From: Thecamonas trahens ATCC 50062
Taxonomy: Eukaryota > Protista > Apusomonadida
Assembly (NCBI RefSeq): GCF_000142905.1
Contig: NW_013657662.1
Location: 434,001-498,000, forward strand
Direction: 5' to 3'
DNA: 64,000 nt
Shown here: piece after piece, positions 1 through 64,000 of the stretch
Position numbering within the stretch: position 1 is the first letter of the stretch
How the letters are laid out: each line of letters opens with the position of its first letter
Program-made: the position numbers and the translations under genes
The notes under the pieces: generated by a model
What the model was told of the DNA's origin: nothing
The model's input: only the letters and a program-made list of their open reading frames with translations
The model's database searches: none

Positions 1-112
1 GGGATGTTGTATGCTGTTGTGCATCGGCACGTTGTTGGTCTTGATCTGTTGCCTAGAGGGCGTGATGAGGTGAGCCGGGTGAGGCCAGGAGGGCCCTATG
101 CTGTGGCATTGC

Positions 113-814
113 TCATCTGGGATCGATGGCGGCGTAGTTGTCAGGAAGCGCGAGGTCGTAGCCGGCCAGGATGGCAACGCGGGGGTTGAGTAGGTCGCGG
201 AGTTTGCGGAGGCGGGCGAGGTGGCCCTCGATCCGCGCAACGCGGGGATCTTTGTCGGCGTCCGACGCACTTACGCCATCCTTATCGGCAGCAGCCTTGC
301 CATAGACAGCGCGGCCAAGGACAGCTAGCTCATTGACACCAAACCGGCGCCACAGCGGCGATGGCTGGATGAGATACAACCGGATGCGGGTGATGGCCGG
401 CTGCGGATCAGGCAGGCGACAGCTGATTACCTTTGTCAGCGGTGAGGCAGACATGGAATCGTCTGCACCCTCTCCATCAGCGGATCTGGGCGCCACCACA
501 AGAATGATCCAGGCCTCGGCATCAGTCTCGAGATGGGGATCGGCCATGAGCTTGACGACATCCATATCAATCCAACGATCATCAGCCACTTCATCATCGC
601 CAGTATCATCATTTGCCCGAAGATACGAGAGTCTCAACGCGGCGGTGTAGTAGTTACGAAAGGCGATGACGGCCAGCGCCGCCGAGCTCTCCTTCAGCGT
701 CAGCTCCTGGTACACCGGACATGGACGGCTTCCTGGCGGAGCAAAGACCTGTGGATGGAGAACAAAGCTCAAGTCAACAACCTCGAGCCCATCCTCTCCT
801 TCTCCTGTACTCAT
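113..814 (-). CDS. NICN1: Nicolin-1 (tubulin polyglutamylase complex subunit) homolog
   Basis: Motifs FRNYYTAAL, LMADPHLETDAEAW and IRLYLIQPSPLWRRFGVNEL match recalled nicolin-1 blocks (FKNYYTAFL, LMPDPHSEEGAQEY, LRLILRQPSPLWLSFTVEEL) in the same order. Confidence 0.85.
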   Translation of the reverse strand: MSTGEGEDGLEVVDLSFVLHPQVFAPPGSRPCPVYQELTLKESSAALAVIAFRNYYTAALRLSYLRANDDTGDDEVADDRWIDMDVVKLMADPHLETDAEAWIILVVAPRSADGEGADDSMSASPLTKVISCRLPDPQPAITRIRLYLIQPSPLWRRFGVNELAVLGRAVYGKAAADKDGVSASDADKDPRVARIEGHLARLRKLRDLLNPRVAILAGYDLALPDNYAAIDPR

Positions 815-2160
815 CCCCTTCTTCTTCAGCCGTAGTCACGTGCCTCGGCCTCAGCCCTAGCTCTTGCCCGCTCGTCGAGGCCGGTGTGGTCTCGGTTCGA
901 CTGGTTGAGCTGGTCGGCCACCACACCGACGTCCGATCAGATTGGCCTCACAGTAGGATAGGATTGAGCCAGCTAGTGCTTGACTATGCCTCATTTTTGC
1001 CAATCTCTGCCATCATCATCATTGCGCACGAGTCCTCATCGCCTTGAAGTACAGAGCAAGCGAGTGAGAGCAGCTGAGCCCACTCTTCCCCGCCCCACAC
1101 ATTGCCCTCCCCCCCCTCTATTCCGACTCCGATCTTCTCCTCCATCTTCTCCATCCCCGTATCCCTGCATGTGTGATTCCCTCTTTTGCGATCGATCATC
1201 CAACCATAACTTCATTCCCCAGCTCTCCAGCTCGCTTCCTCGACTGGCTTCCTCGCTGGCGTGCGCGCAAGCGCTTGGTCGCCGGCTACCTGACAGCCAC
1301 CCAAACGCGCCTTCTTCCCCTCTCCAAACTCCAGTCCGACACCTGGCTCCCCGTCCCAGGCCCACCATGACCACAGAAGCCTCCCGCTGTCTCGTACGTA
1401 TATCCATTCCCACCTATACCTATGTCTATCCCCTAATCCAAGCCTCAAGCTCATTCCCTACATACACAACACCTCCTTATGTGTGTCTGTCTGTCTGCAT
1501 ACATGATGACGCTTGGGGCGTTGATCACCTGGTTGATCACGTAGGGCTGATCGATCACCGGGTTGATCACCCGCCCTCCCCCGCGCCCCCGCCACTCCCT
1601 CATACTCTCAAACTCCCTCTCCCCCACCCCCCCCCCTTCCGACCCATGCACCACCCACTAACCCCTTCCTCCTTCTCATCTCCTTCATCTCCTTTACTCT
1701 CTCTCATCGCTCAGAACCGGAGTCTGGCCTCGCTCCTCGCCAGACAACCTGGCCGAAAGGCCTCGTCGGCGGGGGAAAGTGGTCACAGCGAGCTGGTACG
1801 CACGCGTGCCTAGGCCACTGACCCAAGAGTCCGCCCCCCTTCCCCCCCCCTCCCCTCCCTCCCTCCTCTCCCTCCCTCCCCCCCCCCCCCCGGCCCCCCC
1901 TACTCCCAGCCTACCACTCCCACCGCCCACCGCCCACCGCCGCCCCCTTCCTTCCCCCTTCCCCTTCCCCTCCCCCCCCCCTTCGCCTGCCCCCTTCCCT
2001 CCACTGACCCCTCCTCCTCTCTTCTCTCCCTGTTTCCCGCGTCGCTGCCACCGCGCGCCAACGCCCAACTCACGTCACTCGCTGGGATGATCAGTCTGCG
2101 ACGCGAACGATCGGAGACTTGCGGAGCAAGGTGCTGTCGCGGACGGCAAGAACGCCGTCG

Positions 2161-5100
2161 ATGTCGGCTCCGAGGAGACGGCCAAAGTCGAGAGTCTTGT
2201 CGCGGAGGCTGTCGATGGCAAGGCTGCACTCGGGAGATCATCACAATCTACTGCTGGAGGCCAAGGCAAGGAAGATCCAGATGGCTGTCCGCAAGTGGCT
2301 CTTTCGCAGGCGGCACAAGGGTGCTGTTGTCCGGCTGCGCAAGCGCAACTCGGCCGCCAAGGAGATCCTCTCCACCGAAGAGGTGTATGTGGCGCGGCTC
2401 TCCGTCGTTGTCAACGTCTTTCTCGAGCCGCTCCGCTACAACGCGACGCAGGCAGCTAACCCGTTTGTGACGACCGAGGAGATTGGTGCGATCTTCTCCT
2501 CGGTCGAGCTGATTCTGGCACTCAACTCGGAGCTCCTGCTCACGCTCCGCGAGCGGATGTCGGGGTGGAATCCAGGCGACACGCTGCTAGCGGACATCTT
2601 CCTCCACTTTGCGCCGCTCTTTATTCTGTACGCCGAGTACTCGTCCAAGTTTGAAGAGGGGATGAAGACACTGAATCGGCTCGCGGCCGATCCGGGGCGC
2701 GGCCGATTTCTGGCCTTTTTGCAGCACTCGGCGTCGCATCCGGACGTTCCGCATGGCCTCTCGCTCGCCGACCTCCTCATTGCGCCTGTTCAGCGACTCC
2801 CGCGCTATGTCCTCCTCCTTCGCGAGCTCATCCGATACACTCAGCCGCTGCACCCGGACTACCACGCTCTGCAGGATGCCATCGAAAAGGTGACGGCATG
2901 CACATCGTCAGTCAACTCGGCGATCTCGCGCCACGCCGCGCTTGCCTCGCTCCTCGACTTTGACGCGACTATGCTGCCGTCGCCGGCGCTGCCGCAGCTT
3001 GTCCAGCCCTGGCGCCGCCTGCTCGGCAAGTACGACGTGACGACTGACGACGGCTCGCCGCTGCTGCTAGTGCTGTTCAATGACATGCTGCTGTGGGCGG
3101 AGCCGAAGCCGGACTCGATGTACAAGTACGTGGCGTCGGTCGGCCTCGAGTCGTGCGTCCTCGTCCACCACATGTCGCAGGTCGACGCCGCTGAACGCGA
3201 CGAAGGGCCGGAGTTGGACCAGCTCTCGGCCGCGCTGCCTATCATTCCACTTGACGGCTTTCACCTGGCGTGGGGCACCGAGCTCTCCACATTTCACGCC
3301 AAGTCGGCCGCCACTGCCGAGGTGATGATCTCTGATATTCTAGCTGCCATGGACGAGCGGCTGGCCGCCAATCCGGACCTAGTTGTCCGGCGCGCCCGCG
3401 CCGTTGCGCCGCTTGTGTCTCGGCTTCCGGGCCTCGCGGCCTTTGTCCGCCGCTCTTGGGTCGACGATGTGTCGGACGCCGGCGATGCTTCGGAAGACTC
3501 GGACGACGACAACGAGGACCGCGAGACGTCGGCAGCCACCGCATTTCTTCTCGGCGAGAGGGCTTCGGGCGGCGAGCCGTCGACCCGGCCGCGCGCCCCG
3601 TCTGGCACTGCTCGCCGCGGCTCGCTAGTCCCGGTCACTCTTGGCTGGCTCCGCGACCTGAGCATCCCGTCGTACTTTGAGGCCAAGATCCACTACCACC
3701 GCGGCGGCAAGCTCGCAGTGTACAAAGAGCGGCTAGGTGTGGTCGTCCCGCACCTGCTCCTCCTCTTCAAGAACGCCAAGAACTCGTGCTCGCCGTTTGC
3801 CGTCTACCCACTCACCGACGGCGAGCAGGTTCTTGGCGTGAACAAGAAGAAGAAGAAGAAGTCGTTTACACTCTCCATTCCGGGCCTACCACGCCTACAC
3901 TTTTACGTCAAGACGGAGCCGGAGCTCGTCTCGTGGACTGTCGCCCTCGACGCGGCCATTCCCGCTGACGCGGCTTCTGCGCGTCAGTTTGCGGCTGCCT
4001 GGCCACTCTACTCGCGCCTTCTCCATCCAGAGCTGACCAAGTCTGCCATGGTCAAGCATTCGGACTACGCCGAGCTGGTATGGGATACGGTGGCAGCAGC
4101 CACCGGGCGTGCCTTCTCGTGGCCGCTGTCGCGGACCATCCAGCATTTGCTGCGGGCCAAGGACCCGGCCGACGGCGAGTACGAGGACGCCGCATTTGTG
4201 CCTGCTACCGACAACGAGGGCAGCAGTCAGTCGCGCATCAAGCTCTCGCACATCCTCCGTCCAGCGCTGGCCAAAATGCAGAATGATGCGTCGCCAGCGC
4301 AGCTGCGCGAGCTTGGCTTTACCGTTGCCCACGTTCTCCTCTGGGGTCGCGTCACTGCTGGCAACGCGTCGGTTGTGGGCTCGGCGCCGCTGATTCTGGC
4401 CGTCAAACGGGTGACGATTGCGCTGTTCGAGTCGTCGGTCCGCTCGCTTCGCTCGCTCGCCATGCTGCTCACCGTCGAGCTCCTGGTTGCGCCTGAAGTG
4501 CTGATGCATCACTACGCCGAGCTCGATGTGACCGCCGCCGGCGCGGGTCCGCCGCCGCCTGAGGCTGACCGCAACGCCTTTCTCCGCTGCATGGCGCTGC
4601 TGCTGGAGCTGCGGCTGCAAGGGCGGAAGCGGCTCGAGCTGGGCGACGACGCTAAGCTTGTCCACGCTGCGTTTAACGCGCTAGTGGCGCTCGCCTCGGA
4701 CGTCTTTGCCCGCACCGCGCTCCTCGAGCACTCGCTCATTGACCACCTTGTGGCGCTCCTCCGCGGCATGGCGTCGTCATCACGGGTCTCCAAATCGGAG
4801 ACGCCTGTCCACACGGCGGCGGCCAAGGTGCTGCGGCTGCTTGCGCAGCACGACTCGACTCGCCGGGCGGTCATTGAAGCCAAGGGCCTCGACGTCATTG
4901 TGGCTCTCCTCTCCAAGTACAAGACCGAGGTGGAGCGCGCCGAGCGCGAGGCATCATCGACCCAGTCGCGACTCAAGGTCTCGGAGCCGCTGACTAATGT
5001 CATGACCTCGGTCCTTGCAGTCATTCAGTTTCTGTGCGTCAACGACGAGCTTCGCGAGCAACTCGCGTCGCTTGTCATTGTCCCCCACTGCTGGATCTTT

Positions 5101-6764
5101 TTGCCAACTCGGGCTTGCCGGACTCGTTCCGCGCCGCTGTCGGCCTCGCTCTGCAGCACTTTGCATCATCACACACCGGCCGCAAGCTGGCGCAGGACAT
5201 GGGCGCGCTGCCGGTGGCGACACAGGTGATTGTGGCGCTTGCGGCGCAAGCGCCATCGCGGCTTTTTGGCATCACGCTCGCGCTCCTCCAGCACCTCACC
5301 TCGGGGCCTGCACTTGAGAAGCAACTGGTGCTGGACACGTTCCGTGACCTCGGCGGTCTCTCGCCGCTGCTCGCCTTTGTGGCTGCGTACCTTGTCGAGG
5401 CTACTGGCGCGGTGGCGGACTCGGGCTCGCGGCGCGAGTCGGGGTCAGCCAACGGAATGTCTGGGGACGTCTCCGGTTCGTCGGCGCGGACAATGCAGGT
5501 GGCGGCGTTTGCGACGCTCGCCAATGTCATGGAGGGAAATCTCATGAACCGGACGCTGGTGGCGCAGGAGACCTCGCTCCTTCCATGCATTCTCGCGCAT
5601 CTCCACAACGACGAGACCGAACAGCGGGCTCGACTCCACCTGCTCCGAATTGTTGCGTATCTCTCCGAGACGCCAGCCGGCTCGCGAGCCATTGCCGAGA
5701 CACCGAACATTCTTGACTCGATGCTGGCGATGCTGACGTCGGACACGTCGCGGATGCAGCTGCTGGTGGTCCACATCCTGCGGTTCCTCTCACACGACTC
5801 GGCGTTTTCCGAGCAGATTGTCGATGCTGTGGCCGAGCGCGATGCTGTGCCGGGCATCATGCGCGAGCTCTCGTCGTCAGACGTGACCGACGATGACGCC
5901 GCTGTCCACCTTGACCGCCTCGCTGCAGTTCTCTCCATTGACCTGCCCCAGCCAGCATCGGGCCAAGACGAGAGTCATGTCGACGAGCCCGACGAGGAGG
6001 CGCTGACGTCGCTGCTGGTAAGCGACGACAAGGTTGTGGCACGGGTTCGAGCGCTCTTTGCCTGGCAGACGTCTGACAAGACTCAGCTCTCAATCCGAGA
6101 GGGCGACGTCGTTGCGGTCATCGAGACGACCAACGATGAATGGTGGTACGGTGTCCGCGGCGCCAACGAGGGTTACTTTCCCGCGCAGTATGTCGAGCCG
6201 GTTGATGCTGACGCACTGGCGGCGCTCATCGCGGCCAGGAAGCCCGAGGCGGCGGCCGTGCCGGCCAAGCCAGAGGCGACATCCGCAGCGAGCAAGCCTT
6301 CACTGCTCGCCAACGTCTCGGCGTCCTCGCTTCAGCTGGGCGGCGATACCGAGTCGGGCGCCGACACGGCTGTCTGTGCCGACTCTTCCGCCGACTCGGA
6401 CTCTGAATCGTTCACCTACTCGTCGTCGGACTCGTCGCATGCCGCGTACGTTGCCGTTGTGCCAACCAAGGCCGATACCAGCCCTGGAGTGGGCGATTCG
6501 GCGGCAGTGACCAAGGTGGCTTCAGTGGCGGTCTCGGACGTCGAAATTGCCAGCTCGGCCGAGTGCCTCGACATGGCTCTGTCTGAAGCAGCGGCCGAGG
6601 CGGCAGCGGCCGAAATGGTTGTGGCCGAGACGGCAGGCTCGGACTCGGGCTCGTCATCGCCCTCTTCGGGATCGGGCTCGGACTCGGACTCGGGCTCGGA
6701 CTCGGACTCGGACTCGGACTCGGAGTCGGACTCGGACTCGTCCAGCGACTCGTCAGGCTCGTAA
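2161..6764 (+). CDS. RhoGEF with IQ-DH-PH-(PH)-ARM repeats-SH3 and Ser/Asp-rich tail; one frameshift near 5082-5086 joins ORFs 2119..5229 and 5034..6764
   Basis: IQ motif KIQMAVRKWLFRRR; DH motifs EILSTEEVYV, LLIAPVQRLPRYVLLLREL; PH-like LVLFNDMLLW; Leu-rich ARM-like helices; SH3 ALFAWQTSDKTQLSIREGDVV..EWWYG..GYFPAQYV. One extra C in the C5 run gives continuous VIVPPLLDLF. Start uncertain (ATG 2161; 2087 possible with another missing base). Confidence 0.8.
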
Positions 6765-6817
6765 GTGTGACGAGACTCGAGTGGGTGGGCAGTTCAATGA
6801 ACATGTGTGCACTGTAT

Positions 6818-8689
6818 CTACGACGATGATGAGTTCGAGCCCGAGGCGGAGCCGGAGATCGAGGAAGACGCCGAGCTCGAGGCTGACGACGAGCCGGAAG
6901 CTGAGCCGGCCTCAACGGCACCGGCGGCCATGATGCTCGGGCCGGCCGTCTGGCGGTAGGCAAGGTCGGCCTCGTCGGCCCAATCGTAGCCGCCACGGAG
7001 GGTGGAGACGGCGGCGGCAAGGGCAGCGAGGGCGGCGGTGAGGACAAACGAGAGAGCGTTGAAGGCGACGTGGATGTTGTCAACCTTGACGGTGCGAGTG
7101 CCGCGGACGGTGTCGTCGTGGTCAAGGGAGCGGGCAGAGTAGCCCGCGGTGATGCCGTTGAGGGCAAAGGCGACGAGGACAAAGGCAAAGGCAGAGCTTC
7201 CGGTGAGGACGTTCCACTTCCAGACGTGGACGAAAGCGAGGAGGGCGACGCCGACGGTGAACATGCCCGAGGTGATGGTGACGGAGTAGGCCTTGACTGC
7301 TGCAACGTTGATCGAGTCAAACGAGAGGTCGTTGTCGATGAGGTTATCGAAGAAGACTCCCATGAGAACGAGCTCGATCAGGGCGAGGAGGAGAACAAAG
7401 GCAGTGAGGCCGGCGACGATCTTGCGGCCGGCGCGCTTGAGGGCGGCAAACGAGGCGTCGTCCGAGGTGTCCTGCGCATCGCCGACGTCGGCCTCGTTCA
7501 TAAAGTTCACAAAGTAGTCGACGACAAAGATAGTGGCGCCGCCAAAGACAACCTGGACGAGAGTGGCGATGCCGGCCATGGTGACGCGGCTGTCGAGGTC
7601 GCCGGCAATGTTGGACGAGCCGAGGTCCCAGACCTTGAACATGTAAGCGGCAGCCCAGATGTTGAAGACGACGGAGAGGAAGCCGGTGGCGGTGGCCATA
7701 ATGCGCGAGGCGGCGTGCCAGGTCCGGAGGTGGACAAAGGCGGCAAAGATGAATCCAAAGGTAACTGCCGAGGCGAGCATGGCGATGTCCATAAACTGCG
7801 GCGAGGCGTTGTTGTTGGCGTTGGCATCAACCACGCCGTTGTCCAGCGAGCGACGCAGGTTCGAGTTGTGGTACAGGGAGAGGACGACAAGACGGAAAAG
7901 CTCGACGGCAGTGAGGATGCTGGCGGCAATGAAAACGACATGCTTGGGCTTCTCGCCGGCGGCGCCAAACTTGCTGTCGTGCTCAAAGGTCTCGGACGGA
8001 CCAAAGGTCTGCGAGAGCGCTGGCAGGAGGAGGATAACGACGATGACGGCGAGGACAACGACAGCGGCGACAGTGAGGCCGGCGATGCCGGAAAACTCGT
8101 CGGCGAGCTCGACGTTGACGTCCGACTTGCCGACCTGCCACATCTTGATGGCAAAGCCCATGGCGTTGACCTCGAGAGCAAAGGAGATGAGGGCGACGGC
8201 GGCAGTGGCCATGCGAGTGATGACGTTCCAGTGCATGATGTGCATGACGCCGACAACAACAAGGACACAGCCCACAACGGCAGCAAGCTCGGTGGCCTGC
8301 AGGAAGTACGGCGTCGCCTCGTTGGTCTCGTTGGCGTCAAACTTGTTGTCGGACGACTCAAACTTCCGGCCGGTCTTGTCGGCCACAATGGCGAGGCGGG
8401 AGGCGTAAAAGACCAACGCAAGCAGGAGCAGGCCACCAAAGACAGCGCGAGCATTGTAGACGAGCCAAGGCGAGCAGCCACCAAGCGCCGATGACGACTT
8501 GTGCGGGCCAACCGCGCCCGGGCCACCCCATGCACCCTCATCGCCGCTAGCATCCTCGTCCGAGTACACGTTGTCGTAGGTATACGGGTCGGCAGCGGAC
8601 AACGTCGAGCCGCTTCCCGAGTCACTTCCCGAGCTGATTCCCGAACTAGAGTACGACATCTGTCCTTCCGTGACATGAGTGAGTTGCAT
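6818..8689 (-). CDS. Polytopic membrane protein (~12 TM) made of three tandem AWPM-19/PM19-like 4-TM units, with Ser-rich termini
   Basis: Three ~170-aa-period units share N-x-A..F..LA.V..H..W..G/A-F/Y-x-x-K..G. Unit 1 NEATPYFLQATELAAVVG..GVMHIMHW..AMGFAIKMWQVG resembles the plant AWPM-19 consensus. Start ATG 8689 or 8659. Confidence 0.75.
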   Translation of the reverse strand: MQLTHVTEGQMSYSSSGISSGSDSGSGSTLSAADPYTYDNVYSDEDASGDEGAWGGPGAVGPHKSSSALGGCSPWLVYNARAVFGGLLLLALVFYASRLAIVADKTGRKFESSDNKFDANETNEATPYFLQATELAAVVGCVLVVVGVMHIMHWNVITRMATAAVALISFALEVNAMGFAIKMWQVGKSDVNVELADEFSGIAGLTVAAVVVLAVIVVILLLPALSQTFGPSETFEHDSKFGAAGEKPKHVVFIAASILTAVELFRLVVLSLYHNSNLRRSLDNGVVDANANNNASPQFMDIAMLASAVTFGFIFAAFVHLRTWHAASRIMATATGFLSVVFNIWAAAYMFKVWDLGSSNIAGDLDSRVTMAGIATLVQVVFGGATIFVVDYFVNFMNEADVGDAQDTSDDASFAALKRAGRKIVAGLTAFVLLLALIELVLMGVFFDNLIDNDLSFDSINVAAVKAYSVTITSGMFTVGVALLAFVHVWKWNVLTGSSAFAFVLVAFALNGITAGYSARSLDHDDTVRGTRTVKVDNIHVAFNALSFVLTAALAALAAAVSTLRGGYDWADEADLAYRQTAGPSIMAAGAVEAGSASGSSSASSSASSSISGSASGSNSSSS

Positions 8690-9025
8690 AAGTGGGGGGA
8701 ATCCACGCTAGGACCAAGGTGGGGAGGGGGAGGGGGGAGGGGCAAGATCGGCAGAGAATGGGGGCAAGTTGAGCCCAGAACATGCTGGGCTAGCCATCGA
8801 TAGGATCGGGCGGCGAGGACCAAGATCAGTAGAGAATGAGCGAGCAGAGCAGAACAACCAACAGCAGCAAATTCGACGAGATCAGAATCAGGTGCAAAGC
8901 CAAACGAGTACCACGCCTTCCAGCAGCAACCAGCACCAGCATCCATCACCATCACTACCACCAATGCCCAGTCCCAGTCCCCGTCCACCGTCCCCATTCC
9001 ACCGTCCCCAATTCCCAATCCCAAC

Positions 9026-9102
9026 CAACCATACACCCCACCAACTTGCCCAACCAGGTCATCATGCCCACCATGCCCGTCCCCCCTTCACCCTCCCCCC
9101 CT

Positions 9103-9170
<68 letters not shown>

Positions 9171-9238
9171 GACTATCACACACTATGTCACTGTTCGTAC
9201 ACTTTGTGTCGTAAAGTCGAGTCTACCCACCAGTGTTA

Positions 9239-9311
<73 letters not shown>

Positions 9312-9409
9312 GGTTGTGGTCGTCAGAAGGCGGTGTGCGTCCACGACGGGGGGGACGGGCATGGTGAACATGATGACTCGATTGGACAAGCTGGTGGGGT
9401 GGATGATTG
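9026..9409. repeat. Imperfect ~60-bp inverted repeat (9026-9086 / 9349-9409) enclosing (CA)n at ~9105-9170 and (GTC)n at ~9240-9311
   Basis: Left arm accccaccaacttgcccaaccaggtcatcatgcccaccatgcccgtcccccc; reverse complement of right arm accccaccagcttgtccaatcgagtcatcatgttcaccatgcccgtcccccc. Confidence 0.85.
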
Positions 9410-9419
9410 CGCGTAGCTG

Positions 9420-9612
9420 ACAGCGTCGGCGCTGGCGGCGAGGGCGCGGAGCTGACGGCGTCGGCGCTGGTGGCGAGGGTGTCGATGATGTCGGGGAGAA
9501 AAGCCACGCGAGTCATGGCGGCGTGTGGGCTTGCGTCAGCGTAGAGCGCGTACGCGTTGATGAGCGCGGCGTCCAGAATCCAGTACAAGATGGCGTGTCA
9601 CCACTTGCGCGG
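9420..9612 (-). mobile_element. Degenerate piggyBac-like transposase C-terminal fragment
   Basis: Minus strand reads RKW*HAILYWILDAALINAYALY..MTRVAFLPDIIDTL, typical of the segment after the third catalytic Asp of piggyBac transposases; in-frame TGA where Trp is expected; no upstream DDD core visible. Confidence 0.65.
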
Positions 9613-10080
9613 CCACGCCGACTGGCAAGCTCGTCCGTCGCAAGAAGATCCACAACGTCCTCCCGCTCTCCTGTCCGGCCGCTGTGTTCAACTATGCCAT
9701 GCTCCCCTTCCCGGTCGTTGGGGTCGTCAACGACAAGCTCAGCACCGTCCGCGCGCCCACCGATCCGGAGGAGCGGCGCCGTACGGCACCTCGCGCGCAT
9801 CGCCCATGCCCCCAGGCGCTCGTCACCGCGACGGCAACTCGGGCATCCTTCAGGCAGGCGTCTACGTTTCGGCCGCCATCACGTCCGGGCGTACCTCCTA
9901 CCTCAAGCCGCAGACCAAGCAGGCGTCGCGCAGCTTCGGCCAGGAGACCTGGAAGTCAAGCATCATCGAGTTGTTCACTCCGAGACGCGCGACAGCACGT
10001 CCGAACGACCGTACCGTTAAGGGATACCAAAAGTCCCGCAGGCGGCAAGCAAAAGCGACAGGCGGGACAGCCAGGCTATG

Positions 10081-10441
10081 ATCAACGAGGCAGTCGTCGA
10101 CGAGGCAGGCGTCGACGAGGCAGGCATCGACGAGGCAGTCGTCGATCAGGCAATGGTCGATCAGGTTGGTGCCAACCAAGCGATGGTGAGGAAGCGGGGG
10201 GGGGGATGTTGGTGGTCCAAGCTGGGGCAGTCAGCAGCGGCAAAACGAGCAGGACGGGGGGGGGGGGGTGGACAGAGACAGAGACAGAGACAGAGACAGA
10301 GACAGAGACAGAGACAGAGACAGAGACAGAGACAGCAAGCCAAAGCCACACACCTCACTCCACCACCACCACCACCACCACCACCACCACCACTACTACT
10401 ACCACCACCACCACCACCACCACCACCACCACTACTACCAC
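10081..10441. repeat. Simple repeat block: 15-bp tandem (gtcgacgaggcaggc-like, ~6 copies, 10081-10165), (GAGACA)n ~10273-10334, (CCA)n ~10360-10441
   Basis: Read directly from sequence. Confidence 0.9.
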
Positions 10442-10454
10442 TAACCTCGCCAGC

Positions 10455-13400
10455 ATGTCCATGAGGCCTCGGACAGCGCCACTGCGGCATGGTGGGAATG
10501 GGAGCGGACAGCAAGGCAGAGGTGGACGAAGCGGGCAGAGTGGTGGAGGACGCAAGATTCATGGTTCTCGACGTGGTGGTGCAAGTGCTAGTCATGGACA
10601 CGAAAGCTCAGAGCATGGTCATGGGCATGGGCATGGTCATGGTCATGGGCATCATCATAGGCATGGTCGTCATCATAGGCATGGCCATCGTCATGATCAT
10701 GGTCACCAGCATCATCATCATCGTGGTCACAAACATGATTATGGTCACAGTCAGAGTCATGCTCGCACACATGGGGCTTTCACCTCGGATCGGCTGGCGA
10801 CGGCGCCGGGCCCGGACATGGCCGCCTCGTCACTCGCTGAAAACGATCCGCTGCGCTCGGTCCATTTGTCGGCCATCTCGCCACCGCTGGCCATGGACAG
10901 CATGGCCCTAGACGCCAGGCCGCAGCACATCCTCGTCGCCACAGATGATCAAGACTACTCGACTGCCCGCGATTCGCAGGCATCCGGCTCAGAGACCTCG
11001 GCGCTCGATTCGGACTCGAACGGGGCGGGGGCGACGTCGAGATGGGCCGCGCCAACCGCACTAGCTCGGAGCATCCCAGTGAGGGCGCGTCGAGCTACGA
11101 GGAGAGCGAGTCAGGCTGGGCCTTCCGCTGGGAGACTGTCCAGGCCAAGGCGCGGGCGGCCGTCGACCATGGCGCAGTCCTTGCGGTCCTTGTCATCGCC
11201 ACCCTCTACGTTCTGTTTGCCGACGACATTGTTCTCCTTGCCTTTTCAGCCGAAGCCGACGTCTACCACCTCTCGCTGGTCTTTGTCTGCTTTGTCCTCT
11301 TTGTGGTCGAGCTGGTAGCCTCTCTTGTCGCTCGCCCGCGCGAGTACCTTGCCTTCTTCTTCTGGTTCGACCTCATCACCATCATCTCCATGATCCCGGA
11401 CATCCTTCTCCTGTTCTCGTCGTCGGACACGACCGAGGATCCCGACACGTTCACCGCCCGCTTCTCAGTGCTCACTATTGCCCGCGCCGGCCGCCTGGCC
11501 CGTCTCGGCTCGCGCGCCGGTCGCCTCATGCGCATCATCCGCATCATGGTCCGCGTCCACTCTTCGCCCGAAACTGACAGCCTCCTCGCCGGACACGTCG
11601 AGTCTGGTGCCACCCTCGCCACCGGCAGCGACCTCCATCCGACTGCCCGAGCCGTCGCCTCGGACGTCCACCACTCATCGATTGTCGGCCGCAAGTACAC
11701 CGCGCTCCTCACCCGCGTCTTTGTCCTCATGGTCCTCGTCACCGTCTTTGCTTTTGTCATTCTCGAGACTGTCCGCACCCCGACTCCCGACGGCCGCCGC
11801 ATGTCGGAAAAGTACGGACTCGATCTCCTTGAGACTGCCGCTGGCAAGCCCGGCGCCTTGTCTCCGCCTGCCAACAGCTCTTCGTCACCCTTCCTCAGCC
11901 CCGAGCTCGCCTCGGACCTCAAGGTCTATCTAGGCTCGCACAGCGACGTCCGACGTGTCGTCCTCCTTGGCTCCACTGTCATCGTCTCGGCTTCGATTGA
12001 CAATTTGCGGGTGAGCGAGCGGACCACGCTGTACTCGGGCTCGTCGGCCTCACTAGTTGTGGTGAGCAACGTCGACCAGATTGAGCGCGACTCGATGCTC
12101 AACCTCATCCAGACCTTCATCATTCTTGTTGTCCTCTTTGGTGGCTCGCTCGTTCTCGTTCGCACCGCCCAGCGCATGCTCATCCGCCCGCTCGAAGACA
12201 TGTCGCTCATCGCGCTTGACCTTGTCTCTGCGTCGTCCATCCACGGCCCAGCCTCGCATCCCCAGGCAGCCTCGGCTCAGCGTAGAACCTCCATGACCCT
12301 TGTGAGCAAGTCCGGGCCTGGTCCGGACTCACCAGGCTCGGCCGCCTCCAAGACAGTCGCTTCGGAAAAGTCATCCATGTTTGGCACCGAAGTCGCCGAG
12401 ACCGCCGTCCTCGTCGACGTCCTCACCAGCCTGCGCGCGCTCATGCACTCGGGCTTTGGCACTCTCGGGTGGGAAGTCCTCAACCGCCACCTACTGCCAA
12501 CCCACGAGCTCGACTTTGCCCGCTCCGGTGAACTCCGCCACTCGGCGCTGGCCGTCATCGACGTCTCACCCTTTGTCTCGCCCGTAGTGGTCCTAAAGGG
12601 TGCCGTCGCGCCCATGCTCAACGCCGCCGTCGGTCTCACCCACAACGTCGTCGTCACCAACGGTGGCCTCCTCGCCAAGATGGCCGGCGACTCGGTCATC
12701 TCGCTCTGGCCCTGTGACACCGTCGGGAGCCGCAACGCTGCAGAGGCCGCCGCCCGCGACGCTGCAGACACCGCCCTCAATGCCTCGCTTCGTATCCTCT
12801 CCGAGCTTGCACGGTCGTCGCCGCTCGTCGAGCTCCGCAACCTGGCAGGCATTCCGCCGCCGTCGGCCAATACCACCCTCGGCCGCCTCTCCTCCACGGC
12901 AGGCATGCTCGCTGCCGTCGCCCTTCATCTCGGCTGGACCGTCGAGGCCGCCATCGGCTCCGATGCTCTCGTTGAACCGCTTCTTCTTGGCCCGCACGCC
13001 GACCTCTCGCTCTACCTCCGCAAGCTTGCGCGCTTCTACAACGTGCCCATTGTCATGTCCGCCACCTTTGTTGCCTGCCTCTCGCCCGTCCTCCGCGAGC
13101 GTGCACGCCGCATCGACCGGATCCTGCTCTCGACCACCCACAAGGCCCTCGACATCTACACCATGGACGTCCTCACCCCGCTCTCCGAGCAGGAGATGGA
13201 CCTTCTGCGCTCGCGCTCGCCGCTGGCCTCGTCGGCCGTATCCTCCGCCCTTGGCCATGATCCGCGTGACGCCTCGCTCTACGCCACCGCGCTCGAGGCC
13301 TACATCGAAGGCCGCTGGCGCGAGGCCAAAATCCTCTTCTCCGAGTATGCCGATGCCTATCCCGACGACGGGCCAGCCGCCAACATCATCGACTTTATCG

Positions 13401-13468
13401 ACGAGGTCGCCGACGAGCTCGGCGGCGCCCCGCTACAGTGGCGTGGTGCCCGACTCATCGTCCTCTAG
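10455..13468 (+). CDS. Voltage-sensor-like 6-TM / class III cyclase / TPR fusion (Paramecium-Plasmodium ACalpha type), catalytically degenerate; His-rich N-terminus joined across a frameshift at ~11027-11031
   Basis: ATLYVLFADD, FFFWFDLITIISM, S4-like RAGRLARLGSRAGRLMRIIR, ET..LMHSGFG, AKMAGDSVISLW, LHLGWTVEAAIGS, RRIDRI, TPR-like YIEGRWREAK..PDDGPA..APLQWRG. One extra G gives NGAGGDVEMGRANR linking to ATG 10455. Confidence 0.8.
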
Positions 13469-13504
13469 CCGTGTGGTCCTGGGAGTGCAGGTAAAGATGC
13501 GTGT

Positions 13505-16500
13505 TTATGCCTTGGCCCGCTTTGCTGCCCGTCGCGCCTTGGCCCGCGCCAGCTGCGCCGACACAAACTGACGCTGCTTGTCGAGCTCGGTCGCCACCGC
13601 AGACTTGACCCGTCCTCGATGGTCGAGACAGCGAGCACTGTGGCGTTCGCTTCCGATGCTGCAGGCCGTGACGAGGCCGGCGCAGCTGCTGTGGCTGTTC
13701 GTGGCGCTGCGTCATTTGCCCGCGAGCCCTGCGACTTGATCTCGCTACTTGCGCCCGCGCTTCCAGCTCCACCAGCCTTGCGCGCCGCCTTGCGCTTCCG
13801 CGCCGCGGCCAGCGCGAGCGCCATCCGCTTGCGCTGCTTGTCAAGCTCGGACGAGACGGCAGTCGTGAGTGTGGTTTCAGCAGAGAAGACCGACTCACCC
13901 ATGCCGGCCTTGAGCTTGGAGCTCTTGTCCCGCTTCTTGAGCGTCTCCAGCCGCTCGACCAGCTTCTTGTTCTTGCCCTTGACATCGGAGAGCTTGACCG
14001 ATACGGCCTTGAGCTTCTTGCGCGAGAGCTTGAGCTCCTTCTTCAGCCGGCTCGCCTCCTCGTTGCCTCCCGGTGACGATGCGAGGTCCGCAACCGAAAG
14101 CGAGCCTCGCCGCCCACCGCAAGGCGTCGACGGCCGCGATGAGACCGGCGTGAGCATGACCGACGATGGGATGGAGAGCGAGTCGCTGGCGCCAAAGTCG
14201 GCAGCCGAAGCTGATGCCCGCAAATCCGCCACCGAGCCGCGACGGCGGGCCACTGCTGCCGCCTCACGCTTGGCCACCTTGGCCGCCTTCTTCTTGGCCA
14301 TGATGGCCTTCATCATCAGCCGCTGCTTGTCCAACTCGGCACCGACCGCGCCGCGAACAGAGTCCTCGGTCTTTTGCACGTTAAGGTGATCAAAGGCAGA
14401 CCGTTCGCCACTGCCCACCGACCCGTTGGAACTCTTCGTGCTCCGCGAAGCCGCGCCTGAGGTCCCGGACTGCTTCTCGCGGCCAGTGGCGGCAGCACTT
14501 TCCGAGCCAGCGACCGTCGACCGCGACCGGTTTGCGGCCTTGCGCGCCTTGGCTGCTTTGAGCATCGCCAGCGTCCGCTCGCGTTGCTTGTCCATCTCAG
14601 AGCCAACAGCTGCTACAAGACTCGCTTCCATAGAGAACGTGTCGCCCATGCCGTCCTTGACCTTTTCGGTCTTGCGCGCCTTCTTGACCGACGTCAGCTT
14701 GCTCGCCAGTGCCTTGTTCTTCTTCTTGACAGAGACCAGCTTCTTTTGCAGCGCCGAAATCATTGCTTTGTCCTTTGCCCCCGCCCGCGGCGTCTCTGTC
14801 TCAGAGCTGGTGTTCAAGCCGGAGCCGCCTGCTCCGCCCGCTGCCTCCCGCGGCGGCGTCCGTGGCGTCCGCGGAATCTCTCCGGCCTTGATTTTGGCCT
14901 TGCGCGCCTTGAGCGCTGCGATGCGGGCAGCCATCATCTGCCGCTGCTTCTCCAGCTCGGTCCCCACTGCGCCGCACACCGGGTCTTCGACCGACGAGAC
15001 CGACATCGGCATCTTTGGCTTTGGCTTTGGCTTGGCCTGGGCCTGGGCCTGGCGTGCCGCAGGCGCGGGCTCGGATGGGCTGGACGCAGCCGGAGCGTCG
15101 GGTGTATCCTCAGGTGCCAGCTCGTGGTCGGGACTGCCACCGGCGGTAGCACGGGTGCGGGCTTCGGCTTTGCGCGCCTTGGCAGCCTGCATTCGCCGAC
15201 GGACTTGCTCGCGCTGCTTGTCGAGTTCGGACGAGATGGCGCCGATAAGGCTTGTCTCGAGCGCATGGATGTTGTGAACGTCGGCCGGCGACATTGACGG
15301 CGCGTGCGATGGACCCGCGTTAGCGGGAGCTGACGACGGCGACGACTGCGCGGTGACCAGGCTAGCCTCGGCCGCCTTGCGCTTGGTCTTCTCCTTCAGC
15401 AGCCTCCCGACCGCATCCTCAAGCTGGCCCTTGAGCTCAGCCACCTTGGCCTTGTAAACCTTGCCCTTGGCCTTGGACGCAATGAGAGCGTCCTTAAACG
15501 CCATGCACTGACGCAGCTCGTCCTTGAGCGCCGAGTTGGTCGACTTGAGCTTGAGCGCCTTGGCGGTGATGGCCTCGCTCTTTTCGCGCTCCGCCACCAG
15601 CGCCTCCTTGTACGCCGCAGCCTTCTTCTTGGCCGACTCAAGCTTGTGGACCGCAGCACCACGCAGCTCGTCCATCGACTCGCCGGACGCCTCCAGCGAC
15701 GACATCAGCTTGGCGAGCTCGGCATTGAGGTCGTCCCGCTCCGAAGTCAGCGCAATCGACAGCTCCTTGAGTGCTTTCCGCTTAGTCCGCTCATTCTCAA
15801 ACTTGGTTCGCACAAGCGTCAGAGCCTCGACATGCTCCGCAAGCGAAGCCTTGGTTTCTCCAAGCTCGGCCTCGCGAGCCTTGGCCTCGTCTGCCGCCGC
15901 GGCAAGCTTTGCCTCAAGCTCCGCCTGCCGAGCGGCCGCGCTTGCGGTGAGCTCGGCCTCGCGGGCTGCCGCCGTCTCGGCCGCCGCAGTCAGCTCGGCC
16001 GCCCGCGCCTCCGCCTCGGCCGTGACCGCCGCGAGTTGCGCTTCGAGCTGGGCCTCGTGCGCCGCCGAGTTGGCTGCCGTAGCTGCCAGCTCGGCCTCGT
16101 GGCTGCTGGCGTGCTCGACAGCTGACGCCACGGCGGCAAGCTCGGATGCGTGGGCCTCAGCCTGCGCCTTGGCCTGTGCTTCCGCTTCGGCCTTGGCCGC
16201 AGCGAGCTCGGACGCATGGGCGGCGTCGCGAGCAGTGGCCTCTTTCTCACGGTCAAGCTGCTCGCGGCGAGCAGCCTCCAACTCGGCAACATGAGCCGCG
16301 GCCTGGGCCGCAAGCTTGGCCTCAAACTCGGCCGCTTGCGCCGCAAGCGCTGCGTGGAGCAAGTCTAGCTCGTCAAACGGCCCAGTCTGGGTGGCGACGG
16401 TACAGGTCGGCGGCGGCGAAGGCGGGTGTGGCGGCGGGGCCTGCGCTGCCGACTCGAGCTGGCGCGCCAGGTCGGCGGCCTGAGCGGCAGCCGCGGCCTC

Positions 16501-17658
16501 AGCGGCCTCAGCAGCCTCCCTCGCGGATGTCTGCGCCTTCAACAGCTCGTCGAGATGGCTCGACTTGGTGCTGAGCTTGGAAATGGTATCGTTGGCTGCG
16601 GCAAGCTCGGCCTGAACCGTCGACAGCTCGGCAGCCTGCTCGGTAACAGAGACTTTGAGCGAGGCAACCGAGTCAGCGGTGTTCTTCAGCTTGCTCTGGG
16701 CTTCCTGCAGCGCCCGAGTCGAGGCCTCGGCCTTGGCTGATGCCTTGGACGACGAGACCTGATATGTGCGAAAGTACGAGAGATACGTCATGATCGAGTA
16801 CTTGTCAGGCATGGCGGTGACAGCTTCGGCCACAAGCAGACGAGGGATATCAAAGCTAGACTCAGCGACTGCAAAGGCGAGCTCGAGCCGGGCGGCCGGC
16901 TCGGCCGGCACGTCGGCAAAGGTCAACGCCGATGGTTCCAACACCTCGCAGAGGGCGCAAAAAACCTTGCCGTCAGAAAACGAGCTCGTCAGATTGGTCA
17001 CGCTCAGCGCGTAGTCCTTGACGGTCGCCTTGACCCACTCGAGCAGGTCCGACGCCACTGACGCCGACGAGACCTTGGCAGCCGAGTTGCGCCGAGGGCG
17101 CGGCGACGGCGTGCCCAGCCGATCTGGCGTGCGGCTTCGGCCGGCCGGCGAGTCGATGCGCGGACTCGCCCCGCCAGCGGCAGCACCTGCATCGCCGGAG
17201 CCGAGCTGGCCAGAGCCGTCGCCTTCAAGACGCGAAACGTCCCCTGCGTCGACAGACTCGTCAAACTCGTAGTCGTCGTCGTCGTCGACCAGCTCTAAAT
17301 GGACCGAGTTGATCTGGAAGGAGCAAATGAGAGACCAGACAAAGCCAAGGATCATCTTGATGTCCCCATCGATAAAGTTTGCCGGACGAGCAGTGACATT
17401 GACGCCAAAGGATGCGGTGTGCGCGAGAGCGAGTGAGAGATTATCAACGATTTGAACTCGCATTCTTGGCTTCTTTGAGTACTTGCCATCATTGACCTTT
17501 GAGTCTGAGAGGACTTCAATGAGCTTGATGAGGGTAATGCCATCACCTAGTTTGCTCAAAGACTCCAGTTGTATGTCCAGTCCAGCAAGTCGCGAGTTGA
17601 TCCAAGCCGTGAAAGTGGCTGCCTGCAGACGCTCATACTGAACAGCCATGTCCGACAT
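13505..17658 (-). CDS. Tandem CH-domain (actinin/filamin-type actin-binding) protein with long coiled coil and six basic C-terminal repeats; frameshift near 13610
   Basis: CH1 LQAATFTAWIN..LGDGITLIKLIEVLS..IDGDIKMILGFVWSLI; CH2 LLEWVK..NLTSSFSDGKVFCAL..AFAVAESSFDIPRLL..PDKYSIMTYLS. One extra G at ~13610 restores a sixth repeat (IEDGVKSAVATELDKQRQ..KRAKA*), stop at 13505-13507. Confidence 0.8.
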
Positions 17659-18144
17659 GACGCCTTCCTTCACCACCCCCTTTCCCTTGCTACTCTGTTT
17701 CGTCAATCTTTCTCTCTCTCCTCCACTCTCTCTCTCTCTCTCTCCTCTCTTGCACGAGATGGGTGATGCCGCTAGCCTTGCTTGTGACCGTCCCACTCTC
17801 TCTCCCTCCTGACTGTCAGACCGCACACAGCTCCCGCTCCCGCTTGGTTTTTCCCCCGTCTTTCAACTCATATTTTTTCTCGGCTACCCTCTCGTTTTTT
17901 TCACCGCAGATTTAGCCGCACCCTGACGGCAGGTTGTGTTGATGGTGATGAGGGTGAGGGGTGAAAATGCTGCTGCAAGTAGTGCATGTGATCATCATCG
18001 GACAGGTTGGCGAGTGAAGTGCCGGAGGATGAGGGGGGGGGAATGAGTGAGTGTTACAGAAATGAGATGATGTGTGTGACGTAGACAGGCACAGGGAGGC
18101 GGAGCACGAGGATACCATGCGGTCGATCCGGCCAACGACGCAGT

Positions 18145-19809
18145 CTAGACCGACGGTGGCGGCTTTCCGCAGAACGGCGGGATATGGGCGTCAAGGAGGG
18201 CGGTGTGCGAGAGGACAAAGCGAGGGACAAAGCCGTTCGAGGCGTAGACGAGCTGAGAGCTGGCGCGGAGGGTGGAGAACGGGGTATCGAGCCAGGCGCC
18301 CACGACCGGCGGTGCGGTCGACGCAGACATGTCGATGGGCTCCGAGTACATGAGGATGATGCCCTGCGGGCCGTCCTGGTGGTCCGCATCGCGGATGCCA
18401 GAAGCCACAATGGTGTTCGTCCGCGGCAGGAGACGGACAGTAGTCAAGGCAAAGATGGACAGCTCGCCAGGAGCAGTGGTGTAGACCCGCGACCAAGCAC
18501 GCTGCGAGACGTCGAGGAAGGCAAAGGCCCGGGCGCCGTCGCTCGCCAGCCACAAGGCCATGATTCCGATGACCTCGTCCGAGACATCACTACGGACCGG
18601 AATGATGTCGGCGGAGAGGTAGGGGACCCCGTCTGGGAGGGCCGGGAGCGGCACCAGATCGTCGCCGATGGCAAGCGTAGCGTACTCGCCATTGATATGG
18701 GCGGCGCCGGTGAGAAGGAAGCCGTTCAAGGTGCCCGGAAGAGGCAGGGCGGTAAGATCACCACCACCATACTCCTGGATGCAGTACTCGGCGTAGGCGA
18801 CGGGCGGCGTGACAAACGAGCAGCAGGCCCCGGTCGGCGCCTTGAACGACGAGTTATGCATGAGCGCGTTGCAATCGCCGTTGTCGACCGGGGAAAGCGG
18901 AAGATCCTTGCCCGAGAAGTTTTGGCAGCCAAAGGTGCTGCCGGTCACATTGGCTTCGCCCTTGGGCACGAGGCCCTGCCACTGCGAGCCGGCTGCAGAG
19001 AACTTGACGGCGGCGGCAAAGGGGAGAAAGCCAGCATCTTCCAAATTGCCGACACCTGGCACAAGGCGCGCGTTGCCTGAGTAAACAAGAGTGCGCGAGT
19101 GGCCGCCGGCAGCCCAAGCGAGTGAAGACATCGTCAGCCGCATCGGTTGCGACTCGTTCTTTCCGAGCGTGCAAAAGCCGGAGATGTAGTCAATGATGCC
19201 GCCACACGAGAGACCCGAGTCGGCAGCCGCCATGGGCCAGTACTTGCCATCCATCCACACGGCAGCGCTGACGGCAACCTCGACGCCGTCAACCTCAGAA
19301 AAGTATCCCGTGACAGCAAAGGCAGCACGATCAGCAGTAAGCGTCAGCGTCGACGCGCCGTTCCTCGGAGTGTATCCAGGAGTGCCAAGAACAATCCACT
19401 TTCCACGAGCAGCATCCCACACGCCCGCACCTGCGATCAACTCGTTCGTCGAGGTGTTGCCAATGTAGCCTGCGACGAGAAGCGATGGATCCGAGACGAC
19501 CAACCCGTCCAGATCGCCCGAATGAACAGGGATGAGATCAAAGACTTCGTTGCCCACTGGAGTACCATCACAATCAATAAAGGGAAAGCCTCCACCAATG
19601 GTGGACCATCGAGATGTCTCCAGATCAAAGCCAATCAGACCGCCAAACGCCCCGGGCACCACGCCAGTCGAGTCATTGGCCAGAAAGGCAAAGTCGCCAG
19701 CCACAGCAAAGGTGGTGTACTCGGACAGGGGACTGGCTTCAGCAGCTGCTACAGCAGACGTGAGCACCAATGTGAGCGTCACAATAACCACAAGGAAAGA
19801 TAGCGACAT
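18145..19809 (-). CDS. Secreted protein, probable beta-propeller (Rax2/kelch-like repeats)
   Basis: Signal peptide MSLSFLVVIVTLTLVLTSAVAAAEA; repeats VAGDF/VAGYI/VTGYF with W-x-x-(I/L)-G ends (WSTIGGG, WIVLG, WPMA). Confidence 0.55.
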   Translation of the reverse strand: MSLSFLVVIVTLTLVLTSAVAAAEASPLSEYTTFAVAGDFAFLANDSTGVVPGAFGGLIGFDLETSRWSTIGGGFPFIDCDGTPVGNEVFDLIPVHSGDLDGLVVSDPSLLVAGYIGNTSTNELIAGAGVWDAARGKWIVLGTPGYTPRNGASTLTLTADRAAFAVTGYFSEVDGVEVAVSAAVWMDGKYWPMAAADSGLSCGGIIDYISGFCTLGKNESQPMRLTMSSLAWAAGGHSRTLVYSGNARLVPGVGNLEDAGFLPFAAAVKFSAAGSQWQGLVPKGEANVTGSTFGCQNFSGKDLPLSPVDNGDCNALMHNSSFKAPTGACCSFVTPPVAYAEYCIQEYGGGDLTALPLPGTLNGFLLTGAAHINGEYATLAIGDDLVPLPALPDGVPYLSADIIPVRSDVSDEVIGIMALWLASDGARAFAFLDVSQRAWSRVYTTAPGELSIFALTTVRLLPRTNTIVASGIRDADHQDGPQGIILMYSEPIDMSASTAPPVVGAWLDTPFSTLRASSQLVYASNGFVPRFVLSHTALLDAHIPPFCGKPPPSV

Positions 19810-20568
19810 GTCCACGAGGTCGGGCGTGCGCGGGAGATTTGCACGTGCGCGCGACAAAGTTGGAGTCAGCTGTGTCCTCCGTCACTTGCCACGATTGCTA
19901 CGAGCCGCTGGCACCGTACAAAGCCAAGTCCTCCGACGGCGTCTGCACAGATGTTCCGGAGGAGCGGGAACTCACCCATCCATCCTTTGATGGTGATCTA
20001 CGACGACGATTCTTACTTGAGGCTTACGACGATCGCTCGTGTGCACGGGATCACCGTGCCGATAGGCACGATGTGCTGGCACAAAGGGTCAGGCAGTCGA
20101 GCCAGTCGAGCGACGGCTTGGTTGGCAGCCGAGAGTATGACCATACCACACGCAAGACTGTACCCTTCAGCCTTGATCCCATTCGATTTCAACCACATAT
20201 CCCCCCCTCCAACCCGATTGCTTCTGACACCGCCAAGGTGAGCGAGATCAGCCCCTCCCACACCTGCGACCTACCGCTACCTCTCAGCCAGAACAAGATC
20301 CACTACCCCGACCAGCCCTATACCGCCACCCCTTCCCCCTTCCCCGCTCCCCTAACGCTTTCGATTGTACGAAATCAAGATCGATTGGACTGTTCATCCA
20401 CGCAAACGGGAGAGCCAGCAACCCAATGGTCGAGTGGCGAGAGAGTGGCTGGCGTCACCACCGGAGGTGAGGACAGGAGGGGGACGGGGGGGGGGGGGGG
20501 GGGGGGGGAGTGAGAAAGGTAACACTTCACTCGCGCAAGTAGGAGGAAGTGTACAGGTAGTGTACAAG

Positions 20569-21543
20569 ATGGAGAAGTTGCTTGGAGAACAAGTTGCTCA
20601 TGTGCTGGGAGTGGAGGGCGTTTTGGTGGAGCCGACGCAGGTGGCGCTGAATGGTGATGGCTTTGAAGCTGCTGGCTTGTTGGATGCTACGACATTTGTG
20701 TGGAAGGTGGGTACCACACCACTTGCTCATCCGTTCTACATTGTCATCACTTGGATCATATATCTCTCGCTTGTCTTTGGTCTCAAGGCTGTTGTTGGCT
20801 CGCGATGGCCCACAAAGTACATCTCGGCAATCCACAACCTCGGTCTCTGCTTGGCATCGGCTGCCATGCTCGCCTCTATCATCGTGTGGATGGCTGTGCA
20901 GGTGAGCGCTGGCCACTGGCAGCGGATCTTCTGCTGGCGGAGCATGCCTGGGGCTCCTGGTGGGCATGACGACCCAGCGGCGACCGAGATGATCACCGAC
21001 TCGGTTCTCGTCTACACCGTCACCATGTACTACTACTCCAAGTGGTGGGAGCTCCTCGATACGGTCCTCCTCGCTGTCACTCTCAAGCCGCTCATCTTCC
21101 TCCACGTCTACCATCACTGCGTGGTCATCGCCATGGTCTGGATGTGGCTGCAGGGCGGGTCTGTCCTCGCCTTTGGCCTTGGTGCAGGCTTCAACACCCT
21201 CGTCCACGTCTTTATGTACTACTACTACATGCAGCGCTCGCTCGGCAATAAGGTCTGGTTCAAGAAGCACATCACCAAGCTGCAGATCATCCAGTTTGTC
21301 TCGTCTTTCCTCCTTGCCATCCCCTACCTCGGCCTCACTTTCGGCTACATCCCGCTCAACAAGCGCTCCTTCCCAAGCGCCTCGCCCGGCGACATGCCGC
21401 TCCTCGGCTCACCAGTCGGCCACCAGTGCTCCGGCTGGTACTCGTTTGTCTTCTCCTCCTTCATCAACGCCTCGTTCCTCTACCTCTTTGTCGCCTTCTT
21501 CCGCTCAACCTACAACCGTCGCAAGAAGGACAAGCAGGCGTAA
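20569..21543 (+). CDS. GNS1/SUR4 (ELO) fatty-acid elongase
   Basis: YYSKWWELLDT, LIFLHVYHH, NTLVHVFMYYYY, ITKLQIIQF, LFVAFFRSTY, Lys-rich C-terminus. Confidence 0.95.
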   Translation: MEKLLGEQVAHVLGVEGVLVEPTQVALNGDGFEAAGLLDATTFVWKVGTTPLAHPFYIVITWIIYLSLVFGLKAVVGSRWPTKYISAIHNLGLCLASAAMLASIIVWMAVQVSAGHWQRIFCWRSMPGAPGGHDDPAATEMITDSVLVYTVTMYYYSKWWELLDTVLLAVTLKPLIFLHVYHHCVVIAMVWMWLQGGSVLAFGLGAGFNTLVHVFMYYYYMQRSLGNKVWFKKHITKLQIIQFVSSFLLAIPYLGLTFGYIPLNKRSFPSASPGDMPLLGSPVGHQCSGWYSFVFSSFINASFLYLFVAFFRSTYNRRKKDKQA

Positions 21544-21950
21544 CTTTATCTGATCGCCAAGTACTCGTATCTCCGTCCGCATGCGGTACCTGGCGAGTGA
21601 TGGCACCAGCGAGGAGCTTGGGCCACCCATCGAGTCTGACGCCTCCCCTCGCTCGCGGTCGCATCCATGTCTTCGTCGACATCGGTAAGCCATAAAGTTG
21701 CTGACTACTACCCATCGCTAGAGATGTTAGAGCCCCTCTTCCTTCCTTCTTCTTCAGCCTGCCACGGCTATCACTTGCCCTCACTCCAATTCTGGCACCG
21801 CCTTGCCCCGTACCACCATGGTTGCACGCCGTCGCTCACCATCGGTCCGCGTCAACTCGCTCAACTCGCTCCCTCGCCCACCACGCACACCTCGCTCACC
21901 TCGCTCACCTCACTCACCTCACTCACAACCCACCCACATAGCCTAGAACC

Positions 21951-22802
21951 ATGTCGGGCGTACCGATACGAAGTCTGTTTGGGGATACGCAGCGGTGGTG
22001 TGAGGAGGACGAGGCGTACGCTGAGAACGACGATGACTCGAGCAATGTGGCACCGCCCGTCTCGGACGCTGCTACCTTCTATGCAGCGGCTGGTGGAAGC
22101 GAAGGCACACCAAAGAGCAAGTCGGAGCTGAAAGAGGGCATGCGGTTGGTGCGCGAGTCTGGATATGGTGATGTGGTCGCTGTTCGCGTCCCGCTCGACG
22201 TACTGGACAGCCATGATGATGATGACGATGGAGATCGGGTGGAAGAAGCCCGGCAGGTTCGCGAGGAGGAGGCCATGGAGCAAGGCATGCGCAGTATGAG
22301 TCTGGAGGAGAGGATTGAGTATGATGATGCCGCGCTGGCCGAAGAGGAGGCGTATGAGAAGGCCGCTGAGGCCGGAACGACGCAAGTGTTCTCCTACGAC
22401 GAGCTGCTGGTGGATCCGGATGCCGATGACGACAACGAGACCTGGGCGCAAGAGACATACGCTGCACCGGCAAACTCACCGCGGCTTGCCTGTCCCTCGT
22501 GTTTCACCCTCCTTTGTGTCGACTGCCAGCAGCACGAGCGGTTTCCCTCCCAGTTCCGGGCCATGTTTGTCCTCTCGGCGGCTGAGATTGTCCCACACCA
22601 GCGCCTGGCATTTGCGCCATCGGCCTCGTCTAGCCGCCGGATGAAAGCTGTGACGAGTCAAGGCACAGTGGTGCTTGAAGGTGGCGATCCCGATCAAGCC
22701 GCCGTCTACCTCCCTGTCCGCTGCGGCGTGTGCAGTGCTGATGTCGGCGTTTTTGACTCTGACGAGATCTTCCACTTCTTCAACGTCGTCGTCTCCAACT
22801 AG
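21951..22802 (+). CDS. EAPP: E2F-associated phosphoprotein homolog
   Basis: DELLVDPDADDDNETW, LACPSCFTLLCVDCQQHERFPSQFRAMFV, YLPVRCGVCSADVGVFDSDEIFHFFNV. Confidence 0.9.
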   Translation: MSGVPIRSLFGDTQRWCEEDEAYAENDDDSSNVAPPVSDAATFYAAAGGSEGTPKSKSELKEGMRLVRESGYGDVVAVRVPLDVLDSHDDDDDGDRVEEARQVREEEAMEQGMRSMSLEERIEYDDAALAEEEAYEKAAEAGTTQVFSYDELLVDPDADDDNETWAQETYAAPANSPRLACPSCFTLLCVDCQQHERFPSQFRAMFVLSAAEIVPHQRLAFAPSASSSRRMKAVTSQGTVVLEGGDPDQAAVYLPVRCGVCSADVGVFDSDEIFHFFNVVVSN

Positions 22803-23157
22803 GCTACCTTGCGCATGGCAGCGTTGCGCCTGCAGCCGAGATCTATTACCTGGACACAAGCTCGAGCACACCACCCGGCCCGGTCTCTTCGCCCACCCGT
22901 CTGCCCCGATCCTCCCCCCCCCCCTCATCCCACCACCACCAAATCAGCCATCATTCAGCCTCACCTTGTCCAGCCTACCACACCATCACTCGCCCCCATC
23001 ACACTCACCCGCCAACCCCTCCCCCGCCTACCGCCAACCCGACCACCGACCCGACCGCCGCCCAACCAATAAAATGATACAAACATCAATAAAAGTTGGT
23101 CACACCCCTCTCCCCCCCCCCCCTTCCCCCCCCCACCCCTCCCCCCTCACACACACC

Positions 23158-23457
23158 ATGGCTTCCCGACTTGTGCGGTTCCCCTCGATGACGATTCGGC
23201 TCATGCAGAGCACCAAGCGACTTCCTAAGGATACACTTGCCTTTAAGGTCCCCCGCAAGGTTGGCAAGTTTGAAATCAAGGCTTATATGGAGGCTCTGTA
23301 TGGTGTCCGTGTCGCCTCGGTCAACACCGCCATCTATCCGGGCAAGACCGGTGTCTCTCGTGACGGTCGCTACAAGCGCTCAGACTGGAAGCGTGCCTTT
23401 GTCAAGTTTGCTGGCTTCTCCGCTGACTCTCCCGTCACCTCGCCTGCCTCTCCGTAG
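23158..23457 (+). CDS. MRPL23: Mitochondrial ribosomal protein uL23
   Basis: AFKVPRKVGKFEIKAYMEALYGVRVASVNT..GK..DWKRAFV. Confidence 0.88.
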   Translation: MASRLVRFPSMTIRLMQSTKRLPKDTLAFKVPRKVGKFEIKAYMEALYGVRVASVNTAIYPGKTGVSRDGRYKRSDWKRAFVKFAGFSADSPVTSPASP

Positions 23458-23526
23458 CTTGTTTCTCTCCTCTCCCTCTTTCGCTACACCCTCTCTGTCG
23501 TCACCGAACAAGACGCTCCAAATCCG

Positions 23527-23650
23527 GCCTCGCCGCCTCGCCTCGCCGCCTCGCCGCTTTGCCGCCTCGCTACCTCGCCGCCTCGTCGCCTCGCCGCCTC
23601 GTCGCCTCGCCGCCGCCTCGCTGCCTTGCCGCCTCGCTACCTCGCTGCCA
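23527..23650. repeat. Degenerate (GCCTCGCC)-type tandem repeat
   Basis: gcctcgccgcctcgcctcgccgcctcgccg... read directly. Confidence 0.8.
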
Positions 23651-24109
23651 CCCCACTCGCTCGCTCACCCCCCTTATTCTCGCTCATCCCATCTTGCTGC
23701 CCTCGTGGCATCGATTCACTCGTTCGCTTGCTCAGCCGCTCGCTTACTCAACCGCTCGCTCGCCCGCTCCGACGGCTTGCTTGCCTTGATCCCCCCCCCC
23801 TCTCTCTCGCCCATGCAAGTACGCCACATCTGTGCTTTCATGTCTACTTGTTTGTCTTGACATGCGCTCTCAGCTGTTTGTAGCGATCTTGTGGCTGGCT
23901 GGCGTGAGGCTTGCCTGGTGATGGATGATGTGTTTGCTCTTGTGGCTTGCGCTTGCTATGCTGTTCATTCCAGCTCGTTGGAATGAGACTTGCTCGGTTG
24001 TTGCGGACTGCGTCGGTGCGATTGTGTTGCGCAACAAGAACAGGCTTTGTCTTCTCGGCTGCTGTTTCTGGTAAAAGAAAGCAAACGCTTGCGGCAGGGT
24101 ACCTGGCAT

Positions 24110-24901
24110 TTACGTCTCCTTCGACTTGGGCTTGGCCTTGTACGAGTGGAGGTAGAAGTTGAGGAAGAGAGTGAGCATCGAGATCATGTAGGCAACAAGA
24201 GCATACGCCATCCAGTTGGGGAAGACCTTGCAGTCAAAGATGGCGCCATATGCGCCGTGGATCATGAGGAAAACAAACTGAGCCATCTGCAGCTGAGTCA
24301 GGTACTTCTTCCACCATACCGAGTAGCCTGCAGCACGAAGACCGTAGTACGAGTACATGATGACGTGAACACACGAGTTGATCATGGCCGAGAGGTAGCA
24401 CTCCCCACCGGCAGTGAAGCGGATGGCGAGCCACCAGAGCAGCGGCATGGTGGTGTGATGGTAGAGATGAAGAAAGGTGACTAGATGGAACTTCTTCCTC
24501 GCCACAAAGAAGATGGTATCCAAGAACTCGATGAACTTTGAAAAGTAGAACCACCAGAGGACGGCGGCCATGCCGTAGCCGCGGTCAGAGTAGTCGACGC
24601 CATTGCAACGAAATCCGTAGCCAAGAACAAAGAAAGCATTGTAGGCAATGACGATCGCCATATAACCATTGAGAGCCACCATGGTGGCATTGTAGACTAT
24701 GACCAAGTACTTGATGTTAAACGGTTCCCTCGTCATCATCACCTTCTTTCCACCCCAAATGATGAAGAGATAGATGGCACAGAGGAGGTAGCCCCAGACG
24801 GGCGAGGACATCAACCACCACTCGGCCGTCCTACGGTCTCCCTCTGCATACAAATACGCATACACTCCGTCCAGCGCATCTCCTGGGTTCCCTACTTCCA
24901 T
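24110..24901 (-). CDS. ELO fatty-acid elongase, ELOVL4/5-like (possible PUFA elongase)
   Basis: DRRTAEWWLMSSP, FYFSKFIEFLDTIFFVARKK, VTFLHLYHH, INSCVHVIMYSYY, WWKKYLTQLQMAQF. Confidence 0.95.
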   Translation of the reverse strand: MEVGNPGDALDGVYAYLYAEGDRRTAEWWLMSSPVWGYLLCAIYLFIIWGGKKVMMTREPFNIKYLVIVYNATMVALNGYMAIVIAYNAFFVLGYGFRCNGVDYSDRGYGMAAVLWWFYFSKFIEFLDTIFFVARKKFHLVTFLHLYHHTTMPLLWWLAIRFTAGGECYLSAMINSCVHVIMYSYYGLRAAGYSVWWKKYLTQLQMAQFVFLMIHGAYGAIFDCKVFPNWMAYALVAYMISMLTLFLNFYLHSYKAKPKSKET

Positions 24902-25650
24902 TCTAGTGATTCTCCCTCTCTTTCTCTCTTTCTTCCTCAAGTGAGGTCTGTATCCGTACACCTCCCCCACAATCCCGTCTTCCATCCCGTCTCCCTCTCC
25001 ATAAACACCTTGCGGGGGTTGCCGTCCCAGGTACGATCCTCCCACCCGGCAAAAGCCCGTTCTAGCCCCCGCCCCCCTCTATCCCCATAACACCCTAACA
25101 TATAGATCGGGAATGATTGGAGACAAATCTTGATGAGTTTGGGCGTAGAGGAGGTGCGTGAGATGGTAAGGGATAAGGAGAAGACTGAATCTGATCAAGA
25201 TGGTGTGTGAGTGTCATCGAGGCCTGCCTGGCGGTCCACCGCGGTGTGATCACGTGTCTTCGTGACTTTTGGCTGCTCGCGATCCCTCACGCAATACACA
25301 TGATAGAGCGCGCGGAATGTCAAAGAGGAAACAGAGGCGGGATTGGAGGAGCTAGCAGCAGGGAAAAGAGTAAGAACAGAATGGAGAGAGCGGAGCTTAT
25401 CTAGATCGTTCATATCGGTATTGATTATGACAGCCATCTCTTCACACGGCGTGCTGCCCGGATGCCCACTCCGATGAATGGGTGGGGACGGGAGATCACG
25501 ACGGGGATGTAGATGAAGATGGCTGGGGCAGTGGAGGGAGAGAGAGCGGCTGCCACTGACCGAATTTGCTCGTGTGAGTCCTCCACGACCCGATTCGGGA
25601 GAGAAGTCGACAGGGCCATGGCGTTGAGGGCGACCAATGGAGTCCAACAT

Positions 25651-26708
25651 CTACTCGTCCGCACCCGTGAGCGGCTTGGCCTTCTTGGCCACTGGTGCAA
25701 TACCATCATCGTCGCCTCCTGTAGTACTAGGCTCGTCCTTGGCCGGCCGCTTGCGCTTGATCAGCTTGGGCTTGGGCTTGGACTTGGGCTTGACCGCGGC
25801 CTTGGGGTTGGCGGTTGCCGACCGCCGCTTGGCGATGGCTTCTTGGCGCTTGCGCAGCGTCTCGGCATCAGCCTTGACGCCAGTCAGAACCTGCGTTGGC
25901 TTGACGTACCCTGTCACATCGCCTTCGACCTTCTGAGCTTCGTCATTTGGTGCCGCCTCGACCTCTCCGGCTGCGCTCGCAGGAGCTGCGGTGGACGGTG
26001 CTGATGCAGTGGACGGTGTTGATGCAGTCGACGAGTGAGCGGTTGCACCAGTCTTTGCAGCCGATCTCTTCGCCTCAGTCGCAGGCGGAAGGTCAGGGAG
26101 GGGAGCGCCGACCGGGTTGTGAAGGACCTTTGCCAGATGAAGCCAGGAGAAGCACTTTGGGATGGCATCATTGATGGAGGGTGGCTTTGCATGGTTAAAG
26201 TACACAATCGATGTCATGTTGTGAACAGCCTCCCACTCTGAGCTCCGATTGCCGGACTTGTGCAAGACCAAGGCGTCATAGCCATCAGGAATGACCAACT
26301 CTGCGCCATGGAGTTCCCGACCACGGAATGAAGAATCTACCACACGAGCACAGTAGCCTACACACACACAACAACGATCATTGACCACCAACTTCCCCAA
26401 CAATGAGTATACCCACACCCACCCACCACACCATCAAGCATGATCTCTCTCTCTCTAACTCTCTCCCCCCACCCCCTTTTCTCTTTCTCACCCTTTCTGG
26501 GGTTGTGGTGGTGGCAGTGGTGCGTACGTGAGACGCCAGCTGGCTGGATAGCAGCAGCCGGAGATGTGGGCAGAGGCTCAGTGACAGTAAAGTAGGTCGC
26601 GAGAGCAGTAGGCCCTGTATGCTTGATACCAAAGGGCATGTGATAGACAGTAGCCTCTCCTACTGTCCCCCCAAATTGCACATTAATCCTCTGGCTGCTC
26701 TCACCCAT
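25651..26708 (-). CDS. RNASEH2C: Ribonuclease H2 subunit C; exons 26708-26528 and 26357-25651 (170-nt GT-AG intron)
   Basis: Exon 1 YHMPFGIKHTGPTALATYF; exon 2 SSFRGRELHG..IPDGYDALVL..YFNHAKPPS..FSWLHLAKVLH. GTACGC donor and TGTAG acceptor join in phase 1; an alternative in-frame acceptor lies 21 nt downstream. Confidence 0.88.
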
Positions 26709-27452
26709 ACTGGCTACCGTCGAGAGGTGCTGCTCGCTTCCCGCCCCTCGTCCGTCACCCGACCCGACTGAGCCAAGCCGCCCTATCCGACAACCGACCC
26801 GATTGTCCCGACCGGACACAACCCAATTGAGCCGAAGGACCCGACAAAGCCCTCTCTCTCTCTCTCTCCATAATAGCAACCATGTGTTCTCTTTGTGGGA
26901 TCAGTTCCTTGCCGTCCTTGCCATACCGATCAGACTGACCGACCCGACCTATCACTGCGATCGAGATCGAGCCGATGAACCAGCACGACCAAGCGCAATC
27001 ACGAGCATCATCACGCTGCTGTGCGCCAAGTCGGGGGTTAAGGTGCGCTAGCCGCCATTTTCAAGTTGTTGCCCCTCCCTCTCCTCGATCATCGATGGCC
27101 GTCCCTCTGTCCTGTCTTGTCTGGTCATTGCAAACAGTGTTGCTCAAGCGACACTCTCGGTTGCCAGCCGAGCGGTCGCTCCGCTCCATCGAAGCTCTTA
27201 ACAAAGCAAGGAACAAATTGCGTGTGAGCGACTTGTAGCAGTCGTCGCTTCTCTTTCATCGCCCCCATCTCCCCCTCCCCTCTCCCAACGATCATGTGCG
27301 CATCTGCCGCCAAACTCGCCAAGTGCCCGGCGCCAAGTTGGCCAACCGATTGATGACAGCCGCAGGTCATAGACCGACCGACTCGGAAGGATAACTTTGC
27401 CACACCCGTCCGCACGCTCACCGACGGACGCAACGACCCCCGTCCTTCAAGA

Positions 27453-29870
27453 ATGTGTGTTCGGACAGTTGTGTGGTGTATGGCGGTAATGAGTGTGTTA
27501 TGTGTGTCGCTCTCTTCGCCGCAAACAGTTCCATGGGAGGCCATGCAGGCCAGGTCACCGGTCCGGCTGATCCTTCCTCAGGGAATGGTGCCACTGGAGG
27601 CAAGTACCATGGCTATGGCATTAGGTGAAGAAGTGGCGCAAGACTTGGTCATTCTCTCCCTTCCATCGTTATCACTCTCAACATGGGATGCTGCTATGGA
27701 TGACTTTCATATCGTCGGCGATGTCTATGTCTTTCCTGGCCTCCTCTACCCACAAGCCTTTCTCGATCTCCTTCGCCCAACGTCCATCTCGCCAGCAACC
27801 GCTGATGAAATCCTCCTCACACAAGGTTCTCCTCTGCCTGCAGACGATGCAATAGAGGACGAAACGTCTACGGCAAAGATGAAAAGCTTGGACACCAGCC
27901 CGATCTCTCGCTTGGGACTCTCTCGCGACAACGTGCTCGGCATCGCCGATCTCACCGCCTCGGCGGCTACCCTTGCTGACCCGGATCCGTCTGAGGTCGC
28001 TGCCAAGCTCGTTCCCTGGCTTGCTGATCCGGTCGTTATCTACTACCGCAAGTCTGTCCTTCGCTCCCTTGGTATCTGGCCAGAGTCGATAGCTATCGAC
28101 TCGTTTGCTAAGCTCATGGATCTTGCCGCCAGTGCACTGAGGTCTGGCTATGTTCCGTTCTCCTTGCCTCCGGACACGCTGCTTCACAGGGCGCCCCTCC
28201 TTTGGTTCGACTACATCAACGTGCGGCTGAACGGCCCCAAGGCGCACATCTCTCTCAGGCACTCCCTCAACGCTACCAACGAGGAATGGATCAACCGCGC
28301 CCTCGTTGTCCTGGCCGACCTCATCGACCGCGAGTACATCAGCGTTGCCCAAGGCTCGTTTGACACGTTTCTCACCGGGTCTTCGCTCATGTGCCTCACT
28401 ACATACTCGTCGCGCTTGCTCATGCCAACCAGCATCGTCGACGACCTTGGCATTCTTCGGTTTCCAGACTTTGATGCCACAGCAACGGCTGCGTTCCCAC
28501 TGCTGAATACGCTCAATGTGGAAGACTCAGCTCTTCGTGAACGAGGCGAAATCGTTTTTGGCTTCTCGCTTGGTGCGTCGCAATATCCAGGCACCGAGCA
28601 GAAGACCATCAACACACTTGCCACGCTTGCAAACCCGGCGTTTTTCGGCCGCTATATCAATGCCTCGTCTGGTACACCCGTCTTTGTCCCGCTTGACCCT
28701 TCGATCGACTTTGCAGCCATGACGTCTGATCCGCTGGCGCTTGCAGCTCATGCGCCGCTTGCAGAAGCCATCGTGCTTGGTTCATCAGCAGTGGACCGCA
28801 TCGGCGGCTCTGCGACAGGCCTATCGGAGCTCTCCCGCGTCTGGTCTGAACTGCTGGTCAACTGGATGTTTGCAGTGCCACCGACTTCGTTGTTTGACAT
28901 GTCGTGGATGGCATCACCAGTGCTCGTCTCGTCGTTGCAGTTCCACGCTCGGCACGCTGCTGCGATGGGGAGGAGCTGGGGGGAGGCGGTTCCGCGGCTT
29001 GTCGCCGACATCGATGCTGCGCATCTACTCCACGTCTACCTCACAACCTCTCGAGTGGCGTTTTACCCTCCGGGTGGTACGTACACCAACGCGTCGCTCG
29101 TGGTTACACTTGAGGTCGACACAGTCAATGCCACTATCTTCTACACCCTCGATGGATCTGAGCCGTCGTCGTCGAGCCGCAAGTACGTGGCACCACTCGT
29201 TCTCGACACCTTCCCGCACCACACCATCCGTGCATTTGCCACTTCGAACGTTCTTCAGCGCTCCCCGCTTTCAGAAGCCTCGTTTCACCTTGCTGCCATT
29301 CGGCAGACCGTGGTCATGGGCCGCGGCGCTGGCGAGACTGACGTCGTGGCCGTTCTTGCCATCATTTCTCTTCTGTTGATCTTAATCCTTGCCGCCGGTG
29401 GCCTTTTGCTCTGGTGCCTCCTCTCAGTGTTGCGGTCGAACGAAGTACTGGCGACCAAGGCATCGACGAACACCACGCCGCAGGCCTTGGACGCCAACAA
29501 CGTCAAGGTCTGGTATCCACTCGGCATTGGCTCCCTTGGCGAGGTCTTCCGCGGCTGCTACAACGATGGCGCCGTTGCCCTCACCCTTTTGCAGCTCTCG
29601 TCGACGTGCACTGGCCTGCGCATGGAGCGGGCAAACCTAGGCCGCGGCTCAGGCAACTCGTCGCCCAGCTGCGTCCTCAACGCATCTACTGGCTTTCTCA
29701 CCGCCGAGCTTCCAGGGACCTCGATGCTCGGCTCTATCAAGACCATGCAGCTGCCAAGGGTTGCCGTTACCGGCGACCCAAACTCGGCCAACGCCTCTCC
29801 GGATGCTACTGTGCCAGAGAAGGCAGTGAGACGACAGACATTATTGCCGTCGTCGCTGTCATCGTCGTCA

Positions 29871-29902
<32 letters not shown>

Positions 29903-32900
29903 ATCGCCCGCAGGAAGCAATCACGATGGGCAGCAACGTGTGGCAGCCGGATCTGCGTCTGAGCAGTTTGAAGATGGTGCGAGCGACGACGACTCGATGG
30001 GTGCCCGCCGGCGTGAAAGGGTCGGCGAGTCTTCGCTTGCCACCTCTCGTCAGGGCTTGTTCGCTGGATACGATTCGATGGATGTCATGTCTGTCGATTT
30101 GATGGCGACAAGCCTTCCGCCTGAGCCCAACACACAGTTTATGACCGGAGGCATCTCGCTGGTGACTGGAGACAACACCAAGTGGATTCCGCTCGCACGG
30201 CTCACACCTTGCGTCACTGGTGAGTACCTTGTTTCGGAGCAGTTGCTGGCGATGCAGACTGCTCTCTCTGTCTTGGATCACCCGAACATCAATCGATTTG
30301 TGGGTGTGGTCCTCTCACCACCGACACTCGTGACAGCGTACGTGCCCAATGGACGGCTGTTTGACCTTCTCCATGACATCTCCATTCCGTTGGAGCTTGG
30401 CATTCGGCTGCGGTGGGCACACGGAGTGGCCTCCGGCCTCTCGTACCTGCACGAGCACGGCATCGTGCATTCCAACTTGAAGTCGACATGCGTTCTGCTC
30501 TCGCCAGTATGGGAGCCTGTCATCACGGGATTTGGCGTTGATGGTCTCATGGACGTGGTTGGTGACACGATGACCACTTATGTGGCGTCGACCGCGAGTC
30601 TGTACTGGTCTGCGCCCGAGGTACTGGCCAACAAGGCAAACGTGTCTACAGCCTCTAACGTCTTCTCACTCGGCGTCATTCTGTGGGAGCTGCTCACTCG
30701 CGAGGACATGTATCCGAACGTGGCCCCGCAGACGGTTGCAGTTCGCGTTGTCGCCGGGGACCTACGCCTCGACACGTCGATGCTAGTCCGAGCTGCGGCG
30801 GGCCCGTCGGGCGTGCTTCCGCGCATAGGATCGACGCTTGAGCCGGCAAGCCAGAGCTCATTGTCGCTAACGCGCCTGCGGACCGCGGGATCTGCGACTG
30901 GAGCCACGAGCCAGGGCGGCGAGCGAGGTGGTGGTGACGGCTTGCCGGACCACAAGTCGATGGAGGCGTATGCCACGCTGCTCACACAACTGTGGGCAGA
31001 GGATACGCGAATGCGACCTGCGCTGCCGGACGTGATGGAGCGGCTGTCGTCGATGGCCATGTTCAACGTCTCACGGCCACCGGCGTTTGCCAGCCTTCGG
31101 CCGCGCGGTCGCGGCGTGGTTGTCATTGCTCGGGTCAACTCGGTGGTGACAGGCATGGCAACGGTCCCACATTCGTTCTCGGCCGCTCTCAAGATCTTCC
31201 ACAATCTCTGCCGTGCCGCAGCGGCGACCTGTTCCGGTGTGTGTGTCGAGCAGACCATCGACTCGGTCACCATCACGTTCCTGCAGCGGTCGACTGCGCT
31301 GCGCTTCTTTTCCATGCTCCGCGACAAGCTGTACGCCACCAAATGGCCGTCTGGATTGCTCAAGTCGGAGCTTGGACGGCCGGTCATTTCAGCAACCGGC
31401 CTCGTCATCTCGCAGGGTCTGCAGGTTGACATGGTCATTGCTGCTGGGCGGCTGGTCTCGGTCAAGCAACCCGGAACGTGGCGCTGGAAGTGCGAGGGGC
31501 CCGCTATGGACGTTGCGATTGCGCTGCAAGCCCTGGTCTCGCCTGGCGGCTCGCTCGCGGTTGGTCTCGCCACCGACCCGAATATCAAAGGCTACAACGT
31601 CCGAGTGCTTCCGTCGCGAGACGTCTCGCCGGCCCTTCTCAACTGCCGCATCGTGCAAATCATCAGCGAGCATGTCGACAAGACGAGCGGAACGCCTGCC
31701 GCGGCCATGTCTGGTATGGTCAAGCTGGTCCACACTCCGAGGCTGACCTCGGCACATAGCGTGGCGTTTGGCTCGCCATCACCGCTGCCTCAGATCACCA
31801 CTGCACCCGCTCGTGTGCCTGCCTCGACCATGTCTGCTCCCACGTCTTCCGGCCATCCACCATATTTTGTTGAGGAAGAGGAGGAGGCTGAGGCATGGTG
31901 GTCGTTCTACGAGGAGCAGGAACAAGAGGAGAATGTGGCGGACGGGCGTCCACCCAGGGGCGGGTTCAAGGGCAAGGGCAAGGGCAAGAGCAAGAGCAAG
32001 AGCAAGGGCAAGGGTAAGGGTAAGGGCAAGGGCAAGGGCAAGGGCAAGGGCAAAGGCAAGGGCAAGGGCAAGGGCAAGGGCAAGGGCAAGGGCAAGGGCA
32101 AGGGCAAGGGCAAGGGCAAGATAAGGTTGAAGGGCACGTTGCGACGTTCGACCTCGCTGGACACCTCGTACTCTACATACTCGAGCTACACGTACTCGAC
32201 GAGCTATTTGGCGTATTCGAGCTCGTATAGGCGTGGCAGATCGAGCGTGACGTACACAACGTCGCTTGAAGACTGTTCTTCATCTGCCAATGTGAACCAT
32301 CATCCAGTGATTTCGATGCCAAGTGGGCACACGCCACAGCACTCTGTGCTGCACAAGAGCGTTTCGCTGGCACTTGTTGCTGACTCGGATGCGGTGGTTC
32401 CCAAGGCTGCGCCGGCCAAGTTGTCGCGGGTCAAGGGCAAAGACAAGGGCAAAGACAAGGGCAAGGGCAAGGGCAAGGGCAAGGGCAAGCAGTTTCGCAA
32501 GCGCCGTGTGACGGACATATCGTACTACTATGCTTCGTCGTACGTATACTCAACATACTCATACTCGTCATCATCGTTGTCATCGTCGTCGTCGTCATCA
32601 TCGTCGTCGCTGTTTCGGCGGGCAGGCGAAGCGTCCGAGTTGGTGTCTTCCCGGATGGTTGGCGACATCCCCGCCTCGCAGGCCGTGGCTGCTCGAGCTG
32701 GCGACATGTACGCCTCGCACGCAGTGACAGCCGGTGGAGGCGACATCCACGCCTCGCAGGCCGTGGCTGCTCGAGCTGGCGACATGTACGCCTCGCACGC
32801 AGTGACAGCCGGTGGAGGCGACATCCACGCCTCGCAGGCCGTGGCTGCTCAAGCTGGCGACATGTACGCCTCGCACGCAGTGACAGCCGGTGGAGGCGAC

Positions 32901-34703
32901 ATCCACGCCTCGCGTCTCGCGCGCAGTGGTGGGCTCTTTGCATCAGAAGCTACTGCTTCGGAAGACAATCTGTCGGAGCAAACGTTTCTCTCCCGCCGGG
33001 CCGATGCGCCCCCGGCGTCGCTTGCGTTGTCGATGGTGTGCTCGCCAACAGCAACTGCGCCGCTGTTCCAGTCGGGTCTGAACATTCAGCTGACATCGAT
33101 CCACGCCTCGCAAGTGGGCGCGAGTGGACCGCTTGAGTCTGGAGAGTCGAGCGAGGGACACCACAACTTGCTGATGCAAAGCTCCAAGGCGTCGTCGGAC
33201 GTGGCGGCATCGCAGCAATCATTCGGTCACGCTGCGAGTGTGACGGCGTCACCAAAGCCGCGGCTTGCGTCGGTGGAGCTATCAGTCTTTCGTGCGCTCG
33301 GCATTTCCGGCATAGGCATTCCCTCGTCGGGCATCGCGTCGTCTCCGGTCATGGGAGCGTCACCCAAGTCTGGGCTCCACTTTGATCGTCTGGCTGCAGC
33401 TGGGGTTGAGGGCCACGACGGGCTGCCGTCGATCATGATTCCTGATGCTTCGGTGTCAATGACTGGGTCAGTCACCGAGCATGGCAAGTCGGACGACGTG
33501 GCTGAAGTAGTCAAGTCCAGGTCTGGCGAGATGAGGGGCGGCTGTCTGCCGTCGGACTCAACGGCCTCAGTTGCGACAGTCTCGGGCCAGTCAGGCGACT
33601 CACAGACGTGCCGGTTGGAGCGTGTGCCCGAAGGGGGCGTGTTCTCATCGTCCGGGCCGCGCGCGCCGATCGTGTCCAACAAGTCGATGCGGTGGCTCAT
33701 TCCGATGCGTAAGGTGGAAGCCATGCTACGCGATCGGCCTCACCAGTGGCCGAACCTGACGCTGGTCTCGTCATCGCCGCTGGGTACCTTTCTGGTTCGG
33801 CGCCACTTTCGCGACTTTATGCCTGTGCGACTTGCGATCAACGCGTCGGCAGACGTGGTGCGGCTCAAGATGCTACGGTCGCGGCTCGAGCTGCCTAAAG
33901 TGGTCGGCGTTACGCTCGCGAGCTCGTTCATCTTTGTCATTTACCGGGTCAAGCAGCCGTCGACCGTCTACGCGCTGAAGGAGTGCTGCTTCTGTGGCCG
34001 GTGCAGAGGCGAGAAGCAGATTCGCGAGGTCGCCTCAGGTGACTCGGTGTCGAGGAGGCAGGCCAACTTTGTGCGGAGCCACCCCCTGCTACGTCCAGAT
34101 GGCGCCAACCACGCTGAAGGCGATATGGCCAACTCGATGAGCTCGTTGCCGTCTGACGATGTCTCAACAAGGTCGCTGCCCAAGAACAAGCTGGTCTGTC
34201 TCAATACGGTCCAACGCCGGCGAGTGGCGCTCACGGTAGTTTCTGCTCTTCTCCATTTGCACCAGTCGGGCACAATCCACGGCGCCCTGGGCATGTCAGC
34301 TATTGGCTACTGTGTGCGGACCGGTCTCGCGGTCGTCATCGACTACGGTCTGCCGTCGCTCTTGCAGACGCTGGCATCAACAGCGTCCATCGGCAACGCA
34401 CCGATCCTGGCACCTGAGGTTCTCAACGGTGGCGACTTTACCAAGGCTGCCGACATCTACTCGCTCGCCATGGTTCTGTACGAGATCCTTATGGGCGAGC
34501 CGCCGTACCCAGAGCACACTGCGATCGAGCGGGCACTCGCGCTCTCTTCGACGCCGATGGTCGAGTCGTTGGCCATGAAGTCCGTCCTCGTCAAACCGCT
34601 GCGACAACTGCTGGGCAAATGCTGGGACATGCGGCCGAAGAAGCGCCCATCAGTCCAGCAGATCTACAAGTCGCTCACCAAGCTCAACGTCTGGTTCAAG
34701 TGA
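27453..34703 (+). CDS. Single-pass receptor: signal peptide, ABC-type solute-binding domain, Fn3-associated/chitobiase-like domain, TM, pseudokinase, degenerate cyclase, low-complexity repeats, second pseudokinase
   Basis: IYYRKSVL..WFDYINVRLNG..DDLGILRFP (SBP); FYPPGGTY..TIFYTLDGSEP..TIRAFA; TM VLAIISLLLILILAAGGLLLWCLL; kinase motifs HPNINRFVG, WSAPEVL, NVFSLGVILWELLT and LAPEVL..DIYSLAMVLYEI..CWDMRPKKRPS; cyclase-like KWPSGLL..GLQVDM. Confidence 0.85.
31968..32120 (+). repeat. Coding (AAGGGC)n repeat encoding (KG)n; shorter block at ~32433-32489
   Basis: Read directly from sequence. Confidence 0.95.
32661..32912 (+). repeat. Coding 78-bp tandem repeat (GDIHASQAVAARAGDMYASHAVTAGG) x ~3.2
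   Basis: Near-identical units, each made of two related 13-aa halves. Confidence 0.9.
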
Positions 34704-35180
34704 TAGCTGCACTCGGCCTGATCGAGTTCCAAGCAGGAGCCGTAGCCGTAGCCGGAGCCGTAGCCGTAGCCGAAGCCGCTTCCAGCCGTAGTCACCCAAA
34801 CACACCCACCTCCACCACCGTCACCCACCCTCTATCGAACTGCCGTCTCTCCTGCCCAGCCACACTACCATCACCGTATCGCTTTCCATCCGATCTCGCT
34901 CTCTGCCCAATCTCGCTCTCCGCCCGATCTCGCTCTCCGCTCACCCAACAAGCGTCATGTCCCAAAGCCACCACCACCGAATCTTTCTAGCTCACATTTT
35001 CAGCTTGCTGCTCATAGCGATGCCGACAGCAGCGCTCCGCTCCGTCCCGCCCTCGTCCGCTCCTCTCATGATCCCCCTGCCACCGGGACCCCCTCTCCCC
35101 CCCAGCCCCCCAGGCTAAACACCCAACTAAGTCTGAGCATCTTTGGCAAACATAGTTGTGTGCGACAGCAGACAACAAGT

Positions 35181-36491
35181 ATGATGCTTGCAAGTGGGAT
35201 TGCATGGGTGGGGAGCGTGGTAGCGGCGGCTATGTGCTTTGCTATCGGTTCCAATGATGTCTGTCAATCGTTGGCAGTGGGCTCTGGTGCGGTTGCCGTC
35301 TCGACAGCATTGGCTATGGGAGCTGTGGCAGAGTTCCTTGGTGTCGTTCTTATGGGTGGTGGTGTTGCTCGTGCTGTTAAGGAAGGCTTCGTTGTCTTGG
35401 ATCTTTATGCCGATACTCCTATCTTTCTCTCCCTTGGCATGTTTGCTACACTCGCTGCTGCTGCTCTCTGGCTCCTCGTCTCTACCTACGCTCAACTGCC
35501 GGTCTCTACCACACACTCGGTTGTTGGTGGTCTTGTTGGTTTCGCTTTGCTCACAAAGGGCTCCATCGCTCTCAAGGCTGGCTTCTTTTCAAACGTCGCC
35601 CTCTCTTGGGTCCTCTCGCCGGCTCTAGGCGCCGCTGCCTCCTTTGCCATCTTGAAGATCATCAACAGCCTCATCTTTGACGCTGGTGATCGTGGTGCTA
35701 CTCTTCGTGCCCGCCGCTATCTTCCGCCTATCAACGCTGCTACTGCGTGGATCATGGCTTTGTTTATTGCCTACAAGGGCTTGCCAAACCTCGGCTACTA
35801 CCTGTCGTCCGCTCAGGCGCTCGGCGCATCGGCACTGATCGCTGCTGCCGTCTGGGCCCTCTCGCTCATCGGTGTGCTTCCGGCTGGGAGAGGCAACGGC
35901 TTGGGCAAGACGGTCTCGGCCTCGCTGCCCATCACGCTGGACGGATCGGCGCATGGTGCGGCCGAGAACGCTTTTGTGCCGCTGCTTGTTGTCACCGCCC
36001 TGCTTGTCGCATTCGCGCACGGCTCCAATGACGTCTCCAACGGCGTCGGCTGTCTCCTTGTCATGCGCGAGGTTGCCGAGCACGGCCGTCTTCTCACTGC
36101 CGCCGACGTCTCACCTCCCATTCCGTCGTGGATCATGGTCATGGGCGGGCTCTCGATCTCGGCTGGCCTGCTTGCGCTCGGAGCGCGGGTCATGGCCACC
36201 ATGGGCTCGCGGATCACCAAGCTCACGCCGTCGCGCGGCTTTGCAGCGCAGTTGGCCACCTCGACAACCGTTCTTCTTGCCACCGCCCTCAACATGCCGG
36301 TCTCGTCGACCCACACCATGGTGGGCGCGGTGACCGGCCTCGCCCTCGCCTCGCGTGGCTCGGCGGCTGACATCAACTACGGCACCATCAAGAAGATCGT
36401 TGTCTCGTGGGTCATCACACTTCCTATCGGCGCCGTCACAACTTTGGTCATCTTTTATCTGCTCAAGGCTCTCTTTTACACCTCGGGCTGA
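35181..36491 (+). CDS. PiT/PHO4-family inorganic phosphate transporter
   Basis: IGSNDV and AHGSNDVSN signatures, PVSTTHSVVG and PVSSTHTMVG, ITKLTPSRGF. Confidence 0.93.
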   Translation: MMLASGIAWVGSVVAAAMCFAIGSNDVCQSLAVGSGAVAVSTALAMGAVAEFLGVVLMGGGVARAVKEGFVVLDLYADTPIFLSLGMFATLAAAALWLLVSTYAQLPVSTTHSVVGGLVGFALLTKGSIALKAGFFSNVALSWVLSPALGAAASFAILKIINSLIFDAGDRGATLRARRYLPPINAATAWIMALFIAYKGLPNLGYYLSSAQALGASALIAAAVWALSLIGVLPAGRGNGLGKTVSASLPITLDGSAHGAAENAFVPLLVVTALLVAFAHGSNDVSNGVGCLLVMREVAEHGRLLTAADVSPPIPSWIMVMGGLSISAGLLALGARVMATMGSRITKLTPSRGFAAQLATSTTVLLATALNMPVSSTHTMVGAVTGLALASRGSAADINYGTIKKIVVSWVITLPIGAVTTLVIFYLLKALFYTSG

Positions 36492-36495
36492 TGGC

Positions 36496-36804
36496 TTACT
36501 CGGTGGCCGGCGCGATGCGGGTCATCTTGTCGAGGCTGAACCTCTCCACGGCATCCTTGGTGGCCGCGCCAAAGGCTGCAAGATGCGGTGCTTTAGAGTG
36601 CGCCTCCAGCAGCTCTTCGGACTCCCACGTCTCGTAGAAAACAAAGTGCTTGTCGTCGGCGTTGTCCACGTGCAGATCGTAGCCCAGGCAGCCGGCTTCG
36701 GCCAGAGTGATCGGGATGAGCTTCTCGAGCTCGGAGCGAACAAGCGCCTGCTGACCATCCTTGGCATGAATGTGAACAACAACAGTGACCGGCGAGGTGG
36801 TCAT
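36496..36804 (-). CDS. ABM-domain (antibiotic biosynthesis/quinol monooxygenase-like) protein
   Basis: TLAEAGCLGYDLHVD..FVFYETWES..LEAHSKAPH; 102 aa single domain. Confidence 0.9.
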   Translation of the reverse strand: MTTSPVTVVVHIHAKDGQQALVRSELEKLIPITLAEAGCLGYDLHVDNADDKHFVFYETWESEELLEAHSKAPHLAAFGAATKDAVERFSLDKMTRIAPATE

Positions 36805-37334
36805 GATGGGAAGGAGAGAGGAAGAAATGGAGTACCGACTGGGTTGGGACGAGCGGGAGAGTGAGCAGACATGAGCCGAATCAAATAGCGTCAAGAGTGA
36901 TGATGACGTGATGTTTTCGTGCGGCGGAAAGCGTGCGGGGATTATCGCATGAGCAACGTACAGTGTATAGGTTGCGCCCATGCAACAGATGCCCTCACCC
37001 AAACGTCTACCTTCTCATCAAGCCCATATGGCCGACAAAGACCATCTGCGTTGGATTTGTTGTAGTTAAAGACTGATCGCTACATGGAACGATACATGGA
37101 ACGATAAGATGGTACAGCCAATAAAATCAGCCAGAGTCGAATTCGCCGTCGACGCGCAAACTGCGACCTTTTTTGGCCGGCAAACTTTGGTTTGGCGGTG
37201 CCGGCGACGGACACGACCACTCGATGATTTCGGCGCGGGCGAGGGCACGGGCGAGGGCGAGGGCGGACGACTCTGGGCACACCTCACCCCCCTCCCCCCG
37301 GACCAGTAGGAGAGGGGAGAGGGGAGAGAAGCAG

Positions 37335-37373
<39 letters not shown>

Positions 37374-37379
37374 GCGAGC

Positions 37380-37658
37380 ATGCGAAGAAGCAGGCTGCGT
37401 AAGCCACGGCAGTACCTGGCCTCGCCAGTCAAGGTACTGTCGCTGACCTCCACAACAACAACAGCAACGACGACAACAACCGCATCATCATTGTCATCGT
37501 CATCATTGTCATCGTCATCAATGTTGTTGTCTGCCTCGGGAGCACCAATGAGGTTGTCTGGAGGAGAGGAGAACATATGTCCACAGACCTATGCCATGAC
37601 CAGGACCAAGCCCAAGACAGCCAAGGCCGAGGCTGACTCGCACGCGCCACTATCATTG

Positions 37659-37690
<32 letters not shown>

Positions 37691-39953
37691 GTCATCGTCA
37701 TCGTCATCATCTGGGAATGCTCTCGTTCGGACTTGTACGGCTGGTGGCATTGGCTTGGGCAAAGAGAAAGGCCCTGATCCGTGCGTAGAGGTCATCTTGC
37801 TCTCGTCGCCGGAGTCCCCGCGAGGCACAGGATGCACGGCTTCCGTGTTGGCAAGCACCGGTGGTGAGCCAAGCTCGCCGGTACGTGCTCGATCGCAGTC
37901 GTCCGACTCGTTCCAGTGGTCGCCGGTGAGACAACCGATGCCAACGCGATCTCCGTCGTCCTCACCACCGCCAGCTGTCGCTTCCAACGAGCCGTTTGTC
38001 TGTCCGCTCTGCTCCAAGACTCTGCCTAACGTCAGGAGCTACGTCGACCGCGCAGCACACGTCGCCTGCTGTGGCGACATGGATCTCGGCCTTCCGAGAG
38101 CAAAAACACCTTCTGCGGAAGCGTCGTGCATGTGCTCGATTTGTGGTGTCTCGCTCGACCATCTCACCCCAGCCCGGCGCACCATCCACGTCAACCGCTG
38201 TCTTGATCCGGAGCCGGCGGCGCGTGCTCCTGCGGCCATGAGGCCGGCCGGCATGGATCTGGCGCTGGAGGAGCCAGCGGCGACCGGGACGTCGATTGCC
38301 GACCCAGTGTGGGCCTGTCCGCTCTGCTTGCGGGACAAGTCGGATCTCGATTTTGTGTCGCGGCTGCAGCACCTCAAGGTCTGCGCAGGACGGAAGGGCA
38401 TTTCTCCGCTCGGCGTCCGCGCGTTGGTGGCGGCAAACAACCGCAAGCGGGCACGCGACGAGAGTGGCGATGCGAGCCAAGCTGACGAAGCGCCGCTGGT
38501 CCAGACTCGCCTTGCTGCCAAGCGACGCAAGGGATCTGAGCAGGCGTTTGAGGCCATTGCAGCTCGCAAGGCGGCGGCCAAGGCGGCGCGGGTCCAGCGA
38601 TCGCGGGTCGGTAAGACGCCCAAGTCTGCCTTTGAAGCCGACACACTAGCGGCCATGGCGCTCTCCAACTCACTCAACGGCGACAAGCACATGGACACTC
38701 TCATCCGCAAGCCTGCTGATGCCCGCGAGTACATCACTGCCGTCTCGCCGCATGGCGCGTCGGTAGTGGCGAGTGTTCTGGCGGCGGGCGGGTCGCCGTC
38801 GCCGTCACCGTCGTCGACGACGGCGGCACTTGCAGCGTCGGTCCTATCGCGCCCGCCGGCGCACCCAGTTGCCGCTACCTCGCCGTCGTCATGGACGCTT
38901 GCGGCAGCGGCCCAAGCGCCGGCTGCCGCGTACTACACCGAGCGCATCCGCTCGTCGGCGAGGCCGGCCGCAGCGAATGATCCCCCAGAGTCGGAGACCG
39001 ACGCGCTTGACGCGCTCTGCGCGGCGGCTAGCAGCGAAAGCGACGACGAAGTCGACGCAGGCTACACTGCCGCAGAGAGTGTGACCGCGCTTGATGCGCT
39101 GTATGCCCGGCGGATGACCCATCTCAACGCCAGCATCGAGGCTGCGCGCGCCCAGCTCCGCAAGCTCCAAGCCCAGCAGGATGACGAGGGCGAGCAGTAT
39201 CGGGCAGCGCGGACGGCGCTGGCATCGAAGACGCCAGTTGATTCATTCCCGGCACCGCGAACCGAGTCTGAGTCTCAGCCTCAGCCTCAGCCTGTGGTAG
39301 TCGACGTCCCGACGGCAATGGTGACGCCGGCGCGAAGTGCGGTGCCGGCGCGGTTGGGACGGACGCCGCAGATTGCCACACCGCGGTCGCCATTTGATGG
39401 CGAGCCTGATTTCGAAGCGTACTCGGACAAGGATCTGGTGGCCTTTCTGCGGAAGCATGGCATGGCGCGGGCGTCCAGGCGGGCGATGCTGACCTCGGCA
39501 CGCGAGATCTGGCGCGCACTGAATGTGCCGCGGTTCAACGAGCGCATGGTGCAAAAGGCGCGCAATGCGGTGCGCGCCGCCGCTGTTGTCGGTGATGATG
39601 AATGCGCGCCGCCAGTACAACCAGCTGTCCTCACCGCTGCTGACCAGATGGCCAGCCTTGAGCCACTGGTGGTTGCTGCCGTCTCCGGCAGCCACGAGCT
39701 CGCCGAGACCGTGGCGCGGCTCCAACCGCTTGGTCTCTCTGCAGTTGTCAACGCAGTCCGAGCTGCTGCCGCCGCGCAGCCCGGATCGGCCAATCCGCTC
39801 GAGGGCATTTCAGCTGCCGCTCTTCGCCGTACGGTTGCTGCTGTTCTCGTCACAAAGTGCGTTCTCTTTGCCGACGAGCACAAGCCATCGGGTCGTCGAC
39901 ACAAGCAGCGCAAGTCGGCTTCCTCCCGCTCATCGGCATCCCGACGTCAGTAG
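37380..39953 (+). CDS. SLX4: SLX4-like structure-specific nuclease scaffold
   Basis: UBZ-like fingers CPLC..HVACC, CSICG..HVNRCLD, CPLC..HLKVCA; MLR-like DTLAAMALSNSL; SAP-like PDFEAYSDKDLVAFLRKHG..AREIW; C-terminal LQPLGL..LVTKCVLF. Start uncertain. Confidence 0.75.
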
Positions 39954-40210
39954 CCCGATAGTGGCCTACCGGCTTCCCTGTACTGGAAACGTTACCATAG
40001 ATATCACACTATCTGTTCGCGCTCGCGCTCGCAGCTGGAGAGCGCCTCGTCGATCATCGCCGTCCATGGTCGCAACTCCAGCTACAGCCGAATGTGTTCC
40101 GCTCCGCCCGCTCGCTCTCACCGCCCACCCCGCCGGCCCAAGACCGAATCAAGTTCACACTCATCTCTCTCTCACTCACACACACACACACATCTCCCTT
40201 CTTGGTCATC

Positions 40211-40825
40211 ATGAGCTTTATCGGACGTAGTGTTCTTCCTGGAGCTGCGCGTGCTGTGCGTAGCATCGGGCAGAGGAGCCAGGTGCGACTCGGCTCGAGG
40301 AGCAGCAGCAGCGGTGTGGGTGGTGGCAACGCTCGGGCCACCCAGTCTCGGAACAACGCTCTGTTGGCCCTGGCTCTTACGGGATTCGGTGTTGGAACGT
40401 ATTGGTGGACTATGTCGGCAGTCTCAAATGTAGGTCTTCTTCTCCTTCTTCTATCTCTCTATCTAGCCTGTGCCTTGGGAGCTGCACCTTCTCTGCTCGG
40501 ATCGAACGCCTGCTCGTGTCGCGTCATGCAGTTGGGATGAAGGCGGGGGGGAGGGGGGCAGGTGCCGGCATGACACGCACATGCACCGACTTGGCTCACT
40601 CACATACTATATATTGGGGATGGAAACGGACTTGGAAATGCGGTTCGGGCCGGGATCGCTCGGAATGGCTTGTATCGGACGTGGTATTGGTTGGGGCGAC
40701 CGGATCAATGGTGGACTCGACCTGGGGTGGGTGGTGTGTAGAACGACTTTAACAAGGTTGATGAGATGGGCAACCTCATTGTTCCGGGATCGTCGGCAGC
40801 AGCTTCGTCGTCGTCATCGTCGTGA
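40211..40825 (+). CDS. COA3: Cytochrome c oxidase assembly factor 3 (COA3/CCDC56)-like; exons 40211-40429 and 40742-40825
   Basis: Arg-rich presequence, then RNNALLALALTGFGVGTYWWTMSAVSN|NDFNKVDE across a phase-0 GTAGGT..TGTAG intron, matching the RN..GL..F..GVY.YT..AV.QDDF pattern. Confidence 0.75.
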
Positions 40826-40868
40826 GTCTCAATGGCTTGAAGTTAGCCAATCGTTGTGATGTATGCGT

Positions 40869-43502
40869 TCAATGGTTGATGAGCCTGGTGCGCTCGGTAG
40901 GGAAACTGGGGGCACTGTGGTCGATGCGCTCGTGGTCGCTGCCGTCGCCGTGGCTGTGGCTGTGGCCATGGCTTGGGCCGTGGGCAAAGCCCATGTAAAC
41001 GAGGGCGCAAAAGCCAATGCAGTCGATGGCCAGCGCTGAGAGCTTGATGATCTCAAACTGCTGGGCCCAAGCAATGTGCGAGAGCTCGTTGAAGTAGATG
41101 AGCTCGGTGGCGGTGAGCACGCCGAGCGGGAGGCCTGACCACAGCAAATCAAGCGCGAGTAGCGACTCAAGCTTTTGAATCGAGTGGTGGGTGGCGTGAT
41201 CAAGGGTGCGGAAGCCGTGGCGGAACATGCTCTTGACCATCATCCACATCATCTTCACCCGGATGAACGCGAGTCCGATCTTCCACACCACAAGCATCAT
41301 GAAAAACATCGGAGCGTTCTGGCACGTCAGATCCGGCGGGTCGCGGCTCTTGTCTGTGTCATCTGGCAAGCCCTCCGCCCGGTTTGCAGTGATCCGGTTT
41401 GCCCGGCTCATTTCCGCCGAGAGCTTGTACACCACCATCGACGGGATGACGCCAACAATGGTGAGAATGAGCCGGACAATGAGAAAGGTCGTCTCGAGCT
41501 GCTCCTTGACCTCGTCTTCGTCAGACTCACTACTTTCTGCGCCAAGCACACCGCGGTACGACGACGATGATGACGACGACGACGAGTCGCTGTACTGGTC
41601 GCGCTGCGAGACAATGACCACCTTGACCAACAGTGCAATGTCGGCAAGCAGATCAGCAAGCCCGCCAAAGTGGATGAAGAGGACAATGAGAAAGTAGAGC
41701 GGCAGCGCTCGTGACTCGAGCTTGGCCACCATCCAGGCGAGAGGAAGGAGCGCAAAGGCAGCGACTGCCATGACTGCGCCCTCGACTACAAAGGGAGCAA
41801 GGAATGCAGTCAGGACAAACGCGGCAAGGACAGTGCACCCGCCCAAAGACTTGATCGACCGGTATCCGCGCCGGATAGTCTTCACAATGTCGAGCGCCAC
41901 TTCGTTGAGGCCAAACGACCTGACCCAGACAGATGCGCCGATAGCAGCCAGAACAAAGATGCCACAGGTGATGGCGAGCATGAGATGCTTCTGCTTGGCG
42001 GTCAGCGACGATGGCTGCCACTCGGCCGGTGCAGGCGCGTTTGTGCAGTACACAACCGCATTGTCCTGGTCCATCACGCTGTCGTGCTCGATGGCGCTTG
42101 CCAGGCCAAAGCCGTTGATGGTGACAAAGCGGCGGTCCGCCACCACACGCTCGATGTGGCCAACAATCTTGGGCGCTGAGAAGATCACCCGAGAGTAGCC
42201 GAGCTTGAAGCACGGAAAGTTGACCATCGAGACCTGGAGATGCGAGCCCAGAACAAGTGGCGTCGGCGAGGGCGGAAAGTTCGGCTGAACGTCGGCGTTA
42301 TCGTCAAACTCAAGCATCGCCGACACGAGGCTCAGGTTGAAGCCGGCACCCGAGCTTTGTAGAAAGTCACAGTTTGTGAGCGGGATAAGAAAGTCTTGTG
42401 GCGAGCCGCCGTTGTCAAGCATCACAGCGGGCTTGTCGATGTAGGTCACCGCATCCGAGCACATCATGTCGCGCAGCATATCGTAGCGAACAAGTGCCTG
42501 GCTGATGCCGGCGAGGACAAGTGTACCAGGGCCTGAAACTGTTCCATGGCTAATCCGCGGATAAACCCCCCGGAGCGTCACTTTGGTGCCGATCCCGAGG
42601 TGTATCTCGCCGCCGTTGCGGACGTTGATTGGGGCGAGAAACCGCGGGTTGACCAGGTCGACCACCATGTCGTAGCCGTCGCCGAAGATCAGCTTGCCGC
42701 CGTCGACGTCGATGGAGCCGACGGAAAACGAGAGCGAGAACAGTGTATTGCCATACGTGACGGCGCCCTGTGAGCCGATCTTCAAGTCGATGTTGCTCAC
42801 TTCGGCGCCGATTGTGGCCGTCGTGTTGAAAGTGACTTGCGGGAGAGACGGCGGTTCACCCGAGGGGCTCGCCGGCCCACGCAGAATAGACATGATTGCG
42901 TTATCAAACAAGCCACTGATGAAGATCACCTCGACAGCTGGATCGGTGATGACTAGGCCGGTGAATAATTGATAGCTGGAGGAGGACCATTGCGACGGCT
43001 GGGTTGAGATGTATGGCGAGAGCTGGACCATCAGGTAAATACCTAACTGTTCAAAAGCCGCATTCACCGCCGCCAGCTTGAGGTTAACGACTGGATGAGG
43101 GCCAAAGTGCATTGGCCCGTTGAGCATGCAGTTGATGTTGAGGCGGGGCGCAGCGATGGAGGACTCCGTCGACGTGAAGGCAATGGAGCTTGATGAGTCG
43201 CATACGACAGAGAATGAAGCATCAAGCTCACCAAAGCCATCCTTTGGAGTCACACTCATCGATCTAGCAGTTGCCTGGAGATCGGTTGGCAAAGTGAGCT
43301 TGAGATCACTGCCGCTCTCCAGAGTGATAACCACGTCCGAGTCGGAGTTTGGCACATGCGGAGGGTCCCACACCGCCTTGTTGCTCCAATCGCAAACACC
43401 GTCGCAAACGAGCTGGTGCTTGACCCCAAGCGCAGTGGAGGGAGAGTAAACCACAATGACAACAAGCACAAGAAACAGGAAGAGCCGCCACTTGGTCACC
43501 AT
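40869..43502 (-). CDS. Uncharacterised protein: signal peptide, ~480-aa beta-rich ectodomain, ~8-TM C-terminal region
   Basis: 877-aa ORF; signal MVTKWRLFLFLVLVVIVVYSPSTALG; WSNKAVWDPPHVPNSDSDVVI motif; many hydrophobic segments after residue ~505. Confidence 0.7.
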   Translation of the reverse strand: MVTKWRLFLFLVLVVIVVYSPSTALGVKHQLVCDGVCDWSNKAVWDPPHVPNSDSDVVITLESGSDLKLTLPTDLQATARSMSVTPKDGFGELDASFSVVCDSSSSIAFTSTESSIAAPRLNINCMLNGPMHFGPHPVVNLKLAAVNAAFEQLGIYLMVQLSPYISTQPSQWSSSSYQLFTGLVITDPAVEVIFISGLFDNAIMSILRGPASPSGEPPSLPQVTFNTTATIGAEVSNIDLKIGSQGAVTYGNTLFSLSFSVGSIDVDGGKLIFGDGYDMVVDLVNPRFLAPINVRNGGEIHLGIGTKVTLRGVYPRISHGTVSGPGTLVLAGISQALVRYDMLRDMMCSDAVTYIDKPAVMLDNGGSPQDFLIPLTNCDFLQSSGAGFNLSLVSAMLEFDDNADVQPNFPPSPTPLVLGSHLQVSMVNFPCFKLGYSRVIFSAPKIVGHIERVVADRRFVTINGFGLASAIEHDSVMDQDNAVVYCTNAPAPAEWQPSSLTAKQKHLMLAITCGIFVLAAIGASVWVRSFGLNEVALDIVKTIRRGYRSIKSLGGCTVLAAFVLTAFLAPFVVEGAVMAVAAFALLPLAWMVAKLESRALPLYFLIVLFIHFGGLADLLADIALLVKVVIVSQRDQYSDSSSSSSSSSYRGVLGAESSESDEDEVKEQLETTFLIVRLILTIVGVIPSMVVYKLSAEMSRANRITANRAEGLPDDTDKSRDPPDLTCQNAPMFFMMLVVWKIGLAFIRVKMMWMMVKSMFRHGFRTLDHATHHSIQKLESLLALDLLWSGLPLGVLTATELIYFNELSHIAWAQQFEIIKLSALAIDCIGFCALVYMGFAHGPSHGHSHSHGDGSDHERIDHSAPSFPTERTRLINH

Positions 43503-43734
43503 GGCTGGATCGGTGTCTGAGCGGCCGGCCGTGCGGTGAGGAGAGTGACAGATGCCTCGATCCGCCGGCGTCTTCCCTCAACATGTTGATAGGTGGCGGA
43601 GGGGGTTGGTCGAAGTGGACGGAGCGCGAAAAAATATTCGCCATCCACAATCCACAATCCCACAACTTCTTCCCCCGCGACCCGACCCCCCCACGGACAA
43701 CACACCGCACCACTTATCTTAGACCGAAGCAAAC

Positions 43735-45171
43735 ATGTCTGCTGAGACCTTTGACCCCGCCCGCAAGCTCAACGTCGTCATCATTGGCCACGTCGATGCT
43801 GGCAAGTCCACCATGACCGGCCGTCTCATCTACGAGCTCGGCGGCATCGACGAGCGCGCCAAGGAGAAGCTCGAGCAGGCTGCTGCCGAGAACAACAAGG
43901 CCGGTTTCGCCTTTGCCTACTTCATGGACACGTCCAAGGAGGAGCGTGAGCGCGGTATCACCATCGACTGCCAGACGTCGTCGTTCCGCACCACCAACTA
44001 CGACTACTCGATCACCGACGCCCCCGGTCATGCCGATTTTATCACTAACATGATCACCGGTGCCGGCCAGGCTGACGTCGCGGTCCTCATGGTCCCGGCT
44101 GACGGTAACTTCGAGGCATCGATTGCCAAGCCGTCCGGCATGATGGCTGGTGGCCAGACCCGCCAGCACGCCAACCTCGCCAACCTGCTCGGCATCAAGC
44201 AGCTCGTGGTTTGCGTCAACAAGATGGATTCGTCTGAGGGCGGCGCCTACAACGAGGCTCGTTTCAACGAGATCCGCGATGAGGTCTCGCGCATGATCGA
44301 CGAGGCTGGCTTCCACTCGGCCACTGTCCCGATCATCCCGGTTTCCGGCTGGGTTGGTGACAACCTCACCTCGCCGACCGAGAACATGCCGTGGTACAAC
44401 GGCTGGTCCGGCCGGTACGGCTACACCGCCAAGCGCAAGAAGAAGGGCTTCGAGATTGTCGGCGGCACCGAGATCAAGGGCAAGACCCTTGTCGAGGCGC
44501 TCGACAACTACATGCGCATCCCCGACCGTGACGCCAACGGCCCGCTCCACCTTTCGGTTTCGGGCTCGCGCCTCATCCCGGGCCAGGGTCTCGTGACCAT
44601 GGGCCGGATTGAGATCGGTACCATCCGCAAGGACGACGTCGTCGCGCTCGCGCGCAACGGCCTGTCTGGCAAGACCTTCTCGATCCAGATGCACCACCAG
44701 GACGTGGACGCCGGTATTGCTGGCTTCAACGTTGGCATTGTGGTCAAGTTCCCGAAGGGCACCAAGCCGAAGCAGGTCAAGCGTGGTGACCTCCTGTACC
44801 GCCCGGCTGACTACGCCGACAAGCAGGAGCTCCTCCCGCGCCGCGTCAAGTCGTTCCGCGCCATGATCCGCGTGCAGAACCACCCTGGTGACCTCAAGGT
44901 CGGCTTCTGCCCGCAGATGTGCGTGCGTACCGGCCGGTGCGCTTCGCGCATTTCGGAGATCCACTGGGTGATGGGCAAGCGCACTGCTGGCCAGAAGCTC
45001 GAGAACCCGGAGTTCGTCCGCAAGCACGAGATGGCCGAGATCACCTTCGAGCCGCAGGGCTTCCTCTACTGCGAGACCTTTGAGCGCTCGGAGTCGTACG
45101 GCCGTGTTGCCGGCCTCGAGTCGAAGACCCTTGTCTTCATGGGCAAGATCATCGATGTTGAGTACGCTTAA
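43735..45171 (+). CDS. EFL: Elongation factor-like GTPase (EFL), copy 1
   Basis: [26 protein letters not shown] plus EFL-type features: [70 protein letters not shown]. Confidence 0.9.
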   Translation: MSAETFDPARKLNVVIIGHVDAGKSTMTGRLIYELGGIDERAKEKLEQAAAENNKAGFAFAYFMDTSKEERERGITIDCQTSSFRTTNYDYSITDAPGHADFITNMITGAGQADVAVLMVPADGNFEASIAKPSGMMAGGQTRQHANLANLLGIKQLVVCVNKMDSSEGGAYNEARFNEIRDEVSRMIDEAGFHSATVPIIPVSGWVGDNLTSPTENMPWYNGWSGRYGYTAKRKKKGFEIVGGTEIKGKTLVEALDNYMRIPDRDANGPLHLSVSGSRLIPGQGLVTMGRIEIGTIRKDDVVALARNGLSGKTFSIQMHHQDVDAGIAGFNVGIVVKFPKGTKPKQVKRGDLLYRPADYADKQELLPRRVKSFRAMIRVQNHPGDLKVGFCPQMCVRTGRCASRISEIHWVMGKRTAGQKLENPEFVRKHEMAEITFEPQGFLYCETFERSESYGRVAGLESKTLVFMGKIIDVEYA

Positions 45172-45433
45172 ATCGGACCACTTTTGGACACGAGGGAAGA
45201 GATGGGAATGAGCGAGAGAGAGTTGATCGCGAGTGGTGCGCGATGTGAGCGAGCAGATGGTTGCGGGCGGGCTCGGGCGTGGGTGCGGGTGCGGGGACAT
45301 TCGTTTGGACAAAGTGGACGGAACGCGAAAAAATATTCGCCATCCACAATCCACAATCCCACAACTTCTTCCCCCGCGACCCGACCCCCCCACGGACAAC
45401 ACACCGCACCACTTATCTTAGACCGAAGCAAAC

Positions 45434-46869
45434 ATGTCTGCTGAGACCTTTGACCCCGCCCGCAAGCTCAACGTCGTCATCATTGGCCACGTCGATGCTG
45501 GCAAGTCCACCATGACCGGCCGTCTCATCTACGAGCTCGGCGGCATCGACGAGCGTGCCAAGGAGAAGCTCGAGCAGGCTGCTGCCGAGAACAACAAGGC
45601 CGGTTTCGCCTTTGCCTACTTCATGGACACGTCCAAGGAGGAGCGTGAGCGCGGTATCACCATCGACTGCCAGACGTCGTCGTTCCGCACCACCAACTAC
45701 GACTACTCGATCACCGACGCCCCCGGTCATGCCGATTTTATCACGAACATGATCACCGGTGCCGGCCAGGCTGACGTCGCGGTCCTCATGGTCCCGGCTG
45801 ACGGTAACTTCGAGGCATCGATTGCCAAGCCGTCCGGCATGATGGCTGGTGGCCAGACCCGCCAGCACGCCAACCTCGCCAACCTGCTCGGCATCAAGCA
45901 GCTCGTGGTTTGCGTCAACAAGATGGATTCGTCGAGGGCGGCGCCTACAACGAGGCTCGTTTCAACGAGATCCGCGATGAGGTCTCGCGCATGATCGACG
46001 AGGCTGGCTTCCACTCGGCCACTGTCCCGATCATCCCGGTTTCCGGCTGGGTTGGTGACAACCTCACCTCGCCGACCGAGAACATGCCGTGGTACAACGG
46101 CTGGTCCGGCCGGTACGGCTACACCGCCAAGCGCAAGAAGAAGGGCTTCGAGATTGTCGGCGGCACCGAGATCAAGGGCAAGACCCTTGTCGAGGCGCTC
46201 GACAACTACATGCGCATCCCCGACCGTGACGCCAACGGCCCGCTCCACCTTTCGGTTTCGGGCTCGCGCCTCATCCCGGGCCAGGGTCTCGTGACCATGG
46301 GCCGGATTGAGATCGGTACCATCCGCAAGGACGACGTCGTCGCGCTCGCGCGCAACGGCCTGTCTGGCAAGACCTTCTCGATCCAGATGCACCACCAGGA
46401 CGTGGACGCCGGTATTGCTGGCTTCAACGTCGGCATTGTGGTCAAGTTCCCGAAGGGCACCAAGCCGAAGCAGGTCAAGCGTGGTGACCTCCTGTACCGC
46501 CCGGCTGACTACGCCGACAAGCAGGAGCTCCTCCCGCGCCGTGTCAAGTCGTTCCGCGCCATGATCCGCGTGCAGAACCACCCTGGTGACCTCAAGGTCG
46601 GCTTCTGCCCGCAGATGTGCGTGCGTACCGGCCGGTGCGCTTCGCGCATTTCGGAGATCCACTGGGTGATGGGCAAGCGCACTGCTGGCCAGAAGCTCGA
46701 GAACCCGGAGTTCGTCCGCAAGCACGAGATGGCCGAGATCACCTTCGAGCCGCAGGGCTTCCTCTACTGCGAGACCTTTGAGCGCTCGGAGTCGTACGGC
46801 CGTGTTGCCGGCCTCGAGTCGAAGACCCTTGTCTTCATGGGCAAGATCATCGATGTTGAGTACGCTTAA
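45434..46869 (+). CDS. EFL: EFL copy 2 (tandem duplicate) with a 1-bp deletion at ~45933
   Basis: Near-identical to copy 1; gattcgtctgagggc becomes gattcgtcgagggc. The other differences seen are synonymous. Confidence 0.85.
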
Positions 46870-47131
46870 ATCGGACCACTTTTGGACACGAGGGAAGAGA
46901 TGGGAATGAGCGAGAGAGAGTCGATCGCGAGTGGTGCGTGATGTGAGCGAGCAGATGGTTGCGGGCGGGCAAGGGCGGGGCGGGTGCAGGCGCGGTGACG
47001 TTCGTTTGGACACATATCACATCAATCACGTGCATCACAAACCATCCTGTAGACAGCCCCACCCACACACCCAACGCGGTGAGGTGACACGCCCACGCAC
47101 ATTACCTCTCGCCATCAGTAACACACCCATC

Positions 47132-48883
47132 ATGAGTATCATGTTGCTTGTCATCTGTTGCGTCATTATTATTAGTGTGGAGGGTATGACCGCCGACTTT
47201 GCGAGGAACAACTCGTTGACGTGGACGACGCCGCAAGGAGGAGCGACACGGAGCGGAGCTGGACCCATGCCGATGACTATGTATGGACCATTGTACACAT
47301 CATGGAGCAGGTCAACAAGTGTCAACGCCTTCAATACTATGGTTATTGGTTCCGTCGAAGGTTCTACCAAACTGGTTGCTCTCACCGATGTGGCTTTGAG
47401 TGTCTGGGATGTCGAGTCTGGTTCCCTTGATTATCAATACACGGTTTATCGTTGGCTCGGCTCGCATCAGTTGCAAGGCATCGCTCTCTGGCCAACTCTA
47501 GCTGGAAAGGGGGATACCCTTGTGGCATCTGTCTCTAACTCTGGCGCTGACGTCTTGTACCTCCGCGTCAATGTTGCTGCTTGGGAGCTCAAGACTGGTC
47601 AGCCGATCTGGTTCTTCACCCCAAAGGCGCCTGTTGCCGGCACTTCCATTAGTGGCATCTCGTGCGTGGCTGCCGTGGCTTCCTCTGCAGCTCCTCCTCC
47701 ACCTGTCTGGTGTCTCGGCGGCTTGTTTGTCAACCAACGATCGTACATCAATACCACTCTTTACGAGCTTGATGCTTCATCCGGCAAGGTCCTTGCCGAG
47801 ACGCTGCTCTTTCAGCGCTCCAACGGATTCTACCTCGACACGAGTGAGGGTGCGAGTCCGACGCTCTCAGCGGATGGCTCGATGCTGTATGTTGCATACG
47901 GCGAGTACTCGGTGATTACTACAGGCTCGACCCGTGTCGCTGCCTACGATCTCGCCGGCGGCGTGCCTGCCCTCAAGTGGTCGGTCTCCACCGGGCTGAT
48001 GGACGACCAGATTCCAGCCCTTGCCATTGTTGTTGTCTCGCCGACTCGGCTGGCAGTCGGCCTACAATCGGGCAAGTCGAGCCCAAACCCCTCGAGCGTC
48101 GTGATTCTCGATGCGGAGACTGGTGCCACCATCGGCGAGGAGGAGGTCGAGGACGCACTTGCGTATGTGGTCGGCAAGGGCAACATGGTGTACGCAGGTG
48201 GAGCATTCGACACGGTTGTGGCCATCGACTTGCGCAACAGCGGCATGAAGACTTCGCGGATCATACTGCCGTCGGCCTCGGCGACTACCTCGGCCATTCT
48301 CGGCTCGAACGGTGCGCTCGTCTTCCAGCTCGTTCACCTCGACGCGAGCTGCTACTTTTACTATCTCGACGCGGACTCGGGCACGCCTGTGGCGTGGTCG
48401 TCGACCGAGTGCGATGGTACCGGGCTTGCCGCTACTGATCATCTCCTCTTCCGTGGCAACAACTTTGAGGTGACGGCCGACTGCCTGGTCGAGCCGTGCC
48501 CGAGGATTGCACCTCCGCCGCCGCCGGCTCCGTGGACGCCCGATTATTATCCGCCGCCATCACCGTGGTTCCCATGGCACACGGTGGCCATCATGGGTGC
48601 GGCTGTGGTCATTGCACTTGCTATCGGTGCCATCTTTGTCATCCGGTCTCGCTATCGCCGGCGGATGAGTTACGGGCCGCTTCTCGAGCAGCCCGGCTAC
48701 GTCAGCGGCCAAGGTCCAGTGATCGGAAGCGGATATGTGGGACCGGCGCCGGCGCCTGAATCGGGGCTTACACCGCCATCGTATTCCACTAACTACGGCG
48801 GGGTGGCGCCTGTGGCAGGCGGAGTGGTGGCTGCGGGCGAGGCGCCCCCGGCATACACGCCAACTACCACAGGGACTGTCTAG
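47132..48883 (+). CDS. Type I membrane protein with PQQ-like beta-propeller ectodomain and cytosolic PPxY motifs
   Basis: Signal MSIMLLVICCVIIISVEG; repeats AWELKTGQPIW, LDASSGKVL, LDAETGATI, LDADSGTPVAW; TM VAIMGAAVVIALAIGAIFVI followed by RSRYRRR; PPSY and PPAY. Confidence 0.75.
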   Translation: MSIMLLVICCVIIISVEGMTADFARNNSLTWTTPQGGATRSGAGPMPMTMYGPLYTSWSRSTSVNAFNTMVIGSVEGSTKLVALTDVALSVWDVESGSLDYQYTVYRWLGSHQLQGIALWPTLAGKGDTLVASVSNSGADVLYLRVNVAAWELKTGQPIWFFTPKAPVAGTSISGISCVAAVASSAAPPPPVWCLGGLFVNQRSYINTTLYELDASSGKVLAETLLFQRSNGFYLDTSEGASPTLSADGSMLYVAYGEYSVITTGSTRVAAYDLAGGVPALKWSVSTGLMDDQIPALAIVVVSPTRLAVGLQSGKSSPNPSSVVILDAETGATIGEEEVEDALAYVVGKGNMVYAGGAFDTVVAIDLRNSGMKTSRIILPSASATTSAILGSNGALVFQLVHLDASCYFYYLDADSGTPVAWSSTECDGTGLAATDHLLFRGNNFEVTADCLVEPCPRIAPPPPPAPWTPDYYPPPSPWFPWHTVAIMGAAVVIALAIGAIFVIRSRYRRRMSYGPLLEQPGYVSGQGPVIGSGYVGPAPAPESGLTPPSYSTNYGGVAPVAGGVVAAGEAPPAYTPTTTGTV

Positions 48884-48981
48884 ATCTTACACTCTGTGAC
48901 TGTTTAGCCTGGTGAGCGCGACATTGAAGAGATGGGCAGCTTGTTGTGCGCCATCAGTATAAAGCCTGGGTGCTTCTTACT

Positions 48982-51104
48982 TTACCAAACGTCCTGCTGG
49001 TAGCGGCCGGCCTTTGCGAGCTTCTCCATGTAGTACTTGGCCTTGTTCGGCTTGATGCCGGCGTTGTCGACGATGAGGGCTTCGAGGGCGGTGCGGACGT
49101 CGGCAGCCATGTTTTGGCATCGCCGCAGATGTACAGGTAGGCGTGCTGGTTGTGGATGAGGTCCCAAACCTGTGCGGCGTGCTCGGCAATCTTGTGCTGG
49201 ACGTAGATCTTGGAGGGGCCGACACGCGAGAAGGCGATGTGGAGCGAGGAGAGGGTGCCTGAGGCCTGGTAGGCGTCGAGCTCGTCGGCGTAGAGGTAGT
49301 CGGTGTCAGGGGTGCGGCAGCCAAAGAAGAGGACGGTGGGCCCGAGGTCGGCACCTGCGGCGCGATCGGCGTCGCGGTCTTGGAGGAAGCCACGGAAGGG
49401 GGCGATGCCAGTGCCCGGGCCGACCATGATGCACGGGGTGGCCGGGTTGGGCGGCGGGCGGAAGTGCGAGGTGCGGATGAAGATGTCGCAGGTGTCTGCA
49501 CCCGGAGCGAGCGAAGCGAGGTAGTTTGTGGCGACGCCCTTGCGAAGGAGGCCCGATGCCGAGACGTACTGGAGAACGACGGCGGTAATGTGAACCGAGT
49601 TCGGGTGCTGCTTGTGCGACGACGAGATCGAGTAGTAGCGCGGGATGAGCTTGGGCATGAGCTCGACAAAGTAGCCCATGTCGTCAAAGACAATCGAGTC
49701 AAAGCGGGCGAGGACGTCGTCGATGGTGGCGCAGCCGTCGACGACAAACGCCTTGTACTTGGCCTTGCCCGACTCGGAGCGCATGTCAACCATGTCCTCC
49801 AGCTCGGCGCGATGGGCGTCGTCAGAGGCAAGCTCAGCGAGAGCGCGGAGGACGTAGCGCGACGGCGGGGTGGTGATGTCGACATACTTTGTGACGACGT
49901 TGCGGAAGGTGGTGGCACCCGGAAAGTACGGCTTCTGGGCGGCGTCGACGGGCGGCATCTCGAGCACGATCTCCGGGTCAAAACCGAGGCGGCCGATGAC
50001 GGCGTCAACTAGCTCGGGGTCGTTGTGCGGGAGGACACCGAGGTGGTCGCCGGTCTCGTAGCTGAGGCCTGAGCCGGAGAGGTCAAAGTGGACAAGGCGA
50101 CACGAGCGGTCCGATGCCTGGCCATGGAGCTCGACGTTGGCGGTGATGAGGGCTGGGAACGGGTGGCGTGCGTCAAAAGTGCCCGGGGCCGGTGGGGTCG
50201 GCGGCTGCGGAAGCGATGGGAGGATGCGGGTCTCGTAGAGGCGGATGAGCGAGTTGTCGGCCATGTCGAGGTCGACGCCGAGGACCTCGACAAGGGTCGG
50301 CCAGAGCTCGGTCTGCCACGCCAGAAAGTCCTCCTCCATCTGGCCGTCCTCATCACCCTCACCACGGACGTAGACGCGCGAGCCGCCGAGACGCTCGATG
50401 TGCTCGTCGACGGAGCGGCCCATAAACTGGTAGTGCTCGTAGGTCTTGTTGCCGAGGGCAAAGACGGTGAACTGGAGGCCTTCGAGAGCATCCTCATCCG
50501 CTTCTTCGGTCAACCACTCGTGGAACTCGACAGCTGAGTCTGTCGGCTCGCCCTCGCCGTAGGTAGCGACGACAAAGCAGGCGACAGCCTCTGCGCCCAG
50601 AGACGCGAGCGATTCAAACTCGATGGAATCGACATCAAGAACGAGAGGAACACACGCATGACGACGAGACTCTGCAGCGAGACGCTGAGCAAAGTCTTCC
50701 GAGGTACCTGTTTGAGTACCGTAAATGAGAATGAGATTAGCACCAGCATCGGCGGCGGCGGCCGCCACGTCCTTCTTGCCCGACCAGCTTCCCGATTTGC
50801 CAGAACCACCAGCACGAACAGCAGCCACACCAGAGAAGCTAGGGACTCTGGTAGAAGCAGAAGCAGATGTAGGACGAAAGCAAAGGTACCAAACAGCAAA
50901 GGCAATGGCAGATGCAATGATCATAGGTCCCATCAATGACTCTCCACCTGGTCCACTCTCACCTGCCACGGCTGCTGCTGCTGCCGCGGCTGCCGCGGCT
51001 GCTGACCCCGCATCGTCACCCACCGTAGCCAACACACTCATGGCGCTACAGAGTCCAGTCACTCCCACAACTTGGAAAAAACAAGCTACACTCTTTCGCG
51101 TCAT
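48982..51104 (-). CDS. POR: NADPH-cytochrome P450 reductase; frameshift near 49112
   Basis: YGTQTGTSEDFA, ATYGEGEPTD, FALGNKTYEHY, PRYYSISSS, MVGPGTGIAPFRGF, LFFGCR, YICGDAK. One extra A gives DAKNMAADV..GRYQQDVW*, the canonical C-terminus. Start uncertain. Confidence 0.93.
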
Positions 51105-51528
51105 TGTCCTCGTTCTTGTCGTCTGCTTGCGCGTCACTTGTGTCAACTTGGTTGGGTGTATGGCCTTGAAGAGGTAAGGGCCGTCACGGGAGGGGAGGTG
51201 CTGTCGGAGCGCGTCGTTGGCTGTGTGGCGAATTTGGCTGCGAATTTGTGGAAATGTCGCGCTTGCGCTGCCGGCTGTGACCAGGGTGTGATGATGCTTA
51301 TAGCTTGCCACGACTGAGGGGGGGGGAGGGGGGGAGAGGGGGGGGGGTGGAAGGGAGGGAGGGAGGGAGGGAGGTTTGGTTAAGATCGAGGGTGTTGATG
51401 AGGGTGTTGATGAGGGGGATCATGGCGATCGCGAGGACGACAAGGTCAAGAGTGTCGTTGGCTGGGCCGAGGTAGGGATGGGGAGAGGGAGGGTGGGGTG
51501 GGAGGTAGCTTGATGTGGGGTTTCATGA

Positions 51529-52575
51529 CTAGAAGGCAAATACCTGCTTGCCGTCCGTGGCAAAGCCCAGGTCGGCGGCGATGGACTTCATGGCCTTGAC
51601 CATCGGCTTGGGCCCGCAGAGCAGCATGCGGGTGGCCGGCGAGGCCGGCGGGAGCCAGGCCTGGATCATGTCGGCCGAGACGTAGCCAACGCCGCCGTCC
51701 CATTCGGGGCTCGGCGGGTTGTTGAGCACGTAGTAGACCGAGAACTGGTCCGGGTAGGTGGCAGCGAGCGAGTCAAGATCGTCCTTGAGCAGGATGTCCT
51801 CGTAGTTGACGTTGGCAAAGATGAGGTTGAGCTTGGTGGTGTCCTCGGGATCCTCCAGCACTGCGGTGATGATCTGGAGCATGGGAGTGATGCCAGTTCC
51901 GCCGGCAATCATGCCGAGGGCGTCGGCCATGCCGCGGACGTACTTGAAGCGGCCCTTGGGCCCCTTGACGGCGATCTCATCGCCAGGCGCCATACGGTCG
52001 ACATGAGTCGACATCTTGCCACCCGGGTAGACCTTGATGACCAGGTCAAAGTAGCCAAGATCGGCGTCGCCCGAGACCGGGGTGTACTGGCGAGTCACCC
52101 GCTTGCCGTCGATCTCAGCCGAGAGAAAGAGGTGCTGGCCGATGGGGAGGCCGAGAACGTCGTCAGGATGCGGCAGAGCAAACCGATAGACAGCCGTGTT
52201 GTGCGTCAGCGGAATGCGCTCGAGGAGTCTGAAAAAGCTGTAACTCTTCCCGTCGAGCACCACCGAGCCCTTCTCTTGCCCTTGCGCCATCTTGTTTCCC
52301 TTCCCTAGCTCGAGCCAAGCCTTCAAAGCCGGAGTCTCTGTCGTCCAAGCCAGAACCGGACGAACTCTTCCACAATCTCCACTCTTTGTCTGAATCTCTT
52401 CTTCAGAACTCGATCCCTGTCCCCGAGCCGAACTCGCACCACATGCCGTCGCCGCTGCGGCCTGATCCCCTCCCGTCCGAGCCGAGCCACTGGAAGCCTG
52501 CCGCGCTACCGGTGCGCTCACTAGCGCAGTATGAAGATGCCTAAGGAGCGAGAGATGTGCACGCGGCCGCAGCAT
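51529..52575 (-). CDS. NADH-cytochrome b5 reductase
   Basis: THNTAVYRFALP..LGLPIGQH, RQYTPVS, KVYPGGKMS, GPKGRF, MIAGGTGITPM, LIFANV, LLCGPKPM. Possible mitochondrial presequence from ATG 52575; alternative ATG 52290. Confidence 0.93.
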   Translation of the reverse strand: MLRPRAHLSLLRHLHTALVSAPVARQASSGSARTGGDQAAAATACGASSARGQGSSSEEEIQTKSGDCGRVRPVLAWTTETPALKAWLELGKGNKMAQGQEKGSVVLDGKSYSFFRLLERIPLTHNTAVYRFALPHPDDVLGLPIGQHLFLSAEIDGKRVTRQYTPVSGDADLGYFDLVIKVYPGGKMSTHVDRMAPGDEIAVKGPKGRFKYVRGMADALGMIAGGTGITPMLQIITAVLEDPEDTTKLNLIFANVNYEDILLKDDLDSLAATYPDQFSVYYVLNNPPSPEWDGGVGYVSADMIQAWLPPASPATRMLLCGPKPMVKAMKSIAADLGFATDGKQVFAF

Positions 52576-52985
52576 CCTTTCTTCTTGTTGTGCGTCGAGT
52601 GGTACGAGCTCCCGCTGTCTGGGTGGGCTTGGGGTGGGCGGGTCGGTGTGGGGGGAGCTGGTGTTGACGTGGCGCTCGCCGAGTGGCGGCGGCGAGGGTC
52701 GGGCTGATCGATGGCGGGGCGGTTCAGATCGGCGTCTGCAAGGGCGCCATTTGGTGCTGGTGGTGGTGATGGTGTGGTGTGGTGTGGTGTGGTGTGTGTG
52801 GGGGGGTGGGGTGGGGTGGGGTGGGGGGGGGGTGGGGGATGACGATGATGGTGATGATGGCGATGACTATGATGATGACTATGATGATGATGACGAGGTT
52901 ATCACAACGATGATCAAGACCATTGTCGTGACTATCATGTTCATCTTCTACAATGCTTGTCATTCTGTTCCTCACGCATGTGCGC

Positions 52986-53452
52986 CCGCCGTTTGCTGCA
53001 AAGTAACCAAAACCGACCATGTCTGACCTCAGCCAGGCGCGCCGTCGTCGCGCTGCGTCATCGTCCGCCGTTTGCTGCAAAGTAACCAATACCGACCATG
53101 TCTGACCTCAGCCAGGCGCGCCGTCGTCGAGCTGCGTCATCGTCATCACCTTCACCTCGCGAGTCGAGCTACCAGTTTGATCATCGCGAGTCGAGCAGCC
53201 AGCTTGATCATCGCGAGTCGTCATCACCTTCACCTCGCGAGTCGAGCAACCAGCTTGATCATCGCGAGTCGAGCAGCCAGCTTGATCATCGCGAGTCGAG
53301 CAGCCAGTTTGATCATCGCGAGTCGAGCAGCCAGCTTGATCATCGCGAGTCGAGCAACCAGCTTGATCGTCACCTTCATCTCGCAAGTCGAGCAGCCAAC
53401 TTGATCATCGCGAGCCGAGCAGCCAGCTTGATCGTCACCTTCACCTCGCGAG
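52986..53452. repeat. 79-bp direct repeat x2 (52986-53144) followed by a 27-bp minisatellite (tcgcgagtcgagcagccagcttgatca, ~10-11 units)
   Basis: Read directly; some units are interrupted by a tcaccttcacc element. Confidence 0.92.
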
Positions 53453-53560
53453 TTTTGAGCCGAGTGACAGCTCGACGACGGGCCCTGTCCGGTGCGGTGG
53501 GCATAGAGGGGAGAGACAACGGTAGGGATAGACTCGACTTTGGTTTTGAAAGGAGGTAGT

Positions 53561-55413
53561 ATGGAGGCGAGTAATGAGCTTGTGGGACCGAGTGGAAGTG
53601 GTCTGAGGTGGAATGGATGGGGATATGCTGATACTGAGTTCACCGTCACGGACAAGAATGAGTTGATGTTGTCGGGTCATCGCTATGAGCTCTCGGGCAC
53701 ACCACTGCCATCATTTCGTCCATGGGTAGAGGACAAGATGGGCTTGGATCTCAACGTATCAGATCCCCCACTTCCGCTTCATTCTGTCCTTCCTTCCGTT
53801 CCGCTTCCGGATTCCATCGTCATCCAATGGCTCAGGTCCTTGTCGCTCTCTCGCAGCCATCTCGACCACGCCAAGGCCGACGCCGATGGCGGTCAACCGT
53901 CGTCATCCAACTTGCCGCCGTCCAGTGTGGCCATCAAGCACTCGGTCGATCCTGTGACTCGGATTCATCACTCGCACGGCCACACCTGCCGCGAGGTGTG
54001 GCAGTTGCGAAAGGGTCAGCTGCCACGGGTGGCCGATGCTGTCGTCTGGCCGCTCACCGAGGACGCGGTGGCGGATGTGGTGGCGGCGGCGGCAGCGGCG
54101 GATGTGGTGCTCATGCCCTACGGCGGTGGCACGTCGGTGACCAATGCGCTCACGCTTCCGGAGCGCGACGCTGAGCCGCGACCGATTGTGGTTGTCTCGA
54201 TGGCCAAGCTCAACGCGGTGCTGGACGTCGATACCGTCAACATGACTGCCACCATCCAGGCCGGCGCCGTCGGCGCGGTGCTCGGCAAGGAACTGGCCGA
54301 CGGGTGGGGTGTGACCATGGGCCACGAGCCGGACTCGTACGAGTTTTCCACTCTCGGCGGATGGATCGCCACCCGGGCCTCGGGCATGCAGAAGAATGTG
54401 TATGGCAACATCGAGGACATCGTCATCTCCGTCACCCTCGTCACCCCGACCGGAACTGTCGTCAAGGACGCCGTCGTCCCACGTATCTCGGCCGGTCCTG
54501 ACATCCATCACCTTGTTCTCGGCTCGGAAGGCACCCTCGGCATCATCACGTCGGCCATTGTCAAGGTCCGCCCGCTCCCGGCTGTCCGCAAGTACGGTGC
54601 CCTCATCTTCCCCGACTTTGACGCCGGCGTTGCCGCCATGTACGACATTGCCCAGGCCCACGCTGCTCCGGCCTCCATCCGCCTGGTCGACAACAACCAG
54701 TTCCAGATGGGCCAGGCGCTCAAGCCGCCGACCTCGTGGTTTGCTTCGGCCATTGCCGCCGCCAAGAAGTTCTACGTCCTCTCCATCAAGGGCTTTGAGG
54801 CAGACACCATGGTCGCTGCCACGCTGCTCTTCCTCGGCAACTCGGATGCCGACATTGCGGCCCAAGAGGCTGCGCTGTATCCGATCGCCGCCCGCCACGG
54901 CGGCATGCCGGCCGACGAGGAGAACGGCCGCCGTGGTTACGCGCTCACTTTCATGATTGCCTACATCCGCGACCTGGCCTTCCAATACTGCTTCCTCGCC
55001 GAGTCGTTCGAGACCTCGGTCCCCTGGTCCGGCGTCCGCCACCTCTGCACCTCGGTCAAAGCCGCCATTGTCGACGCAGCTGCAGCCCGGAGTATTCCGC
55101 GCGAGCCGTTTGTCACCTGCCGAGTGACGCAGACGTACGACACAGGCGCGTGCGTCTACTTTTACTTGCCTTTCTCGCCGTCGGCGTCGACAACGCCATG
55201 GACAAGTTTGACGAGATCGAGCACATCGCCCGCGTCGCCATCCTTGACGCTGGCGGCTCAATCTCTCATCACCATGGCATCGGCAAACATCGGGCCAGCT
55301 TTATGCCGCATGTCCAGTCGCCGGCCGCCAACGCAGCGCTTCGCGCCGTCAAGCGCGAACTCGACCCGACCAATGTGTTTGCCTCGGGCAACGTCCTGCC
55401 AGCCAAGCTGTAA
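53561..55413 (+). CDS. AGPS: Alkyldihydroxyacetonephosphate synthase (peroxisomal ether-lipid synthesis); frameshift near 55166
   Basis: RWNGWGYADT, HSHGHT, PYGGGTSV, GHEPDSYEFSTLGGWIATRASGM, GSEGTLGI, AESFETSVPW, TQTYDTGACVYFY. One extra T continues to ISHHHGIGK..ELDPTNVF..AKL* (PTS1). Confidence 0.95.
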
Positions 55414-55428
55414 ACCGACTCGCCGCCA

Positions 55429-58400
55429 TCACCGCCGCCGCGACCGCCGCCGCCGCGAGCCGGATCGTGACCGCGACCGGCCGTCCACCGACTCGGCCGC
55501 TATACTCGCTGCCGCTGTGCTCAGCTCGTCGATCGACTCTTGGAACGAGCGGATGTTCTGCCACGAGCGAGCCTGGTCGGTGCCGGGCCCAAGCGACGAA
55601 GCCGAGCCCGGTACCGGCGCGTGCCCACCTTCGCCGGGCGGCATGAACGGAGCGAGGCCGCTTGGCGAGCTCACAGTTGCCGGCCGCGGTCGGCTGAGCA
55701 TGGCAGCCGGCGCGGTGGAGAGCGCAAAGGCTCGACCGGCCCCCGGCTCGGCGGTGACGCTTGACGCGGTGCCGGCGACACGGCGCGGGGCGCCGGTTAC
55801 CCCGTGCCGTGCTCCGCGGGTGTTGACGACCGGCGCTGACTCGGCGAGGCTTGGTGGTGCGCGCGACGACCATGAGCCTCCGGCCGAGCGCGACGAGCCG
55901 GTGTCGGCGTCAGCGTCGGCGTCGGCAATGACGGCGCGGATGCGGCCGACGTTCTGCTGCACGCCGAGCGATCTCGAGCCCGAGCCGCCGCGCGGGAGCG
56001 GGCCACCTCCCGACGACGCGCCGGTTCCGACGTGCGGGCGGGCAAAGGCTGGAGCCGCCACGGCAGCATTGCGACCGTGCGAACCGTTGGTGGGGTCGGT
56101 GATGGCCTGGATGTGGCCCTCGGGCTCGGCCTCAAAGGCAAAGCCCGACGGGTGCGGGAGAATGGCGTCGGGCCAGACGGGGACAACTGTTTGCAGGAGA
56201 GTGTGGACGGCCTGAAGGGCGGCGCGGATGCCGATGTGCTCGTCGTCGGCTGTCACCTTGAGCTCCTTGACAATGTCGGCAGGCTCCGGGTAGTACCAGC
56301 GGCGAAGGTACTTGAGGGTGTAGTCGGGGAGGAGGGCGAGGACTGGAACAAGAAGACCCAAGAACCAAAAAGTCGGAGTGGCGATGACGGTTGTGCCGAC
56401 AAAGTACATGTTGACGGCGTCGCGGAAAAAGGAGGCGACGTAGGAGAAGCCCACGAGCCAGCCAAAGTAGAGGACGAGCGAGGCAGCGAGGGCCGAGACG
56501 GTGACAATGTTCCAGGTGGAGAGCTCGAGGGCGGCCTTGAGGTTGACGGCGATGACGACTGCGGTAAAGATGTGGACGCCGTTGGAGAAGAGGCCAAAGA
56601 CGCGGCCATCGGGCCCGTGGACGTTGTGGGCGAGGGCAGCCTCAACAAAGAAAAAGAAGACGATCGAGTGAAAGACGGCCGAGGCGACCCACGAGGCAAA
56701 GGCCCAACCATCAAAGTACTTGTTGTCCTGCCCGCGGTAGTAGAGCTTTGGATATTGAAGGAGCGAGGTTCGCCGAAGGACTTGGTCGTAGAGGCCCATG
56801 GTGATGATTGGAAGGGCGGTGAATAGGGTATTGTACATGGCGATGGTCCACCGCTCGACAAAGGTTTGCCCGGAGAAGCCGTTGAAGAAGACAAACCAAA
56901 AGGGAATGAGGGTGAGCGCCATGTTCTTGTAGAAGCAGTAGAAGATGAGAGTCGAGATGCGGTGGTAGCACCAGTGGCCGTGGACGAGGAGTAGCGGGAG
57001 GAGGAAGCGGAACTGGGCGAGAGCGTAGTCGGCCGCCAGCGCCGCCTGGCCACCCTCCTCGCCCGAGATGCCAATGCCGATGTTGGCCTCGCGGATCATG
57101 TCGACGTCGTTGGCACCATCGCCGATGGCGAGAGAGACCGGGTCGAGGTGAGCCTGGACGAAGCGGACCATCTGAGCTTTTTGAGCTGGCGAGACCCGGC
57201 AGCCAATGACAGAGACGCACTCGACAGCGAGGTCGAGAAAGGCCTCACGGAGGCGGACGGTGAGCATGTCCTCCTCCTCGACAGGGTTACGGAAGCGGTC
57301 AAAGAGCGAGAACGAGCCTGAGCCGGGCTCACCGAGGATCATGCGCATGGTGTAGCCATCGATGACGACAGCGTAGTTGACAGCCTCGGGGCCGTCGATG
57401 GCAGACGCGATGGCGGCGACTTGGTCCTCCATGAACGAGAGGAGGAGGGCCCGGACGCGGTCGAGCTCGTCGCGGTTGGTTGCGACCTTGGCCTCTTCGG
57501 ACGCGTTGAGGACAATGACCTGCATGTTAGGGGTAAGGAGCTGGCACGAGTACCCGATCATGATGGCGGTCTCCTGCTTATCGCCAGTGAGGACCCAGAC
57601 CTTGATGCCGGCTTCGCGGAGCGTGGCGAGCGCCTCGGGCACACCGTCCTGCAGCTTGTCCTCGATGGCAGTGGCGCCGACAAGGACCAGCTCCGACTCG
57701 ATGTCATCGTAGATGGCGGCAAGCGCCGCCGACTTTTCCGAAGACTCGGGCAAGTTCTCCAGGCGGTCGAGCTCTTCGGACCACGAGGCCCAGAGGCCCG
57801 GCGAGACGACGCGCTTGGCCACGACCAGGGTGCGAAGGCCCTGAGCGGCGAAACGGTCAAGGTGAGACTGGGTTGACGGCGCGATGCGCGAGTTGTTGAG
57901 CGTGAACGAGTCGAGCAGTTCCATGACGACCACATCTGCACCCTTGGTGAGGACGAGAATCTCGCCGTTGGGTCGCTGGACCACAACTGAAGAGCGCTTG
58001 CGGGCCGAGGTGAAGGGGAGGATGGCGAGGATGGGGTACTCGACGTCCTGGCCAAAGACTGAGACTGTGACGGACGAAGGGGTGCGGGTGTGAAACTCGT
58101 AGCCAAACATCTTGGCTGCGTTGACGAGGGCGCCTTCATCCGGCGAGGCTGCCTGGTAAATGACGGCCGGCTTGGATCCGTCATTGGCGTCATCGTTGGC
58201 CACGTCGTCGTCCGAGTCGTTGCCGCCGACAAAGTCGATTTCAGGAATGACGGTGTGACAGACGCCGAGGAGCTCGGCAAACTCGCGGATGGCATCGCCG
58301 GTCTCTGGGTCGAGGAGCGCGGCCTTGAGCCGGTCGCCGTCATCATCAAAGACGACGTGCGGAATCGGCCGGCCCGTGAGGAGCGGACAGTTGGCCGGTT

Positions 58401-60612
58401 GCGGCCCCGCGTCACGCAAGCCATAACTTGCGTGATGCTTCTCGCTCGCCTCTTCTTGCTCCTCGAGTGAAGCACCGCTAGACGATAGCGAGCAGCCTTG
58501 GAGGTTGCGATGTCGAGGCGGCGGCGGCGACGCGCCCGCCTGCCCTGCGGTTTGACGACGCCAGCGAGTGCTTGTCTCATTGGTAGGGTTGTGGGCAATG
58601 GCTGACGAAGACGAGGCACGAACAAGGGTGTGGGATGAGGTGTCCGAAGCCTGACCGGCAAGCTGCGATTCAGCGTAGCTTGCATGGCTGGTGCCGTCGA
58701 GGGTTGGCGCGACGCGCGGCGGAACAGCGCGGCGCGCCGAGACCGGCGGCGAGATGGTTTGGATGGGCATGACGTTGCGTGGCGGGATGCGCGGAGCGGC
58801 GGGCTTGTTGATACGACCTGGTGGAAGGGAGCGAACCGAGGACGGTCGTCCGGCTTCCTGGGCGGTGCTTGAGTCTGAAACGGGGGACGACGATGATGAT
58901 GATGAGGAGGAGGCCGCGGCGCGGATATTGTCGGGCTCATCGCCAGGGCCCAGGCCTTGAGGTGTGTTGGCGAGAGTGCCGGCGAGGGCCTTGGACGAGG
59001 TGTGCGGTGATGGCGGGTCCGAGATAGATGAGCTTGAGGAAGACGTTGTCGCCGCCGACGATGAGGAGCGGCGACGGTGGCTGGTGCGCTTGGGCGGCGC
59101 AAGGTGGGCCGAGGAGACCGAGTCTGCGGACGAGTCGGAGGCGTCGTGTTTGGCGGAGGCGTGCGAGACGTGGGTTGCGATGTGGTCGGCCTGCGAGGGG
59201 GCGTGGACGAAAAAGGCAGTGTCCGCGCCGTAGGCGACGCCGTTGATGGAGCAAGCCTTGAAGGCCATGTAGTTTTGAGTAAGTGTGCCGGTCTTGTCTG
59301 AGAAGATGTACTGGACCTGGCCGAGCTCCTCATTGAGCGAGGAGGTGCGCGACATGGCGGGAGTGTCCTTGGGCGGGTAGTACATGGTGATGTCCTGGTC
59401 GATGAGCTTGGACTGGCCAAACTTGACGGTTTCCATCGAGACGTAGAGCGAAATGGGGATGAGGGTGGAGAAGAGGATGACAAAGGTGAGGAAAGAGAGA
59501 GCGCCAGCAGCGCGTGGGTTGACGTTGCCAAGGGCGAGGTAGTGGGCCGAATGAGTGTTGCGGCGGAGCCAGACTGAGTTGCCGACGGCGCAGACAAGGC
59601 AAAGAGAGACCTCAAGAATAAACATGCCGATGATGAGGCGATTTGTGAGGCGCTCGACGCGCGACTGCTTCATGCGGACGCGGTTGGACGACTTCATGAT
59701 CTTGGTGTCACGGCCAGTGTAGACGACGAGACCGTAGATCTCTGCGGTGTTGCGCAGTTGCGAGTCGCGGAGGAGGATTTGCTGGTTGGTGACCTTGATG
59801 CCCGAGGCGAGGGTGGCAGCCTGCGGGCGGGCGCGCGAGGCCTCGGAAAATTGCATCAGCGAGCCAGCCGAGGGCAGGGCGCGGAGCGGGGGGCGTTGGT
59901 GCGAAGCGGGCGGCGGCTGGACGCTAGCCGAAAAGTGGTGAGGCGGAAGGAGGCGAAGGACACCGTTGAAGGAGTACATGGCCGAGTTTGGCGGATCGCA
60001 CTCGAGCTCTGCACGGAGCGAGAGCAGCTGGTCAAGGTCCACGGAGGCCGTGGCGGGAGGGGCCTGGCGGATCTTGAGGTTTGACTCGCCGTCGAGGTTT
60101 GAAGTCTCGATGTAGCACATACCCTGCGGGCCGGAGGAGGCGATGACCATGATGTCAGCGGGGAAGAACTGCTTGTTGGTGACGTTGACAATGTCACCTA
60201 CGACGAGATCCTGCCAGCGGACGGGCATCTTGACGCCGTTTCTCACGACTATGGTCTGACGTTGATTGACAACTCGATCATTGACATGACGATGATAGTC
60301 CTCAAGAGCCTCCTTGATGGCGGTAAACATGAGAACAATGGCAAGGGTCATTGCCACCGTGCCTGTGCCCAGAGGAGAGACACCGGGGATCTGTTGCAAG
60401 ACGGCGATAAAGAGAAAGTAAACGTTGGCAATGCGATGGAACTGTTCCCAGAGGTTCTTCGGAACAAAGTTGAAGACGGTGTACTTTGACGTCGTTGTGT
60501 AGTTGGAGTTGAACTCGAGCGAGTCATTGTACTCTCTGTCATTCATCCGCAGCTTGCGCGGGACGACTGTCGGGGCAACCCGAACACCACGGGACGGCCA
60601 CGGCCAGCACAT
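55429..60612 (-). CDS. P4-type ATPase phospholipid flippase (ATP8A/DRS2-like)
   Basis: TSKYT, ETSNLDGESNLK, IPISLYVS, FSDKTGTLT, AASPDEGALV, VLTGDKQETA, AIGDGANDV, C-terminal GFAF. Confidence 0.96.
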   Translation of the reverse strand: MCWPWPSRGVRVAPTVVPRKLRMNDREYNDSLEFNSNYTTTSKYTVFNFVPKNLWEQFHRIANVYFLFIAVLQQIPGVSPLGTGTVAMTLAIVLMFTAIKEALEDYHRHVNDRVVNQRQTIVVRNGVKMPVRWQDLVVGDIVNVTNKQFFPADIMVIASSGPQGMCYIETSNLDGESNLKIRQAPPATASVDLDQLLSLRAELECDPPNSAMYSFNGVLRLLPPHHFSASVQPPPASHQRPPLRALPSAGSLMQFSEASRARPQAATLASGIKVTNQQILLRDSQLRNTAEIYGLVVYTGRDTKIMKSSNRVRMKQSRVERLTNRLIIGMFILEVSLCLVCAVGNSVWLRRNTHSAHYLALGNVNPRAAGALSFLTFVILFSTLIPISLYVSMETVKFGQSKLIDQDITMYYPPKDTPAMSRTSSLNEELGQVQYIFSDKTGTLTQNYMAFKACSINGVAYGADTAFFVHAPSQADHIATHVSHASAKHDASDSSADSVSSAHLAPPKRTSHRRRSSSSAATTSSSSSSISDPPSPHTSSKALAGTLANTPQGLGPGDEPDNIRAAASSSSSSSSSPVSDSSTAQEAGRPSSVRSLPPGRINKPAAPRIPPRNVMPIQTISPPVSARRAVPPRVAPTLDGTSHASYAESQLAGQASDTSSHTLVRASSSSAIAHNPTNETSTRWRRQTAGQAGASPPPPRHRNLQGCSLSSSGASLEEQEEASEKHHASYGLRDAGPQPANCPLLTGRPIPHVVFDDDGDRLKAALLDPETGDAIREFAELLGVCHTVIPEIDFVGGNDSDDDVANDDANDGSKPAVIYQAASPDEGALVNAAKMFGYEFHTRTPSSVTVSVFGQDVEYPILAILPFTSARKRSSVVVQRPNGEILVLTKGADVVVMELLDSFTLNNSRIAPSTQSHLDRFAAQGLRTLVVAKRVVSPGLWASWSEELDRLENLPESSEKSAALAAIYDDIESELVLVGATAIEDKLQDGVPEALATLREAGIKVWVLTGDKQETAIMIGYSCQLLTPNMQVIVLNASEEAKVATNRDELDRVRALLLSFMEDQVAAIASAIDGPEAVNYAVVIDGYTMRMILGEPGSGSFSLFDRFRNPVEEEDMLTVRLREAFLDLAVECVSVIGCRVSPAQKAQMVRFVQAHLDPVSLAIGDGANDVDMIREANIGIGISGEEGGQAALAADYALAQFRFLLPLLLVHGHWCYHRISTLIFYCFYKNMALTLIPFWFVFFNGFSGQTFVERWTIAMYNTLFTALPIITMGLYDQVLRRTSLLQYPKLYYRGQDNKYFDGWAFASWVASAVFHSIVFFFFVEAALAHNVHGPDGRVFGLFSNGVHIFTAVVIAVNLKAALELSTWNIVTVSALAASLVLYFGWLVGFSYVASFFRDAVNMYFVGTTVIATPTFWFLGLLVPVLALLPDYTLKYLRRWYYPEPADIVKELKVTADDEHIGIRAALQAVHTLLQTVVPVWPDAILPHPSGFAFEAEPEGHIQAITDPTNGSHGRNAAVAAPAFARPHVGTGASSGGGPLPRGGSGSRSLGVQQNVGRIRAVIADADADADTGSSRSAGGSWSSRAPPSLAESAPVVNTRGARHGVTGAPRRVAGTASSVTAEPGAGRAFALSTAPAAMLSRPRPATVSSPSGLAPFMPPGEGGHAPVPGSASSLGPGTDQARSWQNIRSFQESIDELSTAAASIAAESVDGRSRSRSGSRRRRSRRR

Positions 60613-61644
60613 GCGCCTAACGAGTAATAGTGGTGGGGTGAGGGAGAGGAGCGAGCGAGCGAGAGAGAGGTGGTGGTGGAGATGTAGAGAGTGTGTGTGG
60701 TGAGGGTGTGGAGGTGATAGGTGTGAGAGTGTGGCTGTGGGTGCGGTGCGGGGGAGGGTGGTGGTGGGTGGCGCGGAATTGAGCTGGAACTGTTGATGAT
60801 GGTGGAATGTGGTGGTGGTGGTGGTGGTGGTGGGGTGGGGGGGGGGGATGGGGATTGGGGGGAAGTAAGAGGGAATGCGATGGGGTCGAGTGATGGTGGT
60901 GGCGGACTGGTGTGTGATGGTTAGAGCAAGTGATGGCTAGCGTGTGTGATGGTGCTGACTGACATGGTCGTGGGATGTGTCCACGGGGGGGGGGAGGGGG
61001 GGGGGAAGAGAGTGAGGGACGAGAAGAGTGGGCTTGGGCTGGTATGGGGATGGATGACAGTCGTAGAGTCAAAGTTGGAGTCGAAGTCGGAGGGATCGGG
61101 TCGGGATCGGGTTGGGACTCGGCGAGAGTAGCCAGGGACGGGGTTTGGAGGAGTGGCAGTTGATCGGTGGCTGGAAGAGTGAACTGCTGGCCGAGGATTG
61201 TTGACGGCGCAGAGTCTACGGCTGGCGATGGCGCACAGGCGAAGCGGCAGCGAATGCTGGTTTGTCAATCATCTCTGGCTCCTGCATTGGTGGCCATGGT
61301 CCCTCCTTCGGCCTCAGCAGCGGATGTGCTATACACGCGCGTAGCGCACGGTGCTTCCGTCCCGCCGATAGTTGTCGCAGAGACGATGCAGTGTGCAGGA
61401 TGTGACGACAAGGTCGTGTGTGTGTGTGAGTGTGTGTGTGGGGGTTGGGTGTGTGTGTGGGGGCTGTTTGGTCTTGTGGGTGAAACCATGTGGCAGCATC
61501 TGGGTGATGACTGTGGCTGGCTGTGTGCCCTTTTTGTTGCGCGACGTCACACTCCAGCTGTTGGCAACCGTGGGCGTCATGGCCGTTGATTGCTGCAAAA
61601 GCAGCTAGTCATACTTATCTCTAGCTGTTGTAAGAACAAAGAAA

Positions 61645-63441
61645 ATGGATAGCATTGAGATCGGAGTGTGCAGCGTGTGCTTGGATGGCTACTCGGCTGA
61701 GAGGAAGCCAATGATCCTTGCGTGCGGACACTCGTTCTGCGAAGTCTGCATTCACCAGTGGAAGGCTGCTAACGGCGGGGCGCACTTGAAGTGCCCAGCG
61801 TGCAGGAGGCTTGCATCAGCATACCCTCCAGTCAACTACCAGCTACTCGAGACATGCATCGGGGTGCGTGCAGGGCAGATGGCGGCCGTAGAAGCCTCCA
61901 GCTGGCCGCTGTTCTGCAGCTGCAGCCATGACGGGAAGGATCAGCCGCTGGCGACTGTCCGGTGTCGCGACTGCCGCCAGTCGTTCTGCACCGATTGCTC
62001 AAAGGCAATCCATGTGTGGATCGGGGCGGCCAAGCATGAGGTAGTTCCTGTGATGTCGGTGCGCTCAGGCGTTGATAGCGCACCCATCTGCCCCCAGCAC
62101 AACATGCCGTGGGTATGGGTGTGCAGCGAGGCCGAGTGCAGCGGGAGGCGTCTGGGATGCGCGGCGTGCATTGCTCGGGGCATTCATAAGGGGCATGATG
62201 TGGAGAAGCTGACAGATGCGCTTGATCGGCACCACAAGGAGCGAGTGCAAGTAGTGGAGCAGGTCAAGAAGTTTGCCGGCCAAGCGGCGGCGGCGAAGGA
62301 GCTGGCGCGGACGCAGAGGAAGGTACTCGCCAAGGTGGAGACCACGCTCACGGCCAAGATCACCAAATCATTTGACCGGTATGTCAAGAAAATCATAGCC
62401 CACAAGGCGAAGGCGCTTGCCGAACTAACGGCGAAGGTCCAGACCGCCAGCATGTCGCTGGATACGTTCGAATCGATGCTGGTGAATGAGACGAACAAGC
62501 TGGAGGCGGCTGCGGCGCAGATCGAGGCCAACACGGAGCAGATTGGTGCGCTGATCCTGGCCAAGAGCAACAAGCTGGTGAAGGAGAGCAAGCTGGCGCT
62601 GACAAAAGCGGCCAAGGCGACGTCGCTCCCGCCGACGTCGGTGACAATGTCTCGGAGAAATGCTAGGTTGCCGTCGGTGGAGGTGCAGCTCTCGGCCACA
62701 CCGGCCTCGAGCCTGTTGAGTTACACCTCGGCGCTCGGGATCTCCAGCATCACCGACACTGTTGCCAAAGTCGGGCCCAGCACCAACGGCATCGTCATGT
62801 CGCGGGGCTTCAAAGACGTTCGGCATCGGTTCGAGTTTATGCTGACGCCGCCGTCGGGCGCGCCGGATGATGCTGGCTGCAACGTCGGTGTCGGTGTGAC
62901 GAGTATGGCGACGTGGGACGCTCAGCTGCGCAACAGCGAGCAAACAATCATGTGGGCAATGGACAAGATCACAAGCGGCAAGAAGGAGGAGAAGCTCTCG
63001 ACAACTGCCAAGCTTGCTGCCGGCAAGGTCTGCGCCGTCGAGTACGACCCGCACAGCGGCGAGTTTGCGACGTTTGTCGAGGGTGCGTCGACTGGGATCC
63101 ACTTTCAGCGCGTCATCCGCGGCGACCTTCTCCACTTTATCTTGTCTGGCGATGCCAACTGGACCCTTACGTGCGTGTCGATGACCGCGGTTCCCAGTGT
63201 GAGTGCTGCCGCTGCTGGGTCGGCGTTTGCGGCGGTGGGCGAGGCTGCGATGCCGGCTGTGGGGACCAAGCGGCGGCGTGCTTTGTTGAGCGCAGGGGTA
63301 GCGACAACGGGCGGACCAGCCCAGGCCCTCTATCGACCGATGGCGCTTGCGGATGTGGCGCATGCTGGGGAACTAGCCTGTGGGGGGCAGATGAAGCGGC
63401 GGAGGATGCTCGGGCCCACGTCGACGTTGTCGCAGGGTTGA
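61645..63441 (+). CDS. TRIM/RBCC-like E3 ligase: RING, two B-boxes, coiled coil, SPRY-like domain
   Basis: CSVC..CGHSFCEVC..CPACR; CRDCRQSFCTDC..IH..KH; CPQH..C..C..CAAC..HKGH; heptad region; HRFEF..VGVGV..VEYDPHSGEFATFVEG. Confidence 0.8.
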   Translation: MDSIEIGVCSVCLDGYSAERKPMILACGHSFCEVCIHQWKAANGGAHLKCPACRRLASAYPPVNYQLLETCIGVRAGQMAAVEASSWPLFCSCSHDGKDQPLATVRCRDCRQSFCTDCSKAIHVWIGAAKHEVVPVMSVRSGVDSAPICPQHNMPWVWVCSEAECSGRRLGCAACIARGIHKGHDVEKLTDALDRHHKERVQVVEQVKKFAGQAAAAKELARTQRKVLAKVETTLTAKITKSFDRYVKKIIAHKAKALAELTAKVQTASMSLDTFESMLVNETNKLEAAAAQIEANTEQIGALILAKSNKLVKESKLALTKAAKATSLPPTSVTMSRRNARLPSVEVQLSATPASSLLSYTSALGISSITDTVAKVGPSTNGIVMSRGFKDVRHRFEFMLTPPSGAPDDAGCNVGVGVTSMATWDAQLRNSEQTIMWAMDKITSGKKEEKLSTTAKLAAGKVCAVEYDPHSGEFATFVEGASTGIHFQRVIRGDLLHFILSGDANWTLTCVSMTAVPSVSAAAAGSAFAAVGEAAMPAVGTKRRRALLSAGVATTGGPAQALYRPMALADVAHAGELACGGQMKRRRMLGPTSTLSQG

Positions 63442-63800
63442 TTCTTGCAGCAACGACAAACGTTGGGAAGCTGGCTATATCGCGACAAGTTCTAAAAGCA
63501 ACGATCGCGAGTGGAGCTGGAGAAGAGGAGAATGGGGTGGGTGGATTGTGGTGAGATCGGGTGTGATGGGCGGCTCGGGTCGGTCCATGGATTGACCGGC
63601 ATGTCGGGAGTCGCGGCAGCCGAGGAAGCGATTCGGTGCGCGCTGCAAGAACAGCAAGGCCAAAAAATACAGCCGTTGAGTGGACAAAAAGGGGGACATT
63701 CCGGGCGGAGCATAATCCACAAGTCATCAGAAAAAGGGGGCGAGGGGCGGGGGGGGGTACGGACAACACACCGCACCACTTATCTTAGACCGAAGCAAAC

Positions 63801-64000
63801 ATGTCTGCTGAGACCTTTGACCCCGCCCGCAAGCTCAACGTCGTCATCATTGGCCACGTCGATGCTGGCAAGTCCACCATGACCGGCCGTCTCATCTACG
63901 AGCTCGGCGGCATCGACGAGCGTGCCAAGGAGAAGCTCGAGCAGGCTGCTGCCGAGAACAACAAGGCCGGTTTCGCCTTTGCCTACTTCATGGACACGTC
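63801..64000 (+). CDS. EFL: EFL copy 3 (runs off the window end)
   Basis: Identical to the first 200 nt of the copy 2 CDS, preceded by the same 42-nt leader (63759-63800). Confidence 0.92.
   Translation, partial: MSAETFDPARKLNVVIIGHVDAGKSTMTGRLIYELGGIDERAKEKLEQAAAENNKAGFAFAYFMDT

Follow-up and report, generated by a model that had tools for sequence, protein, structure and literature searches.

A triple AWPM-19/PM19-type four-helix membrane protein in a non-plant unicellular eukaryote

AWPM-19/PM19 proteins influence seed dormancy, pre-harvest sprouting and drought responses of crops. The plant members, such as Arabidopsis PM19L1-4, rice OsPM1 and wheat AWPM-19, share a 4-TM unit of ~145 aa, and all described plant members consist of a single unit of about 150-190 aa. 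The window, which is the whole 64,000-nucleotide stretch of DNA analysed here, contains a reading frame of 623 codons that the first-pass annotation had interpreted as a triplicated AWPM-19/PM19-like protein of a non-plant protist. This locus raises the questions of whether the three units really belong to one protein and to this family, how far the family extends beyond plants, and what a chain of three units would tell about the way in which the family works.

One reading frame with three four-helix units

The locus at 6818-8689 on the reverse strand is a genuine gene whose product, an integral membrane protein with 12 TM helices, is composed of three tandem AWPM-19/PM19-type 4-TM units (Table 1). 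Its 623 codons contain no internal stop, and upstream of the ATG the open frame continues for six codons only, giving 629 aa in total. The hydropathy profile shows 12 TM segments, arranged as three sets of four. The full-length AF2 model has a mean pLDDT of 76.9 and a pTM of 0.78, with pLDDT of ~90 or more in the TM blocks. The initial description of one 12-TM protein with three 4-TM units was thus confirmed, with limits near those first given (aa ~81-225, ~250-393 and ~422-563), and so were its Ser-rich disordered ends (aa 1-72 and 590-623, both with pLDDT < 50 in AF2). The N-terminal tail carries an acidic Tyr motif, D-P-Y-T-Y-D-N-V-Y, in the translation. A Pfam scan of the 623-aa protein found neither SH3, nor a signalling domain, nor any other domain besides AWPM-19.

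Contigs from other sources agree with this gene structure. A run made independently on this organism yielded a 925-nt contig that is identical to positions 6726-7650. Contigs with 0-2 mismatches inside the CDS are present in three environmental RNA libraries; they hint at expression and are no proof of it, as contaminating DNA is a possible source. No joints or indels were seen among the contigs matching 6818-8689, which is consistent with a single-exon gene.

Table 1. Coordinates of the gene, its three units and their sequence features
Feature	Window position	Strand	Residues (aa)	Basis or remark
Complete single-exon CDS, 623 aa + stop	6818..8689	-		ATG start; stop codon 6818-6820
N-terminal tail, disordered, Ser/Gly/Asp-rich	8474..8689	-	1-72	pLDDT < 50
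Unit 1, nearest to plant PM19	8009..8455	-	79-227	Unit HMM 93.5 bits; PF05512 42.9 bits
Unit 1, AF2 helices			74-111, 126-153, 156-186, 197-221	AF2 model
H-x3-W of unit 1, TM2-TM3 turn	8228..8242	-	H150-W154	Sequence alignment, translation
Unit 2, AWPM-19-like	7508..7945	-	249-394	Unit HMM 69.0 bits; PF05512 14.4 bits
Unit 2, AF2 helices			246-284, 296-323, 326-358, 367-396	AF2 model
H-x3-W of unit 2	7718..7732	-	H320-W324	Sequence alignment, translation
Unit 3, most divergent	7001..7432	-	420-563	Unit HMM 35.5 bits (aa 420-538 matched)
Unit 3, AF2 helices			421-451, 462-490, 494-526, 538-563	AF2 model
H-x3-W of unit 3	7214..7228	-	H488-W492	Sequence alignment, translation
C-terminal tail, short helices, then poly-Ser/Gly/Ala disordered end	6821..6982	-	570-623	AF2, translation

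In the predicted models each unit is a self-contained up-down 4-helix TM bundle, and the linkers between the units are short and TM-free. Unit 1 modelled alone by AF2 has a pLDDT of 87.7 and a pTM of 0.83. An HMM of the unit, for which 14 relatives with a single unit were the sole source, recognises three full-length domains in a row in the 623-aa protein (79-227, 249-394 and 420-538). In BLASTP, unit 1 matches unit 2 with an E-value of 9e-12 and unit 3 with 6e-5, and units 2 and 3 match each other with 0.04. Pairwise identity among the three is 17-28%, and judged by their sequences the units diverged anciently. The three motifs singled out in the first-pass annotation were each found in all three units, where they are colinear in the alignment: N-x-A before TM2 (N123, N293 and N461), H-x3-W (Table 1), and a basic residue past the end of TM3 (K182, K352 and R520). 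H488 and W492 are near-invariant across a 25-sequence alignment. In the joint alignment with plant proteins, the His never varies, and the Trp and one Gly of TM3 hardly do.

By sequence comparison, the 623-aa protein almost certainly belongs to the AWPM-19 family. Against PF05512, whose curated gathering cut-off is 27 bits, the whole protein scores 45.7 bits, and a genome-wide scan gives 43.5 bits. When the units were scanned separately, the proposed profile match held for unit 1 (42.9 bits), whereas unit 2 fell below the cut-off and unit 3 had no match. Since Pfam defines a domain, the presence of three units is no ground for exclusion from AWPM-19. A phmmer search of 1.84 billion representative proteins gave 25 matches at E ≤ 0.001, 20 of which fit PF05512. 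Among the 25 were a Selaginella "membrane protein PM19L-like" with an E-value of 2.1e-5 and, with 4.6e-4, a protein of Welwitschia. Both plant proteins are also recognised, at 84 and 76 bits, by a plant-free HMM made from non-plant single-unit proteins. Unit 1 is up to 28% identical to Selaginella PM19L, and the plant sequences themselves carry the motifs of units 1-3, namely N-x-A(T) before TM2, the H-x3-W turn and, where TM3 ends, G-[FY]-A-x-[KR]. The homology to AWPM-19 that had been proposed from the letters alone is borne out by these profile scores and by the Selaginella match.

Other searches differed in reach. A language-model search placed AWPM-19 clusters first. Word-indexed protein searches with the core and with the three-unit alignment returned the query alone, probably an effect of low-complexity words in the index, and the same kind of search with the single-unit alignment returned eight proteins, few of them named. 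PF05512 is already assigned to the 623-aa protein in precomputed annotation; its membership in AWPM-19 therefore appears to be discoverable there, yet undescribed.

Hydrophobic 4-TM proteins may resemble each other by composition, and the likeness to AWPM-19 together with the three-unit pattern could in that case be due to chance. The failure of units 2 and 3 to reach the Pfam cut-off by themselves and the poor resolution of the unit tree are in line with such an explanation. However, the real core scores 186.9 bits with the unit HMM, whereas the best of 401 controls, which were reversed, shuffled or block-shuffled versions of the core, scores 5.8 bits, so hydrophobic composition does not account for the signal. 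The score of unit 1 above the cut-off, the colinear motifs in every unit and the three Pfam stretches of the nearest three-unit homologue also speak against chance. We consider chance resemblance extremely improbable and rejected it, as it is contradicted by the Pfam, phmmer, homologue and shuffle-control results.

Three-unit relatives, host and taxonomic spread

Nine three-unit proteins were found: the 623-aa protein, P0002, P0005, P0006, P0008, P0016, P0020, P0025 and a paralog in the host genome. There are thus at least eight such forms beyond the 623-aa protein, with the paralog counted in. P0002 is a colinear protein of 619 aa with 25% identity, in which Pfam scores 91 bits over three stretches; three stretches are likewise detected in P0016. 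P0005, P0016 and P0025 are complete ORFs from independent EukProt transcriptome assemblies. The single paralog of the host, located on contig C57, is divergent, being colinear over 491 residues with 20% identity. It has an intron, and TM1 of its unit 1 is on a separate upstream exon (L004:762-935); its two exons were searched individually, unjoined.

These relatives bear on the possibility that the triple is an artefact of the gene model or the assembly, in which three tandem single-unit genes are read through as one. The metagenome protein P0046, a two-unit form, could be such a case, since its two near-identical copies are joined on a 1.3-kb contig and may be an artefact. At the present locus, however, 623 codons run without a stop through short TM-free linkers, the units have diverged to 17-28% identity, the contig from the independent run is identical to the window over 925 nt, and colinear three-unit homologues come from independent transcriptomes and runs. 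An artefact is hardly credible here.

In the unit tree, the unit-2 clade and the unit-3 clade of the paralog subfamily are each well supported, indicating that the fusion in that subfamily is older than speciation. The remaining order of duplications is poorly resolved, as the units are too divergent. The six units of P0016 and P0025 group together with support of 86/85. Constraining all unit-3s to a single clade lowers the log-likelihood by 27 units (AU p 0.039), which is a marginal result for a group chosen after the tree was made. This sequence pattern is a weak hint that the triple arose more than once, since it could also result from concerted evolution or from long-branch effects.

We take the host to be a marine, non-photosynthetic, integrin-bearing unicellular eukaryote. 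No genes for chlorophyll a/b-binding (LHC) proteins were found in its 28.7-Mb genome, an integrin beta gene is present (143.8 bits), and DNA near-identical to that of the host occurs in estuary and marine metagenomes. Because it lacks LHC genes and has integrin beta, the host is neither a plant nor an alga, in agreement with the "non-plant protist" of the first-pass annotation.

The suggestion that the family is more widespread than plants also proved correct, as its members extend to a choanoflagellate, to a pinguiophyte and to many marine contigs of eukaryotic origin. Single-unit relatives of 150-250 aa are present in marine and aquatic metagenomes, in the choanoflagellate Salpingoeca punica, whose protein scores 32.7 bits against PF05512, and in Pinguiococcus, a pinguiophyte (stramenopile alga). 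In the gene model P0007 of Pinguiococcus, two units can be recognised behind a doubtful N-terminus. Two fragments of the "merc" source, P0003 and P0004, share 52% and 47% identity with unit 3, respectively. Genes neighbouring the metagenomic single-unit forms encode PPR, acyl-CoA oxidase, JmjC, START/EDR2, annexin and protein kinase, so their contigs are plainly eukaryotic. A search of a protein atlas with the neighbouring ACOX gene placed the marine single-unit contigs in eukaryotes and gave nothing finer. A 2025 study states that PM19L1 homologues are confined to land plants, with none outside (PMC12089654), and our non-exhaustive literature search found no description of non-plant or multi-unit AWPM-19 forms. 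With its triple architecture and its non-plant host, the protein adds to a known family a variant that is new in both architecture and taxonomy.

Predicted packing of the three units

The 12 TM helices might suggest a 12-TM secondary transporter such as MFS or APC, an alternative that the first-pass annotation had named and for which no fold support was obtained. A Foldseek search of the PDB with the whole 12-TM model gave nothing at E ≤ 0.001 and TM scores of 0.19 or less, and the ESM Atlas gave no match. In VIA-align wide, all matches were confined to single units and none spanned more. A sequence search of solved structures gave nothing below E 0.8 and so no relative with a solved structure.

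The models suggest that the three units probably pack as a covalent pseudo-trimer. For the single-unit relative P0010, the ESMFold2 homotrimer has an ipSAE of 0.87, whereas none of three controls exceeded 0.00. Among solved structures, the ipSAE mark was reached by 21 homo-pairs out of 30 and by no single chain out of 23, in a calibration made with two copies rather than three. The contacts of the three runs coincide to at least 94%, and the partner pLDDT is 82. The predicted contacts are formed between TM2 (43-68) of one copy and TM3 (72-105) of its neighbour, and TM3 residues 79-87 meet close to the axis. In this pseudo-trimer, neighbouring units would touch near the axis through TM2 and TM3, whose conservation is the highest, leaving TM1 and TM4 exposed to the lipid. 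The cytoplasmic side would hold the two termini, both linkers that join the units and the H-x3-W turn of each unit.

Conservation was compared with this arrangement. Per helix it is highest in TM3 and lowest in TM4, a weak trend in the expected direction. Positions of the predicted interface show no higher conservation than the remaining TM positions; we count this as no support, not as refutation. The first-pass annotation had supposed from the covalent triple that the functional unit is a trimer. The predicted P0010 homotrimer and the recurrent three-unit architecture favour this idea on computational grounds, whereas the two-unit form P0046 and the gene model P0007, with its two recognised units, speak against it. 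The fusion into three suggests that AWPM-19 proteins may work as trimers. By the Rosetta-stone logic, the single-unit members, including plant PM19, would be homotrimers.

A putative sensing scaffold and other possible roles

The protein would most likely serve at the plasma membrane as a scaffold and as a sensor of the osmotic state or the state of the membrane. This role is proposed because Arabidopsis PM19L1 replaces Sho1, an oligomeric 4-TM osmosensor, in yeast, where it complements sho1 (PMC12089654). Docking surfaces in the cytosol would be provided by the conserved turns with their Trp and by the acidic, Ser/Tyr-rich tails. In PM19L1, W79, R80 and D82 of the intracellular TM2-TM3 loop are needed for MKK binding and sho1 complementation (PMC12089654). 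W79 corresponds by position to the conserved Trp of the family, which is present in all three units. In contrast, the turns of the host protein read W-N-V-I, W-H-A-A and W-N-V-L from the Trp onward, and the plant R80 and D82 are absent from them (positions according to PMC12089654). The host protein differs from plant PM19 also in its three units, in its non-plant host and in the long disordered Ser/Gly/Asp tails at both ends.

Sho1 is a 4-TM plasma-membrane oligomer that trimerises via a TM2/TM3 interface (PMC4411306), and the interface predicted for P0010 is likewise TM2/TM3. The 4-TM domain of Sho1 is followed by a cytoplasmic SH3 domain, whereas the host protein has neither SH3 nor another signalling domain, a point against the proposed role. 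Sequence homology between Sho1 and AWPM-19 is not reported (PMC12089654). The likeness to Sho1 is a working analogy, not family membership, and drawing on it we put forward osmo- or membrane-state sensing by a scaffold as a tentative assignment only.

Structural neighbours of the single unit bring other roles into view. The best ones are uroplakin/tetraspanin (Z 14.6-15.8) and Fc-epsilon-RI beta of the MS4A proteins (Z 14.4-14.8), and sarcospan, PRPH2-ROM1, the MARVEL proteins synaptogyrin and synaptophysin, and claudin are further neighbours; the overall range is Z 10.6-15.8 over about 120-150 residues, with one unit matched each. Together with the rank of MARVEL clusters next behind AWPM-19 in the language-model search, they could indicate an organiser of membranes that acts passively, in the manner of tetraspanin, MARVEL or MS4A proteins. 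It would shape membrane domains or partner other receptors and play no part in sensing, the triplication merely raising its local valency. However, soluble 4-helix bundles reach the same Z-scores, so that the unit match is a generic fold match, and the tetraspanin Pfam profile gives E 9.6 on the units, which is no family match. Tetraspanin, MS4A, MARVEL, claudin, sarcospan and LCI1 proteins have the up-down-up-down 4-helix TM bundle in common with the AWPM-19 unit; they show no sequence or profile relationship to it, and none of them joins three units in one chain. The invariant cytoplasmic His/Trp turn, which PM19L1 requires for MKK binding, points to a specific conserved interaction. A passive organiser seems rather improbable to us.

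A solute conduit is another possibility. The protein would then be a channel or facilitator with a path along the pseudo-threefold axis or within each bundle, comparable to OsPM1 or to a small 4-TM channel like LCI1. Rice OsPM1 reportedly mediates ABA influx. ABA signalling is not expected in the host, which is a point against a conduit of this kind. LCI1 is reportedly a homotrimer (Kono et al. 2020). Chlamydomonas LCI1 is among the neighbours of one unit, but its Z of 11.6-12.5 is within helical-bundle noise. The total of 12 TM helices and the enrichment of small residues in TM2 and TM3 would suit a conduit, and a review lists AWPM-19 proteins among ABA importers (PMC9919377). On the other hand, the whole body resembles no solved 12-TM transporter in the searches described above, and PM19L1 did not rescue yeast mutants affected in K+ uptake, in Na+ efflux or in glycerol (PMC12089654). 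A conduit is unlikely on this evidence.

We return to the sensing scaffold. Taken as a whole, the explanation comprising a three-unit pseudo-trimer, a sensor/scaffold role and single-unit members as homotrimers has, in our estimation, about equal chances of being right or wrong. The recurrent three-unit fusions lead to a concrete and testable hypothesis, that is, that a TM2/TM3-mediated trimer is the functional unit. Such a trimer would also account for the replacement of trimer-forming Sho1 by PM19L1.

The presence of members in an integrin-bearing protist, a choanoflagellate and a stramenopile alga implies either that the family originated far earlier or that genes were transferred. It is conceivable, though we would not yet wager on it, that AWPM-19/PM19 proteins are ancient eukaryotic 4-TM membrane sensors whose working form is a trimer held together by TM2 and TM3, and that the fused triples are natural single-chain trimers. 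If this is true, the fused triples, which may be of repeated origin, would disclose the stoichiometry of plant PM19. A single-chain trimer would be handy for structure determination and for mutation of one protomer at a time, and the fused triple would then offer an asymmetric, mutable trimer for dissecting the mechanism of an osmosensor.

Divergent three-unit paralog and a two-unit relative

The T. trahens genome encodes a second three-unit protein, a paralog of the main AWPM-19/PM19-like protein, at about 201.5-203.6 kb (+) of contig C57 (G000). It is very divergent, sharing 20% identity with the main protein, and gave no match when searched alone against Pfam. Its intron, of about 580 nt, is open as a Pro-rich pseudo-ORF. 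The C57 paralog orthologues P0005, P0008 and P0020 have in common a Cys-rich linker (CC..CC clusters) that joins units 1 and 2 and may be a site of palmitoylation or metal binding.

Among the relatives seen, a clear two-unit architecture was found only in P0046, a 321-aa metagenome protein of the P0022 cluster. It is a tandem pair of near-identical AWPM-19 units on a 1.3-kb contig; the pair either arose by very recent doubling or reflects an artefact of assembly or gene calling.

Flanks of the main gene

The main gene and the upstream-strand ORF 5034-6764 converge, with just 53 bp between their stop codons (window 6762-6820), so their 3' UTRs must overlap. At window 6677-6753, over the terminal Ser/Asp codon repeat of the neighbouring ORF, depth rose about 50-fold in all RNA runs compared. 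This peak was rejected as expression because many contigs of the RNA runs aligned there only in part, at 90-95% identity; it thus reflects cross-mapped low-complexity repeats of other organisms.

Long CA/GT and GTC/GAC-type microsatellites lie immediately upstream of the main gene start (window 8950-9420), and spurious ORFs arise from them in several frames.

Tyrosine motifs in the disordered tails

Three-unit proteins repeatedly carry acidic Tyr motifs in their disordered tails, for example D-x-Y-x-Y or a C-terminus that closes with SYYY, YSY or YASYT. The tails concerned are those of the main protein, P0002, P0003, P0005, P0006 and the C57 paralog. These motifs may serve as sorting or phospho-tyrosine docking signals.

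Coordinates of the paralog exons (L004) and of the N-tail motif
Feature	Position	Strand	Remark
C57 paralog exons	L004:762-935 and L004:1513-2928	+ (on C57)	two exons
Acidic Tyr motif, N-tail of main protein	window 8560-8586	-	aa 35-43
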